Assembly: GCA_049840735.1 (NCBI GenBank)
Contig: JASGJN010000026.1
Span: 96,001-160,000, forward strand
DNA: 64,000 nucleotides
Reading direction: 5' to 3'
From: Anaeromyxobacter sp.
GTDB taxonomy: Bacteria; Myxococcota; Myxococcia; Myxococcales; Anaeromyxobacteraceae
Part shown: piece by piece, positions 1 to 64,000 of the stretch
How positions within the stretch are numbered: position 1 is the stretch's first letter
Layout: each line of letters begins with the position of its first letter
Program-made: the position numbers and the translations under genes
The notes under the pieces: model-generated
Told to the model about the DNA's origin: nothing
The model's input: the letters and a program-made list of their open reading frames with translations, nothing else
The model's database searches: none

Positions 1-205
1 CGCCGTCGACGGAGACCGGGAAGGTCACCGCGCCACCCAGCGAGCCGGGGCGGAAGACGTAGACCAGCGCCTTGTCAGCGGGCGTGGTGAAGCTCTTGGC
101 CTCGAGGTCCTTGTCGGCCGGCGCCATCGGGACCGAGGCACAGCCGGTGAACAGCGCGACCGCGGCGAACAGGACGACCGCCCGGAGGCGGGAGATAGCG
201 TTCAT
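1..205 (-). CDS. Lipoprotein, DUF2846-like (3' end runs off the window)
   Basis: Own translation from ATG at 205: MNAISRLRAVVLFAAVALFTGCASVPMAPADKDLEAKSFTTPADKALVYVFRPGSLGGAVTFPVSVDG; lipobox FTGC and A-x-VYVFR motif; GGAG upstream. Confidence 0.65.
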   Translation of the reverse strand, partial: MNAISRLRAVVLFAAVALFTGCASVPMAPADKDLEAKSFTTPADKALVYVFRPGSLGGAVTFPVSVDG

Positions 206-392
206 GTGTGGTGCTCCCCGTGGATGGACAAGCGGCACGTCCCCTGGGCGTGCCTGACTGCACCGGAGAGGCTAGCACGCACGGGCGAGCGCCCGACCCC
301 CGCGGGGTGCGCTTCGGTGTCGCTAGGGAAAACGCGTAGTCCGCGCGCCGGGCGGAGGCTGGAAGCCGCCGAGAACCGGCGCTCCCGGGTGA

Positions 393-1556
<1,164 letters not shown>

Positions 1557-3635
1557 TCAGGGTGCGGGCGCCTGGGCCCGCGCCGGCTCGGCCCCGGCGC
1601 CGCCCAGGTACCCCCGGATCCAGCCCAGGACCTCGTCGTGGAACACCTTCGCGTTCCGGGGCTTCAGGATCCAGTGATTCTCGTCGGGGAACACCATCAG
1701 GCGGGAGGGAATGCCCCTGCGCTGCAGCGCGGTGTAGGTGGAGATGCCCTGCGTCACCGTCACGCGGAAGTCACGCTCGCCGTGGGTGACGAAGGTGGGG
1801 GTCTTCCAGCGCTCCACGAAGCGGTGCGGCGACCAGCGGGCGTAGGACTCCGGGTTCTGCCAGGGGGTCCCCTTCAGCTCCCACTCGGGGAACCAGAGCT
1901 CCTCGGTGTCGTAGTAGGCGGCCTCCAGGTGGAAGTCGCCGGCGTGGGCCACGAGGCACCGGAACCGGTCGGTGTGGCCGTTGATCCAGTTCACCATGTA
2001 GCCGCCGTAGCTGGCCCCCGCGGCGCACATGCGCTGGCCGTCGGCCACCCCCGCCGCGATGCCGGCGTCCGCCAGCCGCATGATGTCCTGGAAGGGCGTG
2101 CCGCCCCAGTCGTCACGCACTGCGTCGACGTAAGCCTGCCCCCAGCCGGTGGAGCCGCGGGGGTTGGGCAGGATCACCGCCCACCCCTGGGCGGCGTAGA
2201 GCTGCGGGTTCCAGCGGTAGCCCCAGCCGTCGTGCCAGGCGCCCTGCGGGCCGCCGTGGATGAGCACCACCGCTGGGTGGCGCTCGCCCTCCCGGTGGCC
2301 GGGCGGCAGGACCAGCCAGCCGTGGATGTCCTTCCCGTCCTCGCCCGTGGTCGTGAGCGCCCGGACCTCGCCCAGGGCGATGCCGGAGAGGGCCTTCTGG
2401 CCGAAGCTGGTCAGCGGCCGGGCCGCGAGCTCGCCGCCGGCCTTCTCCAGCCGCACCACCTCGGCGGGGGCGCGCATGGAGGAGGCCAGCGCCACCGCCA
2501 CCTTGCCGTCGGCGCTGGTGGAGAGGCCGTCCAGCTCCAGGCCGCGGGTCAGCCGCGCGATGGCGCCGCTGGCCACGTCGAGCTCGTAGAGCTCGCTCCG
2601 CCCGGCGGTCTCGGCCAGGAAGCGGAGCGCCTTGCCGCCGCGGGTCCAGTGCAGCTCGCTGGCGGAGAGGTCGAAGGCGGCCGTCAGGTCCTTCGCGCCG
2701 GAGCCGTCCACCGCCGCCAGCATCACCCGGTGGCGATCCGACTCGTACCCGGCGCGGGCCTGGGAGAGCCAGGCCAGCCGCTTGCCGTCCGGGCTCGGGC
2801 GCGGGGTGCCGTCCCAGCCCGCGCCGCTGGTGAGCTGGCGCAGCGGGCCGCCGGCCACCGGCACGGCGTAGAGGTCGGCGTTGGTGGAGGTGGCCTCGAC
2901 CGCGTCGGTCATGGCCGTCACGTAGAGCGTCCGGCCGTCGGGGCTGAAGGCCAGGTCGGCGCCGCCGCCGCGGTGGCCGGGGGGCACGTCGCGTTCACCC
3001 GGGGTGAGGTCCGTCGCCGGCTTGCCGTCCAGCGGCACCAGCAGCGCGTGGGCGCGCCCGCGGCCGCGCCACTCGTCCCAGTGGCGGAAGAGCAGGCCTG
3101 TGGCCAGGTGCGGCCGCTTCGCGGCCTCGTCCTGCGAGCGCTGGTTGCAGGCCGCGTCGGCCCCGCAGGCCGGATCCACCTCCGCGGTGACCAGGAGCGC
3201 GCGCCCGTCCGGCGCCCAGGCGATGGCGTCCACGCCGCCGGGGAGCCCGGTCACCCGGCGCGCCTCGCCGCCGGCCAGGTCGATCACCCAGGCCTGGCGC
3301 GAGCCGCTGCGTGCCGAGCCGAAGGCGAGCTGCCGGCCGTCGGGTGAGAAGACGGGGCCGGAGACGCGCTCTTCGCCGAAGGTGAGCTGCCGTGCGGGGC
3401 CGCCCGCGGAGGGCACCACGAAGAGCGACGAGAAGAGCCGCTCGCCGTCTTGCGACGCGCGGGCCACCGTGAACGCGACCAGCCGTCCATCCGGGGCAAG
3501 CGCCGGCTCGGCCACCCGCTCGATCGCCAGCAGATCGGTGATGCTCAGCGGGCGGGCTCCGGGCGGAGCGGCCTGCGCGGGTACGGCGGGAGCAGCGAGG
3601 AGGAGGGCCGAAGCGAGCGGGAGCCAGCAGGGCAT
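1557..3635 (-). CDS. Secreted S9 family (prolyl oligopeptidase/acylaminoacyl) peptidase
   Basis: Signal peptide MPCWLPLASALLLAAP; PD40-like FSPDG repeats; IHGGP, GASYGG nucleophile, D and H (DENHW). Start moved from 3959 to ATG 3635. Confidence 0.9.
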   Translation of the reverse strand: MPCWLPLASALLLAAPAVPAQAAPPGARPLSITDLLAIERVAEPALAPDGRLVAFTVARASQDGERLFSSLFVVPSAGGPARQLTFGEERVSGPVFSPDGRQLAFGSARSGSRQAWVIDLAGGEARRVTGLPGGVDAIAWAPDGRALLVTAEVDPACGADAACNQRSQDEAAKRPHLATGLLFRHWDEWRGRGRAHALLVPLDGKPATDLTPGERDVPPGHRGGGADLAFSPDGRTLYVTAMTDAVEATSTNADLYAVPVAGGPLRQLTSGAGWDGTPRPSPDGKRLAWLSQARAGYESDRHRVMLAAVDGSGAKDLTAAFDLSASELHWTRGGKALRFLAETAGRSELYELDVASGAIARLTRGLELDGLSTSADGKVAVALASSMRAPAEVVRLEKAGGELAARPLTSFGQKALSGIALGEVRALTTTGEDGKDIHGWLVLPPGHREGERHPAVVLIHGGPQGAWHDGWGYRWNPQLYAAQGWAVILPNPRGSTGWGQAYVDAVRDDWGGTPFQDIMRLADAGIAAGVADGQRMCAAGASYGGYMVNWINGHTDRFRCLVAHAGDFHLEAAYYDTEELWFPEWELKGTPWQNPESYARWSPHRFVERWKTPTFVTHGERDFRVTVTQGISTYTALQRRGIPSRLMVFPDENHWILKPRNAKVFHDEVLGWIRGYLGGAGAEPARAQAPAP

Positions 3636-3728
3636 GCGACGGACCTTGTACCACGCTCGCGGTTCTCGCCCATGGGGGCTACGTCGCCACTTTGCCGTGA
3701 GGTGAGAACCCAGTAACCTCGGTGATCC

Positions 3729-5558
3729 ATGGTTCCAGGGTCGAAGGTCAACTCCGGGGGCGGCGAGCCCTGCCCTCGGTGCGGCGCAGCGCCCGTCCCC
3801 GGCGCCAGCACCAACTTCTGCCCTGGCTGCGGCCTGGACCTCCGGCCGTCCGGGCGTGCGGGCCCTCCCTCGCTGCTGGGGCTGATCGTGGCCGATCGGT
3901 ACCGCCTCATCGGCCCGCTGGGCGAGGGCGGCATGGGCTCGGTCTACAAGGCCGAGCACATCCGCATGGGCAAGGCCCTGGCGGTGAAGATCCTGCGCGG
4001 CGACTTCGCCCGGGATCCCCAGGCGGTGGCGCGGTTCCGGGCCGAGGCGCAGCTGGTGTCTCGCCTCTCACATCCGCACACCATCGCCGTCTTCGACTTC
4101 GGCGAGATCGAGCGGCTGGGCGGCTTCTACCTGGCCATGGAGTACGTCCCGGGCCGGGACCTCGCCCACGCGCTCCGCTACGACGGCCCCTTCCACGAGA
4201 GCCGCGCCGCCCACCTGGCCGTCCAGGTGCTGGGCTCGCTGGCCGAGGCGCACGAGGCCGGCATCGTCCACCGGGACATGAAGCCCGGGAACCTGATGCT
4301 GATGCAGACGCGGCCGGGCGAGGACTTCGTGAAGGTCCTCGACTTCGGCATCGCCAAGCTGCGCGACGACGCCGGCGCCAGCACCACCAGCGTGGGCGCC
4401 ATCGTGGGCACGCCCAACTACCTCGCCCCGGAGCAGGCCCGCGGCGACGCGCTCGACGCCCGCGCCGACCTCTACGCGCTGGGCTGCGTCCTCTACGAGC
4501 TGATCTCCGGGCGGCCGCCCTTCGTGGCGGCCAACCCGCTGGCCATCGTCAGCGCGCACCTCAACGAGAAGCCGCAGCCGCTCACCGAGCTGGTGCCGGG
4601 GGTCTCGCGCCGCTTCGCCGAGCTGGTGCACCAGGCGCTGGAGAAGGATCCGGACCGGCGCTTCGCCTCGGCGGACGCCATGCGCGACGCCATCCTGGCG
4701 CTGGGCGAGCCGACCGAGTCCCGGCCGCTGCGGCGCCCCGAGGCGGCGCGCACCGGCGAGCTGGTCATCGCCAGCCGCGAGGACTTCGAGGCCTTCGAGC
4801 GGCAGCTGGTGCGCACCCGCCGGCGGCGCCGGCTGGTGCCGATCTGGCTCACGGCCGCGCTGCTGGTGGTGGGCGCGGTGGCCTGGCGCTGGGGCGACAT
4901 CTACGCCGCGCTGGCGGAGAAGGCGCCCGGGCTGGCCGCGGTGATCCCCGGCTCGCTCCGCCCGGCCGATCACTACGACGGCGAGGAGGCCGAGCCCAAC
5001 AACGCGCCGGCCCAGGCCAACCCGCTGCCCATCCCGCGCGGCCACGACGCCCGGCTGGCCGGGGGCGTGGCCCGCATCCGCGGCACGGTGGGCGCGCGGC
5101 TGGAACCCGACGCGGGCGACGTGGACGTCTTCAGGATCGTCGTGCCGGAGGCCGCCGGCGAGCGGATCCTGCTGGCCGACTGGTACTCCGACGCGATCCC
5201 GGGCCAGGGCATCCGCGGGCTGCGGGTGGTGCTGACGCTGCACAGCCCGGAGGCCACCCGGGCCGCCGGGACCGAGGCCATGGCCGCGCCGGTGATCGCG
5301 GCCTCCTCCGGCGCCGGCGTGGGCCTGCCGCAGCGGCTCCGCGCGCTGATCGAGCCGGGCACCTACTACCTCGCCGTGCGCGAGCAGCACGACCCGGCCA
5401 CCGGCGCGGTGGAGAAGCCGAGCGACCGGTATGTCGTGGCGGTGCGGCTGCTGCCGCCGGAGTACGACGCGCCGGCCACGCCGCTGCCACCGCTGCCCGC
5501 CCCGGAGCCGGTCCGTCCGGCGGCCAAGGGCGCGCCCAAGACGGCGAAGGGGCCGTAG
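3729..5558 (+). CDS. Membrane Hanks-type Ser/Thr protein kinase with N-terminal Zn ribbon and C-terminal extracytoplasmic domain
   Basis: CPRC/CPGC, GEGGMG, AVK, HRDMKPGN, DFG, APE; TM segment after RRRRR; EAEPNN...GDVDVF (PPC-like). Confidence 0.92.
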   Translation: MVPGSKVNSGGGEPCPRCGAAPVPGASTNFCPGCGLDLRPSGRAGPPSLLGLIVADRYRLIGPLGEGGMGSVYKAEHIRMGKALAVKILRGDFARDPQAVARFRAEAQLVSRLSHPHTIAVFDFGEIERLGGFYLAMEYVPGRDLAHALRYDGPFHESRAAHLAVQVLGSLAEAHEAGIVHRDMKPGNLMLMQTRPGEDFVKVLDFGIAKLRDDAGASTTSVGAIVGTPNYLAPEQARGDALDARADLYALGCVLYELISGRPPFVAANPLAIVSAHLNEKPQPLTELVPGVSRRFAELVHQALEKDPDRRFASADAMRDAILALGEPTESRPLRRPEAARTGELVIASREDFEAFERQLVRTRRRRRLVPIWLTAALLVVGAVAWRWGDIYAALAEKAPGLAAVIPGSLRPADHYDGEEAEPNNAPAQANPLPIPRGHDARLAGGVARIRGTVGARLEPDAGDVDVFRIVVPEAAGERILLADWYSDAIPGQGIRGLRVVLTLHSPEATRAAGTEAMAAPVIAASSGAGVGLPQRLRALIEPGTYYLAVREQHDPATGAVEKPSDRYVVAVRLLPPEYDAPATPLPPLPAPEPVRPAAKGAPKTAKGP

Positions 5559-6019
5559 GCGCGCCACGGTCCGGCGGCGCCCTTCGACTCCGCCGCGGCT
5601 TCGCGGCGGCTACGCTCAGGGCGAACGGTGGTCCACTCCGTTCGGGCTGAGGGTGGCGTGCCCGGGCGACCGTAGGCGCGCACAGTCCGGCGGCGGCCCT
5701 TCGACTCCGCCGCGGCTTCGCCGCGGCTACGCTCAGGGCGAACGGTGCTCCTCCGTTCGGGCTGAGGGTGGCGAGCCCGAGAGGCCTTAGGCGCGGGCGG
5801 TCCAGCGGCGCCCTTCGACTCCGCCGCGGCTTCGCCGCGGCTACGCTCAGGGCGAACGGTGGTCCTCCGTTCGGGCTGAGAGTGGCGAGCCCGGGCGACC
5901 GTAGGCGCGCACAGTCCGGCGGCGGCCCTTCGACTCCGCCGCGGCTACGCTCAGGGCGAACGTGTTCCTCCGTTCGGGCTGAGCGTAGCGAGCCCGCAGG
6001 GCTCGCGGAGTCGAAGCCC
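5552..6019. repeat. Tandem (BIME-like) array of REP-like elements: 4 direct units of ~115 bp plus one inverted copy
   Basis: CCTTCGACTCC starts at 5581, 5698, 5812, 5927 (periods 117/114/115) with similar linkers; inverted copy about 5970-6017. Confidence 0.9.
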
Positions 6020-6039
6020 AGGTCCCGAGCGAGCGCCGC

Positions 6040-6075
6040 AAATACAAAGGGCCGGCGCCTCTCGGCGCCGGCCCT
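6040..6075 (-). terminator. Intrinsic terminator of the rplY...rplI operon
   Basis: 12-bp perfect stem AGGGCCGGCGCC/GGCGCCGGCCCT with 4-nt loop, followed on the minus strand by a T-rich tail (TTGTATTT). Confidence 0.8.
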
Positions 6076-6110
6076 CGGATGCAGTCCAGGCCCGGAGGCC
6101 CGGTCAGGCG

Positions 6111-6570
6111 CTACGCCTGGGCCTCGGCCTCAGCCTCGACCTTCACCTTGGCCTTGCCGACGACGTCGGAGTGCAGCTTCACGGGCACCTCGAAGTCACC
6201 GGTGGACTTGATGGGGTCGGCCAGGTCGATTCGACCGGCGGTCGATTTGCAGGCCGCGGGCGGCCAGCGCCTCGGCGATGTCCAGCGCGGTCACCGAGCC
6301 GTACAGCTTGTCCTGCTCGCCGACCTTGCGCTTCAGGGTGACGGGCGTGTCGGACAGCCGCTTGGCGACGGCCTGCGCGCTGGCCTTCAGCTTGGCCGCC
6401 TTGGCAGCGGCGACGGCCTTCTGGTGCTCGAGCTCGCGAACGTTCTTCGGGTTCGCGACCACGGCCAGGCCGCGGGGGAGCAGGTAGTTGCGCCCGTAGC
6501 CGGGCTTCACGTCCACCAGCTCGCCGCCCTTCCCCAGGTTCTCGATGTCTTCACGGAGGATGAGCTTCAT
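6111..6570 (-). CDS. rplI: 50S ribosomal protein L9 (apparent +1 frameshift at ~6230, probably a sequencing error)
   Basis: [16 protein letters not shown]...GYGRNYL...KLYGSVT; removing one base restores [28 protein letters not shown] to the stop at 6111. Confidence 0.93.
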
Positions 6571-6582
6571 CGCGGCGCTCCT

Positions 6583-6981
6583 TTACATCTGCCCGACGGT
6601 GTAGGGCAGGATCGCGAGCATCCGGCCGCGCTTGATCGCCGTGGCGACCTCGCGCTGGTGCTTCGCGCAGTTCCCGCTGATCCGGCGCGGGATGATCTTG
6701 CCGCGCTCGGTCAGGAAGTACTTCATCTGCCCCTGATCCTTGTAGTCGACCTTCAGCGTCTTGTCGGCGCAGAACCGGCAGACCTTGCGCCGGCCGAAGC
6801 CGCGCCGCCCGCCCATCTCCTCGCCGCCGCCGTCACGGTCGCCCCGGTCGCCGCGGTCGCCGCCGCCACGGCCGCCGAAGCCGCCGCCGCCGCCACCACC
6901 GCCGCCGAAGCCGCCGCCGCGCGGCCCACCGCCGCCGAAGCCGCCACCCATCTTGGAACCGCCCATGTCAGGACGTGCCAT
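6583..6981 (-). CDS. rpsR: 30S ribosomal protein S18 with Gly-rich N-terminal extension
   Basis: RRKVCRFC...VDYKD...[20 protein letters not shown]. Confidence 0.96.
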
Positions 6982-6984
6982 GGC

Positions 6985-7434
6985 TTACTCCACCCCCTCG
7001 GCCTGCTCGCCCTCGAAGGGCTCCTCGCCAGGCGCGAACTCGCCACGCTCCTCGCGCGGCTTGGGCTCATCCTCCACCGGCTGGATCTTCACGTCGGCCT
7101 CGACCTGGCGGGACTCGAAGTCCACGTCCTCGGCGAGCTTCACCGACTGGAACTTGGTCACGACGTCGAGCATCTTGAGGTTGCGCTCGAACTCGTGCAC
7201 CAGGCCCGGCTTGCCGACGTACAGGCAGTGCATGTAGAGGGCCTTCGCGTTCTTCGCGACGGGGAAGGCCGTCTTGCGCTTGCCCTGGTTGGTGAACCGG
7301 ATGACCTTCCCGCCCTCGCGGCTGACCACGCCGCGGAGGCGCTCCTTGATCTCCTCCACCTGATCCTCGGGCGTCTCCGCCTTGAGCAGGTAGATGGTCT
7401 CGTACTCGCGTACGAGGTTCTTCGCTTCAGCCAT
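6985..7434 (-). CDS. rpsF: 30S ribosomal protein S6
   Basis: REYETIYLLK...GGKV...GKRKTAFPV; acidic tail; synteny with rpsR-rplI. Confidence 0.93.
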   Translation of the reverse strand: MAEAKNLVREYETIYLLKAETPEDQVEEIKERLRGVVSREGGKVIRFTNQGKRKTAFPVAKNAKALYMHCLYVGKPGLVHEFERNLKMLDVVTKFQSVKLAEDVDFESRQVEADVKIQPVEDEPKPREERGEFAPGEEPFEGEQAEGVE

Positions 7435-7438
7435 GTCG

Positions 7439-7481
7439 CTCCCCTCGGGTTTCGTAGCGGCGGTTCACCCGCCGCGAGGAG
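7439..7481 (-). promoter_or_regulatory. Probable S6:S18 autoregulatory leader hairpin
   Basis: Minus strand CTCCTCG-CGGCGG-gtgaa-CCGCCG-ctacgaaaCCC-GAGGGGAG directly before the rpsF ATG: the outer stem sequesters the SD and a CC(R)-like motif precedes it, as in the known S6:S18 motif. Confidence 0.55.
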
Positions 7482-7517
7482 TCGTCACCGCCTGCCGGCA
7501 CCATGCCGGCGGGTCGG

Positions 7518-8105
7518 CTACTGCACGGTGTCCCCGGCGCGCGGGCGCCGGTTCACCTGGTTCATCGCCCTGGAGGCCCCCAGCTCGACGACGAGCCGGA
7601 CCGCCTCCGTGGCGCGCTCGACGCAGAGCTCCAGCTCGGCGTCGTCTGCCTTCGAGAACTTCCCGAGCACGTAGTCCGCCGGGTCCATCCGCGGCGGCGG
7701 CCGGCCCACGCCGATCCGCACCCGCGCATACTCCGGTCCGCCCACGTGCGCCTGGACGCTCTTCAAGCCGTTGTGGCCGCTGTGGCCGCCGCCGACCTTC
7801 AGCTGGATCCGGAACGGCTCCAGCTCGAGGTCGTCGTGGACCACCACCAGGTCCTCCAGCCCCACCTTCCAGAACCGCAGGGCGGCGCCGACGGCCTCGC
7901 CCGAGTGGTTCATGTACGTCTGGGGCTTCATGACCCAGACGCGCTCTGGCCCGAGGCGGGCCTCGGCCAGCTCCGCACCGAACTTGCCGGTGGCGAAGCT
8001 GGAGCGGGCGAGGGAGACGAGCCGGTCGGCGACCATGAAGCCGACGTTGTGGCGCGTCTTCGCGTACTCCTCGCCCGGGTTTCCGAGGCCGACCACGAGC
8101 TTCAA
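7518..8105 (-). CDS. pth: Peptidyl-tRNA hydrolase
   Basis: [32 protein letters not shown]. Confidence 0.97.
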
Positions 8106-8114
8106 GCGGCGGCC

Positions 8115-8834
8115 TTACTTCTTGCCCTTGTCGCCACCCTTGGCGTCGCCGGCCTTGGCAGCGCCAGCGGCGGGAGCGGCAGCGCCCGCGGCCGGGGCCG
8201 CACCACCGGCGGCCGGAGCCGCGGCGGCACCCTCGGCAGGCGCGCCCGCGACGGCGGCCACCGGAGCGACCACCTCTTCCTTCTCGGGCACGGCGACGAA
8301 GGCGACCACGTAGTCGGCGACGTACTTGAACTTCACGCCCTCGGGCGCCTTCACCTCGCTGATGTGCAGCGAGTGGCCGATCTTGATGTTGGTGACGTCC
8401 ACCTCGATGACGGCCGGGATCTTGCCCGGGAGCGCCTCGACGGCGATGTCGTGCGCCGAGATCGAGAGGATGCCGCCCTCGGCGGTGCCGACGGCCTTGC
8501 CGGTGATGGAGACCGGGACGTTCACCTTCACCGGCTGGTCCATGCGGACCTCGAGGAAGTCCGCGTGCAGCAGCTTGCGGCTGACGGGATCGACCTCGTA
8601 CTCCTTGAACAGGACCGGCTTCTCGGTCCCGTCCACGCTCAGCTTGAGGAGCGTGTTGAACTTGTGCGGCGTCTCGATCGCCTTCAGCAGCTTGGCGGGG
8701 TCGACGGCGACGTGGGTGGGCTCGGTCTTGCCGCCGTACACGACGGCGGGGATGAGCCCCTTGGAACGGAGCCGGCGCGCGGGGCCCTTGCCCTTGCCCT
8801 CACGCTTCTCGGCGGAAAGAACGATCTCGGCCAT
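8115..8834 (-). CDS. rplY: 50S ribosomal protein L25/Ctc
   Basis: ARRLR..GLIPAVVYG, HADF, TL5-type C-terminal domain; upstream of pth. Confidence 0.95.
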   Translation of the reverse strand: MAEIVLSAEKREGKGKGPARRLRSKGLIPAVVYGGKTEPTHVAVDPAKLLKAIETPHKFNTLLKLSVDGTEKPVLFKEYEVDPVSRKLLHADFLEVRMDQPVKVNVPVSITGKAVGTAEGGILSISAHDIAVEALPGKIPAVIEVDVTNIKIGHSLHISEVKAPEGVKFKYVADYVVAFVAVPEKEEVVAPVAAVAGAPAEGAAAAPAAGGAAPAAGAAAPAAGAAKAGDAKGGDKGKK

Positions 8835-9058
8835 CTCATCCTCCCAGTGGACTCGCCGCTCTCTCGGAGCGTGCGAGGGGCCGTCGCGGAAAAGCGCTCG
8901 GGCCCTGGGTGTCTCGTCGGGGACCCCGCCAGAACACCTCGGGCGGGACCACAGGAACGCGCGTGATTACTTGAATTCCCGCAGGGCGTCAAGCCGTTCC
9001 AGCCGGCTTGGCGGGCCTTCCCGGGCGATCGGCCACAGGATCAGGGCTGGAGGCGCAC

Positions 9059-9244
9059 ATGCCCGACCTGACCCGCCCGGACGTCCCCTTCGACGATCAG
9101 GACCCTGACCAGCGCAAGGTGGTGGAGGATCAGGAGTCCTTCCCGGATCGTCCCCCGATCAGGGAGGGATCCCCCCTGGTCGATCCCGACCGGGCGCCTG
9201 GCAGCCCGGAGGGTGTACCGCCGGGGCCGGGATCGCCGCGGTAG
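9059..9244 (+). CDS. Small acidic/Pro-rich hypothetical protein (61 aa)
   Basis: GGAGG SD before ATG; GC3-rich codons; MPDLTRPDVPFDDQDPDQRKVVEDQESF. Confidence 0.5.
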   Translation: MPDLTRPDVPFDDQDPDQRKVVEDQESFPDRPPIREGSPLVDPDRAPGSPEGVPPGPGSPR

Positions 9245-9257
9245 CGGTCCCGTTCAT

Positions 9258-9399
9258 CCTTCGACTTCGGGCCCGGCATCGAGCGCAAGCGGGCCGAGAC
9301 CGGGCCCTACCCCAGGACGAACGGGTGGTAACCGGACGCCCTGAGTGCCCCCGTTCGCCCTGAGCGTAGCCGCGGCAAGGCCGCGGCGGAGTCGAAGGG
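9258..9399. repeat. Inverted pair of REP-like elements
   Basis: Diverged forward copy 9258-9324; reverse copy 9351-9399. Confidence 0.8.
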
Positions 9400-9439
9400 C
9401 AGGAGTCGAACGGGCAGGCCGAACGGCCCCTGCTCGCCA

Positions 9440-10405
9440 CTACACGAACAGCGAGCTGAGCGAGTCGGCCGAGTGGATGCGCCGCACGGCCTCGGCCAGC
9501 AGGGCCGCCACGGGCAGCGGCGTGATCTTGGGGCAGGCGGCCACGGTCGGCGTCGGGGCGATGGTGTTGGTGATCACCACCTCCTCGATCGGGCTCTTCA
9601 TGATCCGCTCGACGGCCGGGCCGGAGAGCACGCCGTGGGTGGCGTACGCGTAGACCTTGAGCGCGCCCTTGTCCATCAGCGCGTTGGCGGCCTGCGTGAG
9701 CGTCCCGGCGGTGTCGATCATGTCGTCCAGCAGGACGGCGATCTTGCCCTGGACCTCGCCGATCACGTTCATGATCTCGGCCACGTTGGGCTTGGTGCGC
9801 CGCTTGTCCACGATGCCGAGGGTGGCGCCGATGCGCTTGGAGTAGGCGCGGGCGCGCTCCACGCCGCCGGCGTCCGGCGAGACCACCACCACGTTCTGCG
9901 CGTCGCCGTCGAAGCGGCGGCGCATGTGCTCGAGCAGCACCGGCGCGGCGTAGAGGTGATCGAAGGGGATGTTGAAGAAGCCCTGGATCTGCCCGGCGTG
10001 CATGTCCATCGACACGACGCGGGTGGCGCCGGCGGCCTCCAGCAGGTCGGCCACCAGCTTGGCGGTGATGGGCACGCGGGGCGCGCTCTTCCGGTCCTGG
10101 CGGGCGTAGCCGTAGTAGGGCAGCACGGCGTTGATGGAGCCGGCCGACGCGCGCTTGAGCGCGTCGATCATGATCAGCAGCTCCATCAGGTTGACGTTGG
10201 CGTCGGGCGAGGTGGACTGGATGACGAACGTGTCCATCCCGCGGACGTTCTCGCCGATCTCGACCTGGATCTCGCCGTCGGAGAAGCGGCCGACCGTGGA
10301 GCGGGCCAGCGGGCGGCCCAGATCCGCGCAGATGGCCTCGGCCAACGCCCGGTTGGAGTTGCCAGAAAAGACCTTGTACTCCGGCCGGCCGCCGTTGAGT
10401 TCCAT
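9440..10405 (-). CDS. prs: Ribose-phosphate pyrophosphokinase
   Basis: [34 protein letters not shown]. Confidence 0.97.
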
Positions 10406-10525
10406 CGCGCCCTCCGCTGGTGTCTTCGACTCGCGCCGGCGCCGCCAGCCGCCGCGAGGGCGCCCTTATACCGGACAGGTCCGACTGCGTCGACCTGCGT
10501 CGGAAAACCGCTCGGATCAGCGGAC

Positions 10526-10831
10526 TTAGTCGTCCGCCAGGTGCGCGTCGGTCCCGGTGGGCCTGGGGGAAGGGCCCTTCTTCACCTCCCGGTCGTACTC
10601 GGCCAGGATGGTCTTCTCCATGCGCTCCCGCGTCTCGGAGTTGAGCGGGTGGGCGATGTCCTTGAACGTCCCGTCCTTCCGCCGCTTCGCCGGCATGGCG
10701 ATGAAGAGGCCGCTGTTGCCGTGGATCACCTTCAGGTCCCGGATCACGAAGCAGTGGTCCAGGGTGATGGTGACGTAGGCCTTCAGCTTCTCCTCGCTGA
10801 CCGGGAAGACGCGGACCTCGGTGATCTCCAT
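10526..10831 (-). CDS. spoVG: SpoVG family regulator
   Basis: MEITEVRV...LKAY..IT...FVIRDLKVI.G..GLFIAMP...FKDIAHP. Confidence 0.93.
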   Translation of the reverse strand: MEITEVRVFPVSEEKLKAYVTITLDHCFVIRDLKVIHGNSGLFIAMPAKRRKDGTFKDIAHPLNSETRERMEKTILAEYDREVKKGPSPRPTGTDAHLADD

Positions 10832-11697
10832 GGTGTCGCCCTCGGTTGCCGTCGCACCGTCCGCACGAGGAAGACCTGCAGCCCGTCCTTCCTCCTCGAA
10901 GCGATCGCCTTCGCGGCCTCACGCGCTGGCTTCCGGCCCGGAAAGACGCCGAAAACAGTGGGGCCACTGCCCGACATTATAGCCGCCGTCGCCCCCGCAC
11001 CCACCAGCCGCCCCAAGAGCGGCGAGAGCTCCGGACGATGGGTCAGGCAGGCCTCCTGGAGATCGTTCCCCAGCAGGGTCGGCCGGAAGCGCGCCGGGCG
11101 CCTGGGCTGCTTGACGGTCCGTCCCTGGCGCGCCGCGTCGAGCCACCCGTAGGCCTCGCCGGCGCGGATCGCGAGCGCCGGGTCGCGCGGGTAGACCAGC
11201 ACCAGGTCGAGCGGCGGGACGACGGCCGGGCGGAGCTTCTCCCCTCTTCCGGTCGCCCAGGCCGGCCCGGGACCGAGGAAGAACGGCACGTCCGAGCCGA
11301 CCTCCAGCGCCAGCCTTGCCAGCGCGGCCCGATCGCGGACGCGGAAGGCGCGGGCCAGGCAGCGCAGCACCGCCGCCGCGTCGGAGGAGCCGCCGCCCAG
11401 CCCGGCGGTGACGGGCGTCTGCTTCCGGATCCGGATGGCGATCGAGCGGTCGATCCCGAACCGCTCGCGGAACAGCTGGGCGGCGCGCGCGGCCAGGTTG
11501 CCGTCGCCGTCCAACTCCGGGCGGCCGGGCACCCGGCAGGTGACCGGGCCGGCGCGGGCGCCGACGCGGACGTCCACCTCGTCGCCGAGGTCGAGCGGGA
11601 CCATCAGGGTGAGCAGGTCGTGGTAGCCGTCGGCGCGCGCCGGGCCGACGCGCAGCACCAGGTTCACCTTGGCGGGGGCCAGCGTATGGAGGTGCAC
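10783..11697 (-). CDS. ispE: 4-diphosphocytidyl-2-C-methyl-D-erythritol kinase
   Basis: APAKVNL, GYH, AGLGGGSSDAA, GSDVPFF, MSGSGPT; overlaps spoVG by 49 nt. Confidence 0.95.
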   Translation of the reverse strand: MHLHTLAPAKVNLVLRVGPARADGYHDLLTLMVPLDLGDEVDVRVGARAGPVTCRVPGRPELDGDGNLAARAAQLFRERFGIDRSIAIRIRKQTPVTAGLGGGSSDAAAVLRCLARAFRVRDRAALARLALEVGSDVPFFLGPGPAWATGRGEKLRPAVVPPLDLVLVYPRDPALAIRAGEAYGWLDAARQGRTVKQPRRPARFRPTLLGNDLQEACLTHRPELSPLLGRLVGAGATAAIMSGSGPTVFGVFPGRKPAREAAKAIASRRKDGLQVFLVRTVRRQPRATPWRSPRSASSRSARRS

Positions 11698-11835
11698 GGC
11701 CGACCTCTACCACACCCGCCCAGCGGCCCCGACCTCCGCATGTCACGTCCTGACGCCTCGCGTCTCCTTTCCGGTTGCGAGCCGGCCACACCTGCGTAGG
11801 CTCCGCGCCGCATCTCTCCAGGGAGGAACGACACC

Positions 11836-12249
11836 ATGAAGCGCATCACGCTGTTCGCGTTCGTCGTCGCCGCCGCGGTGACCGCCGCCGGCTGCAGCAC
11901 CGAGGCCGCCTTCGGCCCGCCGGCCACCATGAAGCTCTCCGCGCCGCCGGCCCCGACGCTCGCCGCCAAGACGTCGGCCGACGCCGTGGTCCGCACGGGC
12001 CCGCACGACTCGGCCAAGCAGGTCGCCACGCTGCCCGCCGGCGCCGCCCTGCAGGCCTCCGCCGAGGTCTCCCGCGGCTACCGCCGGGTGAAGACGGCCG
12101 AAGGCCAGACCGGCTACGTGCTGGCCAGCGCGCTGACCGTCAGCGAGGCGGCGGCTCCGGCCGCTGCGCCCGCGGCAGCGCCCGCTCCGGCGGCCCCGGC
12201 CACCGAGCCGGCCCCGGCGCCTGCGCCTGCGCCGGCGACCGCGCAGTAG
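11836..12249 (+). CDS. Lipoprotein with SH3b-like domain and Ala/Pro tail
   Basis: Lipobox AAGC; VRTGP...V.TL..G...GY.RV....GQTGYV; GGAGG SD. Confidence 0.75.
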   Translation: MKRITLFAFVVAAAVTAAGCSTEAAFGPPATMKLSAPPAPTLAAKTSADAVVRTGPHDSAKQVATLPAGAALQASAEVSRGYRRVKTAEGQTGYVLASALTVSEAAAPAAAPAAAPAPAAPATEPAPAPAPAPATAQ

Positions 12250-12437
12250 GCTCGCAGCCCAGGGAACATGGACGGGCGCGGGGACCTCGGGTCTCCGCGC
12301 CCGCTCCAGCTTCAGAGGCTGGCCAGCCAGGCCCTGGCTGCGCGCGCGTCCGCGAACTCCGGGGTGACCTCGCCCGGCCAGGTCCCGCGAAATTTGGACA
12401 GGGTGTTCCAGCGCGCAAACGATTAGACTGCCGCCCC

Positions 12438-13253
12438 GTGCGCGACCGAAGCTACGACCACGTGCCCTACCGGATGAGCGAGATCGAGCACCGGTACGGC
12501 GACAACGTCCACATCATCGCCAACCCCTTCCTCCTCGGGCAGCTGGCCACGCTCTGCTCGAAGGAGACGCGGCAGCCGGAGATCAACCGGCTGGTGCGCC
12601 TCCTCTACGAGGACCTCATCCGCACGGTGCTGAACGTCGAGTTCCCGCGCCGGCGCGTGGCGGTGCCCACCCGCATGATCGACACCTCGCCCCAGGCCAT
12701 CTTCGAGGGCGAGGTGATCGACCGGCACGTGCGCGCCGTCACCGTCAACATCGCCCGGGCCGGCGCCGTCCCGTCGCAGCTCACCTACGACCTGCTCAAC
12801 GAGACGCTCGACCCGTCGCTGGTCCGCCAGGACCACATCATCATGAGCCGCATGCTGGGCGACCACGAGGAGGTGGTCGGCGCCGGCATCGGCGGCATGA
12901 AGATCGGCGGCGACGTGGACGAGGCCTTCCTGCTCTTCCCCGACCCGATGGGCGCCACCGGCTCGTCGCTGGCCACCGCCATCGAGACCTACAAGAAGAA
13001 GGTCCCGGGCAAGCCGCGGCGGATCGTGAACCTCCACCTGATCGTCACGCCCGAGTACCTGCGCACCATGACCAAGGCGCACCCGGACGTCGCGATCTAC
13101 GCCATCCGCCTCGACCGCGGCCTCTCCTCGCCGGAGGTGCTCGCCACCATCCCCGGCACCCGCTGGGACGAGGAGCGCGGCCTGGACGACCACCAGTACA
13201 TCGTCCCGGGCGGCGGCGGCTTCGGCGAGATCATGAACAACGCCTATGTCTAG
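12438..13253 (+). CDS. upp: Uracil phosphoribosyltransferase (divergent type)
   Basis: [14 protein letters not shown] loop; C-terminal [15 protein letters not shown]; adjacent to hpt; GTG start assumed. Confidence 0.75.
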
Positions 13254-13771
13254 CGCCGCGCCCATCGACGTCCTCATCTCCGAGGCCGACCTCCGCTCCC
13301 GCGTGGCGGAGCTCGGCGCCCAGAATCACCCGCGACTACCAGGGGCGCTCCCTGGTGGTCATCGGCGTGCTCAAGGGAAGCTTCATCTTCCTGGCCGACC
13401 TGGTCCGGGCCATCGACCTGCCGCTCTCGGTGGACTTCATCGGCATCAGCTCCTACCAGGGCACCCGGTCCACCGGCGTGGTCCAGATCACCAGCGACCT
13501 GACGCGGCCCATCGAGGGCAAGGACGTGCTGCTGGTCGAGGACATCGTCGACACCGGCCTGACCATGAAGTACCTGCTGGAGAACCTGGCCACGCGGCTG
13601 CCCACCAGCGTGAAGATCGCGGCGCTGCTGGAGAAGCCGGCGCGCGCGCAGGTGAAGATCCCCATCGACTACCGGGGGTTCGTGATCGGCGACGAGTTCG
13701 TGGTGGGTTACGGGCTCGACTGGGACGGCAAGATGCGCAACCTGCCGTTCATCGGGGTGCCGAGGAGCTGA
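13246..13771 (+). CDS. hpt: Hypoxanthine phosphoribosyltransferase (+1 frameshift at ~13324, probably an error)
   Basis: VLISEA..RV.ELGAQ[I][34 protein letters not shown]. Confidence 0.93.
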
Positions 13772-13812
13772 CCGGGACCCCGCCCTCGCGGGCGACCGGC
13801 ACGGAGCGCGAC

Positions 13813-14527
13813 ATGGCTGACGGACGGGTCTCGGGTTCGGCGGGGAAGACGCTCCTCGTCTGGTTGGCCATCCTGGGCCTGCTGGCCGCGGTGGGCTGGC
13901 TGGCCTCCGAGCGGAACGCGCGCACCTGGTACCTGGTCCCGGAGGACGGGCGGCTGGTGGTGAAGCGCGGGTTGATGCTGCCCGCGGGCCGGGGCGACTT
14001 CGAGACGGCCAACCCGGACCTGGCCAAGGCCTACGCCCCGCTGGTCCCGCCCTCGGCGGGCAGGCTGCCGGCCGCCGAGCGCACCTTCTCCGACCAGGCC
14101 GACCTGGATCAGGGGCTGTACGACACCCTCGCCGGATGGGCGCGGGAGGACGTGGCCACCGGCGAGCAGGCCCGGCTGGACCGCGGGCTGGGCTACATCG
14201 GCCGCGCCCTGCTGCTGCCCGGCCTCTCCACCGCGCAGCGCGATCGATCTCGCCGCCCTGCAGGCCGAGTCGGGCTACTACGAGGCCCGCCGGCTGCTCG
14301 AGTCGGCCAGGCTGCTGCTGGCGCAGGCCTCGGAGAAGCTGCGGGCGACCGCCAACATGCCCGCCTCCCCGCACGCCCTGGACGCCCAGCTCCTGCTCAA
14401 GGAGCTGGGGCCGGCCCTGGACTCCGCCAGCGCCGCTGCCCGGGCGGCCGCCCAGTCGGCCAGGGAGGACGCTGCCCGGGCGAGCCAGGTGGAGGCGGCG
14501 CCGGCGCCGGCGCCGGCGACGAGGTAG
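13813..14527 (+). CDS. Membrane-anchored hypothetical protein (+1 frameshift at ~14244)
   Basis: N-terminal TM LLVWLAILGLLAAVGWL; continues in the shifted frame DLAALQAESGYYEARRLL to TAG at 14527. Confidence 0.65.
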
Positions 14528-14617
14528 GCCGCAACCCACCGATACCGCCCGCAGATCCGTGCGCCTGCCTGCCTGATCCCATGAGAAGCGGCCCGGCCGG
14601 TGTAACATCGCCTGGCC

Positions 14618-17600
14618 ATGGCCTCCTTTCACGCTAGGAACGGGGCGGGCGAGCTGCTCGCCCGCTACTCCTTCGTCGAGCCGCTCCTCGAGGGCAAGCG
14701 CGTCCTCGAGGTCGGCGCCGCTGCAGCGACCGAGGGCGCGACGGCGCTCTTCCTCGCTGATCGCGGCGCCGCCGCGGTCCTCTCGATCGACGCCGACGAG
14801 GGCGGGCTGGAGGCCGCGCGCGCGGCCGGCCATCACCCGTTCGTCCAGTTCCTGGCGACCCAGCCGTCCGAGCTCCGGCCGGGCACCTTCGACCTGGTGC
14901 TGGTCGCCGACGGCGCGCCGCTGGCGGCCGATCCGGAGCAGGTGGCGGCGCTGCGGCGGCTGCTCTCGCCGGGCGGGCGGCTGGTGACGGCGCTGCCGGC
15001 GGAGGGCGGCGGGCTGGGCGACCTGGCCGGTGAGCCGCCGGGCGGCGAGGCGCCGGCGTACGAGACCTTCGTGAACGCGCTGGCGGATCACTTCCCGCTG
15101 GTGGAGGTGGCGGCGCAGTCGATGACGGTGGGCTGGGTCTTCGGCCTGCCGTCGGAGGACGAGCCGGAGATCGCCATGGACGGCCAGCTGGCCGGGACGC
15201 CGGAGACGGCGGCCTACGTGGCCATCTGCGGCGAGGAGCCGAGCGGGCTGTCCGGCTTCTCGGTGGTGGCGCTGCCGTCGGGGCCGCTGGTCCAGGCGGC
15301 GCGCGCGCGGGCCGGGCTGCCCGGCGAGGTGGACGTGCTGCGGGCGCAGCTGCGCGAGGCGGAGGCCGCCCGCGCGGTGCAGGAGGAGGCGCTGGCGGAG
15401 CTGCGCGCCCGGGCCGAGGCGGCCGAGGCGGCGCGGGCCGAGGCGCTGGCGGCGGCGGAGCTGGCGACGCGCGATCGCGACGAGGCGCAGGCGGCGCGGG
15501 CGCTGGCGGAGGTGGCGCAGGCCGAGGCGCAGGCGCAGGCGCGCGCCGCCGAGGAGGCCCGCGACCAGGCGGTCGCGGCGCGGGACGAGGCGGGCGCGGA
15601 GCGCGACGACGCCGTCGGCGCGCGCGTGCAGGCGTTCGCGCTGCGCGACCAGGCCGAGGTGGTCCGGCAGGCGGCGGACGAGGCGCGGCTGGAGGCCGAG
15701 GGGCAGCGCGATCGCGCCCAGCAGGCCGCGGCGCTGGAGCGCGAGGAGCGGGACCGGGTCCGCGAGGCGCTGGAGGCGGCCCAGGCCGAGCTGGCCGGGC
15801 TGCGCAACGAGCGCGACACCGCGCTGGCCGAGGTGGCGGCCCGGCGCGGGCAGCTGGAGGCGGCCACGGCCGAGCTGGCGGCGCTGCAGGAGGCGCGGGA
15901 CGAGGTGGCGCGCGAACGCGACCAGGTCCGCGGCGAGCGCGACCAGGCGCAGGCGCGCGAGACCGACGCGCAGCGGTCGCGCGAGGTGGCGCTGGCCGAG
16001 ACGGTGGCGCTGGGCGAGGCGGTCTCCCGGGCCGACGCGGCCGCGGCCGACGCGGCCCGCGAGCGCGACCAGGCCATCGCCGCGCGCGAGGCGGTGTCGG
16101 CCGACCTGGCCGACCTGCACCTGGCGCTGGACGAGGCCCGGCTGGCGCGGTCGGCGCTGGAGTCGCAGCTGGAGCGGATCAGCGCCGACGCCATCGCGCG
16201 GACCGAGCAGCTGCGCACGCTGGAGGTGGCGGCGGCGCGGGTGCCCGAGCTGGAGTCGCAGGCCGGGCGGCTGTCCGAGCTGGAGGGCGCGCTGGCGGCC
16301 ATGACCGGCGAGCGCGACGAGGCGCGCGACTCGCTGGCCCGGGCCGAGGCGGCGCTGCACGAGCGGCGCGCGGACGAGGACGAGGCGGCGGCGGCGCTGC
16401 AGGCGGCCCGCTCCGAGCTGCAGGCGGCGCGCACCGGGCTGGACGCGGCGCTGGACCGGGCCGGCGTGGCCGAGCAGCGCGTGACCGAGCTGGAGGAGGC
16501 GGTGGACGCCGGCGCGGCCGAGGTGAAGCTGCTGCGCGAAGAGCTGGAGCCGGCGCGGGCGCGGCTGGCCGAGCTGGACGCGTCGCTGGCCGCGGCGCGG
16601 GGCAACGCGGCCGAGCTGGAGGCGGCGCTGGCGCGGGCCGGCGAGCGCGAGTCCACGGCCTCGCTGCGGCTGATCGAGCTGGAGGGCACGGCCGGGCGCG
16701 CGGCGGAGCTGGAGGCCGCGGCGTCGCGGGTGGCGGAGCTGGAGGCGGCGGCGTCGATGCGCGCGGCGGAGCTGGAGGCGGCCAACGGGCGCGCGGCCGG
16801 GCTGGAGCAGGCGGCGGCGGCGCGGTCGGCCGAGCTGGAGGCCGCGGCCGGGCGGGCCGCCGAGCTGGAGACGGCGCTGGCGCGCGAGCGCGAGGCGCTG
16901 GCCGGCGCGCAGGCGGCGCTGGAGGCGGCGCGCCGCGAGCTGGACGAGGCGCGCGCGCGGGCCGGGCAGCTGGACGGGCTGCACGCCGAGCTGCAGGACC
17001 ACCGGGCCCGCGCGGTGGAGGGCGAGGGGCTGGCGGCCGAGCTGGAGATCCTGCGGGCGCGGGCCGGCGTGGCCGACGCGCTGGCGGCGGAGCTGGAGGA
17101 GCTGCGCGGCCGCGCGGCCGGGCTGGAGCAGCGCGCCGAGCAGGCCGAGCAGGTGGCGTCCCGCAGCGCCGACCGCGACGCGCTCCGCGACGAGCTGGAG
17201 CGGCTGCGGGCGGCGGTGGCCGAGGAGGACGCGACCCGCTCGGTGGAGCAGGAGACGCTGCGCGCCAAGGCCGACGCGGCCGAGGCGCTGGCGGCGGAGC
17301 TGGAGGCGCTGCGCGGGCGGGTGGCCGACTCGGCCGGCCTGTCCGGCGAGGTGGAGGCGCTCCGGGCCGAGGCGGCCGCGGCGGCGCAGCTGCGGGCCGA
17401 GGTGGCCGCGCTCAGGGCGCGCGGCCCGGTCCCGGTGAACAACGACGAGCTGGCCGCCGAGCTGGAGCTGCTGCGGGCCAAGTCCGAGCTGGCCGAGCAG
17501 CTCTCGGCCGACCTGGCCGCCTCCGAGGGGGCGCGGCGCGCCGCCGAGGAGAAGCTGGGCGAGCTGAAGGACGCGGCGGACAAGAAGGTGTCCGAGGCGC

Positions 17601-18502
17601 GGCGCGCGGCCTACGACGCGGCCGGCGCCGCGGCGTCGGCGCGCAAGGACCAGGAGGCGCTGCGGACCGAGCTGGCCGAGGTGAGCCTGGCCCGCGAGAC
17701 GCTGGAGGCGCAGGTGGCCGAGGCGGGCGCGCGGCTGGAGGCGGAGGGCGAGCGGCTGCGGGCCGCGGAGGCGGAGCTGGCGGCGCTCAAGGCGCAGGCG
17801 GCGGCCGCGCCGGTCGAGTCCGTCGAGCTGGTCGCGTCGGTGGCGGACGGCGAGGACCTGGAGCTGGCGCGCGCCGAGGCGGCGCGGCTGCGGGCCGAGG
17901 TGGAGCACTACGCCCGGGCCCGCGCGGCCCTGGAGACCGAGGTCTCGGCGGCGAAGAACGCGGCCGAGGCGGCCGAGGCGCAGGTGGCCGAGTTCGCCGC
18001 CGAGCTGCAGGCGGCGCGCTGGGAGCGCGAGGAGCTGGAGGGCCGGCTGCAGGGGCCGGCCGCGCCGGCGGGCGCGGCGGGCGAGCTGGCCCGGGCGCGC
18101 GACGAGCTGGCGGCCAAGGCCGCCGAGGTGGCGCTGCAGAAGCGCGAGCTGGCGCAGCTGCAGGCGGTGGTGGCGGAGCTGAACGCCCGCGGCCCGGCCG
18201 CCGACGCCGGCCCCGACCTGCGCACCGCCGAGCTGGAGGCGCAGCTCTCCGAGGCGCTGCGCCGGGCCGCCGACGCCGAGGCGGCCGCCGCGGCCCGGGT
18301 GGCCGCGCCGGGCGCCGACACCGCCGAGTCGCTGCACCGGGCCACCCAGGAGCGCGACAGCTACGCCGCGCAGGTGGCCGAGCGCGACGGGAAGATCGCC
18401 CGCCTGCAGCGCGAGGTGGCCGACAAGACCGAGCGCCTGGGGCGGCTGGCCAAGGAGATGGGCGAGCTGAAGGCCAAGGGGCTGGGGAAGATCTTCAGGT
18501 AG
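14618..18502 (+). CDS. Class I SAM-methyltransferase-like domain fused to a very long coiled coil
   Basis: RY.F...LLEGKRVLEVGAA, FDLV, LLSPGGRLV; then about 1050 aa of A/E/R/L heptads. Confidence 0.8.
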   Translation: MASFHARNGAGELLARYSFVEPLLEGKRVLEVGAAAATEGATALFLADRGAAAVLSIDADEGGLEAARAAGHHPFVQFLATQPSELRPGTFDLVLVADGAPLAADPEQVAALRRLLSPGGRLVTALPAEGGGLGDLAGEPPGGEAPAYETFVNALADHFPLVEVAAQSMTVGWVFGLPSEDEPEIAMDGQLAGTPETAAYVAICGEEPSGLSGFSVVALPSGPLVQAARARAGLPGEVDVLRAQLREAEAARAVQEEALAELRARAEAAEAARAEALAAAELATRDRDEAQAARALAEVAQAEAQAQARAAEEARDQAVAARDEAGAERDDAVGARVQAFALRDQAEVVRQAADEARLEAEGQRDRAQQAAALEREERDRVREALEAAQAELAGLRNERDTALAEVAARRGQLEAATAELAALQEARDEVARERDQVRGERDQAQARETDAQRSREVALAETVALGEAVSRADAAAADAARERDQAIAAREAVSADLADLHLALDEARLARSALESQLERISADAIARTEQLRTLEVAAARVPELESQAGRLSELEGALAAMTGERDEARDSLARAEAALHERRADEDEAAAALQAARSELQAARTGLDAALDRAGVAEQRVTELEEAVDAGAAEVKLLREELEPARARLAELDASLAAARGNAAELEAALARAGERESTASLRLIELEGTAGRAAELEAAASRVAELEAAASMRAAELEAANGRAAGLEQAAAARSAELEAAAGRAAELETALAREREALAGAQAALEAARRELDEARARAGQLDGLHAELQDHRARAVEGEGLAAELEILRARAGVADALAAELEELRGRAAGLEQRAEQAEQVASRSADRDALRDELERLRAAVAEEDATRSVEQETLRAKADAAEALAAELEALRGRVADSAGLSGEVEALRAEAAAAAQLRAEVAALRARGPVPVNNDELAAELELLRAKSELAEQLSADLAASEGARRAAEEKLGELKDAADKKVSEARRAAYDAAGAAASARKDQEALRTELAEVSLARETLEAQVAEAGARLEAEGERLRAAEAELAALKAQAAAAPVESVELVASVADGEDLELARAEAARLRAEVEHYARARAALETEVSAAKNAAEAAEAQVAEFAAELQAARWEREELEGRLQGPAAPAGAAGELARARDELAAKAAEVALQKRELAQLQAVVAELNARGPAADAGPDLRTAELEAQLSEALRRAADAEAAAAARVAAPGADTAESLHRATQERDSYAAQVAERDGKIARLQREVADKTERLGRLAKEMGELKAKGLGKIFR

Positions 18503-18549
18503 CGGCGCGGCGATCCCCGGGGGACCTGGCCACGCGCCAAGGGCCTGGG

Positions 18550-18698
18550 CTTCGACTCCGCGAGCCCTGCGGGCTCGCTACGCTCAGCCCGAACGGTGGC
18601 GGCCCCCGTTCGTGCTGATGGTCCTGGACGCACCGGCACGGACACGGGATCAGTTCGGCCTGAGCGTAGCGCCCGCGCAGCTGGCGCGGAGTCGAAGG
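18550..18698. repeat. Inverted pair of REP-like elements
   Basis: Forward 18550-18596, reverse 18653-18698. Confidence 0.88.
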
Positions 18699-18818
18699 AC
18701 AGGCGTCCAGCGGTCTTCGCGCCCCGGCCCCTGTGCGCGCAGGGATCACACCGGCCCGCCCCGCCTCCGCACGCGGTCCTTTCGCCGGCCCCGACGTTCG
18801 GTGCTATCGTTGCCGACC

Positions 18819-19394
18819 GTGAGCGACAGCGACAACCGGCGGTACGAGCGGATCGAGATCGAGCTTCCCTGCCGCCTGTTCATCCCCGGGCGCGAGGGGC
18901 TCCAGTTCGAGGCGTTCTGCACTTCGCGGAACCTCGGGCTGGGCGGGGCCTTCGTGGCCGCCACCTTCCTGCTGCGCGAGGGGCTGGAGCTGTTCATCGA
19001 GCTGGGCCTGCCGGAGGGGCCGCTCTCCATCCGCTCCCGCGTCGCGCACTCGGTCGATCTCGACGACGCCGAGTTCACCACCGGCATGGGGATCGAGTTC
19101 CTGGACGTCGACGCCCACGGGCGCGAGACGCTGCTCAGGTACTTCACCCCGTCCCGCTACCTGTCCTTCTACGAGGGCTTCGTGGAGGAGTTCCCGCACC
19201 TCCGCAAGACGGTGCCCATGCGCGACGTGGCGCTGGTGCTGAACCTCTGGGAGGAGTGGAAGATCCGGCAGGAGGGCGGCCCGGCCTCGACGGCCTCGGG
19301 CGCGCCGCCCGCGCCGCCGCTCCACCCCGGCGGGCGTCCGGCCGCGCAGGGCGCCCTGCCCGGCCCTGCACGGCAGAACGGCCGCAAGCGCTGA
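18819..19394 (+). CDS. PilZ domain protein
   Basis: RRYER (RxxxR), NLGLGG (D/NxxxGG), GMGIEF; GTG start assumed. Confidence 0.8.
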   Translation: MSDSDNRRYERIEIELPCRLFIPGREGLQFEAFCTSRNLGLGGAFVAATFLLREGLELFIELGLPEGPLSIRSRVAHSVDLDDAEFTTGMGIEFLDVDAHGRETLLRYFTPSRYLSFYEGFVEEFPHLRKTVPMRDVALVLNLWEEWKIRQEGGPASTASGAPPAPPLHPGGRPAAQGALPGPARQNGRKR

Positions 19395-19484
19395 CCGCTG
19401 AGCTGCCCCGGCCGCGACGGCGGTCGGGGCACCCTGACCATGCGCTCGCGTGCGCGCCCGCCCGGCGCCGGTTAGGGCAGTGGC

Positions 19485-19880
19485 GTGCCCGACCCGCGTC
19501 CGCCCTCCCTCGGCCTGCGCCACGCCGCGCTCCGCGTCCGCGACCTCGCCGCTGCGGAGGCCTTCTTCACGGGGCCGCTCGGCTACCGCGTGGAGTGGCG
19601 TCCGGACCCGGACAACGTCTACCTGATCCGCGACGCGGACAACCTGGCGCTGCACCGCGTCGACGCGGCGGACGGCCCGGGGCTGCTCGATCACCTCGGG
19701 CTGCTGGTGGCGAAGGCGGAGGACGTGGACGCCTGGGAGCGCCACCTGGACGCGGCGGGCGCCCGCGTCGTCGCCCGGGCCAGGACGCACCGCGACGGCG
19801 CCCGCTCGCTCTACGTGGAGGGGCCGGAGAAGATCGTCGTCCAGATCCTCCATCACCCGAAGGCGCTCGGGGGCGCCTGA
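19485..19880 (+). CDS. VOC/glyoxalase family protein
   Basis: LRHAALRVRDL...FF...LG; LDHLG; HRDGARSLY..GPE. Confidence 0.85.
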   Translation: MPDPRPPSLGLRHAALRVRDLAAAEAFFTGPLGYRVEWRPDPDNVYLIRDADNLALHRVDAADGPGLLDHLGLLVAKAEDVDAWERHLDAAGARVVARARTHRDGARSLYVEGPEKIVVQILHHPKALGGA

Positions 19881-19954
19881 TCGCCCACGCCCCGGTCGCT
19901 CGTCAGGGCAAACGATTGCCGGGGGCCCCGACCGGCGCTACCGTCCACGCCCAA

Positions 19955-22135
19955 ATGAAGCGCGTCCGCGTCGCCCTCCTGTGGCACATGCACCAGCCCC
20001 TCTACCGCGAGCCGGAGACGGGCGAGTACCTCATGCCCTGGGTCCGGCTGCACGCGACGCGCGCGTACAACGACATGGCGTGGATCCTGGAGCGCCACCC
20101 CGGCGTCCGCTGCACGGTCAACTTCGTGCCGGTGCTGCTGGAGCAGCTCGATGACTACGTGGAGGGGCGGGCCCGCGACCGGTTCCTGGACCTGACCGCG
20201 CGCCCGCCGGGCGACCTCACCGCCGAGGAGCGCCAGACCATCCTGCGGTCGTTCTTCATGGTGGGCTGGGAGACCAACATCCAGCCGCTGCCGCGCTACT
20301 GGGAGCTGCTCCAGAAGCGCGGCCGGGACCTGCGCCACGTGGACCTGGCCAAGCTGGCCCAGGGCTTCGGCGACCAGGAGCTCACCGACCTCCAGGTGCT
20401 CTTCAACCTGGCGTGGATGGGCTTCGGCGCGCTGGCTGACGAGCCGGCGCTGCGCGCGCTGCGGGAGAAGGGGCGGGACTTCACCCGCGCCGACGTGGCC
20501 ACGCTGCTCTCCGCCCAGTCGAGCATCGTGGCGGGGATCATCCCGCGCTGGCGGCGGCTGCAGGAGCGCGGGCAGGTGGAGCTCTCCTCCACGCCCTACT
20601 ACCACCCCATCCTCCCGCTGGTCTGCGACACCGACGCGGCCCGCCGCGCCATGCCGGGCGCGCACCTGCCGCCGCGCTTCGTCCACCCCGAGGACGCGCG
20701 CTGGCACGTCCGCGAGGCCGTGGCCACGCACGCCCGCCGCTTCGGCGCGCCGCCCGCCGGCATGTGGCCGGCGGAGGGCTCGGTCTCGCCCGAGGCGGTG
20801 GAGGTGCTGGCCAGCGAGGGCGTGCGCTGGGCGGCGAGCGACGAGGGCGTGCTGCTCCAGTCGCTGGGGCCGGGCGCCTCGCGGCTGCGCTCGCTCTACC
20901 GCCCCTGGCGCGTGACCGCCGGGCCGGGGCGCGAGCTGGCCATGCTCTTCCGCGACCGCTCGCTCTCCGACGTGATCGGCTTCACCTACTCGAAGGTGGC
21001 CGCCAAGCACGCCGTGCAGGACTTCATCGCCCATCTGCAGGGCGTGGGCGAGGCCTGGCAGCACGAGGGGCAGCCCGGCCCGGCCACCGTGGGCGTGTTC
21101 CTCGACGGCGAGAACGCCTGGGAGCACTACCCGAACTCCGGCCACGAGTTCCTGGACCGGTTCTACGGCGCGCTGGAGTCGCACCAGGACCTCCAGACGG
21201 TGACGCTCTCCGAGGCCACCGCCGACGCGCCCGGGCCGGTCATCCCGCGCATCCACTCCGGCTCCTGGATCGAGGCCAACTACCGGATCTGGATGGGCCA
21301 CGCCGAGGACCGGCAGGCCTGGGCCGCGCTGGGCAAGGCGCGCGAGATCGTGGCGCAGGCCGAGGCGGCCGGGACGGTGCCGGCGGAGCGGCTGGAGCGG
21401 GCCCGCCGCCACCTGTACGCGGCCGAGGGCTCGGACTGGTACTGGTGGTACGGCGAGGACTTCACCACCGAGCTGGCGGCGGAGTTCGACGGCCTCTTCC
21501 GCAACCACGTGATCCGGGCCGCGCTGCTGTGCGGCGCCCACCCGCCGCCCGAGGCGCTCACGCCCATCAAGCGCGCCGGCGGCGCCTCCGCCACCGGCCT
21601 CGAGGCGAAGCCGCTGCGCGAGCCGACGCTCCTGCTCACGCCGGAGCTGGACGGCAGGGAGACCACCTACTTCGAGTGGCAGGGCAGCGGCCTCTACCGC
21701 CCCGGCCAGCACCGCGGCTCGATGTTCGGCGGCGCGCAGGCCTTCCACGTGCTGCGCTACGGCTTCGACCTGGACGCGCTCTACGTCCGCCTCGACCCCG
21801 CCGAGTCGCCGGCCCGCTCGGCCGAGGTGGCCACGCACCTGCGCCTCACCTTCATGCTGCCGGACCGCCAGGCCTGGCTCGACTTCCCCATCCTGCCCGA
21901 CGGCCAGCGCCACGCCGGCCAGCTGCAGGGCAAGGCCGCCGGCCAGATCGCCTTCGCGCAGGTGGTCGAGCTGGCCGTCCCGTTCCGCGCCCTGGACCTC
22001 CCGCCCGGCCTGCAGGTGGCGGTGAGCGTGACCGCGCTCCGCAACGAGGTCGAGGTGGAGCGGCTGCCGCGCTACGGCTTCCTGCACTTCACCGTGCCGG
22101 ACGCCGACTTCGAGCGGGTGAACTGGCGGGTGTAG
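19955..22135 (+). CDS. Glycoside hydrolase family 57 (amylopullulanase-like)
   Basis: WHMHQP, YYHPILP, WPAEG, FRD..LSD, LDGENAWE, AEGSDWYWW. Confidence 0.93.
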   Translation: MKRVRVALLWHMHQPLYREPETGEYLMPWVRLHATRAYNDMAWILERHPGVRCTVNFVPVLLEQLDDYVEGRARDRFLDLTARPPGDLTAEERQTILRSFFMVGWETNIQPLPRYWELLQKRGRDLRHVDLAKLAQGFGDQELTDLQVLFNLAWMGFGALADEPALRALREKGRDFTRADVATLLSAQSSIVAGIIPRWRRLQERGQVELSSTPYYHPILPLVCDTDAARRAMPGAHLPPRFVHPEDARWHVREAVATHARRFGAPPAGMWPAEGSVSPEAVEVLASEGVRWAASDEGVLLQSLGPGASRLRSLYRPWRVTAGPGRELAMLFRDRSLSDVIGFTYSKVAAKHAVQDFIAHLQGVGEAWQHEGQPGPATVGVFLDGENAWEHYPNSGHEFLDRFYGALESHQDLQTVTLSEATADAPGPVIPRIHSGSWIEANYRIWMGHAEDRQAWAALGKAREIVAQAEAAGTVPAERLERARRHLYAAEGSDWYWWYGEDFTTELAAEFDGLFRNHVIRAALLCGAHPPPEALTPIKRAGGASATGLEAKPLREPTLLLTPELDGRETTYFEWQGSGLYRPGQHRGSMFGGAQAFHVLRYGFDLDALYVRLDPAESPARSAEVATHLRLTFMLPDRQAWLDFPILPDGQRHAGQLQGKAAGQIAFAQVVELAVPFRALDLPPGLQVAVSVTALRNEVEVERLPRYGFLHFTVPDADFERVNWRV

Positions 22136-22190
22136 CGGCGTTCTCCCGCTGAGCCGTGCTCCGGATCCGTTCGGCCTTCTATGAAGCGGC

Positions 22191-22485
22191 GTCCCCGGTC
22201 AAGGGCCGGTGATGTCGTTTGTCCTGAAGCCTGGGCGGCGCTGGTTGGCCATCGGTCAGGGAGTCAGGCGAACGCGAGTTCCATCAGCCTTCTATTCGCG
22301 CTCAACAGGGGCGGCAGTGCCGCCGGCGCAGTGGGGGATTCGAGCAGGGGGCGCCATCTGAGCGACGGCCGTTCCTGGTGACCGGCCAAGGCCGAACTCG
22401 CGCTCACCCTGTCTCGAAACCCGCTTTCGCCTCACTCCCGGATCTCCGGCCCGGCGTCCGCCCGACTGGGTCCGATTTCGGTCGT
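22191..22485 (-). ncRNA. Putative bridge/seek RNA of the IS1111 element (boundaries approximate)
   Basis: Non-coding region downstream of the transposase with target-matching segments at 22388-22397 and 22354-22364 and element-end-matching segments at 22279-22295, each framed by short stems. Confidence 0.75.
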
Positions 22486-23525
22486 CTAGGCCATCGCGTT
22501 TCCCCTGCAGGTGCGGCTGCCGTCGAAGTCCTTCCCGTCCCTCATCATCGCGAACAGGATTCCGGAGAGTTTGCGCGCCAGCGCCACGACGGCGACTGCG
22601 CGTCCCCTCCGCCGGTGGATCTTCCCCGCCCATTCGCGCAGCGGTAGCGACTCTGCGCTCTTGCTGCGCAAGACGCAGTGCGCGGCCTGGACGAGAAGCC
22701 AGCGCACCCTGGCGTTGCCGGTCTTGGTGATCCGCCCCTTGCGCTGTTTCTCGCCCGAGCTCAGCTCGCTAGGGACCAGGCCGCAGTAGGCGGACACCTG
22801 CTGGGCACTCTGGAAGCGCTTGGGATCATCGATGACGACGTCGTATGCGATGGCCGTCACGATGCCCACGCCTGGCGCCGTCGTGAGCCTCCGTACCACT
22901 GCGCTGTCGCGGGCGATGGCCTCGAGGTCAGCGTCGGCCTTGGCGATCCGGGCGTTCAGCGTGTCGAACATCAGCAGCAACGGCTCGATCTCGTCGCGGA
23001 CCTCGTCCGGCAGGGCCCATCTCATCTCCCAACACCACCCGCGCGAAGTGCTCGGCTTCGCAGCTCGGGGCCCGTAGCCCGTGGCTCCGCAAGGACGTCC
23101 GGGTCACCGTGATGAACCGCGACCTGGTGCGGACCAGCGTGTCTCTCACCGACAGGCGGACAGCGACCGTCCGCCGGGATTCCGACCTCCGGTGGGCCGC
23201 TCGGTAGGTCCCTGAACGGCAAGCCTCGGCCAGCGCTCGGGCATCTCGCCGATCTGGTCTTTACCCGCCTCGTCCGCGTCCCGTACATCGGCGCGTAGTT
23301 CGGGTCGGCCACGATCACTTCGTGCCCGAGCGATTCGATGTGCCGCGCCACCCATTCGCTTTCCGTGGAGGCCTCCAGCAGGAGCTTGGCCCGCGGCCTG
23401 TTCGCGAGCACCTCGGCGAACCGGTCGGCCCGGGTGGGGATCCGCACCTCCAGAACCCCGCCCTCCGCGTTCAGGATGCAAAGCTGGCTGTCCTTCTTGT
23501 GCAGGTCGATGCCAATATGGTCCAC
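22486..23525 (-). CDS. IS110-family DEDD recombinase/transposase (two apparent frameshifts, ~23255 and ~23020)
   Basis: GIDLHK, LEAS, KT[D]RRDA after correction, PGVG, GLVPSELSSG, GRITKTGN, VALARKL. Confidence 0.92.
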
Positions 23526-23612
23526 GGCTGGTCTCCACTCTCTGCGGCTCTGACCGCGTTGTGGGGCATTCGTGCCACCACCCCGAGGTGGAGGCCAGCC
23601 GCTTCATTCCAT

Positions 23613-23651
23613 CTGAGCGTAGCGAGCCCGCAGGGCTCGCGGAGTCGAAGG
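23613..23651 (-). repeat. Remainder of the REP interrupted by the IS (other part at 22167-22177)
   Basis: CTGAGCGTAGCGAGCCCGCAGGGCTCGCGGAGTCGAAGG, same hairpin as the copies at 5979 and 18550. Confidence 0.9.
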
Positions 23652-23763
23652 CCAGGGGTTCACTTCCAGGCACCTCCTCCCGATCTTGCTGGATCTGGCA
23701 AACCGGTTGGCTATACAAACTGAACCGAGGGTAGGGCCCGACTGGACCGGGCCGGGGGGACGC

Positions 23764-24999
23764 ATGACCGCGAACGAGGGCACGCCAACGCTCCAGGAGT
23801 GGACGGAGCGGTACGAGCAGTGGACGGGCAAGGACCTGGGGTTCAGCCGCGTGGCGGCGGGGCTGTTCCTGCTGGTCGGGGCGGGGTTGGTGCTCGCAGA
23901 GCACTGGCGCTGGGCGTACGTGGCCGTCGCGGCGGCGCCCGTGTTTATCTGTCTGGCCCGGCTGATCGAATCCAGCGTCCATCGCTGGACGGCGCTCAAG
24001 CGCGCAGACCTCGAACAGCCCATCCGACCGCGGCCTCGGGAGCTGGGGTGGGTCGCACTCGGGATCGGCGTGGCCGCCGGCATGGTCGTCCTGGGCTGGC
24101 CAGAGTTCTGGATCGGGTTCGATCCCTGGTTCTTCTTCGGGCTCGCGCTGCTGATCACCGCCGCGGCGTTCGCCGTGGGGCTTCCGATCGTGGGGGAGGA
24201 TACGTCCTGGGCCGCCGTGCTGCTGGCTGGTGCCGGAGGTGCATCGCTCCTCTCGGAGGCCGGGGTCCTGGGCGCGGCGGTCGTCTCCGGATCCGGCCTC
24301 CTGCTGCTCAGCACCGGCGCTCGCGTGGCGCGCGACTACCGGCGCACGCGAAAAGGCTTCGTCGCGGCCTGGAGCGAGGCGCTTCGCAGGTCGCCCCCGC
24401 AGCGCGACCTCGTCAGGGTCGCGTACGACACCCGCAGCCTGGCCACGCTCTCCGCCCACGCGCGCGGCGTCGGAGACGTGATCGTGGGTCTCTGGATGTT
24501 GGCGGCTGCCGGGTTCAACGAGCTGTTTGGAGCGTCAGTCGGTCTGCCCATGCTCCTTGGGACGCTGCTCGTGTACCTGGCGGTCCTGGCGCCGGCGCGC
24601 CGCTACTACCAGCGGACCGGGCTCGTAGCCGCCGATCCCGGAAAGCTGATCTCGAAGATGCGAAGGATCGGGCTGCCGCTAGCCATCGTGGTCCTGCTCT
24701 TCCAGGCGTCCTTCGCGGCGATGATGCTGCACGGGGCGACGCGCTGGATCTGCATGGGGCTCCTCATCACGCCGGCGGCCCTGCTCCCGTGGGTTGCCAA
24801 CGGGAACCTGGATGCATTCATGGTGATCCCGCTGTCGCAAATCCCGTTCACCGTGGTGCGGGATCCGGGCGTCAACACGATGACCTGGGTGGTCCTGGGC
24901 ATCTCGCTGGCGGCGTTCGGCCTCTTCGGCCACGTCAGGTTCCAGCAGCTCAGCGCGAAGCTCCGCGGACCGCCTCCTGGCGAAGCAGCCTCCACATGA
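23764..24999 (+). CDS. Multi-pass membrane hypothetical protein
   Basis: About 12 hydrophobic segments; GGGGGA SD; stop overlaps the next ATG (ATGA). Confidence 0.7.
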   Translation: MTANEGTPTLQEWTERYEQWTGKDLGFSRVAAGLFLLVGAGLVLAEHWRWAYVAVAAAPVFICLARLIESSVHRWTALKRADLEQPIRPRPRELGWVALGIGVAAGMVVLGWPEFWIGFDPWFFFGLALLITAAAFAVGLPIVGEDTSWAAVLLAGAGGASLLSEAGVLGAAVVSGSGLLLLSTGARVARDYRRTRKGFVAAWSEALRRSPPQRDLVRVAYDTRSLATLSAHARGVGDVIVGLWMLAAAGFNELFGASVGLPMLLGTLLVYLAVLAPARRYYQRTGLVAADPGKLISKMRRIGLPLAIVVLLFQASFAAMMLHGATRWICMGLLITPAALLPWVANGNLDAFMVIPLSQIPFTVVRDPGVNTMTWVVLGISLAAFGLFGHVRFQQLSAKLRGPPPGEAAST

Positions 25000-25298
25000 A
25001 GCCCCCCCACGAGCAGCTCCTCCAGCTCGACCGCGTCATCCACGAGCCGGCGCGGCTGGCCATCCTCACCATCCTGGCCGCGGCCCAGGAGGTGGGGTTC
25101 CGCTACCTGGAGTCGTCCACCCGGCTCACCAAGGGCAACCTCTCCTCGCACATGTCCAGGCTGGAGGCGGCCGGGTACGTGGAGATCCTGAAGGCGTTCC
25201 AGGGCAAGACGCCGGTGACGAGCTACCGGATGACGCCGGAGGGGCGGAAGGCGCTCAAGGCGTACCGGCTGCAGCTCTTGTCGGGGCTGGAGGGGTGA
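24996..25298 (+). CDS. Winged-helix (ArsR/MarR-like) transcriptional regulator
   Basis: LDRVIHEPARLAIL..L, LTKGNLSSH..RLE.AGYV, T.Y..T.EGR. Confidence 0.88.
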   Translation: MKPPHEQLLQLDRVIHEPARLAILTILAAAQEVGFRYLESSTRLTKGNLSSHMSRLEAAGYVEILKAFQGKTPVTSYRMTPEGRKALKAYRLQLLSGLEG

Positions 25299-25325
25299 GC
25301 CGTCGTCCGGCAGGGCACTCCCTGG

Positions 25326-25374
25326 CCTTCGACTCCGCCGCGCCCGGGGGCGCGGCTACGCTCAGGCCGAACGG
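25326..25374 (+). repeat. REP-like element (contains an empty IS target)
   Basis: CCTTCGACTCC-GCCGCGCCC-GG-GGGCGCGGC-TACGCTCAGGCCGAACGG. Confidence 0.88.
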
Positions 25375-25428
25375 GGGGTGAAACGCCCGAGCGCGCTCAG
25401 AAGGCTCCTCACGCACAGCTGCGCCCGC

Positions 25429-25804
25429 TCACGGCCACACGTTCACCCCCGCCTTCCCCTCCCACCCCTTCGAGCGGATCACGCAGAAGCGCTGGCCGGT
25501 GGGCGCCTCCATCACCCACCAGCGCTTCACCCAGCCGATGCGCTTCGCGCCCAGCTTCTCCAGGCGCGCGACCTCGGCCTCCTGGTCGTCGGTCTCCGAT
25601 GTCGAGGTGCACGCGGCTGGGGTGGTCCACCCGCTGGACCTCCACCGCCAGGTCGCGCGCGTCGGCGTGGAGCCCGACGTAGATGTCGTCCTCGCGCTCC
25701 TCGCGCGGCGCCATCCCCAGCGCGCCGCTCCAGAAGCGCGTCGAGGCCTCCAGCTCGTTCCCCTCGCAGTCGATGATGAACCCTGCCAGCCGGCTCCTGT
25801 GCAT
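25429..25804 (-). CDS. VOC/glyoxalase-like protein (+1 frameshift at ~25596)
   Basis: MHRSRLAGFIIDC...FWSGALG...PSRVHLDI[E]TDD.EAEVARLEKLGA...WWVMEAPTGQRFCV. Confidence 0.85.
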
Positions 25805-25940
25805 GCCCCCGTCTAGCGCGATCGCAGACTGCGCGAGCGTCAGCCGAGGGGGCGTCCCCGTCCAGGGCGCGTCGCAGGGATCGAAGCCGACGGCCGGCGC
25901 CGGGTGTATGAGGACGAGGTATCCAACCAAGGAGGACCCC

Positions 25941-26351
25941 ATGGGCCTGCTGGACGATCTGACCAAGAACCTGGGCGGCGCGGCGCTGGGCGGCGGGCAA
26001 GCGGGCGGGGGCGCGCAGGGCGGGCAGGGGGCGCTGATGCAGGCGGCCATTCACTGGCTGTCAAGCGGCGGGCTGCAGCAGGTGATGGGCGCGCTCCAGC
26101 AGCAGGGGCTGGGCCACCTGGTGGACTCCTGGGTCTCCACCGGCGCGAACAAGTCGATCTCCCCGGACCAGCTGGGCAAGGCCATCGGGCCGGATCAGCT
26201 CGGCAAGCTCGCGAAGGACTCCGGGCTCGACACCGGCGCCGTCACGCAGCAGCTCTCGACGCTGCTGCCTGGGCTGGTGGACAAGCTCTCACCGGGCGGA
26301 AAGCTGCCTGACCTCGGCGCCGTGGGCGGCCTGCTCAAGGGGCTCTTCTGA
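25941..26351 (+). CDS. YidB/DUF937 family protein
   Basis: AAGGAGG SD; MGLLD...GGL...GLG..V.SWVSTG.N..ISPDQL...LP.LVDKLSP.G. Confidence 0.88.
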   Translation: MGLLDDLTKNLGGAALGGGQAGGGAQGGQGALMQAAIHWLSSGGLQQVMGALQQQGLGHLVDSWVSTGANKSISPDQLGKAIGPDQLGKLAKDSGLDTGAVTQQLSTLLPGLVDKLSPGGKLPDLGAVGGLLKGLF

Positions 26352-26513
26352 TCGCACCCGTGGGCGGGGGCGACGCCGTAGGTTGATCTCCTACATGCGC
26401 TTTGTGGAGAGAAGCCCCGTTCCCACGGGAATTGCCCGTTGCGTCGGGTCATGCAAGGGTGCACGCGACCGGGCTCGGGGCGGGCTCGGATAGACCGGTC
26501 AGGAGTCAACGTC

Positions 26514-27443
26514 GTGCCCGGCGTGAAGCCGACCATCTTGCTGGCCGAGGACAGCCCGACCAACGCTGTCCTGCTGATGCTGTTGCTCGGCGACGACCAC
26601 GACGTGCTGCTGGCCCGCGACGGCCGGCGCGCGGTCGAGGTCGCCAAGACCGAGCAGCCCGACATCATCATCATGGACGGCATGATGCCGGTGCTGGACG
26701 GCTTCGAGGCCTGCGCGAAGCTGAAGGAGGATCCGGTCACCGCCGGCATCCCCATCATCTTCCTGACCGGCCTCGAGGACGAGGAGCGGGAGATCCGGGC
26801 GCTCGAGCTGGGCGCCTTCGACTTCATCTCCAAGCCCATCCGCCCGGCCCTGGTGCGCGCCCGCATCCGCAACTGCCTGGAGCTCAAGCGCCAGCGCGAT
26901 CTGCTGGCCCAGCTCTCCTTCACCGACGGCCTCACCGGCCTGGCGAACCGCCGCCGCTTCGACGAGGTGATGGAGCTGGAGTGGCGCCGCGCCGCCCGCG
27001 CCCGCCGGCAGCTCTCGGTGCTGCTGATGGACGTCGACTGCTTCAAGCTCTTCAACGACACGCGCGGCCACGTGGCCGGCGACGACTGCCTGCGCCGCGT
27101 GGCCATGGCCGCCGCCACCGCGATGCGCCGCCCCGGCGACCTGCTGGCCCGCTACGGCGGCGAGGAGTTCGCCTGCGTGCTGCCGGAGAGCGACCTCGAC
27201 GGCGCGCGCTTCCTGGCCGAGCGGATCCGCGAGCAGGTCGAGGCGCTGGGCCTGCCGCACCCGGCGTCCAAGTGCAAGCCGGTGGTGACGGTCTCGGTGG
27301 GCGTGGCCACCGTGGTCCCGGGCGACGACCGCGAGCCGGGCTGGCTGCTGGAGGCCGCCGACCGCGGGCTCTACCTGGCCAAGGAGCGCGGCCGGAACCA
27401 GGTCGGCGTGGCGCTGGCCGACTCCAGCATCGCCGCGGCCTGA
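26514..27443 (+). CDS. Response regulator diguanylate cyclase (REC-GGDEF)
   Basis: ILLAED, MDGMMP, DFISKP; DGLTGLANRR, RPGD I-site, RYGGEEF; AGGAG SD; GTG start assumed. Confidence 0.92.
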   Translation: MPGVKPTILLAEDSPTNAVLLMLLLGDDHDVLLARDGRRAVEVAKTEQPDIIIMDGMMPVLDGFEACAKLKEDPVTAGIPIIFLTGLEDEEREIRALELGAFDFISKPIRPALVRARIRNCLELKRQRDLLAQLSFTDGLTGLANRRRFDEVMELEWRRAARARRQLSVLLMDVDCFKLFNDTRGHVAGDDCLRRVAMAAATAMRRPGDLLARYGGEEFACVLPESDLDGARFLAERIREQVEALGLPHPASKCKPVVTVSVGVATVVPGDDREPGWLLEAADRGLYLAKERGRNQVGVALADSSIAAA

Positions 27444-27514
27444 TCCGCGCGTCGAGGCTCGAGCCGCGTCCCGCGCCTGGAGCGCCGCCGCCGCGCTCGT
27501 GTATCCTCGCGCCC

Positions 27515-27982
27515 ATGAGAAGCCCGCTCCGCGCCCTGCTCCTGGCCGCGCTCGCCCTCCCCGCCGCGGCCGCCGCCGCCCCGTGGACCGGGGCGCAGCA
27601 GAAGGCCTTCCTCGAGCAGTGCCGGCAGCCCGGCACGCCCGGCGCGGACGTGAAGGGTTACTGTGAGTGCATGATGGACCGGGCGCAGGGCATCGCGTCC
27701 TACGAGCAGCTCACCACCCCCGGCGCGCCCGGCGAGGTGGAGAGGAAGCTGGACGCGGCCATGGCCACCTGCCTCGACGCCGACCCGGCGCAGTACCAGG
27801 CGCTGCTGGTCCAGCGCGAGAAGGCCTGCACCGCCGCGGGTGAGTCCGCCGCCTGGTGCGCCTGCGCGCGCAAGTGGACGGCCGGCCGCTGGGCCAGGCT
27901 CTCGGCCCTGGTGACCTCGCTGATGGACGACGAGGCCCGCAAGGCCGAGCGGGCCAAGCTGCTCAAGGCCTGCCCCAAGTAG
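27515..27982 (+). CDS. Secreted Cys-rich hypothetical protein with two similar halves
   Basis: Signal peptide; repeated C...(Y/W)CxC...C pattern. Confidence 0.7.
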   Translation: MRSPLRALLLAALALPAAAAAAPWTGAQQKAFLEQCRQPGTPGADVKGYCECMMDRAQGIASYEQLTTPGAPGEVERKLDAAMATCLDADPAQYQALLVQREKACTAAGESAAWCACARKWTAGRWARLSALVTSLMDDEARKAERAKLLKACPK

Positions 27983-28080
27983 CCGCAGTCCCTGGGCGCG
28001 TCCCGTGTCCCTGGGAGCCCCGCTTGCCGCAGCAAGGCGTGGAGCGGCGGCAGGGCCCTCGTGTATCCTGCCCCCCTCTC

Positions 28081-28977
28081 ATGGCCGAGACCGATCCGCC
28101 GACCCGCAGCCGCCAGACCGGGGAAGCCCCGGCTGTCGGCAGCCCGTTCTCGGTCGTGATGGTGCGCGGCCCGGCGGCCGGCGTGCGCGTGCCGCTCGAG
28201 GGGGAGGTGGTGGTCGGGCGCGACCCGCGCTGCGAGCTGCCGGTCCCCTCCGGCGACGTCTCGCGCCGCCATGCCCGCATCGTCCCCGAGGGCGACGGGC
28301 ACCGGATCATCGACCTCGAGTCCACCAACGGCACCTTCGTCAACGGCCGCTCCGTGCGCGACCACCGCCTGGCGGCCGGCGACCGGATCGAGCTGGGCTC
28401 CTGCGTGCTCCGCTACCTGCGCCAGGGCGAGGCCGACGCCGAGGACATCGCCGCGCTGGCCGAGCTGGTCCGGCGCGACGCGCTGACCGGACTCGCGAAC
28501 CGCCGCGCCTTCGAGGAGGCGCTGCGCCGCGAGGTGGCCCGCGCCCGCCGCGCCGGCGACCTGCTCTCGGTGGTGGCCATCGACGTGGACCACTTCAAGA
28601 ACGTGAACGACGAGCACGGCCACGCCGCCGGCGACCAGGTGCTGGTGGAGGTGGCCTTTCGCGCCGCCAGCGCGCTGCGCACCGAGGACCTGCTGGCCCG
28701 CATCGGCGGCGAGGAGCTGGCGGTGCTGCTGCCCGGGGCCACGCTGCCCGCGGCGGCGGAGGTGGCGGAGCGGATCCGGCGCGCGGTGGCGGATCGCACC
28801 GTGAGCGTGCCGGACGGCGAGGTGGCGGTGACGGTCTCGCTGGGCTGCGCCACGCTCGCGCCCGGCGAGTCGGATCCCAGCAGCCTGGTGGCCCGCGCCG
28901 ACGCGCGGCTCTACGACGCCAAGCGCGCCGGCCGCAACCGCGTGGTCTTCGCGACCGTGCCGGCCGCGGCCCAGTAG
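28081..28977 (+). CDS. FHA-GGDEF diguanylate cyclase
   Basis: FHA: VGR, VSRRHA, DLESTNGTFVNG; GGDEF: DALTGLANRR, DHFK.VND..GH, RTED I-site, RIGGEEL. Confidence 0.9.
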   Translation: MAETDPPTRSRQTGEAPAVGSPFSVVMVRGPAAGVRVPLEGEVVVGRDPRCELPVPSGDVSRRHARIVPEGDGHRIIDLESTNGTFVNGRSVRDHRLAAGDRIELGSCVLRYLRQGEADAEDIAALAELVRRDALTGLANRRAFEEALRREVARARRAGDLLSVVAIDVDHFKNVNDEHGHAAGDQVLVEVAFRAASALRTEDLLARIGGEELAVLLPGATLPAAAEVAERIRRAVADRTVSVPDGEVAVTVSLGCATLAPGESDPSSLVARADARLYDAKRAGRNRVVFATVPAAAQ

Positions 28978-29065
28978 GAGCCACCCGGGCAGGCGTCCGG
29001 CCCCGCGCCCCGGGGGGTACCTTTCGACTGCGGTGAGGGGGTCCGCGGGTTATCCTCCGCGCCGC

Positions 29066-30271
29066 GTGCCTGCCCAGCCCAGAAGCTCCCGCTCCGCACT
29101 GGCGGTCCTCTTCACCATCGTCTTCATCGACCTGCTCGGCTTCGGGATGGTCATCCCGGTGATGGCGCTCTACGCCGAGCACCTGGGCGCGTCCAAGGCC
29201 CAGACCGGCTGGCTGATGACCGGGTACTCGGCCATGCAGTTCGTCTTCACGCCGCTGTGGGGCCGGCTCTCGGATCGCTTCGGCCGCCGCCCGCTGCTCC
29301 TCATCTCCATCTTCATGACCTCGGCGGCGTTCGTCATGTACGCGCTGGCGCCGTCGTTCGGCTGGCTGCTGGCGTCCCGCCTCTTCGCCGGCTTCGCCAC
29401 CGCCAACATCGCCATCGCGCAGGCCTACATCGCCGACGTCACGCCGCCCGAGGGGCGCGCCAAGGGCATGGGGCTCATCGGCGCCGCCTTCGGCCTGGGC
29501 TTCGTGCTCGGGCCGGCGCTGGGCGGCTACCTCTCCAGCTTCGACCCCGCCTACCCCGGCTTCGCGGCCGCGGGGCTGGCGCTGGTCAACGGCCTGGCCG
29601 CGACGCTGGTGCTGCGCGAGCCCACCCAGCGGACCGTGGCGCCGAAGCGCGCCGGCATGCGGGCCATGCTGGAGGAGCTCTCGCGCCCCGGGATCCGGCG
29701 GCTCATCGCCATCTTCTTCCTGGCCATCATGGCCTTCAGCGCCATGGAGGCCACCTTCTCGCTGCTGGCGGCGCACCGCTACGGGCTGGCCGAGCGGCAG
29801 GTGAGCTACGTCTTCGTCTTCATCGGCGTCGTCATCACCGTCGTGCAGGGCGGGCTGATCGGCCCGCTCACGCGCCGGTTCGGCGAGCAGCGGCTGCTCG
29901 TGGCCGGGCTCCTGCTGCAGGTGGCCGGGCTGGCCGCGCTGCCGTGGGCGGGCGGCGTCCCCGGGCTCTTGGCGGCCTGCCTCCCGCTGGCGGCCGGCAG
30001 CGGCCTCACCAACCCGGCCATGAGCGCGCTCCTCTCCCGGAGCGCCAGGGCCGAAGACCAGGGGGGCACGCTCGGCATCGGGCAGTCGGCCTCGGCGCTG
30101 GGTCGCATCGCCGGGCCCATCTCTGCCACCAACGCCTACGATCACCTCTGGTTCGCGGCGCCTTACATGGGCGGCGCCGCGCTGGTGCTGGTCACGGCTG
30201 CCATCGCGGCCACCCTGCGCCGGCCTGCCCCAGCCGCCGAGCCGGGGGGCGCCGCGCGCGAGATCAGCTAG
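29066..30271 (+). CDS. MFS transporter (TetA/DHA1-like)
   Basis: GRLSDRFGRRP motif A, GFVLGPALGG motif C; GTG start assumed. Confidence 0.9.
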   Translation: MPAQPRSSRSALAVLFTIVFIDLLGFGMVIPVMALYAEHLGASKAQTGWLMTGYSAMQFVFTPLWGRLSDRFGRRPLLLISIFMTSAAFVMYALAPSFGWLLASRLFAGFATANIAIAQAYIADVTPPEGRAKGMGLIGAAFGLGFVLGPALGGYLSSFDPAYPGFAAAGLALVNGLAATLVLREPTQRTVAPKRAGMRAMLEELSRPGIRRLIAIFFLAIMAFSAMEATFSLLAAHRYGLAERQVSYVFVFIGVVITVVQGGLIGPLTRRFGEQRLLVAGLLLQVAGLAALPWAGGVPGLLAACLPLAAGSGLTNPAMSALLSRSARAEDQGGTLGIGQSASALGRIAGPISATNAYDHLWFAAPYMGGAALVLVTAAIAATLRRPAPAAEPGGAAREIS

Positions 30272-30280
30272 AATCGCCGG

Positions 30281-31282
30281 ATGCCGGAGCTGCGCAGGGA
30301 CCCCATCGTCGGCCGCTGGGTCATCATCGCCACCGAGCGGGCCCGCCGCCCCAACGAGCTGGCGCAGGAGGCGCCGCCGTTCCCGCGGGGCCTGTGCCCG
30401 TTCTGCCCCGGGCACGAGGACAAGACGCCGGGCGAGGTGTACGTGTGGGGCCGCCACGGCCACTCCCCGGCCAACGGCCAGGGCTGGAAGGTGCGCGTCA
30501 TCCCCAACCGCTTCCCCGCGCTCAAGATCGAGGGCGAGCTGGACCGGCAGGCGGAGGGCATCTACGACCGGATGAACGGCATCGGCGCGCACGAGGTGAT
30601 CATCGAGACGCCCGATCACCAGAAGACCACCAAGGACCTCACGCCCGCCGAGCTGACCGAGGTCCTCCTCGCCTGCAAGTCGCGCATCCTCGACCTGCGC
30701 AACGACCAGCGCTTCCGCTACGTCCTGCTCTTCAAGAACCACGGCGCCATGGCCGGCGCCTCGCTGGAGCACTCCCACTCGCAGCTCATCGCGCTGCCGG
30801 TGGTGCCGCGCCAGGTCGTCTCGGAGCTGGAGGGCTCGAAGCGCCACCACGACCTCAAGGAGCGGTGCATCTACTGCGACATCGTCGGCCAGGAGCGGAA
30901 GGACCGCTCGCGGCTGGTGTACGAGAACGACGACTTCGTGGTGCTGGCGCCCTGGGCGCCCCGCAGCCCGTTCGAGACCTGGATCGTGCCCCGCCGGCAC
31001 GAGTCCAACTACGAGGCGGAGCCGCGCGAGCGCCTGGCGCAGTGCGCCCAGGCGCTGGGGACCACCCTCCGCAGGCTGGCGGCGGCGCTGGGGAACCCGC
31101 ACTACAACTTCATGCTGCACTCCAACCCGCTGCGGGACGCGTCCAGCCCCAGTTATCACTGGCACATCGAGGTGATGCCGGCCCTGACGCAGCTCGCCGG
31201 CTTCGAGTGGGGCTCGGGCTTCCACATCAACCCGGTCCCTCCGGAAGAGGCAGCGGAGTTCCTCCGCAAGGTTGCTGGCTGA
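30281..31282 (+). CDS. galT: Galactose-1-phosphate uridylyltransferase / GalT-like nucleotidyltransferase
   Basis: ELRRDP, ERARRP, CPFCPG, FKNHG..AGASLEHSHSQ. Confidence 0.88.
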   Translation: MPELRRDPIVGRWVIIATERARRPNELAQEAPPFPRGLCPFCPGHEDKTPGEVYVWGRHGHSPANGQGWKVRVIPNRFPALKIEGELDRQAEGIYDRMNGIGAHEVIIETPDHQKTTKDLTPAELTEVLLACKSRILDLRNDQRFRYVLLFKNHGAMAGASLEHSHSQLIALPVVPRQVVSELEGSKRHHDLKERCIYCDIVGQERKDRSRLVYENDDFVVLAPWAPRSPFETWIVPRRHESNYEAEPRERLAQCAQALGTTLRRLAAALGNPHYNFMLHSNPLRDASSPSYHWHIEVMPALTQLAGFEWGSGFHINPVPPEEAAEFLRKVAG

Positions 31283-31317
31283 CCTGCGCGACGGCGTCGC
31301 GCATACTGTGACCACCG

Positions 31318-32745
31318 ATGGAGATCCTGTTCGTTTCCTCGGAGGTGGCCCCCTGGTCCAAGACCGGCGGCCTGGGCGACGTGGCCGGGGCGCTGCCCCG
31401 GGCGCTGGCCGCTCGCGGCCACCAGGTCACGGTGGTCACCCCGCGCTACCATGCCATCGACGTCCAGAAGGAAGGGCTGCGCCCGGCCGGCCACGAGCTG
31501 GTGATCCGCGGCCAGCGTGTTTCGCTGTGGGTGAAGGAGGAGGGCGCCCGGGTCTTCTTCGTCGAGCACGACCCGTACTTCGGCAGCCGGCTCGGTCCCT
31601 ACGGCGACAAGCTGGGCGAGTACGGCGACAACGCCGAGCGGTTCGCGCTGCTGGTCCGGGTGGCGCTGGCGCTGCCCGGCGAGCTGGGCTTCCGGCCGCA
31701 CATCGTCCACGGCAATGACTGGCAGACCGGGCTCATCCCCTACGTGCTGCGGCGCGAGCACGCCACTGACCGCGCCCTCTCCCGCGCCCGCTCCGTCTTC
31801 ACCATCCACAACCTGGCCTACCAGGGCGTCTTCCCCAAGGCGGTGGTGCCTGCGCTGGGGCTGCCCTGGGACGTCTTCCGGTATCAGTCGATGGAGTTCT
31901 GGGATCAGCTCTCCTTCATGAAGGCGGGGCTGACCGGCTCGGACGCGCTCACCACCGTCTCGCCCACCTACGCCCGCGAGATCCTCACGCCCGAGGGCGG
32001 CGCGCACATGGACGCGGTGCTGCGCCACCGCGGCCGCGACCTGACCGGCATCCTCAACGGCATCGACACGGCGGAGTGGAACCCGGCCACCGATCCGCAC
32101 CTGGCCGCCCCCTTCTCACCGGAGGACCTGGCCGGGAAGGCCACCAACAAGGCCGCGGTGCAGCGCGAGCTCGGCCTGCCGGTCCGGCCGGACGTGCCGC
32201 TGGTCGGCATGGTGGGGCGGCTGGCCGAGCAGAAGGGGATCGACCTGGTGTCGGCGGTGCTGCCGGCGCTGCTCCAGGCCGACGTGCAGCTGGTGCTGCT
32301 GGGCAGCGGGGACCCGGGCTACCAGGACCTGCTGCGCCAGGCGGCGGCGGCGCAGCCGCAGAAGATGGCGGTGCGGATCGGCTTCGACGAGGGGCTGGCG
32401 CACCGGATCGAGGCCGGCGGCGACGTGTTCCTGATGCCGTCGCGGTTCGAGCCCTGCGGCCTCAACCAGATGTACTCGCTCCGCTACGGCACGGTGCCGG
32501 TGGTGCGGGCGGTGGGCGGCCTGGAGGACACCGTCGAGGACTACGACGGCGCCGGCGCGGGCACCGGCTTCAAGTTCCGCCAGTACACGCCGGACGCGCT
32601 CATGACCGCGCTGCGGCGCGCGCTGGACCTCTACCGCGACCGGCGTGCCTGGCGCGGCCTCATGCTGCGCGGCATGGCCGAGGACAACAGCTGGGAGCGC
32701 AGCGCGGCGTCGTACGAGCAGATCTACCGGAAGCTGGCCGGGTAG
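31318..32745 (+). CDS. glgA: Glycogen synthase
   Basis: KTGGLGDV, HGNDWQ, TIHNLAYQG, PSRFEPCGLNQ. Confidence 0.95.
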   Translation: MEILFVSSEVAPWSKTGGLGDVAGALPRALAARGHQVTVVTPRYHAIDVQKEGLRPAGHELVIRGQRVSLWVKEEGARVFFVEHDPYFGSRLGPYGDKLGEYGDNAERFALLVRVALALPGELGFRPHIVHGNDWQTGLIPYVLRREHATDRALSRARSVFTIHNLAYQGVFPKAVVPALGLPWDVFRYQSMEFWDQLSFMKAGLTGSDALTTVSPTYAREILTPEGGAHMDAVLRHRGRDLTGILNGIDTAEWNPATDPHLAAPFSPEDLAGKATNKAAVQRELGLPVRPDVPLVGMVGRLAEQKGIDLVSAVLPALLQADVQLVLLGSGDPGYQDLLRQAAAAQPQKMAVRIGFDEGLAHRIEAGGDVFLMPSRFEPCGLNQMYSLRYGTVPVVRAVGGLEDTVEDYDGAGAGTGFKFRQYTPDALMTALRRALDLYRDRRAWRGLMLRGMAEDNSWERSAASYEQIYRKLAG

Positions 32746-32836
32746 GCGGCCCGGCGCGCGTCCCGCGGCCGGTCCACGGTGCGGTGGCCGGCCTGGCCGC
32801 CCGGCGGCGCAGGCCGGGCGTGCGCAAGGTGCTGGC

Positions 32837-33133
32837 ATGGCCCCTCGCCACGACGAAGACCTCGACCCCGAGCCCACCGCCCAGCCCTCCGACCACCACG
32901 CCCGCGCGCTGCAGGAGGAGGACGACGAGAAGGTGGTGCCCGTCTCCAACGTGGGCGGCGCCGCCCCAACCCCGCTCGGCCTCGACTCCGGCGGCGACCT
33001 CGCCGGCCCGGAGGACGACCTCTCGAACCTCTCCGAGCCCGAGCCGCCGGAGGCGCCCGAGGTGGGCGCGCTCCATGTGCGCGACGAGGAGGACGAGCTG
33101 CGGGCGGCGCGGACCGACGACGACGTGGTCTGA
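32837..33133 (+). CDS. Small acidic hypothetical protein
   Basis: 98-aa D/E-rich ORF with GC3-rich codons. Confidence 0.55.
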   Translation: MAPRHDEDLDPEPTAQPSDHHARALQEEDDEKVVPVSNVGGAAPTPLGLDSGGDLAGPEDDLSNLSEPEPPEAPEVGALHVRDEEDELRAARTDDDVV

Positions 33134-33149
33134 CGCCGCCCGGCCCGTC

Positions 33150-35066
33150 TCAGGGCTCCGCGAAGAGCAGGTACGGCACCGCGGCGGTGTCGTCGTTGGC
33201 CCTGTCGCAGGCGGCGTCCAGCCCGTCCACGAGCCACCACTTGCCCGACTCGTCCAGGCCGGCGTCCACCCTGCCCGCGCCGTTCAGCAGCGGCGTGGTG
33301 CTCCACACGCCATCGTCGCGGATGGCCAGGCCCAGGACGTCCCCGCCCAGCGGCACGACGATCCGCTTGCCATCGCGGGTGGCAGCCGCCTGCCCGAGCC
33401 CCACGCCTTTGATGGCCACCGGGTCCTCCCAGGCGAGGGCGTTCCGCTTCACGGTGTAGGTCCGGCCGTAGCCGTAGCCGTACTCGACGAGGCTGAGGGC
33501 GGTGTCGCTGGTGGGGAGGACCAGCGAGAACGGATACCAAGAGGTCGTGCCGTCGTAGGGATAGGCCACCGCGGTCCAGCCACCGCTGCCGCGGCGAAGG
33601 AGCGAGCGGGCCTGGCCGATGCCCTGCTGCGTCAGCAGGCCGGGCTCGCCGCCGGGCGTGAAGGCCAGGCCGGTGATGGGGAAGCCAGAGGACGAGGGGA
33701 CCACGTCCTCGACGGCCCACGCGCCGCCGGCGTTGCTGACGTGGAGGTAGCCCTCGAGCGCGCCCAGCAGGAGGTGGAGCGCACCGGAGGGATCGACGCT
33801 GAAATCGCTGGACCCGACCTGCATCGGGCACCCAGGCACGCCGATGGCCTCCTCGTGCCAGCTGCCGTCGTTCCAGAGGTGCGTGAGCACGCAGTCCTGC
33901 TCGTGGATGGCGTGGGCGGCGCCGCCGGAGAAGATCACGCCGGGCGCGAGGAGCCGGCCGCCGGTCTTCTGAAAGGTGCCGCGCGCTGGCTCCAGGGGGA
34001 AGAAGACGCTCGGCCCGGAGGGGGAGGCGCAGCCCACGCTGCGCGCGAGCGCCAGGTGGCCAGCGGCGTCCCGCGCCGCGCGCGCGGCGGCAGGCGCGAG
34101 GAAGCGGGTGGTCTGCATCCCCTCCCGCGCCACCAGCGCATCCGTGTACACGCGGGCGGACAGGTCGCTCGCCGGCGTCACGCGCACCGAGATCCCGTAC
34201 CGCCACTGGCCGGGGGGCTCGTTCGCCAGGTCGAGCGAGGTGGCGCCCGGGGCCGGGGCCGGGAGCGGCTCGTCCACCGGCGTCTGGGCCGTCGCGGACT
34301 GCCGGACCAGCTCGTAGGTGTAGGCGTACCCGTCGGGCGCGCTCCAGGTCAGGTGGACCGTCTGGCCCTCCACGGTGGCGTGGAAGCCGTTCACCGGGCC
34401 CGGCGCCGACCACGTGGTCCGCACGGTCACCGGTTCGCTCTCCAGCGCGCCGAGCACGTAGGTTACCCGGTACTCGACCGCGTTGCCGTCGGCGTACAGG
34501 GGCTCGGTGCCGGCCCAGCCGGTGGTCAGGGGATCGACCGCGACGGTCCCCCAGGGCCCAGCCACGTCGCCCGGGCTGACGGCCCTCCGCTCCAGGCGCG
34601 GCACCACCTCGGCCGACCGGGAGACCTTCCGCCAGCCCACGTACATCCACGGCGACGGCCCGCCCATCGTCTCTGCGGTCAGATCGGCGGCCCCGCGGAC
34701 CGGCACGGTGACCGACAGGACCTCCGACCACTGGGACGCGGTCCGCCCGGCCCAGCACCTCAGGCGGAACTCGAAGGTCTGGCCGTCCAGGCCCACATCG
34801 CTGAGGAGCACGATCCCTGTCTCGCTCGCCGCGAGCGCGCGAGTGACCTCCAGCCAGGAGCCGCCGGGCACCCGGTAGTCGAGCTGGAAGACGTTCCAGT
34901 CGCCCTGCGGAGCGGTCGTGCCCAGGACGATTCCCTGGGGCGGCTCACCGAAGCCCACCAGCGTGAGCGTGGGTGCGCCGCCTCCCCCGCCCCCGCTGTC
35001 CTTGCCGCCGCACGCGAGCACGCTGGCCGCGAGCACGGCCAGACCCATCGAAAGATACCGGTTCAT
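33150..35066 (-). CDS. Lipoprotein with fibronectin type III-like domains and C-terminal beta-propeller-like region
   Basis: Lipobox VLAC; FN3-like QLDYR...W, V.LTW.AP; GGGAGGGGG SD. Confidence 0.65.
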   Translation of the reverse strand: MNRYLSMGLAVLAASVLACGGKDSGGGGGGAPTLTLVGFGEPPQGIVLGTTAPQGDWNVFQLDYRVPGGSWLEVTRALAASETGIVLLSDVGLDGQTFEFRLRCWAGRTASQWSEVLSVTVPVRGAADLTAETMGGPSPWMYVGWRKVSRSAEVVPRLERRAVSPGDVAGPWGTVAVDPLTTGWAGTEPLYADGNAVEYRVTYVLGALESEPVTVRTTWSAPGPVNGFHATVEGQTVHLTWSAPDGYAYTYELVRQSATAQTPVDEPLPAPAPGATSLDLANEPPGQWRYGISVRVTPASDLSARVYTDALVAREGMQTTRFLAPAAARAARDAAGHLALARSVGCASPSGPSVFFPLEPARGTFQKTGGRLLAPGVIFSGGAAHAIHEQDCVLTHLWNDGSWHEEAIGVPGCPMQVGSSDFSVDPSGALHLLLGALEGYLHVSNAGGAWAVEDVVPSSSGFPITGLAFTPGGEPGLLTQQGIGQARSLLRRGSGGWTAVAYPYDGTTSWYPFSLVLPTSDTALSLVEYGYGYGRTYTVKRNALAWEDPVAIKGVGLGQAAATRDGKRIVVPLGGDVLGLAIRDDGVWSTTPLLNGAGRVDAGLDESGKWWLVDGLDAACDRANDDTAAVPYLLFAEP

Positions 35067-35214
35067 GATGTCCCCCTCCCGCTCCCCGTCTACCACACGC
35101 ACGCATGGTCGAGGCGAACGGACTCACCTCGGGGAAACCCCACCCGTGAGGCCGCAGGAGGCCTTCGAGCGGGGCCGTTGCGGCCCGGATCTCCCCGTGC
35201 CACCGTCCCCGGCA

Positions 35215-36219
35215 GTGGCCCTGCTCCCCGCCCCGCTCCGCACCCGGCGCCTGCGCCTGGTCCCCGCCACCGTCGAGCACCTGCGCGCCGAGCTGGAGGG
35301 ACGCGAGGCGTTCGCGGCGGCGCTGGGCGCCGAGGTCACGGAGAGCTGGCCGCCGGGGGAGTACGACGGCGCCGCCATCGGCTTCTTCCTGGCGCGGCAC
35401 GAGGCGCTGGGCGCCGCGGCGGAGGGCTGGTTCGGCTGGTACGCGCTGACCGTCCCGGCGCGCGCGGACGAGCGGCCGATGGTGGTGGCCGCGGCCGGCT
35501 ACCTGGGGCCGCCCGGGCCGGAGGGGACGGTGGAGATCGGCTACTCGGTGATCCCGGAGCAGCGGGGCCGCGGCCACGCCAGCGCCATCGCCGACGCGCT
35601 GGCGGCGCGCGCGCTGCGGCTCCCAGGGGTGGAGCGGGTGGTCGCGCACATCATGATGGGCAACGAGCCCTCGCAGGCGGTGCTGCTCCGCGCGGGGTTC
35701 GCGCGGGTGGGGCCCGGCCGCGAGACCGGCACGCTGCGCTTCGAGCGGCCCGCCAGCGTACCGGGCACGGTGCGCCGCGCCCAGCCGGACGACGCGCCGG
35801 CCATCGCCGCGCTCTTCACGGCCTCCCGCCGCGCGGCCATGCCCGGGCTGCCGGAGCTGCACACGCCCGCCGACACGGAGTGGTTCTTCCGCGAGGTGGT
35901 GCCGGCGCTGCGCGAGGTCTGGGTGCTGGAGGACGGCGGGCCGGTGATCGGCTTCATCGCCTTCGGCGGAGGCGAGATCGAGCACCTGTACGTCGCCCCG
36001 GGCGCGCAGGGGCGCGGAGCCGGAGCGCGCCTGCTCGGGCTGGCCATGGCCAGCGGCGCGCCGCTGGAGCTGTGGACCTTCGCGCGCAACGCCGCCGCGC
36101 GGGCCTTCTACGAACACCACGGCTTCGCGGCGGTCGAGGAGACCGACGGCGCCGGCAACGAGGAGCGCGAGCCGGACGTGCGTTACCGGTGGGACGGGAT
36201 GACGCGCACCGCAGGGTAG
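35215..36219 (+). CDS. Tandem GNAT acetyltransferase (RimJ-like + second GNAT)
   Basis: VEIGY...QRGRGHA; LYVAP.AQGRGAG; N..ARAFYE..GF; start uncertain. Confidence 0.82.
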   Translation: MALLPAPLRTRRLRLVPATVEHLRAELEGREAFAAALGAEVTESWPPGEYDGAAIGFFLARHEALGAAAEGWFGWYALTVPARADERPMVVAAAGYLGPPGPEGTVEIGYSVIPEQRGRGHASAIADALAARALRLPGVERVVAHIMMGNEPSQAVLLRAGFARVGPGRETGTLRFERPASVPGTVRRAQPDDAPAIAALFTASRRAAMPGLPELHTPADTEWFFREVVPALREVWVLEDGGPVIGFIAFGGGEIEHLYVAPGAQGRGAGARLLGLAMASGAPLELWTFARNAAARAFYEHHGFAAVEETDGAGNEEREPDVRYRWDGMTRTAG

Positions 36220-36226
36220 TTCCCGG

Positions 36227-36329
36227 CCTTCGACTCCGGGCCCGCCTCGGGCGGGCCCTACGCTCAGGCTGACCGGATCCAGGCTCCGTTCGGCCTGAGC
36301 GTAGCCGCCGAAGGCGGCGGAGTCGAAGG
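36227..36329. repeat. Inverted pair of REP-like elements
   Basis: Forward 36227-36276, reverse 36286-36329. Confidence 0.88.
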
Positions 36330-36455
36330 CCAGGCCCCATGCACGCGAAGCGAGCCCTCTCGTTCGCGGCTCCAGTTCGATCAAGGCGCGCTGAGGGTGC
36401 GCGGCGGCGTGCCCCGCTCACGGATTGGCCGCGGCCGGGCTATCGTGCCTGGTCC

Positions 36456-37364
36456 ATGGCCCGCCCCGCGGTCTCGAACGTCGCGCTCTTCGTCATCCCC
36501 AGCGTCATCTGGGGCACCACCTGGCTGGCCATCAAGTTCCAGCTGGGGCTGGTCGCGCCGGAGGTCTCGGTCACCTGGCGCTTCGCGCTGGCCGGAGCGC
36601 TGATCGTGGCCTGGTGCGCGCTGCGCGGCGTGCCGCTCCGCTTCTCACCGCGGGACCACGCCGGCTTCGCGCTGCTGGGCGCGCTCCTGTTCGGCGTGAA
36701 CTACGTGCTCACCTACCGGAGCGAGCAGTACCTGACCAGCGGGCTGGTGGCGGTGATCTTCGCCTTCATCGTCTTCTGGAACCTGCTCGGCGCCTGGCTC
36801 CTCTTCGGCACCCGGCCGCCGCGGGCGGTGGTGGCCGGCGCGGCGCTGGGCGTGGGCGGCGTGGCGCTGCTCTTCTGGCCGGAGGTGGCCTCGCTGCGCG
36901 CCGGCGCCTCCGGCGGCCAGGCCGCGGGCATGGGGCTGGCCGTGGTGGCCACGCTGCTCGCGTCCGGGGGGAACCTCTACTCGCAGCGGCTCTTCCGGCG
37001 CGGCCTCCCGGTGCTCCCGGCCACCGGCCTCTCCATGGCCTACAGCGCCGCCATGGTGGCGGGCTGGTGCGCCGTCACCGGCGTCCCCTTCACGTTCGAC
37101 GCGCGCCCCGGCTACGTGCTCTCGCTGCTCTACCTGGCCTGCTTCGGCTCGGTGGTGGCGTTCCTCACCTACCTGACGCTGGTCCACCGCATCGGCGCCG
37201 GCCGGGCCGGGTACACCTCCGCCGTGACGCCGGCGGTGGCGATGGCCATCTCGACCGCGTTCGAGGGCTACCGCTGGACGCCCGGCACGCTGGCCGGAAT
37301 GGCGCTGGTGCTGGGCGGGACGGTGCTGGTGCTGCGGGCCAGGGCGACCGCGGCGCCGCGCTGA
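36456..37364 (+). CDS. EamA/DMT family transporter
   Basis: IWGTTWLAIK, about 10 TM segments, YLACFGSVVAF. Confidence 0.9.
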   Translation: MARPAVSNVALFVIPSVIWGTTWLAIKFQLGLVAPEVSVTWRFALAGALIVAWCALRGVPLRFSPRDHAGFALLGALLFGVNYVLTYRSEQYLTSGLVAVIFAFIVFWNLLGAWLLFGTRPPRAVVAGAALGVGGVALLFWPEVASLRAGASGGQAAGMGLAVVATLLASGGNLYSQRLFRRGLPVLPATGLSMAYSAAMVAGWCAVTGVPFTFDARPGYVLSLLYLACFGSVVAFLTYLTLVHRIGAGRAGYTSAVTPAVAMAISTAFEGYRWTPGTLAGMALVLGGTVLVLRARATAAPR

Positions 37365-37414
37365 TCCCGGGAATGGCCGCCGGTCTGCCGGGTTCCCCGG
37401 GGAGGAGGAGTCCG

Positions 37415-38020
37415 GTGCCCCCTCGCCCCCTGTTGCTCACGCTGGCCGCGGCCGCGCTCCTGCCCGCGCTCGCCGCTGCGCAGGCGCGCCCGGCCGACCG
37501 CGCCGCCTTCACCCGCCGGCTGGTGGCGGCGGCGGTGGCGCGCACCCAGGTGAAGGTCCGGTACGTCCCGGACTACGTCGGCATCCCGTACCCCGGCGGC
37601 GACGTGCCGGCCGGCACCGGGGTCTGCACCGACGAGATCATCCGCATCTACCGCGCGGTGGGGATCGACCTGCAGCGGGAGGTGCACGAGGACATCGTGC
37701 GGAACCGGGCCGCCTACCCGCGGGTGAGCGGCCGTCCGGACACCAGCATCGACCACCGGCGCGTGCCCAACCTCATGGCCTTCCTCGACCGCCACGGGGA
37801 GCCGCTGGCGCGGAGCGACGACCCCACCGACTACCGGCCCGGCGACCTCGTCACCTGGGACCTGGCCGCCGGCCACATCGGCATGGTGGTGGACCGGAAG
37901 GATCCCTCCGGCCGCCCGCTCATCCTGCACAATGTGGGCAGGGGCCCGATGATCGAGGACGCGCTCTTCGCCTGGCCCATCACCGGCCACTGGCGGTACG
38001 CGGGGAGGGCGCGGCGGTAA
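37415..38020 (+). CDS. DUF1287 family secreted protein
   Basis: YPGGDVP...GVCTD, DLQ..VHED, IDHRRV.NL, HIG, HN.G; GGAGGAGG SD. Confidence 0.85.
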   Translation: MPPRPLLLTLAAAALLPALAAAQARPADRAAFTRRLVAAAVARTQVKVRYVPDYVGIPYPGGDVPAGTGVCTDEIIRIYRAVGIDLQREVHEDIVRNRAAYPRVSGRPDTSIDHRRVPNLMAFLDRHGEPLARSDDPTDYRPGDLVTWDLAAGHIGMVVDRKDPSGRPLILHNVGRGPMIEDALFAWPITGHWRYAGRARR

Positions 38021-38034
38021 GCCGGGACGGCGGG

Positions 38035-38613
38035 TCAGCCGCGGTGGGCCATTCGCCGCGCGGGCGCCTTGGCGCGGGCCGGATCGACCTCGGCGATGAG
38101 CTGGAGCGCGGCCTGGTCCCGCAGCACCTCACGGTCGTTTCCCTCCTTCCGGACCGCCACCGTCAGGCAGCCCGTGCAGTAGGCGACGTCCGCGCCCGTG
38201 CGGTAGACCACCGTGAGTGGCGTCCCGCAGCGGCCGCAGATCTCCTCGAAAACCGTGGCGGTGAGGATGACGCCGCCCGGCACACCCAGCAGCGCGCCCA
38301 CCAGCCAGCTGTGCGGGATGAACGCCCACACGTTGGATACCACGTAGAGCAGGCCCAGGCTGGCGAGGATGAGCAGCGGGCCCAGCACCAGGTTGAGCGG
38401 GGCCAGCTTGCGCCGGACCAGGCCGCGCTGATGGGCGGGGTAGGGGTTCCTGAGGCCATGGACCAGCGCGGCCAGCCCCGCCATCGCGAAGCCCACCGCC
38501 ACCTGGCTCCGCCGGGCCGGGGGCAGGCCGTGGAGCGCCTCGGCGAACTGGAACAAGCAGCCAGAGACGAGCAGCAGCAGCCCGCCGATCGCCACGTAGA
38601 ACGTCTTGCTCAC
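38035..38613 (-). CDS. Membrane protein with C-terminal Zn ribbon
   Basis: 4 TM segments, then CGRC...CTGC. Confidence 0.6.
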   Translation of the reverse strand: MSKTFYVAIGGLLLLVSGCLFQFAEALHGLPPARRSQVAVGFAMAGLAALVHGLRNPYPAHQRGLVRRKLAPLNLVLGPLLILASLGLLYVVSNVWAFIPHSWLVGALLGVPGGVILTATVFEEICGRCGTPLTVVYRTGADVAYCTGCLTVAVRKEGNDREVLRDQAALQLIAEVDPARAKAPARRMAHRG

Positions 38614-38649
38614 GCGTCCCCCCGGATCTGGGCCACCCAGCAGGGCAGT

Positions 38650-39463
38650 CTATCCTGGTGCGTGACGGAAGGGCTCGGCGGTGGACGGCTCGACGTGCCG
38701 CAGGCCCGGGGACGGGCCGGGGTGGAGGCGGGCCAGCGCGGCCACGAACCCGGGGAACACCCGCCAGGCCCCCAGCAGCGGCGCGCCGGCGTGGAGGGCG
38801 TCGTCGCAGCGGATGGTGAAGGCGTGCCAGGCGCCGCCAGCCGGGGCGAGCGGCCAGGCCTGCGGGGTGTCCCCGGTTCGGACGGGAGGCAGGAGACGAG
38901 CAGCGTGTCCACCGTCAGGCCCAGGCCCAGGGCCTTCAGCGCCGCCTCCTTTCCGCACCACACCAGGTTCGCCCGGACCGGATGCCCGTCCGGCGAGCCT
39001 CGCACGAACGCCTGCTCCGCTGCGGTCAGGAAGGTCTCGAGGAAGGCCGGGGAGCGGGGCTCGATGCGCCCCAGGTCGATGCCGATCCCCGGCGCGCCCG
39101 CTCCGACGGCCGCGGCGCACATCGCGTGGCCCTCGGTGTGGCTGATGGAGAGGGTGACGGGCAGCAGGTCACCCGGGGTGAAGCCAGCCACCGGCTCCGC
39201 CCCGGGCGCCAGGCGCACCACCGGCCTGCCGCCCACCTCCGGCAGGATCTCGAGCGCCGGGGGTGGCCAGCGCCCGCCGTGGATCTCCGCCAGCGCCCGG
39301 GCCACCACCGACTTGGCCACGAGGCGCCCCACCAGCCACTCCAGGCGCCGGCGCGGCACCCGGAGCTGGCCGAGGCGCTCCCGCTCCGCCCCGGTCAGCC
39401 AGGCCTCGGGCGCCTCGCCAGCCTCTGCCAGCACCTCGCGGTCGGAGCGGAGCGCCCAGTGGA

Positions 39464-39467
<4 letters not shown>
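38650..39467 (-). CDS. 4'-phosphopantetheinyl transferase, Sfp-like (probable -1 frameshift at ~38875)
   Basis: RR.EWL.GR..AK, LSISHT, GIDL, WCGKEAALKALG.GL; C-terminus reads better in the frame ending at 38650. Confidence 0.85.
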
Positions 39468-47675
<8,208 letters not shown>

Positions 47676-47759
47676 GATCCTGGCTCCCCTGGACGCGCCG
47701 CACGCCCTGGCGCGCCCGCAGCTGCCCGGCCCGGGGGCGTCCGGGCCGTGAGGTGGCGC

Positions 47760-49386
47760 TCACGCGGGGAAGGCCTGGGCCAGGCTCCCCGCCACCACGT
47801 CCATGTCCTCAATCCCGCCGGCCTGGGCGGCCAGCACCCGGGCCCAGTCCACTGCGCGCAGGAACTCCGGGTCGCCCTGGCCGGCCGCGACCGCCCACCG
47901 CGCGCCCTCGAAGGCGACGCGGGCGGCGGCCTCCCGCGCGAAGACGCGGGACATGGCCGCGAGCGCCGCGGGAGACAGCGGCGTGGCGGCGCTGGGCTGG
48001 CCGGCGACCCGCTCGGCGAAGACCGCCGCGCCCTCGGCCTGCGCCACCAGCTCGCCCAGCCGGAAGAGCACGTGCTGGTGGCGCGTGAGCCGGTCGAGGC
48101 GGCAGCGCTCCAGGACGGCGGCCAGGCACCGCAGCGCCAGCGCGGCCTCGCCGGCGCCCAGGTCCTTGCGCGCGGCCTGGAGCGCCTCCATGCGGCCGGC
48201 CCAGTCGAGGTAGTGGGCCCCGCGCGACTTGAGGTGGAGCTGCCACCGGTCGCGCGCCGTGGTCCACTCCAGGATCTCCGAGGTGCCCTCGTAGATGGTC
48301 GTGATGCGGACGTCCCGCTTGATCTTCTCCACCATGTACTCGCGGGTGTAGCCGTTGCCGCCCAGCGCCTGGATGGCGTCCTCGGCCGCGCGGTTGCCGG
48401 CCTCGGTGGCCAAGAGCTTCGCGATGGCGCCCTCGGTGGCCAGGTCCTGCGCGCCGGCGTCCAGCCGGTCCGCGGTCCACTCGATGTACGCGCGCGCCGC
48501 CTCCAGCCGCACGGCGTTCGGGACCAGCAGCTTGTGGGTGAACCCCTGCTTGCGCATGAGCGGGGTCCCGCCCACCACCCGCTCCTGCGCGTAGCGGATG
48601 GCCCGCTCCAGGGCGGCCCAGCCGCCGCCCAGGCCGAACGCCGCGACCATGAGGCGCGTGTAGCCGAAGACGGCCTGCGCCTGCGTGAACCCCTGCCCCT
48701 CCACCCCGCCCACCAGGTGCTCGGCCGGGACGATGACGTTGTCGAGGAAGAGGGCCGTGGTGTTGCTGGCCCGGATGCCGTGCTTGTCCTCGTGCTTGCC
48801 GGCCGTCAGCCCCGGGGTGCCTTGCTCGACCACGAACCAGGAGGCGCCGCCCGGCGCGTTGGCCAGGATCAGCCACAGGGCGGCCACGCCGCCGTTGCTG
48901 ATCCACTGCTTGCGCCCGTTCAGCGCGTAGCAGGGGCGCCCCTCGTGCACCACCGGCGCCGCCGTGGTGCGCAGCGAGGTCAGGTCGCTGCCGGCCTGCG
49001 GCTCGGTGGCGCCGTAGGCGACCAGCAGCCCCTCCTCGGCGATGCGCCGCATCCAGCGCTGCTTCTGCTCCGGCGTTCCACCCACGGTGATGGGGTCGGT
49101 CCCCAGGAACGTGGCCAGCACGCCGGTGGCGATCCCGAGGTCGATCCGCGCCAGCAGCTCGGACACGCGGTAGATGTCCTGGGCGCCGCCGCCCATCCCG
49201 CCGAACTCCTCCGGGATGAAGAGCAGGTGCAGGCCCAGGTTGCCGTAGAGGTCGCGGTGGACCTGCTCCGGGAACTCGTTGGTGCGATCGAGCTCCAGCA
49301 GCCGCTCCGGGGAAAGCTCCCGCTCGGCGTACTCGCGCAGCGTGCCGAGGACGAGGTCCAGGGACTCGCGATCGAATCCTTCCCAT
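47760..49386 (-). CDS. Acyl-CoA dehydrogenase with C-terminal extension (extra base just after the ATG)
   Basis: Corrected N-terminus [13 protein letters not shown]...[50 protein letters not shown]. Confidence 0.92.
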
Positions 49387-49830
49387 GCCGCGGACAGATA
49401 CGCCTCGCGGCGCGCGCCCCCATGACGCGCGTCAGCCGCGGCGCGCTACCTTGGGTCCAGCCCCGCCTGTGGGGATCGCGAAGTGAACGCTCGCACCCTG
49501 CGTGTGGTTCACGGCACGTGCAGTCTCACGACGCACCGCGTGATCACCTGTCTGCCGGCTCGTGGGGCGAGCGCTCGCTGACGCGCCGCGTGAGACCCCT
49601 GGGGGCAGCGCGGGGCTCCGCGGCGGGGATCTTCAGGAGGCCTCGGCAGGCGGGCTGAAGGGCGTCGGGCGGCGGATGGTGTCCATGGCGGGACGCCTGG
49701 ACCTCGGCGTGCCGCGATCCGGAGACCACCCGACCGCCCTGCGCCCGTCGGCCTCGCGCGCAGTGCGCGAGGCCTGGTTCCTGGAGGCTGGACGGGCCCA
49801 GCCCCGGCGGCATTCAGCGCCTCGCGCGCC

Positions 49831-50487
49831 TTACCCTGGCGCGTCGCGGAAGGCCTTGCTGGCGGGTGCCAGCTTCTTGAACACCTCGTCGGCCTTGACC
49901 GGCTCGTTGGCCTTGAACCCGAAGGACGGGTTGTCCAGCACCGGCGCCAGCCAGAGCGCGCCGTCCTTGAGGAAGCCGATGAAGACCAGCTTCATGGCCG
50001 GGACCTCCACCAGCGCGGTGCCGGTGGGCGGGACCGCGGCGACCTCGGCGGCGCGGGCGCGGGCCTGCGTCACCAGCTGCGTGCGGTTGGGCGCGCCGAA
50101 GGCGCGGGCGGTCCAGCCCTTCTCGGTCGCGGCCACGGTCACCGAGGAGCGGACCTTGCCGTCCACCTCCACCGGGTAGAGCGCCTCGCGGGCGTCGTGG
50201 AGGAGCTTCATGGGATCGCCGCCTGCCTGGAAGGCGGAGAGCTCGTCCAGCCGGACGCGGCTGGTGCCGAGCGGCTGGCCGAGCGTGGCGCGGTCGAGCT
50301 CGGCCTGCGACTCGAAGCCCATCTCGCGGAAGTTCTTGGCCTGCTGGAGCAGGGCGCGGAGGGTGGAGAGCCCCTCGCTGGCGGCGCGCGTGGCGCCCTC
50401 GTCGACGTGGGTCACTGGTTCACGGGTCTGCGCGGCCGCCAGCGTGGGGGCCAGGAGCAGCGCAGCGATCAGGAGACGGTTGCACAT
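49831..50487 (-). CDS. Secreted hypothetical protein
   Basis: Signal peptide MCNRLLIAALLLAPTLAAA; AGGAG SD; 13 nt downstream of the protease gene. Confidence 0.7.
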   Translation of the reverse strand: MCNRLLIAALLLAPTLAAAQTREPVTHVDEGATRAASEGLSTLRALLQQAKNFREMGFESQAELDRATLGQPLGTSRVRLDELSAFQAGGDPMKLLHDAREALYPVEVDGKVRSSVTVAATEKGWTARAFGAPNRTQLVTQARARAAEVAAVPPTGTALVEVPAMKLVFIGFLKDGALWLAPVLDNPSFGFKANEPVKADEVFKKLAPASKAFRDAPG

Positions 50488-50500
50488 GGGCGGTGGCTCC

Positions 50501-51127
50501 TCAGGGCGAGTAGGTGACGTCGTAGAAGTCGTCCCAGTGCGTGTAGCTGCCGGCGCTGGAGACGTAGGCGTCGTAGGTGATGATCCGCTCGTCGCCGTGG
50601 CAGGGTGCCCACGGGTCGAGGATCACCACGTAGTTGGTGCCGTTCAGCGTCAGGTAGCCCTTGGCGACCATCATGTGCCCGCCGCCGCCGGTCCACCCCC
50701 AGGAGTAGGCGACCGGGGTCTTCTTGCAGTTCTTCTCGTTGGAGAGCTGCTTGCGCAAGTCATCCCAGGAGAGCGCCGCGCTGCTCGTCCGCTTGAACTT
50801 GAAGCCGTACTTCTGGAACTCCGGCCAGCCCGGGCAGGCGCAGCCGGTGCAGTTGCCGTTCATGTCGTAGGTGGGCGCCTGCGGGTTCGGGCAGAGCGTG
50901 ATGCCGCAGCAGTCGTTGCGGCCGAAGCGGTTGTTGGCCTGCGTGCACTGGCTGGTGTCGTGGCCGAGGAAGTCCATCACCATCTGGCCACTCCCGGCCC
51001 AGCACCAGTTGCTGGTCTCCTGCGCGTGGCGCGTGACCGGCAGCGATCCGACCACCGCCGGTGTGCAGCAGCCTGACAGCGTCAGCGCGACCAGCGCCGC
51101 CGCGGCCCCTCCGATCAACCTGAGCAT
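50501..51127 (-). CDS. Lipoprotein papain-like (C39-like) cysteine protease
   Basis: Lipobox LSGC; QETSNWCWA (Cys), GHMMV (His), ILDPW (Asp); GGGAG SD. Confidence 0.8.
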   Translation of the reverse strand: MLRLIGGAAAALVALTLSGCCTPAVVGSLPVTRHAQETSNWCWAGSGQMVMDFLGHDTSQCTQANNRFGRNDCCGITLCPNPQAPTYDMNGNCTGCACPGWPEFQKYGFKFKRTSSAALSWDDLRKQLSNEKNCKKTPVAYSWGWTGGGGHMMVAKGYLTLNGTNYVVILDPWAPCHGDERIITYDAYVSSAGSYTHWDDFYDVTYSP

Positions 51128-51377
51128 GTGAACTCCCTTCGCGTCCTGCGTGGCGGGTTCACGGCGCGGGTCCCCACCCGAGCCCTTCACCCGCTGTCGT
51201 AGAAGCGCCCTTGTCCGTCCGTGTGACCGTAAGTGCAATTTCACGGTCCGTGGGCGGTTGGGGCCGGTCGATGGGACGCGACCGCGTGCACGAGCCCGGA
51301 GAGGTGCGGGCGCGCGGTCAGGCTCCGCGCGGGGAGCGCCGCCGGAGGGAGTGAGCGTGAACAATGGGCCGGGCGGC

Positions 51378-52458
51378 TCAGGACGCCGACGGATACGCGA
51401 GCAGCGGCTCCTCGCCCGCCACCACCCGCAGCGCGCCCTCGGCCAGCGCGCGCAGCTCGTCCTCGCCTGCGTGGACCTCGACCGGCGCGATCCAGCGGAG
51501 CTGCTCGCGAAGCCCCTCGGCGAAGAAGGGCAGGTGGCAGAGGCCGCCGGTGAGCAGCACCGCGTCCACCCGCCCGCCCAGCGCGGCCGCCAGCGCGCCG
51601 GCCGACTTGGCCACCTGGTAGCGCATGGCCTCCAGCACCAGCCGCGCGGCGGCGTCGCCGGCCTCGGCCCGCGCCAGCGCCTCGCGCGCGTCGCGGGTGC
51701 CCAGGTGGCTGAAGAGGCCGCCGTCGCCGAAGAGCCGCCGCTTCACCGCGGCCTGGCTGGCGCCGGGGGCGAAGCAGGCCTCCACCACCGCGGTGACCGG
51801 GACGCCGCCGGCCCGGTCGCCGGAGAACGGCCCCTCGTCCTGCGGGTTGACCACGTCCACCATGCGGCCGTCGCGGTGCGCCGAGAGCGAGACCCCGGTG
51901 CCGAGGTGGGCCACCACCAGGCGCAGCTCGGCGTAAGGGCGGCCGGCCGCGCGGGCGTGGCGGCGGGCCACCGCCCGCATGTTGAGGGCGTGGGAGAAGG
52001 AGCGGCGGGAGACGCCGGCCAGCCCGGTGACGCGGGCCACCGGCGTGAGCTCGTCCACCGAGAACCGGATCCACGATCAGCGCCAGCCCGCCGTGCGGCC
52101 GGGCCAGCGCCTGGGCCATGGGCGCGCCCAGGTTGGAGGCGTGCTGGCCGCGGGCGGCCGCCTCCAGGTCGCGCAGCATGGGCTCGGAGACGCCGTACGC
52201 GCCGGCGGCGAGCGGCGGCAGGAGCCCGCCGCGCCCGGCCACCGCGGCCAGCGCGCCGGGGGCCACGCCGGCGGCCTCCAGGAAGGCCTGGGCCGCCGCG
52301 ATGCGAGCGGGCAGCTCGTCCCAGCAGCGGGCGGCGGGTCGGGCCGAGAGCTCCGGGTGCTCCAGCTTCTCCTCGCGGACGCGCTCCTCGCCGCGGTAGA
52401 GCGCCAGCTTGGTCGAGCCGGCGCCGGGGTTCACCGCCAGCACCAGCGGCGCGGTCAC
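51378..52458 (-). CDS. buk: Butyrate kinase (+1 frameshift at ~52063)
   Basis: NPGAGSTK, GRGG, HASNLGA, VDPV[S]VDE, HALN, HLGTG, GPFS..R.G. Confidence 0.92.
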
Positions 52459-53375
52459 GGCGCGCTCCCGGCCACCAGCACGCCCAGCGCGATGGAGCAG
52501 AGCTTGTCCGCCGCCGACTCGACGCGCGAGGGGATGAGCACCGGGGCGCGGGCGCCGGCGATGACGTGCGCCACCGGGCGGCGGGCCAGGTAGGTGAAGG
52601 CCTTGCCCAGCGCGTTGCCGGCCTCGATGCTGGGGGCCAGGATCACGTCCGCCTGCCCGGCCACGGGGTCGGCGATCCCCTTGGCGCGGGCCGCCTCGGC
52701 GGAGACCAGGTTGTCGAGCGCCAGCGGCCCGGACACCTCGCACGCGCCCAGCTCGCCGGCGGCCGCGGCGCGGGCCAGCGCCTCGGCGTCGCGGGTGTGG
52801 GGCATGGCGTCGGAGCCCACCTCGGCCGCGCACAGGCACCCGACGCGGGGGCGGGCCACGCCCAGGGCGCGGAACACCGCCGCTGCGTTCTCGATGATCT
52901 GCTGCTTCTGCTCCAGCCCCGGCGCCACGTTCACGCCACCGTCGGTGACGCCCACCAGCCGCGGCGCCTGGGCCAGCGGGTGATCGGCCACCAGCACGTC
53001 GGAGAGGAGGCGGTCGGTGCGCAGCCCCTCGGTCCGGTGGAGCACCGCCCGCAGCAGGTCGGCGGTGGCGATCCGCCCCTTCAGGATCACCGCTCCCTCG
53101 CCCGCCCGCACCAGCGCCACCGCGCGCCGCGCGGCCTCCAGGTCGTCGCCCGCCGGCTCGAGCGTGAACTGCGAGGGGTCCTCTCCCAGCCGCTCCAGCC
53201 GCTCCCGCAGCGCCCGCGGCGCGCCGACCAGGACCACCTCGGCCAGCCCGCGGCGCCGGGCCTCGCCGGCCGCCGCCAGGGCGGTATCGCTCTCGGCCGC
53301 CGCCACCACCAGCCGCCGCGGCCCGGCCGCGCGCGCGGCCTCCACCAGGCGCTCCAGCGAAGGTATCGGACCCAT
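52455..53375 (-). CDS. ptb: Phosphate butyryltransferase
   Basis: LKG.I.T, TDGGVN..P, GPLALDN, GN.LGK, GARAP...SR; coupled to buk by a GTGA overlap. Confidence 0.88.
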   Translation of the reverse strand: MGPIPSLERLVEAARAAGPRRLVVAAAESDTALAAAGEARRRGLAEVVLVGAPRALRERLERLGEDPSQFTLEPAGDDLEAARRAVALVRAGEGAVILKGRIATADLLRAVLHRTEGLRTDRLLSDVLVADHPLAQAPRLVGVTDGGVNVAPGLEQKQQIIENAAAVFRALGVARPRVGCLCAAEVGSDAMPHTRDAEALARAAAAGELGACEVSGPLALDNLVSAEAARAKGIADPVAGQADVILAPSIEAGNALGKAFTYLARRPVAHVIAGARAPVLIPSRVESAADKLCSIALGVLVAGSAP

Positions 53376-53442
53376 GCACGGCTGGTTATCATGTCCGGTC
53401 TGGCATGGGACTCCGTGATCCTACGTACCGGGCGGAGGTGGG

Positions 53443-54801
53443 ATGGAGCGGCGGGAGCTGAGCGGCGACGAGGCGGTCGGGCTGGCGGCCCGTGATGCGG
53501 GGGCCCACCTGGCCCTGGGGCCATCCGGCGCCGGCCTGCCCACGCTGGAGGCGTTCGCCGCCGTCGGGCTGCCGGCGCAGCGCGTCGCGGACCCCTCCGC
53601 CGCGGTGGACGCCGCGCTGGGGGCGGCGCTGGGCGGCGCGCGGGCGCTGGTGCTGGCAGGGCCCGGGGCGCTGGACGGCGCGGTCCGCCCGCTCTCGGCC
53701 GCGGCCCACGCCGGCTTCGACGGCGCGCTGGTGATCGCCGCCTGCGACGCGCCCGGCGCGGCCAGCTTCCCGCCGCCGCGCCACGCCCGCCACCACGCCT
53801 TCGCCGCCGGCGTCCCGCTGCTCGAGCCGGGCGACGTTCAGGAGGCCTACGACCTGACGCTGGGGGCGTTCGAGCTCTCCTCGCGCTGGCAGCTGCCGGT
53901 GCTCCTGCGGCTCACGCCGGCGGTGCGCCTGGCCCGGGCCCGGATCGTGCGCTGGGCCCACCCGCTCACGCCGCCGCCGCCACACCGCCCGGCCGGAACC
54001 TCGGCGCCGCGCGAGCCGAGCCGCTGGCGCGAGCAGAAGCTGTCGGCGCTGCAGGTGTTCGCCGAGGGGGCGGCGCTCAACGGCTGGACGCGCGGCGACG
54101 GCGGCATGGGCGTGATCGCCTCCGGCGCGGTGGCCCGCGCGACGCGCGAGGTGGCGCCCGAGGCCAGCCTGCTGGAGCTGCGGCTGGTCCACCCGCTGCC
54201 GGTGGAGAAGGCCCGCGACTTCGCGCGCTCGGTGCAGCGCTGCCTGGTGCTGGAGGACGGCGAGCCGGTGGTGGCGCGGGCGCTCCGCGCGGCGGGCGTG
54301 CCGGTGGAGGAGACGCCGGAGGGGTTCCGCGGCGTGGCGCTGGACGCGGCGGCCCTGCGGGCCATGCTGCGCGGCGCGCGCTCGGTGCGGGTGACCGAGG
54401 GGCCGCCGTCCGCCGGCGAGCCGGAGCCGGTCCGGGCCGCGCTGCGGCGGCTGGGGTGCCTGGCGCTGGAGGAGGCCGGGGCCGGGCCGGAGGGGCTGGC
54501 CGTGAGCCCGATCGCGGCGGCGCTGGGGCTCAGGCTGGTGCTGCCGGCCGAGGAAGCGCGGCGCGTGGTGGCGGTGGTGCGGGCCGCGGCGCTGGCCCGC
54601 GAGCTGGCCGCGCTGCCGCCCGGCGCGCCGCCGCCGCTGGTGGTGCTGGCGGGCGCTGGCGAGGAGGAGCGCGCGCTGGCGCAGCTGCGTGCCGCGGCGA
54701 TCGCGCAGGCGGAGGCGGTGGGCCCGGTCGCGCTGGAGGCGGCGCTGCGCGGGCAGCTGGAGGCGGGCGGAGCGGTGGGGGTGGTGGTGAGGGTGGGGTA
54801 G
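53443..54801 (+). CDS. Degenerate indolepyruvate:ferredoxin oxidoreductase alpha-like protein
   Basis: LSGDEAV..AA..AG, P.LEP.D.QEAY...AFELS....PVLLRLT, G.GVIASG, LVLEDGEP; C-terminal cofactor motifs not recognisable. Confidence 0.6.
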   Translation: MERRELSGDEAVGLAARDAGAHLALGPSGAGLPTLEAFAAVGLPAQRVADPSAAVDAALGAALGGARALVLAGPGALDGAVRPLSAAAHAGFDGALVIAACDAPGAASFPPPRHARHHAFAAGVPLLEPGDVQEAYDLTLGAFELSSRWQLPVLLRLTPAVRLARARIVRWAHPLTPPPPHRPAGTSAPREPSRWREQKLSALQVFAEGAALNGWTRGDGGMGVIASGAVARATREVAPEASLLELRLVHPLPVEKARDFARSVQRCLVLEDGEPVVARALRAAGVPVEETPEGFRGVALDAAALRAMLRGARSVRVTEGPPSAGEPEPVRAALRRLGCLALEEAGAGPEGLAVSPIAAALGLRLVLPAEEARRVVAVVRAAALARELAALPPGAPPPLVVLAGAGEEERALAQLRAAAIAQAEAVGPVALEAALRGQLEAGGAVGVVVRVG

Positions 54802-54803
54802 CG

Positions 54804-56123
54804 TCAGCCGCGCGGGGCCACGCGCTCGGCCAGGCTCGAGACGGCTCCGAGCGCGCGCTCGGCAAAGCTCCGCACCTCCTGGCCCAGCCCTTCGTTCTCG
54901 CGCACGCCGCGCCAGTACCGCAGCGCCCAGGCGGCCGCGTCCGGCCAGATGTCCAGCGTGGCTGCGGTGGGCGGGCTCGGGCGCAGCTCGCGCGAGAACA
55001 CCTCGTCCCCGGAGGGGGCGAGGATCATGGGCAGCGTGTCGTAGGCCGGGGCGAGTCGCAGGCGCAGGTCGTCGCCGACGAGGAACGAGACGTTCCCGAA
55101 GTGCCGGTCGGTGTTCCCGATCAGGTTCCCGAACACGTCCAGCCAGCGCAGCGCCGTCGCGTCGTCCTCGGGCAGGAGGAAGGGGCGCCCGCGGAAGGCC
55201 AGCGCCGCCGCCGTCCAGCTGTCGAGGTTGCCGCCGTACTCGTTCACGAGGGCGAGCAGCGAAAGCACCGCGCGGCGTCCGAGCCTTCCCACGCGATCGA
55301 AGCGCTCCACCTCCAGGAAGCGCCAGCCCGCCACGTCCAGGCACCGCGCCCGCGCGGCGGTCCGGCCGGCGGCGCGGATGGTCTCTAGCGCGTGCCACTC
55401 GCACCAGAGGAGATCCGCCCACCGCCGGGCCGCGGGCGTGTCGGCATCCGGTGAGAACTTCACCAGCACATGGCGGCCGCCGGAGAAGACGCCGATCTTG
55501 GGCCGCTCGCCACCAGCGGAGGAGCCGACGTCCTCGAAGGCCGAGCGCCTGGCCAGCTCCGGGAACCGATCCGGATCGACCTCCGGCGGCGCCTGCGCGA
55601 GGAACCGGCGCAGGGATTCGTCGCCGACGATCAGGTCGCCGACGCAGTCCTCGCCGCGCCGGGCGAGCGCGATGAGCCGGTGCTCATCCGACCAGTCGAG
55701 GATCCGCTGCGGGAGGCCAAGCTCCTCCGCGTGCCGGAGCCCGAAGGCGCGGCCCATGTAGCCCTGGGGCGCCATGTCGGCGAGCGCGGGCGGCAGACCT
55801 TCGAAGAGCACGCCCCGCGCCGGCGCTGCGCGCTCCCAGTAGGTCCGGCCAGCCCAGAGCAGGTGGAGCTTGCCGGCCTGGGTCGGCGCACCGAGCTCGT
55901 CGACCTTGAAGACGGGCAGGCTGCGTCCCAGCCCCTCGATGCGCCGTGTCCGGGCGTACTGGGTCGCCCGGGCTCGCCCAACGCGGATCACCTCGTCCCC
56001 GAGCGCGTCGGCCACGCGCATGAGCGTGGCCGACGAGATCCCCAGCTGTCCTCGGAGAGCAGCCGAGGAGGCCAGGCCGGTGAAGCCCAGCGCCTCCAGG
56101 AACTCGCTCCGCGCGACGGCCAT
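54804..56123 (-). CDS. yjjJ: HipA-family kinase toxin of YjjJ type (N-terminal HTH)
   Basis: LGISSATL.R HTH, GRARATQYA, DMAPQGYMGR, SSAGGERPK, RFDR, IGNTDRHFGN, LAPAYD. Confidence 0.8.
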   Translation of the reverse strand: MAVARSEFLEALGFTGLASSAALRGQLGISSATLMRVADALGDEVIRVGRARATQYARTRRIEGLGRSLPVFKVDELGAPTQAGKLHLLWAGRTYWERAAPARGVLFEGLPPALADMAPQGYMGRAFGLRHAEELGLPQRILDWSDEHRLIALARRGEDCVGDLIVGDESLRRFLAQAPPEVDPDRFPELARRSAFEDVGSSAGGERPKIGVFSGGRHVLVKFSPDADTPAARRWADLLWCEWHALETIRAAGRTAARARCLDVAGWRFLEVERFDRVGRLGRRAVLSLLALVNEYGGNLDSWTAAALAFRGRPFLLPEDDATALRWLDVFGNLIGNTDRHFGNVSFLVGDDLRLRLAPAYDTLPMILAPSGDEVFSRELRPSPPTAATLDIWPDAAAWALRYWRGVRENEGLGQEVRSFAERALGAVSSLAERVAPRG

Positions 56124-56241
56124 GTGAAACGATTTAGGACGCGATTATTGATGTGTCAAGTATTTAACAATACCTAGAAAAACGAACACGCAAGAACTCT
56201 AGACTGAAACAATTAATGAAACGATTCCTGGGGGGGGGGGG
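56124..56241 (-). promoter_or_regulatory. AT-rich promoter/operator region of the yjjJ-like gene
   Basis: TTGACA (56159-56154), 17 nt, TAAATC, 7 nt, ATG; three TGAAACRATT repeats; G12 run at 56230-56241. Confidence 0.55.
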
Positions 56242-56395
56242 TCGTTCCCGCTCCCGAGGCGCCGTCTCGCAGGAAGCTGGCTGGGCTCGCGCATGGCCCG
56301 AAGCCAGCGCGGGGACCTGGAGCGACGTCGGAAGGCGGCCGCAGGCTTGCGGCAGCGGTGGGAGGCGGGGCGAGGCGGGCCCGTCGGGCGCGCGG

Positions 56396-56794
56396 CTACA
56401 GGCCGCCGCGGTGCCGCCTGGTGAGGCGACGCAGCCGGCGGGCGCGCTGCGGCGCTAGCTCTTCCAGCAGCTCCTCCTCCTCGGTGGCGCGGGCCAGCAT
56501 GCGGCGCGTGCGCAGGGCCTCGAACGCGAGCAGCGCCACCGTGGCGACCGGGAGCGCCAGCGCCGCCGGCCAGAAGCCCGCCGCCCGGTAGAGCCAGCCG
56601 AAGAAGACGTACCCGAGCTGCGCCTGGCCGGACTCGAGCTCCCACAGGGCCCAGGCGTTGTACGCGGAGGCCGCGGTGAGCAGCGCGGCGAGGATGAGCG
56701 CGCGGTGGAGCTGGCGGCGGGCGATGAGCTGCCGCGCCACGGTCAGAGATCCGGCGTCGAGCGCGTCGGTGCCCGCGGGAGGGGGAGGGAGCAC
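56396..56794 (-). CDS. Small membrane hypothetical protein
   Basis: Two to three TM segments; start uncertain. Confidence 0.55.
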   Translation of the reverse strand: MLPPPPAGTDALDAGSLTVARQLIARRQLHRALILAALLTAASAYNAWALWELESGQAQLGYVFFGWLYRAAGFWPAALALPVATVALLAFEALRTRRMLARATEEEELLEELAPQRARRLRRLTRRHRGGL

Positions 56795-56903
56795 GCGCGG
56801 AGCTTAGCCGAGATCCGTTCATGGAGGGCGGCCTAGCGCCGTAACGCGACCGCCCGCGCTCCTCTCGGAGGCGGGCGGCCGGTGAAGCCAGAGGCTCGTC
56901 GGG

Positions 56904-58817
56904 CTACTTCTTCTTCGCCTTCGCGTCGGCCTTCTCCATCCGCGCCAGGATCTTCTCCATCTCGTCCATGGTCGAGTTCATCTCGGCGATGGTGGCGTCG
57001 AACGGCTTCGACGTGGTCATGTCCACGCCGGCGCCCTTGAGCAGGTCGATGGGGTACTTCGAGCCGCCCGCCGCCAGCATGCCGAGGTAGGCGTCGCGCT
57101 TGGCGGTGCCCTTCCCCTTGGCCGCCTCCTCGCGGATGCCGCGCGCCAGCGCGGTGGAGGCCACGAAGCTGGTGGCGTACTGGTACACGTAGAACGGCCG
57201 GTAGAAGTGGGGGATGAAGGCCCACTCGATGCCCAGCAGGTCGTCGACCTGGCACACGCCCTTGTCGTGCCCGTAGTAGGTGCGGACCGTCTCCAGGTAC
57301 ATCTGCGATAGGTTCTCGCCGGTCAGCGTCTCGCCCTTCTCCGCCTTCTGGTGCATCTGCAGCTCGAAGTCGGCGAACTGCGCCTGCCGGAAGAGCGTGG
57401 TGCGCGCGCCGTCCAGCCAGGCGCCCAGCAGCGAGAGGCGGGTGGCGTCGTCCTTGGCCTTCCCCAGCATGTGGTGCAGGAGCAGGTTCTCGTTGAGCGT
57501 GGAGGCCACCTCGGCCACGAAGAGCGCGTAGCCGGAGGTCGGGTAGGGCTGGGCCTCGAAGGCCAGCGCGGTGTGGATGGAGTGGCCGGACTCGTGGGCG
57601 AACGTGGACACGTCGTCGTAGCGCCCGTTGAAGTTGAGCAGCTGGTACGGGTGGACGCCGTAGACGCCGGTCGAGTACGCGCCGGAGCGCTTGCCGGTGG
57701 AGGGCAGGTAGTCGGTCCAGCCGGACTCGAAGCCCTTGCTCAGCATGCCGGTGTACTTCTTGCCCAGCGGCGCCACCGCCTGGAGCACGATCTGGCGCGC
57801 CTGGTCGGGGTCGAACTTCATGTCGACCTTGTCGACCAGCGGCACGTACAGGTCCTGGTAGCGCAGCTTGTCCAGCTTGAGGATGCGCTGGCGCAGCGCC
57901 AGGTAGCGGTGGAGCGTGGGCAGGCTGCGGCGCACGTCCGAGACGAGCTGCGTGTAGACCGTGGTCGGGATGGCGTTGGGGAAGAGCGAGGCCTCGAGGT
58001 TCGAGTCGTAGTGCCGGGCCTTGCGGGTGAAGCTCTGCGCCTTCACGGCCGAGTAGAGGTTCGCGCCCATGGTGCGCTCGTAGCCCTTGAGCGCGCCGAA
58101 GAAGTTCGCGAAGACCAGGGTCCGGTCGTCGAGGTTCCGGTCCTGCCGGTGCAGGCCGTAGCCGGACTGGTCGAGCCGGACCTCCTCACCGGTGGAGAGC
58201 TTCACGGTGGGCCAGGGCAGGTCGGCGTTGGCCAGCAGCCCGTAGGCGTTGCTGCCGGCGCCGCCCAGGTCGCTGGCCTGCGCGATCAGCTCCTCCTCGG
58301 GGGCGGAGCGGGTGTGCGGCTTCAGCCGCAGCGTGTCGTCGAGGAAGAAGCGCCAGGGCTCGAGCCGCTTCTCCTGGTCGAGGAAGCCCTTCACCTGGGC
58401 CGGGTCCATGGCGATCACCTCCGGCTGCAGCCAGGAGGTGGCGGCCGACAGGTCCACCCAGAGCTGCTCGGCGGCCTGCTTCTGCTCCAGCGGCGCCGAG
58501 GCGCGGGTGTCCTCGTCCGAGCGGGAGGAGGCGTAGACGTAGAGCCGCTCCAGGTCCAGCTGCGCCTTCCAGATGGCGTCGAGGGCCTCGAACATCGCGG
58601 CCGGCGACTTGGCCAGCGTGCCCTGGTACTTGCCCAGCTCGGGGATGCGCTTGGCCAGCGCGTCGCGTCCGGCGGCCCAGTCGGCGTCGGTCTTGTACAG
58701 CTCGGTCAGGTTCCACTTGTACTTGTCCGGAATCTCGGACCGGTCCTTGGCCGCGGCGGTGGCGGCGGCCGGCGCTGCGGCGAGCAGCGTGAGCAGGGCG
58801 AGCGAGAGGCTTCTCAT
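56904..58817 (-). CDS. pepF: Secreted oligoendopeptidase F (M3B)
   Basis: Signal peptide; RSEIP.KYKWNL, KRSGAYS, HESGH, AEVAST.NE, W..IPHFY..FYVYQY. Confidence 0.92.
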   Translation of the reverse strand: MRSLSLALLTLLAAAPAAATAAAKDRSEIPDKYKWNLTELYKTDADWAAGRDALAKRIPELGKYQGTLAKSPAAMFEALDAIWKAQLDLERLYVYASSRSDEDTRASAPLEQKQAAEQLWVDLSAATSWLQPEVIAMDPAQVKGFLDQEKRLEPWRFFLDDTLRLKPHTRSAPEEELIAQASDLGGAGSNAYGLLANADLPWPTVKLSTGEEVRLDQSGYGLHRQDRNLDDRTLVFANFFGALKGYERTMGANLYSAVKAQSFTRKARHYDSNLEASLFPNAIPTTVYTQLVSDVRRSLPTLHRYLALRQRILKLDKLRYQDLYVPLVDKVDMKFDPDQARQIVLQAVAPLGKKYTGMLSKGFESGWTDYLPSTGKRSGAYSTGVYGVHPYQLLNFNGRYDDVSTFAHESGHSIHTALAFEAQPYPTSGYALFVAEVASTLNENLLLHHMLGKAKDDATRLSLLGAWLDGARTTLFRQAQFADFELQMHQKAEKGETLTGENLSQMYLETVRTYYGHDKGVCQVDDLLGIEWAFIPHFYRPFYVYQYATSFVASTALARGIREEAAKGKGTAKRDAYLGMLAAGGSKYPIDLLKGAGVDMTTSKPFDATIAEMNSTMDEMEKILARMEKADAKAKKK

Positions 58818-59036
58818 GTGGCGGACTCCCGATGCGGTTGGAGGGCACCTCTCCAGAGGCGGCGCCTGGCGCTTCGTGACAGGGCGGCGCGGCCCCGGTT
58901 GGCGCGGGCATCCTAACGCCGGTGCGCGGTGGGGGGCAGCTTTGGCGTAAGCTCGGCCCTCGAGGAGTTTCGGGGACTGGGCCCGCCCGGGCCCCTGACG
59001 GGACGGGGCCGGCGGGCCGGTGAGGAGGAGGACGCC

Positions 59037-59423
59037 ATGGCCATCTACGTGGTCCGGCTGGGCAGCCCGCGGGCCAAGGGCGAGGGGCTGCGCCTCGGCA
59101 CCGTGCGCCGCCCGCCGCGCGGGGTCCCGAAGGCCGAGTTCGCGAAGCGCGACTTCTACGACGTCTGGCTGCCGCTCCTCTCGCCCAGCGCCGAGCTGGT
59201 GAAGCGGGCGCAGGGGGCGGTCAGCGACAAGGAGTGGGCCGCCTTCAAGCGCGCCTACCGCAAGGAGATGGCGCAGCCCGAGGCCGGCCACGTGCTGGAC
59301 CTGCTGGCCGCGCTCTCGCACGCGACGGACCTGGCCGTGGGCTGCTACTGCGCCGACGAGGCGCGCTGCCACCGCTCGGTGCTGCGCGAGCTGCTGCGGG
59401 AGCGGGGGGCGGAGGTCGGGTGA
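59037..59423 (+). CDS. DUF488 family protein
   Basis: VRRPPRGV.K, W...LSPS.EL, CYC.DE.RCHRSVL; GAGGAGGAGG SD. Confidence 0.88.
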   Translation: MAIYVVRLGSPRAKGEGLRLGTVRRPPRGVPKAEFAKRDFYDVWLPLLSPSAELVKRAQGAVSDKEWAAFKRAYRKEMAQPEAGHVLDLLAALSHATDLAVGCYCADEARCHRSVLRELLRERGAEVG

Positions 59424-59430
59424 CCCTGGG

Positions 59431-59606
59431 CTTCGACTCCGCGAGCCCTCCGGGCTCGCTACGCTCCGCCGGACGGAGGGTGTACGTGGATCCGGATATG
59501 AACGGAGGGTGAACATCGACCAGGCCCGGCGTCGCGCGCCCCCCGCGGCCGGTGACCACCGTTCGACGTGAGCGTAGCCGCAGCAGCGCGGCGGCGAAGT
59601 CGAAGG
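59431..59606. repeat. Inverted pair of REP-like elements (diverged)
   Basis: Forward 59431-59476, reverse 59559-59606. Confidence 0.8.
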
Positions 59607-59688
59607 CCAGGGATCAGCGACTCGCGCCCCCGGGCCGCGGCGCGGCTGGTGCCCCGCCGCGCCGCGCGGTAGAACCACCTCTCTCACC

Positions 59689-60444
59689 ATGCTCGACCTC
59701 TTCGCCCGCACCTCCGGCACCTGGATCAACGTCGCCGCCGTCTTCGTCGGCACCGCCTTCGGCGCCACGGTGGGCGCGCGGCTGCCGGAGCGGCTGGGCA
59801 AGACGCTGATGCAGGTGCTGGGGCTGACCACGCTGTTCGTCGGGCTGGGGATGGCCCGCGGGCTGGACACGGTCCGCTCCGGCCCGCTGCCGGGGGTGAT
59901 CCTGGCGCTGGTGAGCCTGGCGCTGGGCGCGGTGGTGGGCGAGCTCATGGGGCTGGAGGAGAAGCTGGCCGGGCTGGGCGAGGCGGTGCGCAAGCGGGTG
60001 GGCGGCGGCGGGCGCTTCACCGAGGGGTTCGTGACCGCGTCCCTCCTCTTCTGCATCGGCCCCATGGCCATCGTCGGCTCGATCCAGAACGGCCTGGCGC
60101 TCGATGCCCGGACGCTGATCCTCAAGGCCACGCTGGACGGCATCGCCTGCGTGGCGCTGGCCGGCGTCTACGGCGTGGGGGTGGGCTTCTCGGCCGGGCC
60201 GCTCTTGATCCTGCAGGGCGGGATCAGCCTGGGCGCGGCGGCGCTGGCCCGGGTGCTGCCGGATCCAGCCACGGATCCGCGGGTGCTGGCGGTGAGCGGC
60301 GCGGGCGGGCTCCTGGTGGTGGGCATCGGCGTGAACCTGCTGCTGGCCGGCGTGGGGCTGGAGGACAAGCGGATCCGGCTGGGGAGCATGCTGCCGGCGC
60401 TGGTGATCGCGCCGCTGCTGCATGTGCTGCTCACCGGGCTGTGA
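59689..60444 (+). CDS. DUF554 family membrane protein
   Basis: GT.IN...V..G, F.EGFVTASLLFCIGPMAIVGSIQ.GL, KA.LDG. Confidence 0.9.
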   Translation: MLDLFARTSGTWINVAAVFVGTAFGATVGARLPERLGKTLMQVLGLTTLFVGLGMARGLDTVRSGPLPGVILALVSLALGAVVGELMGLEEKLAGLGEAVRKRVGGGGRFTEGFVTASLLFCIGPMAIVGSIQNGLALDARTLILKATLDGIACVALAGVYGVGVGFSAGPLLILQGGISLGAAALARVLPDPATDPRVLAVSGAGGLLVVGIGVNLLLAGVGLEDKRIRLGSMLPALVIAPLLHVLLTGL

Positions 60445-60502
60445 AGCCGTGAAGCCCGCGCGTGACGGGCTGGCGGCCCGGGGCCGCGGTTAGGCTCCGG
60501 AG

Positions 60503-61015
60503 ATGCCGCGCTACGCCGCCTTCCTCCGCGGGGTGATGCCCCAGAACTGCAAGATGCCCGCCCTCAAGGCCGCCTTCGAGGCGGCCGGGTTCACCGACGT
60601 GAAGACCGTGCTGGGCAGCGGCAACGTGGTGTTCACGGCGCGTGCGGCCAGGCCCGAGGCGCTGGCGCGCAAGGCCGAGGCGGCCATGCAGGCGGCGCTG
60701 GGGAACGCGTTTGCAACGCAGATCCGCGAGGTGGAGGCGCTGCGGGCGCTGCTGGAGGCCGATCCGTTCGCTGCCTTCGAGCTGCCGGCGGGGTCGAAGC
60801 GTGTGGTGACGTTCCTGCGCCAGCCGGCGAAGGGGCTGAAGGTGCCCATCGCGCTGGAGAGCGCGCGTATCCTGGGCGTGGAGGGGTGCGAGGCCTTCAG
60901 CGCCTACGTGCCGGATCCGAAGATCGGGCCGGTCTTCATGCAGCTCATCGAGAAGACCTTCGGGAAGGACGTCACCACGCGGACCTGGGATACGGTCGCG
61001 AAGGTGGCGAAGTGA
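60503..61015 (+). CDS. DUF1697 family protein
   Basis: YAAFLRGV, V.T.L.SGNVVF, T.RTW.TV. Confidence 0.88.
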   Translation: MPRYAAFLRGVMPQNCKMPALKAAFEAAGFTDVKTVLGSGNVVFTARAARPEALARKAEAAMQAALGNAFATQIREVEALRALLEADPFAAFELPAGSKRVVTFLRQPAKGLKVPIALESARILGVEGCEAFSAYVPDPKIGPVFMQLIEKTFGKDVTTRTWDTVAKVAK

Positions 61016-61020
61016 CCTGG

Positions 61021-61068
61021 CCTTCGACTCCGCGCCCGCTGCGCGGGCGCTACGCTCAGGCCGAACGG
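61021..61068 (+). repeat. REP-like element (contains an empty IS target)
   Basis: CCTTCGACTCC-GCGCCCGC-TGC-GCGGGCGC-TACGCTCAGGCCGAACGG. Confidence 0.88.
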
Positions 61069-61097
61069 GCCGGGTGCAGAGGAAGGCTTCCGACGGT

Positions 61098-63137
61098 TCA
61101 GTCCGTGCACCCTGAAGCCGGCCCCGGCGTCTCGTGCAGCGCCGCCACCTTCCCCGGCTTCGCGTAGCTCAGCCCGTAACCCAGCGGGAAGAGCGGCTCG
61201 CCAGGGCTGCGGGTCCCGACCTGGCAGGCGGAGCGCGGCCAGGGGAAGGGGAGCCGGCCCTGGAAGTCGTGGGCCACGGCGCCCGCGGCGTCGCGGAAGA
61301 GCAGGTCGGCGACGCCTCCGCCCTCGGTCCCGGGCCACCAGGCCACCACGAACGCGGCCGAGCGGTTCAGCTCGCGGTCGGTGTAGAGCGGCCGGCCGGT
61401 GAGCAGCACGGTGACGACCGGCACGCCCTTGCCGCTCACGCGGTCCAGCGCGGCCAGGTCCTCCGGGTGGCGCGCCGCCAGCTCGAGCGTCTCGCGCGCC
61501 GCCTGGCCCGAGGGCGGGGGCCGGCGGGTGAGCGGGTTCCAGGCCACGTCGCCCATGAACTCGGCGTAGGGCGGCTCGCCGATCACCGCCAGGACGGCGT
61601 CGAACGCGGCCGCGTCCACGCCCTGCGCGGCCTCGCTGAAGGTCACGCGCTCCGGACCCACCGCCTCGCGCACGGCCGTGAGCACGGTCTGGCCGGCCGG
61701 GAAGTCGGCGTTGGTGCCGTCGGTGGACTGCCACCCCAGCGACCAGCCCCCGCACTGCATGGGCAGGCTGTCGGCGCCCTTGCCCACCACCAGCACCTTG
61801 GCGCCGCGCCGCAGCGGGAGCACGCCGCCCTCGTTCTTGAGCAGCACCAGCGACCTGCGCACCGCCTCGCGCGCCAGCGGGCGGGCCAGCAGCGCCGCCT
61901 CGTCGCCCGCGCCGGCGCGCTGCGACGGGCGGGGCAGCTGGAAGAGCCCGGCCCGCAGCTTGACCCGGAGGATGCGCGTCACCGCGTCGTCGATGCGCGA
62001 CATGGGGACCTCGCCCTTCTCGACGAGGTCGACGGTGTCGGCGATGAACATGCGCCAGTGCTTCGGGACCATGAACAGGTCCACGCCGGCGTTGATGGCC
62101 TGGGCGCAGCGGGTGACGGTGCAGCCGGGGAGCTGCGCGATGGCGTCGTAGTCGGAGATCACGAAGCCGTCGAAGCCCATCTTCTCCTTGAGCGCAGTGG
62201 TGAGCAGGTAGCGGCTCCCGTGCAGCTTGCCGCCGGGGAGGCCGGGCTCGCCGACCCAGCTGCTGTAGGAGGCCATCACGCTCTGGGCGCCCGCCTCCAG
62301 CGTGGCCACGTAGCCCTGGGCGTGCTGGTCGATCAGCTGCTGCAGCGAGGCGCTGTTCACGCCTTGGTCGAGGCCGCGATCGGTTCCGCCGTCGCCCAGG
62401 AAGTGCTTGGAGCTGGTGAGCACGCCGGGGAAGGAGGTGGCCGGGCCGGAGAGGCCCATCAGCCCGCGGGTCAGCGCGGCGGAGAGGTGGCGGACCACGG
62501 CTGGCTCGGAGGAGAAGCCCTCGTAGGTGCGCCCCCAGCGGACGTCCTCCACCACCGCCACGGTGGGCGCGAAGGTGTAGTCGAGGCCGCTCACCCGCAG
62601 CTGGCGGGCGGTGGCGGCGCCGATCCGCTCCACCAGGCAGGCGTCGCGGGTGGCGCCCAGGCCGATGGGGTGCGGGAAGAGCGTGGCCCCGAACTGCTTC
62701 TGGTTCCCGTGCACGGCGTCCACGCCGTAGAGGATGGGCACGTGGATCGGGAGGTCGGTGGACATGGACGCGTCCCAGTAGGCGTCGGCGACCTTGAGCC
62801 AGCCGGCCGGCGGCGCGGTGCGGCCTGCGGGCCAGTCGTTGCCGCCGCTCAGGATCGAGCCGACGTAGAAGCGGCGCGCCTCCTCCGGCGTGCAGTGCGC
62901 GGCCTCGGCCTGGGTCATCTGGCCGACCTTCTGCGCCAGCGTCATCCCCGTCACCAGCTTCGCGATCAGGGCCTCCTGCGCCGGGTCGCGCTGCAGCGGC
63001 CCCGTGACGCGCGGCCAGTCGCGGTAGGACGGCGCGGGCGGGACGGTGGTGCAACGGTCCGGTTCCGCCTGCGCGACGGCGGCGCGGCTGGCCAGCCCGG
63101 CGGCGAGCAGGGTGCGGAGCAGGGTGCGGCGGAGCAT
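61098..63137 (-). CDS. Exported GH3 beta-glucosidase
   Basis: MTL.QKVGQM.Q, DAVHG, RWGRTYE, KHFLGDG, GFVISDY, GE.PYAE; N-terminus MLRRTLL (possible Tat signal). Confidence 0.92.
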   Translation of the reverse strand: MLRRTLLRTLLAAGLASRAAVAQAEPDRCTTVPPAPSYRDWPRVTGPLQRDPAQEALIAKLVTGMTLAQKVGQMTQAEAAHCTPEEARRFYVGSILSGGNDWPAGRTAPPAGWLKVADAYWDASMSTDLPIHVPILYGVDAVHGNQKQFGATLFPHPIGLGATRDACLVERIGAATARQLRVSGLDYTFAPTVAVVEDVRWGRTYEGFSSEPAVVRHLSAALTRGLMGLSGPATSFPGVLTSSKHFLGDGGTDRGLDQGVNSASLQQLIDQHAQGYVATLEAGAQSVMASYSSWVGEPGLPGGKLHGSRYLLTTALKEKMGFDGFVISDYDAIAQLPGCTVTRCAQAINAGVDLFMVPKHWRMFIADTVDLVEKGEVPMSRIDDAVTRILRVKLRAGLFQLPRPSQRAGAGDEAALLARPLAREAVRRSLVLLKNEGGVLPLRRGAKVLVVGKGADSLPMQCGGWSLGWQSTDGTNADFPAGQTVLTAVREAVGPERVTFSEAAQGVDAAAFDAVLAVIGEPPYAEFMGDVAWNPLTRRPPPSGQAARETLELAARHPEDLAALDRVSGKGVPVVTVLLTGRPLYTDRELNRSAAFVVAWWPGTEGGGVADLLFRDAAGAVAHDFQGRLPFPWPRSACQVGTRSPGEPLFPLGYGLSYAKPGKVAALHETPGPASGCTD

Positions 63138-63215
63138 GGCGGTCTCCCCGTGCAGCAAGGTGGCGCAGTCTACCGCCGCGGCGCGGCGGCGCCACATCGG
63201 CTACGCTTCGGGGCC

Positions 63216-64000
63216 ATGCTGCTCCCCGACAGCTTCACCCCTTGCTGGTCTCCGCCCGCCGCCGCCACCGACGGCCTCTGGTTCGTCTTCCAGGACGGCA
63301 AGCTGGTGGTCTCCAACGGCGAGGCGCCCGGGCTGCCGCCGCCTGGCGCGGCGCCGGTGCCGGTGGAGGGGATCCGCTGCTTCGGGACGCTGGGCGACGT
63401 GCCCTGCTGGGCGGCGCAGGCGCGCGAGCCGGCGCTGCCGGAGGGACTCTCGGCGGCGCCGCTCCGCGCGCTCTTCGATCGCCTGGCCGACGGCCCGCTG
63501 GCGCTGGCCGGCCGCGCCGCGCAGGTGCTCGAGTTCGAGCGCACCCACCGCTTCTGCGGCGCGTGCGGCGCGCCCACCGAGTCCGGCGACGGCGATTGCG
63601 CGCGGCGCTGCCCGGCCTGCCAGGCGGTCTTCTACCCGCGGCTGGCGCCGGCCATGATGGCGCTGGTGACGCGCCAGGGGCCGTCGGGCCGCGAGCTCTT
63701 GCTGGCCCGCGGGCGGCGCTTCGGCGCGCCCATCCACTCGGCGCTGGCCGGCTTCGTGGAGCCGTCGGAGACGCTGGAGGAGTGCGTCCGCCGCGAGGTG
63801 CGCGAGGAGGTCGGGCTGGAGGTGAGGAACCTGCGCTACTTCGGCAGCCAGTGCTGGCCCTTCCCCCACTCGCTCATGGTGGCCTTCCTGGCCGAGCACG
63901 CGGGCGGGGAGATCCGCTGCGACGAGGAGGAGATCGTCGAAGCAGCCTGGCATCCGGTCGATCGGCTGCCCAACCTCCCACATCGGCTCTCGGTGGCCCG
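63216..64000 (+). CDS. nudC: NADH pyrophosphatase NudC (3' end runs off the window)
   Basis: Own translation: HRFCGACG...CPAC...YPRLAPA, Nudix box AGFVEPSETLEECVRREVREEVG, SQCWPFPHSLM. Confidence 0.93.
   Translation, partial: MLLPDSFTPCWSPPAAATDGLWFVFQDGKLVVSNGEAPGLPPPGAAPVPVEGIRCFGTLGDVPCWAAQAREPALPEGLSAAPLRALFDRLADGPLALAGRAAQVLEFERTHRFCGACGAPTESGDGDCARRCPACQAVFYPRLAPAMMALVTRQGPSGRELLLARGRRFGAPIHSALAGFVEPSETLEECVRREVREEVGLEVRNLRYFGSQCWPFPHSLMVAFLAEHAGGEIRCDEEEIVEAAWHPVDRLPNLPHRLSVA

Follow-up and report, generated by a model that had tools for sequence, protein, structure and literature searches.

An IS1111-group element inside a REP

The window, i.e. the whole stretch of 64,000 nt analysed here, harbors an IS1111-group insertion sequence of 1437 nt (22178 to 23614, minus strand, one CT core included). 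It is located between the stop codon of a GH57 gene (22135; Pfam match) and an unannotated open reading frame (ORF) starting near 23686, with its transposase gene on the opposite strand. The limits of the element were assigned from the excision join and from ends that are kept in relatives. Excision of 22178 to 23614 restores CCGTTCGGC-CT-GAGCGTAG, followed by a hairpin and GTCGAAGGCC, and thereby, base for base, the intact REP described in the first-pass annotation. The three neighbouring excisions tried gave either the identical join (22177 to 23613, with the CT core assigned otherwise) or a broken REP. The interrupted 5' part of the REP (22167 to 22177, plus strand), recognised from the excision join and the genome copies, ends in the CT core (22176 to 22177), and the 3' part (23615 to 23653, plus strand; excision join and REP census) comprises GAGCGTAG, the inner hairpin and GTCGAAGGCC.

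CT is found at both junctions (22176 to 22177 and 23613 to 23614) and a longer duplication is absent, in line with the earlier claim that there is no target site duplication beyond the core. The same core-only insertion, with CT and nothing beyond, was found in 5/5 copies of the element, as is typical of the IS110 family. Two perfect 10-bp sub-terminal inverted repeats are present on the minus strand, the left one (23598 to 23607) 7 nt from the end including the core and the right one (22181 to 22190) 3 nt from the end. The 7/3 offset, a hallmark of the IS1111 family, had been noted before and is shared by the relatives. About 310 nt of non-coding DNA lie downstream of the transposase gene vs. 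89 nt upstream, another trait of the IS1111 group, and the IS1111 anatomy initially proposed is supported. IS1111 elements are described as having sub-terminal repeats of 7 to 17 bp and as encoding a bridge RNA in their long right end (PMC11208160).

The transposase gene (22486 to 23525, minus strand) encodes an IS110-family DEDD/serine recombinase according to copy comparison and profile matches. Compared to the intact copies, which are 1429 to 1431 nt in length, the gene of the window copy is broken by insertions of 1 nt (near 23255) and 7 nt (near 23019 to 23025); these frameshifts were absent from the first-pass annotation. Five copies of the element, 98.6 to 100% identical (BLAST) and differing by 4 to 20 substitutions, were found on four contigs of the genome, and a protein search of the assembly revealed no other IS110 element besides them. 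All five share the same 10 left bases and GAGCGTAG on the right, while the hairpins and flanks beyond differ. An intact protein of 343 amino acids is encoded by three of the five copies; the window copy and the copy on contig C4 are frameshifted. The intact protein matches NF033542 (IS110 RNA-guided transposase) with 249.5 bits at a cut-off of 140 and contains D7, E51, D91, D94 and S254 in the DEDD/serine motifs expected of the IS110 family. The C-terminal piece of the window's transposase is matched by PF02371 (E 1e-24), and no Pfam family was matched by the N-terminal fragment alone. Because its ends and guides are intact despite the frameshifts, the window copy might still be mobilised in trans by the three intact copies, or serve as a source of RNA.

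Several observations concern the surroundings of the element. In many other species the GH57 gene apparently adjoins, as judged by eye, an ORF resembling that near 27856 to 28977 of the window, for which reason the block from 22140 to 27850 looks lineage-specific. At 29 orthologous loci of other species, the region 3' of the GH57 gene contained neither the element nor the downstream gene, nor a canonical REP. At 14618 to 18502, a 1294-aa ORF gives the impression, from its translation, of a methyltransferase-like start followed by very long Ala/Glu/Arg heptad repeats. A 238-nt direct repeat is present in two copies with 89% identity (42071 to 42308 and 42464 to 42701).

The target repeat and its subtypes

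In the REP-like repeat, which is approximately 55 nt long, a conserved 5' arm is followed by GAGCGTAG, an inner hairpin that varies between copies, and GTCGAAG. A pattern census yielded 443 copies in the genome, which is a lower bound (the pattern misses one of the five occupied REPs), and the core pattern occurred 393 times compared to 0 for a reversed control. The repeat is short, palindromic, multi-copy and mostly extragenic and has compensatory stems, as expected of a REP. Of 37 genomes of the genus, 25 contain it, the present one with the greatest expansion. A tandem array of paired REP copies with a period of approximately 115 nt is located at 5579 to 6022 of the window and contains two subtypes unoccupied by the element.

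Positions 6 and 7 of the 14-mer target vary and covary with the 3' arm of the REP (CC/GG in 134 copies, GC/GC in 130, TC/GA in 78 and GG/CC in 74), and therefore belong to the outer stem, which is split by the insertion. These four complementary classes cover 416 of the 443 copies, and the four main 14-mers are found empty 118, 101, 80 and 69 times. The exact target of the element is empty at 101 places genome-wide. Four of these had been listed for the window and all are present as exact matches in REP copies, two on the plus strand (18653 to 18666 and 36288 to 36301) and two on the minus strand (25359 to 25372 and 61053 to 61066); the two REP variants named alongside them each differ from the guide by one base. 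All five occupied sites and 92 of the 101 empty exact targets are outside called genes, the genes having been called by a crude ORF caller that covers 75% of the genome. The term 'safe harbour' used in the first-pass annotation thus holds in the sense of an intergenic position only; harmlessness of the insertion would be a supposition beyond it.

Mapping of all copies, proposed as a check in the first-pass annotation, placed 5/5 at the same CT of the guide-matched REP subtype and none elsewhere. This subtype accounts for 106 of 373 copies (approximately 28%) of the four main subtypes when occupied sites are counted, and the probability of finding 5/5 in one subtype is approximately 0.002 if the four main subtypes are equally usable. 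The element hence prefers one REP subtype (n = 5). The proposal that REP variation sets the usable sites is borne out as a bias based on five copies, but not as an absolute gate, because an unrelated IS110 element of the genus (genome G020, see below) tolerates a subtype mismatch in one of its four copies.

A 93-aa GIY-YIG gene (G000:C21:263786-264064; L219 1492-1770) is located among 11 copies of the target repeat. It is the only one of three GIY-YIG matches with the repeat within 1 kb; the other two have none. Of 14 loci retrieved for close homologues of this gene in the genus, 10 carry the repeat at a distance of up to 500 nt and four a shorter form of it (by eye); 0 of 16 loci of GIY-YIG paralogues matched the repeat pattern. 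Ssn GIY-YIG nucleases flanked by hairpins (SRM) are described (PMC11893778), and the arrangement found here is alike in that an oriented intergenic hairpin is clustered around a small single-domain GIY-YIG gene. This likeness concerns the layout, one trait of an Ssn/SRM system beside a nuclease of the cd10448 clade, the SRM consensus and cleavage of ssDNA. The repeat also resembles the GTAG REPs associated with RAYT in carrying a GTAG tag on an oriented intergenic hairpin; the available part of the report on the GTAG and CGTC REP families mentions neither this genus nor GIY-YIG (PMC3733652). Unlike in those REPs, no repeat was found within 1 kb of a Y1 transposase at any of the six PF01797 matches in this genome, which is 94% complete, and a RAYT link (GTAG REP/REPtron) was rejected on these grounds.

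The predicted guide RNA and the proposed mechanism

The long non-coding region 3' of the transposase gene (22178 to 22485, minus strand) is predicted from its sequence and from the relatives to encode a bridge RNA or seekRNA with a scaffold at about 22260 to 22415. The left target guide GTTCGGCCT (22389 to 22397, minus strand) matches target positions 1 to 7 plus the core at 9/9 positions and covers the two REP bases that define the subtype. The right target guide CGCTCAG (22364 to 22358, 7/7) is followed by a handshake AT matching the left end of the element (22356 to 22364 with the guide, minus strand), and a hairpin is located between both target guides, which are directed at opposite strands and overlap at the core. 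On the donor side, the right guide ATAGAAG (22295 to 22289, 7/7) is followed by a handshake GC complementary to target positions 6 and 7 (22287 to 22295 with the guide, minus strand). The position of the left donor guide (22330 to 22338, minus strand), assigned by column analysis, shows a contiguous donor match of 3 nt only; the family mean is 3.74 compared to 3.16 for shuffled sequences. A near-contiguous donor guide (ATAGAAG, then GATGGAA) was rejected, since its second part is unconserved in relatives.

The guides were assessed with 165 loci, namely the element, four loci of the genus and 160 others (the best 80 of 518 and the best 80 of 138). Both ends were called in 126 of the 165, eight loci were removed by eye as miscalled and further ones because their flanks were short or their core began with a base other than A, which left 112 loci and, after dereplication, 47. 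The guide alluded to in the first-pass annotation is present and covaries with the targets across these relatives. A left guide of at least 8 nt was found between a non-coding region and its own target in 47% of cases vs. 1.7% of cross pairs, and a right guide of at least 6 nt in 72% vs. 8.6%, with the cross controls overstating the significance because the relatives are phylogenetically linked.

In a column-wise analysis of 43 aligned regions shorter than 450 nt, the guide matches occupied fixed columns of a conserved scaffold. The columns of the right target guide matched the own target at 0.60 to 0.93 (cross pairs 0.25 to 0.32), and in the right donor guide the one base that varies tracked the element end (0.98 vs. 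0.41). The first handshake base after the right target guide follows the donor (0.91 vs. 0.49) and the target only at 0.12, which corresponds to the post-exchange handshake of IS621; the donor-loop handshake gave a weaker signal (0.70/0.62 and 0.49/0.31). Matches in the left-guide columns average approximately 0.5 in the relatives, hence mismatched insertions are common in the family. In the consensus fold of 42 relatives both target guides are unpaired in an internal loop, and two-sided changes were found in 11 of 17 pairs. The single-sequence fold was no better than shuffles (z -1.67, and 0.42 and -0.41 for the two loops), and a search of Rfam gave 0 matches down to E 1.

The outward-facing TTGACC reported previously is present on the minus strand (22202 to 22197). 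This -35 hexamer faces the right end and is a candidate half of a circle-junction promoter, as judged from the sequence and the relatives. TTGAC or TTGCC is found in the last 35 nt, 20 to 26 nt from the end, in 42 of 47 relatives, and in elements with the -35 hexamer at a distance of 20 nt, TAGGAT or TAGTAT would be contributed by the left end at a spacing of 17 nt in the circle. For the present element, a -10 GAAGAT with the same 17-nt spacing would arise across the circle junction (GAAGGC in the integrated form). It is a weak match to the consensus, and a circle-junction promoter is plausible in view of the conservation in the relatives.

By analogy with IS621, ISEc11 and ISPa11, the element would excise as a circle in which its two ends are joined across the CT core, creating this promoter. 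The RNA of the downstream region would pair with both strands of the 14-bp target, through 9 nt on its left and 7 nt on its right side that overlap at the core, and would in addition pair with the donor junction on the right. The DEDD/serine recombinase would then exchange strands at the core and leave no duplication beyond it, the chemistry being taken from IS621. Positions 6 and 7 would be read both by the left guide and by the post-exchange donor-loop handshake, so that pairing at these positions may be the cause of the preference for one subtype. Ends, core, guides, fixed site, subtype bias and intergenic position can be read from the sequences themselves.

Relatives, alternative explanations and known systems

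No close DNA relative of the element was found among 60 other genomes, in which only chance matches of 23 to 63 nt occurred, and no full-length protein match above 40% among 91 genomes of the family. The locus L338 contains a truncated remnant with 65% identity, which is without usable ends. In a sample of the phylum, relatives with 53 to 58% identity were found, whose flanks are, by eye, not this REP. The best match in plasmids was about 35%, and the junction pattern was found 0 times in viral contigs. Among the relatives found, L133 is nearest to the element (67%). Its left flank and right guide are those of the element, but its left guide reads GCTCATCCT and its handshake, in agreement with this, GA; the right flank lies beyond the contig, and the full target is thus a presumed one. 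This 1.4-kb contig (L133 1-1367) is labelled Brevundimonas, which may be a binning error. In a more distant relative (L203, 45%) the five-base flank is identical, whereas the left guide is altered, and the target agrees with it.

Other IS110 lineages of the genus are inserted into the same REP family. A single IS1111 element in genome G033 (L258, about 1385 to 2748; 32% identity) is located at AG of the GTAG tag in the opposite orientation. The IS110 element of genome G020 (L227 455-2012, L240, L249 and L256; 26% identical), in which the non-coding region and visible guides are upstream of the gene, is found at AG of GAGC in 4/4 copies, three of them in the guide-matched subtype and one in a one-mismatch subtype. 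Of 55 empty sites in G020, 14 belong to the matched subtype and 34 to the one-mismatch subtype. Altogether, the guides of at least three IS110 lineages are aimed at three separate dinucleotides, none of them further than 10 bases from the REP 5' arm. The IS110 loci of G025, of a second G020 family and of G021 are not in this REP; 21 further IS110 loci of the genus were scanned for pieces of the repeat alone.

Among these loci, nine IS110 copies of G025 (L035 and siblings) are located in a long repeated element, two of them with a duplicated right end, and two copies of G021 (L233 and L243) in a different, G-rich palindromic repeat. Eight relatives (L064, L065, L123, L136, L146, L158, L162 and L202) form a sub-lineage inserted after CTAAC-containing motifs that resemble integron attC ends; in several of them the right core reads AA and not AG. 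Genomes of Vicinamibacterales (L164-L185, L200 and L211) contain many copies of relatives whose target is conserved and coding-like and seems to belong to another multi-copy element.

The convergence of three IS110 lineages on one repeat, together with the many relatives that by eye adjoin other palindromic repeats or attC-like ends, would also fit a recruitment of the recombinase by the REP hairpin (as a cruciform, a single strand or via a bound protein) instead of by RNA pairing, the guide match being secondary to repeated use of the site. This is very unlikely, as the guides change together with the targets across the family and each of the three lineages is inserted at a dinucleotide of its own, in accordance with its RNA. 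Moreover, RNA was sufficient to redirect the elements in the reprogramming experiments with ISEc11 and IS621 (PMC11187229, PMC11208160). It is conceivable, but on balance unlikely, that the REP family is targeted as a whole with one mismatch tolerated, and that the 5/5 reflects a preference or a small-number effect and not gating. The G020 copy in the one-mismatch subtype, the natural mismatch that IS621 tolerates at target position 4 (PMC11208160) and the many relatives inserted in sites imperfectly matching their own guides are consistent with it. Against it stand the low chance of 5/5 under equal subtype use, the opposition of the three other subtypes to the guide as G:G, G:A or C:C beside the core, with no wobble, and the three of four G020 copies in the matched subtype, although this is the rarer one among the empty sites.

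An origin of the five copies, or of the window frameshifts, as collapsed or mis-polished repeats of the assembly (94% complete, 26 contigs) would be suggested by indels within or next to short runs or tandem motifs in three of the five copies, and by variant patterns that are mosaic between copies. As all five copies differ in their flanks, are spread over four contigs, are bordered by a clean REP half at either end and are distinguished by substitutions, such an origin is very improbable. It would not account for the targeting but could for the frameshifts, which may reflect decay or an assembly error. The element is thus regarded with high confidence as an IS1111-group bridge recombinase that is RNA-guided to one REP position with one subtype preferred. 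If the insertion destroys a function of the repeat (e.g. a cut site of the GIY-YIG nuclease), the stem variants could be escape alleles. Co-evolution or an arms race of guide and repeat inside single genomes, with the REP 5' arm as contested landing pad and the stem variants at positions 6 and 7 as escape alleles, appears rather doubtful.

The knowledge of how such elements work is unchanged by these findings. They provide a well-resolved predicted bridge RNA of an IS1111 element, in which the right guide is naturally 7 nt long and which stems from a high-GC lineage, and dozens of naturally reprogrammed relatives in the family. The four REP subtypes with 69 to 118 empty copies each, one base apart beside the core, represent a built-in test of specificity, by which the single-mismatch tolerance of an IS1111 recombinase is measurable in its native genome. 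A description of this element or of the REP family was not found in the literature, where supplementary tables may list the element. REP-targeting IS1111 elements with guide RNAs have already been published (ISPa11, IS621 class), and the element adds a clear new example.

ISPa11 of Pseudomonas aeruginosa is an IS1111 element targeting REPs through a seekRNA (PMC11187229), and 6/6 copies of ISPa11 as well as 7/7 of ISPpu9 and ISPpu10 are reported in REPs (PMC1525189). The element described here resembles ISPa11 in its IS1111 type, downstream seekRNA region, sub-terminal repeats and location of all copies at one REP position, while host group, REP family and guide sequences are different; it is set beside ISPa11 by description, not by identity. 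Comparable to ISPpu9 and ISPpu10 of Pseudomonas putida, dissimilar IS110 elements with a 2-bp repeat share one REP family in one genus (PMC1525189). Those two share one REP position, whereas the three lineages considered here, found in different genomes of the genus, are each inserted at another dinucleotide.

For IS621, 144 of 173 genomic insertions are in REPs and the mismatch tolerance is low (PMC11208160); handshake guides are described for bridge recombinases, including a post-exchange handshake of IS621 (PMC13626964). The protein is distantly similar to IS621 and ISCro4 (PDB 8wt6 and 9t56; E 1e-12 and 1.5e-15). Features shared with these two systems (PMC11208160, PMC13626964) are the CT core, the 7+2+5 target, an internal loop that contains the left and right target guides, and handshake dinucleotides adapted to the product of the exchange, and IS621 is REP-targeted as well; a junction promoter, which they possess, is a candidate feature here. 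Unlike in IS621 and ISCro4, the RNA is encoded downstream of the gene instead of upstream, its sense being opposite to that of the CT strand, the sub-terminal repeats comprise 10 bp, the right guide is naturally 7 nt long and the left donor guide is weak. Natural reprogramming was demonstrated for ISEc11 and ISXne4 (PMC11187229), in which guides and targets changed together as in L133 and L203; in contrast to that pair, the change seen here shifts the element between variants of one repeat family.

Follow-up and report, generated by a model that had tools for sequence, protein, structure and literature searches.

How does an insertion sequence come to occupy one and the same position within a repeat of its host, and is the information for that choice written in its own DNA? 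The question is raised by a locus in Anaeromyxobacter sp. (Myxococcota; assembly GCA_049840735.1, contig JASGJN010000026.1), where an insertion sequence interrupts a REP-like repeat. The locus lies in a stretch of 64,000 nucleotides (contig positions 96,001 to 160,000, forward strand), which we refer to as the window and whose positions are used throughout. An earlier note on this DNA had proposed that the element encodes an RNA-guided recombinase whose specificity can be read from the sequence. The stretch concerned is very probably the target-binding loop of an IS1111-type guide RNA (a seekRNA or bridge RNA): its anatomy and its covariation are observed here, and its role as an RNA is assigned by analogy with published systems. 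The features that bear on this reading are collected in Table 1.

Table 1. Features of the insertion sequence, of its predicted guide RNA and of the interrupted host repeat, in window coordinates.
Feature	Position	Strand	Basis or remark
Left target half GTTCGGC, part of host REP-like repeat	22169..22175	+	Flank shared by all 5 copies; runs on into GAGCG at 101 empty sites
Core CT, left copy	22176..22177	+	Junction comparison with empty sites
IS1111-type insertion sequence	22178..23612	- (transposase sense)	5 copies, 98-100% identical
Right end (transposase sense): 3-nt terminal extension AGA and 10-bp subterminal inverted repeat GCCGCTTCAT	22178..22190	-	
-35-like hexamer TTGACC, ~21 nt from right tip	22197..22202	-	Conserved as TTGAC in relatives
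Donor-guide-like segment AAUAGAAGG of second loop	22288..22296	-	Right end (AUAGA), core (AG) and first target base G; next base C at 22287
Helices P3 (GCGCC / GAGCGC) and P4 (GGCGGC / GCCGCC), second module	22297..22330	-	Relatives' alignment
Basal helix P1, 3' strand (CGCC CCCUG), closing the target-binding loop	22345..22353	-	Relatives' alignment and fold
Putative 3' guide CGCUC-AG-AUGG	22354..22364	-	5 nt target, core, 4 nt element left end; right-target-guide with handshake-like extension
Distal hairpin P2 between the guides (GGCCG GUCACCAGGAA CGGCC G)	22366..22387	-	Relatives' alignment and fold
Putative 5' guide GUUCGGC-CU-U	22388..22397	-	7 nt target, core, 1 nt element; left-target-guide in the IS621 frame
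Basal helix P1, 5' strand (CAGGG U GAGCGCG)	22399..22411	-	Relatives' alignment and fold
Transposase gene, broken in window copy	22486..23525	-	Split into two frames
Left end (transposase sense): 5-nt terminal extension (AUGGA) and subterminal inverted repeat ATGAAGCGGC	23598..23612	-	
Core CT (right copy) and right target half GAGCG	23613..23619	+	Junction comparison with empty sites
Remainder of interrupted REP-like unit (GAGCGTAG, GC-rich hairpin, CGGAGTCGAAGGCCAGG)	23615..23657	+	Consensus of 101 sites

The insertion sequence and its transposase

Its sequence places the element in the IS110 family, as an IS1111-type member with a DEDD/Ser transposase, and the family assignment of the earlier note stands. 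The intact sister transposase matches PF01548 (DEDD_Tnp_IS110) with an E value of 3.1e-13, the Transposase_20 domain PF02371 is recovered at E 1e-23 to 1e-24, and the intact protein scores 249.5 bits against NF033542, 'IS110 family RNA-guided transposase', for which the cut-off is 140. Its GID, E, KTDxxDA and Ser-Gly motifs align with those of the solved IS621 and ISCro4 transposases, and GLVPSELSSG aligns with the Ser-Gly of IS621. The 10-bp subterminal inverted repeats lie 3 nt (GCCGCTTCAT) and 5 nt (ATGAAGCGGC) from the tips and are kept in relatives, in which the right end has the conserved form CCGCTTCA[Y/G]AGA. The non-coding regions around the gene measure 308 nt downstream and 89 nt upstream. 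Subterminal repeats of 7-17 bp with short terminal extensions and a long downstream non-coding region are described as features that tell IS1111 members apart from those of the IS110 group (PMC11187229, PMC11208160). The 343 aa of the intact transposase fall within the 330-350 aa usual for IS1111 members.

Five copies of the element are present in the genome, three of them with an intact frame of 343 aa and two, the window copy and one other, frameshifted. Compared with an intact copy, the window copy has gained one base near 23255 and seven near 23018-23029, and Pfam recognises its C-terminal half only (PF02371), the N-terminal domain being cut by the frameshift. The two sequences also differ by 12 substitutions, two of which fall in the RNA region (22384 and 22304). 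Counted with one CT (22178-23614), the element is 1437 bp long in the window copy and ~1429 bp in intact copies. Since its transposase gene is frameshifted, the window copy would rely on the three intact sister copies to move. No further IS110-family gene was found in the genome, all nine matching pieces belonging to the five copies, and a whole-element DNA search returned the five elements and REP-only matches, with no partial copy among them. A search of 36 further genomes from the genus did not recover the element. The nearest relatives of its transposase belong to other phyla, at identities of up to 67%, which together with this absence suggests a recent horizontal arrival.

The target site and the host repeat

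All five copies are inserted in a single orientation into GTTCGGC-CT-GAGCG, between the flanks CCGTTCGGCCT and CTGAGCGTAG, with no duplication beyond the shared core. Empty sites have a single CT, and an inserted element has one at either side; the dinucleotide is therefore the core that the two junctions share. The uninterrupted 14-bp word GTTCGGCCTGAGCG occurs exactly at 101 empty sites in the genome (51 forward, 50 reverse), against 0.18 expected from composition and a single occurrence of the word read backwards; a further 340 sites carry one mismatch and 403 carry two. Within the window, 22 sites with up to two mismatches compare with 2.26 expected. The 101 exact sites share the consensus context CCGTTCGGCCTGAGCGTAG, and a REP-like unit composed of CCGTTCGGCCTGAGCGTAG, a GC-rich hairpin and CGGAGTCGAAGGCCAGG has the target word as its 5' flank. 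The proposal of a 14-bp target in a host REP repeat is borne out by the empty exact sites, and the repeat proves to be abundant.

The abundance of this word sets the genome apart from its relatives. In 30 related genomes the exact word occurs 0-6 times each, with any occurrence at all in four, which argues that the repeat variant has expanded in the present lineage. As the exact site is scarce in these 30 genomes and the element was unfound in the 36, the repeat variant and its putative reader appear particular to this genome among those searched. Paralogous empty sites served as the pre-insertion reference in place of orthologous ones: no orthologous empty site was found in nine same-genus loci, in which the upstream gene is conserved to its stop codon (74-89% identity over its last ~100 bases) and the spacer beyond is unrelated and without REP.

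The REP-like target unit often stands in tandem arrays with a period of ~82-115 bp. Such arrays occur in the window at 5613-5985 and elsewhere in the genome at C10:71754-73778, C20:653872-655304 and C26:251251-251595.

Two junction words flank a hairpin

The non-coding region downstream of the gene carries both junctions of the element in miniature. On the minus strand, which is that of the transposase, the order is GTTCGGCCTT, a hairpin (GGCCG ... CGGCC), U and CGCTCAGATGG. Read on the plus strand, the same layout is CCATCTGAGCG (22354-22364), A (22365), CGGCCGTTCCTGGTGACCGGCC (22366-22387) and AAGGCCGAAC (22388-22397), and the stem GGCCG/CGGCC within CGGCCGTTCCTGGTGACCGGCC is readable on either strand. 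The word GTTCGGCCTT (22397-22388, minus) is identical to the left junction at 22169-22178 on the plus strand, and CGCTCAGATGG (22364-22354, minus) is the reverse complement of the right junction, where CCATCTGAGCG stands at 23609-23619. The two hairpin-flanking segments had been described in this way before, and the description proves correct to the base. So does the division of the words into seven nucleotides of target, CT and one nucleotide of element on one side and four of element, CT and five of target on the other, which the uninterrupted genomic sites bear out. Each of the words GTTCGGCCTT and CCATCTGAGCG occurs twice in the 64-kb window, once at a junction and once in the non-coding region; chance would provide 0.06 and 0.09 occurrences, and none of the 100 dinucleotide-preserving shuffles from which these expectations derive reached two.

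The orientation of the two segments is also informative. Turned to match the transposase, the target is CGCTC-AG-GCCGAAC. With this taken as the top strand, the 5' arm is complementary to its part AGGCCGAAC, and the 3' arm is identical to its part CGCTCAG and so complementary to the bottom strand. In all IS1111 seekRNAs tested in one published study, the complement of the top strand lies 5' of the complement of the bottom strand, and the order is reversed in the IS110 member (PMC11187229). The arm order of the window element is that of the IS1111 seekRNAs.

These arrangements lead us to propose the following mechanism. An RNA would be read in transposase sense from the non-coding region downstream of the gene. 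Its fold would leave two arms single-stranded, in an internal loop with the basal helix P1 on one side and the distal hairpin P2 on the other. Of these, the 5' arm would pair with one strand of the left target half and the CT core, and the 3' arm with the other strand of the core and the right target half. Between them, the arms would direct the DEDD/Ser recombinase to its 14-bp site, which the REP-like repeat of the genome offers about 100 times. A second module further downstream, carrying a copy of the right end and the core, would act as a donor guide.

A scaffold shared with relatives

The structure in this proposal was examined in 80 fetched loci that encode proteins 45-67% identical to the intact transposase. 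Their record labels include Gemmatimonadota, Vicinamibacterales, Rokubacteria/Methylomirabilota, Nitrospinota, Eisenbacteria and others, labels that may mislead where they belong to short metagenome contigs. Behind the gene, these relatives share a two-part scaffold. The first part consists of GAGCGCG, a variable segment of 9-11 nt, a hairpin, a variable segment ending in AG(A/U)UGG, and CGCC; the second consists of UGCGCC, a hairpin, GAGCGCG and AA(Y/G)AGAAGG.UGA.

For 55 distinct relatives, RNAalifold returns four helices. P1 encloses a loop in which the variable segments stand on either side of a hairpin, P2, and P3 and P4 form the second module. Across the 55 sequences, standard pairs fill 94.4% of cells, compared with 30-56% when the partners are slid by one to three columns. 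Compensatory cells number 82, against 27.8 in column shuffles, and none of 500 shuffles reached 82, statistics that overstate independence because the relatives are related to each other. Changes on both sides are seen in 11 of the 20 base pairs. In the second module, P3 is paired in 99.3% and P4 in 86.4% of cells, with compensatory changes at five pairs, and in P2 ten of the 55 relatives have exchanged G-C for A-U. The tally of pair types holds about 55 G-U cells and seven A-C cells, and this excess points to the transposase-sense strand as the folding one. Within the genome, the C/U difference between copies at 22384 likewise keeps its P2 pair, as G-U.

Single sequences are less telling, with z scores of -2.16, -1.11 and -2.88, not far from shuffles. 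Folded alone, the 71 nt of the window sequence reproduce P1 and P2 at a z of -1.11. Folding of this region had been proposed in the earlier note; both helices are seen in the window sequence, and their support comes from the compensatory changes in relatives. Given the modest z scores, the structure rests on comparison and not on the window sequence by itself. An Rfam scan of 21900-23900 on both strands at E <= 1 gave no match, no Rfam 15 model reaching this clade.

When the two-module RNA of 148 nt (22266-22413, minus) is folded alone, a long helix is favoured (z -2.88). In this helix, AAGGCUGAUGGAACUCGCG, from the 3' part of the second loop, is the partner of the 5' P1 strand together with the 5' guide, a pairing that arises because both segments copy the right junction in opposite senses.

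Might the guide be single-stranded DNA instead, a subterminal DNA hairpin with flanking guide bases of the kind found in IS200/IS605 elements? Sequence cannot tell an RNA from DNA of the same strand, and the wobble that marks the folding strand is tolerated as G-T in DNA hairpins too. The transposase, however, is a DEDD/Ser enzyme of the IS110 family and not an HUH enzyme, the guide module lies ~210 nt inside the element, away from the tip, and the RNAs of IS1111 and IS110 relatives co-purify with the transposase and work in trans (PMC11187229). We consider a DNA guide highly improbable. That the molecule is an RNA, binds the transposase and determines the target is carried over to this element from its published relatives. 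Co-purification of an RNA from the non-coding region, and its action in trans, are reported for four IS1111 members and one IS110 member (PMC11187229). An RNA that is made, bound by the transposase and needed for movement is described for ISEc11, ISPa11, ISKpn4, ISPst6 and ISEc21 (PMC11187229) and for IS621 (PMC11208160).

Putative guide segments change with the target

If the two segments were target guides, they should differ between elements with different targets and agree with the flanks of each. Relatives allow this to be examined. Anchoring on a conserved motif of the second loop gave 71 loci, of which 51 had both junctions, set from the subterminal repeats and independently of the guides; these represent 35 distinct guide zones in 23 target classes. 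Each 82-nt guide zone was scored by the summed longest exact matches to the right junction (as reverse complement) and to the left junction (in the same sense). The mean sum was 16.5 for an element's own junctions, against 9.85 over 1056 cross pairs with other target classes. Own matches beat every junction of another target class in 29 of the 35 distinct elements, the six exceptions being L023, L032, L037, L055, L063 and L094. For the window element, the own matches are 10 and 11 nt long, and the best cross sum is 12. A search of wider regions for exact direct and inverted words was discarded, as it was noisy in GC-rich DNA and controls with swapped order gave similar sums.

The co-variation of segments and insertion sites in homologues, which the earlier note suggested as a check, is therefore present: the segments track their own flanks. 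Changing with the flanks, they are thus reprogrammed as targets change, and it is by this behaviour that the target guides of seekRNAs and bridge RNAs are defined. A natural redirection of seekRNA guides has been described for ISEc11 and ISXne4, and so has an experimental one (PMC11187229). Taken with the family of the transposase, the covarying helices and the arm order, this tracking supports the view that the element specifies an RNA-guided recombinase whose specificity is readable from the sequence.

The same comparison bears on a less demanding account, according to which the internal words are relics, either a captured piece of REP or the scar of a nested insertion, and resemble a guide loop by chance. 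The host repeat is indeed very abundant, and words derived from it are common in the genome. Against this, both words contain bases of the element ends that are found in no REP, relatives with 23 other target classes keep both positions matched to their own flanks, and the surrounding helices covary. These findings already contradict a relic origin, which we regard as scarcely credible; a target-binding loop remains the preferred reading.

Some individual relatives are worth describing. The closest, L021, lies on a contig of 1367 bases and has a transposase of 67% protein identity. Its 3' guide CGCTCAGATGG and its left flank CTACGCTCAG are those of the window element, its 5' guide GGCTCATCCTT is different, and its right junction falls off the contig. 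By its sequence, this element looks like a natural half-reprogramming.

A sister element with the 5' guide TGAAGATCCTT lies inside protein-kinase-like genes (L053-L072, L078 and L088, in Vicinamibacterales records). At 16 of 18 such loci, L052 and L073 being the exceptions, the right flank (~2930-3080) translates on the other strand over 42 residues and the left flank keeps the frame. From its place within the kinase frame, the target of this guide would be the codons for VALKI, with the catalytic lysine, in a multi-copy family of kinase paralogues, and not a REP. In L098, the element stands within an array of 18-base tandem repeats (units like CGAAGCGAGTCCYACGAG), and its flanks repeat that unit many times.

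Bases beyond the core

Both arms extend past the core into the ends of the element. At the occupied site their matches are 10 and 11 nt long, at the empty site 9 and 7 nt. With the CT strand taken as top, reverse-complementing the final four bases on the donor's left side gives the AUGG of the 3' arm. Since the arm bases beyond the core match the element ends, they could pair only with a recombined or integrated junction, as handshake guides would. In IS621, two bases at the place equivalent to AUGG form the handshake guide and pair with the donor strand after top-strand exchange (PMC11208158).

The extension is general in the clade. Ten of the 35 elements lacked a clean exact pair of matches and were set aside; in all 25 clean cases, the 3' match continues past the core into the element end, by one nucleotide in three, two in 12 and four in 10. 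The first base beyond the core equals the first left-end base in 47 of 50 cases, essentially a two-state character that follows two clades and so counts for little as independent evidence. A handshake-like role for the extra bases, as first suggested for this locus, is compatible with these comparative data and would apply throughout the clade.

The extra bases (AUGG, and U in the 5' arm) might instead serve mainly in the recognition of integrated junctions during excision, when the circle is formed, and not in strand exchange at insertion. Matches that span flank, core and element end in every clean case fit this reading, as does the published requirement that donor flanks match the seekRNA for movement (PMC11187229). 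The handshake dinucleotides of IS621 are reported to modulate both excision and insertion (PMC13626964), a result that lends itself to either account: it gives the bases a part in excision and, as IS621 uses the same bases in both reactions, keeps the handshake possible. Beyond the core, only the first position tracks the element end well, in the two-clade pattern noted above, and P1 is predicted to include the last G of AUGG as a paired base. Recognition of integrated junctions for excision is as tenable as a handshake; that it should be the main role of these bases we hold to be less likely than not.

A second loop and possible recognition of the donor

The second loop contains a copy of the element's right end. 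In 40 of 41 relatives, the variable base of the segment AAUAGAAGG is the one found in the right end of that element (T/T in 12, C/C in 23, G/G in five), and this correspondence has the highest mutual information in a scan of RNA columns against end positions. Two clades dominate that scan, and only columns 198 (right end) and 112 (first left-end base) are read as meaningful. Judged from these agreements, AAUAGAAGG looks like a right donor guide.

The bases that follow the core in this segment were compared with the target flank. Of 30 distinct combinations, 14 have the same second base in segment and flank, where shuffles give 7.2 (P ~0.003, with relatedness left out of account); for the first base there is no such excess, at 14 against 13.3. 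In the window element, both bases after the core (GC) agree with the flank. The pattern hints that the second base may be a handshake position of the donor loop.

A left donor guide was sought 5' of P3. The signal is weak overall, with an own score of 4.38 against 3.19, and absent for the window element, at 3.5 against 3.64. The donor-binding nucleotides of many IS1111 orthologues are described as lying in a multi-loop and not in a simple internal loop (PMC11208160).

The second loop also holds GAUGGAA (22279-22285, minus), which consists of the last core base and the first six left-end bases in element sense and would have as its partner the DNA strand that the adjoining copy of the right end would also bind. 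As a guide, it was rejected, the match not being kept in relatives.

One arrangement in which these features could be combined is a donor half read by the RNA, with the right arm and one cross-talk target position in the second loop, a left arm read by the protein through the 10-bp repeat, and a long handshake-like extension of up to 4 nt. We offer this as a conjecture that we consider unlikely. Were it true, the element would be a hybrid between the fully RNA-read donor of IS621 and protein-read ends. The constant scaffold with its 23 natural guide sets, one of them aimed at VALKI codons, would be a ready comparative data set on guide length and handshake rules.

Relation to known systems

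The mechanism, the targeting of REP by IS621, ISPa11 and ISPpu9, and the location of the RNA have been in print since 2024, and the known mechanism is unchanged by what is described here. A close parallel is ISPa11, an IS1111 element of Pseudomonas aeruginosa. It too occupies a fixed position in the REP of its host and has a guide RNA from the downstream non-coding region, in which two short segments complement opposite target strands, overlap at the insertion point and have the top-strand match 5' (PMC11187229). Host and target word are different, and the present case is known from sequence alone. Among the plasmid-borne proteobacterial proteins of the IS110 family with which the transposase was compared, none is more than ~36% identical to it.

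ISEc11 and ISXne4 share with the present clade a conserved stem and target-matching bases that have diverged between differently targeted relatives (PMC11187229), here over 23 classes. Their RNA is described in forms of 82 and 154 nt (PMC11187229); the modules of the window element, predicted from structure, are similar at ~70 nt for one and ~150 nt for two. The scaffold sequence, by contrast, is specific to this clade (GAGCGCG ... GCGCC).

The IS621 bridge RNA resembles the present case in its CT core, its REP target and its second loop for the donor (PMC11208160). Its left guide is likewise the top strand of the left target and the core (PMC11208160), and its right guide complements the core and the right target and continues into handshake bases (PMC11208160, PMC11208158). 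Unlike in IS621, the RNA of the window element would lie downstream of the gene, on the strand opposite to that in which CT is top, which is the reversed order of IS1111. The window element also differs in its long (10 bp) subterminal repeats, in a handshake-like extension of up to 4 nt instead of 2, and in having no recognisable left donor guide. ISPpu9 of Pseudomonas putida KT2440, with its small RNA Ssr9, is a further IS110-family element in REP whose RNA gene lies downstream of the transposase (PMC12288879). Extra solo copies of the RNA gene are described for ISPpu9 (PMC12288879), whereas the whole-element search of this genome returned none.

What the locus offers is an element whose site preference can be read from its own DNA, with 14 bp specified and about 100 free sites in the host, and this should aid both annotation and the prediction of its next moves. 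The set of IS1111 guide RNAs gains from it a well-sampled clade, high in GC and spread over several phyla, with 55 distinct RNAs and 23 target classes on one scaffold. This could be of use in studying how IS1111-type bridge systems recognise their donors and what rules govern their guide length and handshake bases. The window element itself is a clean natural example, and to judge from their sequences its three intact sister copies are potentially active.

Possible expression signals

A consensus scan of the linear element for promoters and terminators found none. TTGAC(C) is present in the window element and its relatives, at a distance of 16-23 nt from the tip of the right end. For ISEc11 and ISEc21, a promoter that spans the circle junction has been described (PMC11187229), and by analogy TTGAC(C) could be the -35 element of a promoter that is completed when the ends of the circle are joined.

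Follow-up and report, generated by a model that had tools for sequence, protein, structure and literature searches.

Donor-end reading by the predicted bridge/seek RNA of an IS1111-type element in Anaeromyxobacter sp. appears to follow a known two-strand scheme

How does an IS1111-type insertion sequence recognize its own two ends? The question is raised by a short non-coding segment of Anaeromyxobacter sp., in which two strings identical to opposite ends of such an element lie side by side. In the stretch of DNA analysed here (hereafter "the window," 64,000 nucleotides), TTCCATC is found at 22279–22285 and again at 23607–23613, and the 9-mer GCCTTCTAT at 22287–22295 and again at 22174–22182, the inner pair of strings being bracketed by CGCGA (22273–22277) and TCGCG (22296–22300); all of these positions, which come from a first-pass annotation of the window, were confirmed. 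That annotation took CGCGA and TCGCG to close a terminal loop holding two donor guides of the same strand, and read this as a mode of donor recognition different from that of IS621. We examined which of the two strings behaves as a guide when the element is compared with its relatives, and in what fold such a guide would be presented.

The element itself spans window positions 22178–23614 on the minus strand (1437 bp, with one copy of the core dinucleotide counted) and is one of five copies in this genome, which share 98–100% identity. Borders were set by aligning the five copies and their flanks against 101 uninterrupted sites; identity among the copies starts within ...CCGTTCGGCCT and stops within CTGAGCGTAG.... 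In all five cases the insertion lies at the CT of GTTCGGC-CT-GAGCG, inside a REP-like repeat (consensus drawn from 159 uninterrupted sites), with CT at both junctions and no target duplication beyond this shared dinucleotide. Since the genome has 101 uninterrupted copies of GTTCGGC-CT-GAGCG and five of each junction string, the CT dinucleotide of the REP-like repeat is the insertion site. The right part of the repeat (Table 1) has 51 short matches elsewhere in the genome, and the circle-junction string has no match in the assembly.

Table 1. Features of the element and of its predicted RNA, in window coordinates; paired segments are joined by "with."
Feature	Position	Strand	Remarks
REP-like target repeat, right part	23613–23658	+	Begins with core CT; left part at 22161–22177
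Sub-terminal inverted repeat, arm adjoining the RNA gene	22181–22190		10 nt, 100% complementary to 23598–23607
Sub-terminal inverted repeat, arm preceding the transposase gene	23598–23607		Partner of 22181–22190
TTGACC, -35-like box	22197–22202	-	Putative half-promoter of the circle junction; 7-nt gap to the right repeat
DEDD transposase gene	22486–23525	-	Broken in the window copy
Predicted bridge/seek RNA core enclosed by P0	22259–22439	-	Inferred; true ends may extend differently
Basal stem P0	22418–22439 with 22259–22280	-	From inverted arms, ensemble and compensation
Target-binding module	22351–22403	-	Helix A encloses guide 1, hairpin 1 and guide 2
Helix A	22400–22403 with 22351–22354	-	100% paired; GC to AU in 7 sequences
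Target guide 1	22388–22397	-	RNA GUUCGGCCUU; 10-nt antisense match to right flank plus core
Hairpin 1	22383–22388 with 22366–22371	-	Between target guides 1 and 2
Target guide 2	22356–22364	-	RNA CGCUC+AG+AU; complementary to + strand GAGCG plus core
C-rich junction strand between helices A and B	22330–22350	-	Candidate opposite-strand left-end donor guide
Helix B	22325–22329 with 22298–22301 and 22303	-	99.5% paired; module 22298–22329 capped by hairpin 2
Hairpin 2	22320–22324 with 22310–22314	-	4 pairs alignment-tested; two-sided changes in 29 and 28 sequences at 2 pairs
Donor guide AUAGA+AG	22289–22295	-	Plus GC at 22287–22288; sense of right end plus core
Conserved strand without covariation	22279–22286	-	RNA UGAUGGAA; holds TTCCATC; 22279–22280 pair in P0

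The 10-bp sub-terminal inverted repeat described in the first-pass annotation was found again at both of its positions (Table 1). In transposase orientation, 7 bp (AGATGGA) precede the left repeat and 3 bp (AGA) follow the right one; the left repeat (23598) and the transposase start (23525) are about 72 nt apart, and the non-coding sequence from the stop codon (22486) to the right repeat (22190) measures 295 nt. The accessible text of Durrant et al. (2024; PMC11208160) gives sub-terminal inverted repeats of about 7–17 bp for the IS1111 group, and that of Siddiquee et al. (2024; PMC11187229) gives, in transposase orientation, a left extension of 7 bp and a right one of 3 bp. With its 10-bp repeats, 7-bp/3-bp extensions and a long non-coding region that follows the gene, the element falls into this group and, as far as sequence can tell, is an ordinary member with a predicted bridge/seek RNA. 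The -35-like box near the right repeat has counterparts in relatives—of 93 unique 30-mers upstream of the right end, 84 contain TTGAC, at a gap of 7 nt in 58—and a junction promoter is described for ISEc11 in the available part of PMC11187229.

The transposase gene of the window copy is interrupted by two indels (an extra T at 23255 and a 7-bp insertion at 23018–23024) that split it into open reading frames of 167 and 179 aa, and an intact frame of 343 aa is present in three other genomic copies. The intact copy carries both domains that mark the IS110 family, i.e., an N-terminal DEDD/RuvC-like domain (PF01548, DEDD_Tnp_IS110; E 3.1e-13) and a C-terminal Transposase_20 domain (PF02371; E 1.1e-23).

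For comparison we used 160 relatives recovered with the intact transposase as query (45–67% amino-acid identity), drawn in equal parts from genome contigs (80 of 138 confirmed loci) and metagenome contigs (80 of 518 confirmed loci). Together with the five own copies these make 165 loci, 149 of which show both RNA modules; a recognizable donor module is absent in 12 and the target module in 4. Filtering left 117 unique RNAs. Most relatives keep the repeat core TGAAGCGGC, so their ends could be placed, and they were inferred from this anchor, without empty sites. The alignment used for folding (A1) holds 88 of 109 listed unique RNAs, with L086, L102, L115 and L117 omitted for mis-set 5′ anchors along with 17 others. 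Significance of covariation was taken from permutation of the end/RNA pairings, a procedure that ignores relatedness among elements.

Several lines suggest that the flagged bases belong to a bridge (seek) RNA read from the minus strand, in the stretch that follows the transposase gene. The 295-nt region between gene and repeat contains four matches to the junctions in the window copy, and two of these surround a hairpin and match both target strands, over 10 and 11 nt. Target guide 1 has the sense of + strand GTTCGGC+CT and would thus serve, with the core read as CT, as left target guide; relatives repeat this arrangement. The match of target guide 2 extends to 11 nt (CGCUCAG+AUGG, 22364 to 22354), in the sense of the left flank, the core and the first bases of the left end; in 61 of 75 relatives its 2-nt handshake-like extension is identical to the left-end bases. 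No Rfam family was found over 21900–23900 at E up to 1. The folding energy of the 317-nt non-coding region is unexceptional (z -1.58, with 8 of 100 shuffles folding as well), so energy alone is uninformative here. The RNA would be produced and bound by the transposase; a look for sequencing runs listed no RNA run and a single DNA run, which shares 0.05 of the sampled words.

Of the two flagged strings, the 9-mer stands out. The window has two copies where 0.07 would be expected, a count that none of 100 shuffles reached; among 5000 shuffled non-coding regions, 185 contained a 9-nt match of any kind to the right-junction window. Its RNA-sense reading is AUAGAAG+GC. Of the 102 unique elements whose right end could be read, 101 have the same base at the variable position N of the loop motif (A-N-AGAAG) and at the right end (N-AGA): C/C in 64, T/T in 17 and G/G in 20, the sole exception being G/C in L086. 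The 5′ half of the flagged segment (RNA sense) thus carries a guide that tracks the right end, and the claim of the first-pass annotation that this segment is donor-binding holds up on sequence grounds. The right-end sense score is 12.58 against a null of 9.92, with 6 of 5000 permutations reaching the observed value when relatedness is ignored. Individual relatives fit the same rule, e.g., the double change in L090 (TAAA with AUAAAAG) and the AA core of L051 and L121, whose loop AGAAAG carries a fitting extra A. Loop and right-junction six-mers are identical in 49 of 79 elements of alignment A1; among the 30 that differ, 29 do so at a core position only (CAGAAA or CAGAGG vs. loop CAGAAG) and one pairs TAGAAG with TCGAAG. 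We conclude from these comparisons that the 9-mer holds a real donor guide. With the core read as CT, AUAGA-AG, which has the sense of the right end and core, would act as the right donor guide together with its core and handshake positions.

The remaining GC of the 9-mer corresponds to flanking target (22174–22175), outside the element. A handshake role for this GC was considered and dropped; loop and flank agree in 25 of 79 cases only, and covariation is lacking. The first base after the donor-guide core is G in almost all relatives.

TTCCATC behaves differently. In RNA sense it is GAUGGAA, i.e., the sense of the core G plus the left end, and it occurs three times in the window against 2.16 expected, with at least three occurrences in 40 of 100 shuffles; a 7-nt left-end match on either strand is found in 1623 of 5000 shuffled non-coding regions. 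When the loop 3′ half (CUGAUGGAAC) is scored against the left end, the sense comparison gives 5.59 (null 5.68) and the antisense comparison 4.49 (null 4.59), values that 3146 and 3755 of 5000 permutations, respectively, reach. Neither parts of the left end nor the AGAT clade taken alone yielded covariation with the loop 3′ half, and inspection by eye gave no consistent complement between this half and the C-rich strand. A guide role for the loop 3′ half, sense or antisense, was rejected, having failed every covariation sub-test. Single elements illustrate the point. L031 (66–67% identity) has the window's left end AGATGGAA and left flank with a loop (AUGACGAACC) that lacks a TTCCATC match, L190 has the same left end with a different unmatched loop (GUGAGGAACC), and one loop sequence, AUGAGGAACC, accompanies three different left ends. 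Among 49 unique loop/end combinations, that of the window element is the only one with a same-sense left-end match of at least 6 nt, all 48 others having at most 5 nt. In the 88 aligned RNAs, U and G of a UGA motif are invariant and its A is at least 90% conserved, so the TTCCATC identity derives in part from family-wide motifs. On these sequence comparisons the identity of TTCCATC with the far end looks like a coincidence. The covariation of loop and ends that the first-pass annotation had named as a check is thus present for the 9-mer core with the right end but absent for TTCCATC with the left end.

The conservation of the UGA strand at 22279–22286 could have a different meaning, namely that of a separate third contact, either with the TGAAG start of the repeat or with protein through a kink-turn-like motif, beside the 7-nt guide for one end and a split, bulged guide for the other; in this IS1111 lineage, long repeats and short guides would then replace the long donor guides of IS621, and the 7-nt left-end identity of the window element would be a lineage-specific reinforcement of that contact. 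We think this unlikely.

RNAalifold on the 88 unique RNAs of A1 returned four helices (helices A and B and hairpins 1 and 2; Table 1), with 99.0% of consensus cells paired vs. 92.9% in shuffles and nine pairs changed on both sides, a result that none of 500 shuffles reached. In helix B, two of five pairs show compensatory changes (in 3 and 6 of 88 sequences), two are invariant and the fifth departs by one unpaired cell only; the compensatory change in helix A probably reflects one lineage. One pair of hairpin 1 is U-G in 75 of 88 sequences and would be a mismatch on the other strand, which places the RNA in transposase sense, on the minus strand.

The basal stem P0 closes the whole. Of its 22 positions, 18 pair with probabilities of 0.72–1.0 in the Boltzmann ensemble of a 221-nt RNA, the first pair having 0.40 and the two mismatches 0. 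P0 is compensated at one position between L031 and the window (GGCAAA/UUUGCC vs. GGCGAA/UUCGCC), and relatives show pairings of their own (GAUCGAG/CUCGAUC, AUUCGAG/CUCGAAU, UCUCAGC/GCUGAGA and UCUUCUCAGCGG/UCGCUGAGGAGA). The best complementary run averages 6.83 within an RNA and 5.49 between RNAs, the own run being the longer in 83 of 106 cases. A short stem between bases 5′ of helix A (alignment columns 2–6) and the CUCG strand was also tried and set aside; relatives with A at column 3 break it, and the P0 strand fits better.

The stem between CGCGA and TCGCG fares poorly by the same measures. Its probability in the 221-nt ensemble is about 0.006 (helix A, about 1.0; helix B, 0.11), and forcing it raises the energy from -107.9 to -104.1 kcal/mol, a cost of 3.8 kcal/mol. 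In the alignment, an extended version of eight pairs has 55.8% of its cells paired and no compensatory change in the five core pairs, variable bases of the 3′ strand standing opposite an invariant 5′ strand. As the alignment shifts one clade by two columns, we recounted the stem after re-anchoring on CUCG, and found five pairs possible in 18, four in 67 and three in 21 of 107 unique RNAs; a local hairpin is thus physically possible. Yet three of the five bases of its RNA 5′ strand are used by helix B and its 3′ strand belongs to P0, so that the strands proposed to close a terminal loop pair instead in two other helices, both with compensatory changes. Ensemble and comparative fold together place the donor guide in the junction strand between helix B and P0.

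These data bear directly on the reading that began this inquiry, in which a terminal hairpin loop would present two same-sense guides that mimic the circle junction and read one donor strand, helped by the sub-terminal repeats. There is something to be said for it: the two strings do occur, separated by a single base, just 164 of 5000 shuffled non-coding regions put a 7-nt match to the left end no more than 12 nt from the guide, and the hairpin folds on its own at -9.5 kcal/mol. However, the second string neither covaries with its end nor recurs in the relatives (see the permutations, L031, L190 and the 49 combinations above), the stem is both improbable and costly in the longer RNA, and the variable bases of its 3′ strand go uncompensated on a 5′ strand while both strands have other covarying partners. 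We therefore regard two same-sense guides in one loop as highly improbable. A milder version would let the local hairpin form in a shorter processed RNA, or co-transcriptionally before P0 closes, and present AUAGAAG from there, with TTCCATC still no guide. Such a conformer would be consistent with the 85 of 107 unique RNAs in which at least four of the five pairs are possible, and with the occurrence of IS1111 seekRNAs in short and long forms, the role of the long form being described as unsettled in the accessible text of PMC11187229. Against it stand the 221-nt ensemble, which disfavors the hairpin, and the contrast between a stem without compensatory change and its competitors, helix B and P0, which have it; on balance we consider a transient hairpin of this kind improbable.

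If TTCCATC does not read the left end, the C-rich strand upstream of helix B may. Its antisense score against the left end of the same element is 9.05 (null 7.54, sd 0.33), a value reached in none of 5000 permutations, relatedness being ignored. A signal also comes from positions 4–8 by themselves (1 of 3000) and from within the AGAT clade (9 of 3000), whereas positions 1–4 (622 of 3000) and 5–8 (303 of 3000) taken alone are not significant. Clear matches occur in L033 (CAUCCCC), L053 (CAUACC-AUC), L089, L090 and L120; in many relatives the match is bulged, and it is often interrupted by 1–4 bases. In the window copy the match is weak (score 7, CCA-CU; AAUCC...CCACU vs. the expected complement of AGATGGAATG), and L038, L048 and L106 have one common C-rich sequence with different left ends. 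A guide that covaries with its end is thus clear for the right end, and for the left end takes the form of a statistical signal in the C-rich strand. On this signal, the C-rich strand is the candidate guide for the left end. As an opposite-sense left-end guide is statistically detectable upstream, the supposed contrast with IS621 dissolves, and with it the variant donor recognition that the first-pass annotation had proposed.

The weakness of the C-rich match in this copy would suit a model in which the RNA reads one donor end only, the transposase recognizing the left end through the sub-terminal repeat and the 2-nt extension of guide 2, and the C-rich resemblance being incidental. Conservation of the repeat core among relatives with different guides would sit well with this model, as would the shared C-rich sequence of L038, L048 and L106 and the sub-tests on positions 1–4 and 5–8. 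It is harder to reconcile with the full-length antisense result, with the signals from positions 4–8 and from the AGAT clade, and with the long and specific C-rich matches of L033, L053, L089 and L120. Reading of one end only is, in our assessment, rather unlikely.

What we favor, and consider probable, is a three-way-junction RNA with one real guide in the flagged loop and an IS621-like, two-strand reading of the donor. In this model, P0, the target-binding module and helix B (capped by hairpin 2) would form the three arms, and the donor-reading bases would lie in the two single-stranded junction strands that flank helix B. The 3′ junction strand would begin with AUAGA-AG and pair with one strand of the RNA-gene-side end plus core, while the 5′, C-rich strand would pair imperfectly with the other strand of the far end. 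The remainder of the loop, UGAUGGAAC, would be a conserved non-guide strand, whose last bases (A22280 and A22279 of the 7-mer) enter P0. With the core read as CT and the window + strand on top, guide 1 shares the sense of the top strand and thus would bind the bottom one; guide 2 would bind the top strand and, past the core complement, extend by two bases whose match is to the donor end and not to the target. For the donor, the same pattern would recur in the C-rich strand and AUAGA-AG-G(C), so that the order from 5′ to 3′ becomes left target guide, right target guide (plus core and handshake), left donor guide, and right donor guide (again plus core and handshake). The chemistry of strand exchange would follow that of related systems by analogy.

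Donor recognition in this element thus appears to follow the known two-strand scheme, as read from sequence comparison, with no variant mechanism. The suggestive pair of matches in a hairpin resolves into one true guide and one apparent coincidence, and a new mode of donor recognition is not supported. The gain is modest. A three-way-junction fold is supported, a second donor guide is placed, as a candidate, in the strand before helix B, and 117 unique IS1111 relatives now give covariation support for the location of one donor guide.

How does this arrangement compare with known systems? For IS621, the accessible text of Hiraizumi et al. (2024; PMC11208158) describes a handshake layout of RTG, core and HSG from 5′ to 3′. 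The element studied here resembles IS621 in its DEDD recombinase, in a CT core within a REP-like repeat, in two opposite-sense target guides placed around a hairpin inside a closing helix, and in a top-strand guide followed by the core complement and 1–2 handshake bases, with the donor guide laid out in the same way. In IS621, left guides reportedly lie 5′ of right guides (in part by base positions in the accessible text), and the predicted RNA has the same 5′-to-3′ guide order when the core is read as CT. The two systems differ in that the RNA gene here follows the transposase gene, with transcription running towards the end that the RNA reads, and in that the sub-terminal repeats measure 10 bp here and 2–3 bp in IS621. 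The donor guides differ as well: in IS621 they occupy an internal loop of their own, whereas here they would lie in strands of a three-way junction, and the left one is short, interrupted and weak. A donor loop of the IS621 type (i.e., two opposite-sense guides in an internal loop with its own basal stem) was not found, P0 also enclosing the target module.

Placement of donor-reading bases in a junction has a precedent in the IS1111 group. According to the accessible text of Durrant et al. (2024; PMC11208160), many IS1111 orthologues have the nucleotides that might bind the donor within a multi-loop rather than in a simple internal loop, and the multi-loop placement in the predicted bridge RNAs of ISCARN28, ISAzs32 and ISPa11, compared by text and legends, agrees with the junction placement suggested here. 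Among the published descriptions of IS1111 donor loops, as far as their accessible parts extend, the text of Durrant et al. alone makes such a statement; PMC13626964 names IS1111 in its reference list only, and the accessible parts of PMC12288879 and 10.1101/2024.06.21.599552 hold no relevant detail on IS1111 donor loops.

The element also resembles those that encode the seekRNAs of ISEc11, ISPa11, ISKpn4 and ISPst6, which, in the available text of PMC11187229, share with this element the 7-bp/3-bp extensions, a long non-coding region downstream of the transposase gene, a top-strand match in the 5′ position, no duplication beyond the dinucleotide and a candidate junction promoter. The target here differs from theirs in being a REP-like repeat of this genome. 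The same text, in its accessible part, assigns target matches only and leaves end recognition open, whereas one donor guide is supported by covariation here. It also describes, for IS1111 seekRNAs, a top-strand match 5′ of the bottom-strand match, an order reversed relative to the transposase gene. We infer that this "reversed order" arises from gene and RNA lying on the other strand relative to the CT core; a guide order equal to that of IS621, once the core is read as CT, would explain it.

All five of the IS1111-type insertion sequence (IS) copies in this genome lie in a REP-like repeat, a ~45-bp element with a variable palindromic centre that occurs more than 50 times in the genome and, on other contigs, partly in tandem arrays with a spacing of 105 nt or ~233 nt. 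An intact insertion site is retained in 101 REP-like repeat copies across the genome. The long ORF beside the IS (see table) ends ~40 nt ahead of the insertion site.

Features in the window
Feature	Position	Strand	Remark
REP-like repeat	23613-23658		
REP-like repeat, further copies	5979-6022, 18544-18587, 18660-18706		
Long ORF	18596-22135	+	1179 aa from listed start
TTGACC	22197-22202	minus	7 nt ahead of right sub-terminal repeat

The window IS copy is a pseudogene, with an extra T at 23255 and a 7-bp insertion with four adjacent substitutions at 23018-23028; the indels of a fourth copy (contig C4) differ from these. Compared with intact copies, the RNA region of the window copy—the inferred bridge/seek RNA—is identical except for two substitutions (22304 and 22384).

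Among relatives of the Gemmatimonadota type, many loci (L032, L034, L037, L040 and similar) have AA or GG as the right-junction dinucleotide. AG stands both at the left junction and in the donor guide of the RNA. Where the right-junction dinucleotide is AA, the top-strand target guide of the RNA is complementary to AA. These patterns suggest that such elements inserted into sites whose core differs by one base from the donor core.

One sequence of the C-rich strand of the RNA is common to L038, L048, L106, L142 and others with differing left ends (AGATAAGA, AGATAGGA), and L149 and L190 share both strands with left ends one base apart; either mismatches are tolerated, or some of these copies have decayed. 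Upstream of helix A, Gemmatimonadota-type relatives (e.g., L037, L045) have the hexamer AGCGGC, which exactly matches the inner portion of the sub-terminal inverted repeat and is followed immediately by the first GAGCGCG motif; in the window (22427 to 22422) and in L031, AAGCGG lies within the 5' strand of the basal stem P0. The repeat itself, which some RNA segment might read, is nearly invariant among relatives.

TTGAC recurs at a set spacing from the right sub-terminal repeat: 84 of 93 unique relatives have it, with a gap of 7 nt in 58, 8 nt in 11 and 2 nt in 15. Judged by position, the window's TTGACC may be the -35 half of a candidate promoter that would be completed across the circle junction; a junction promoter is reported for ISEc11 in PMC11187229.

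Outside the Gemmatimonadota-type clade, many relatives show the pattern x-UGA-N-GA, in the forms UGAUGA, UGAGGA, UGACGA and UGAAGA, in the conserved strand 3' of the donor guide (22279-22286, minus, in the window; its counterpart in L031-L190). This pattern may resemble the consensus for box C in C/D RNAs. IS110 transposases are linked to Nop5-family proteins in a preprint (10.1101/2024.06.21.599552).
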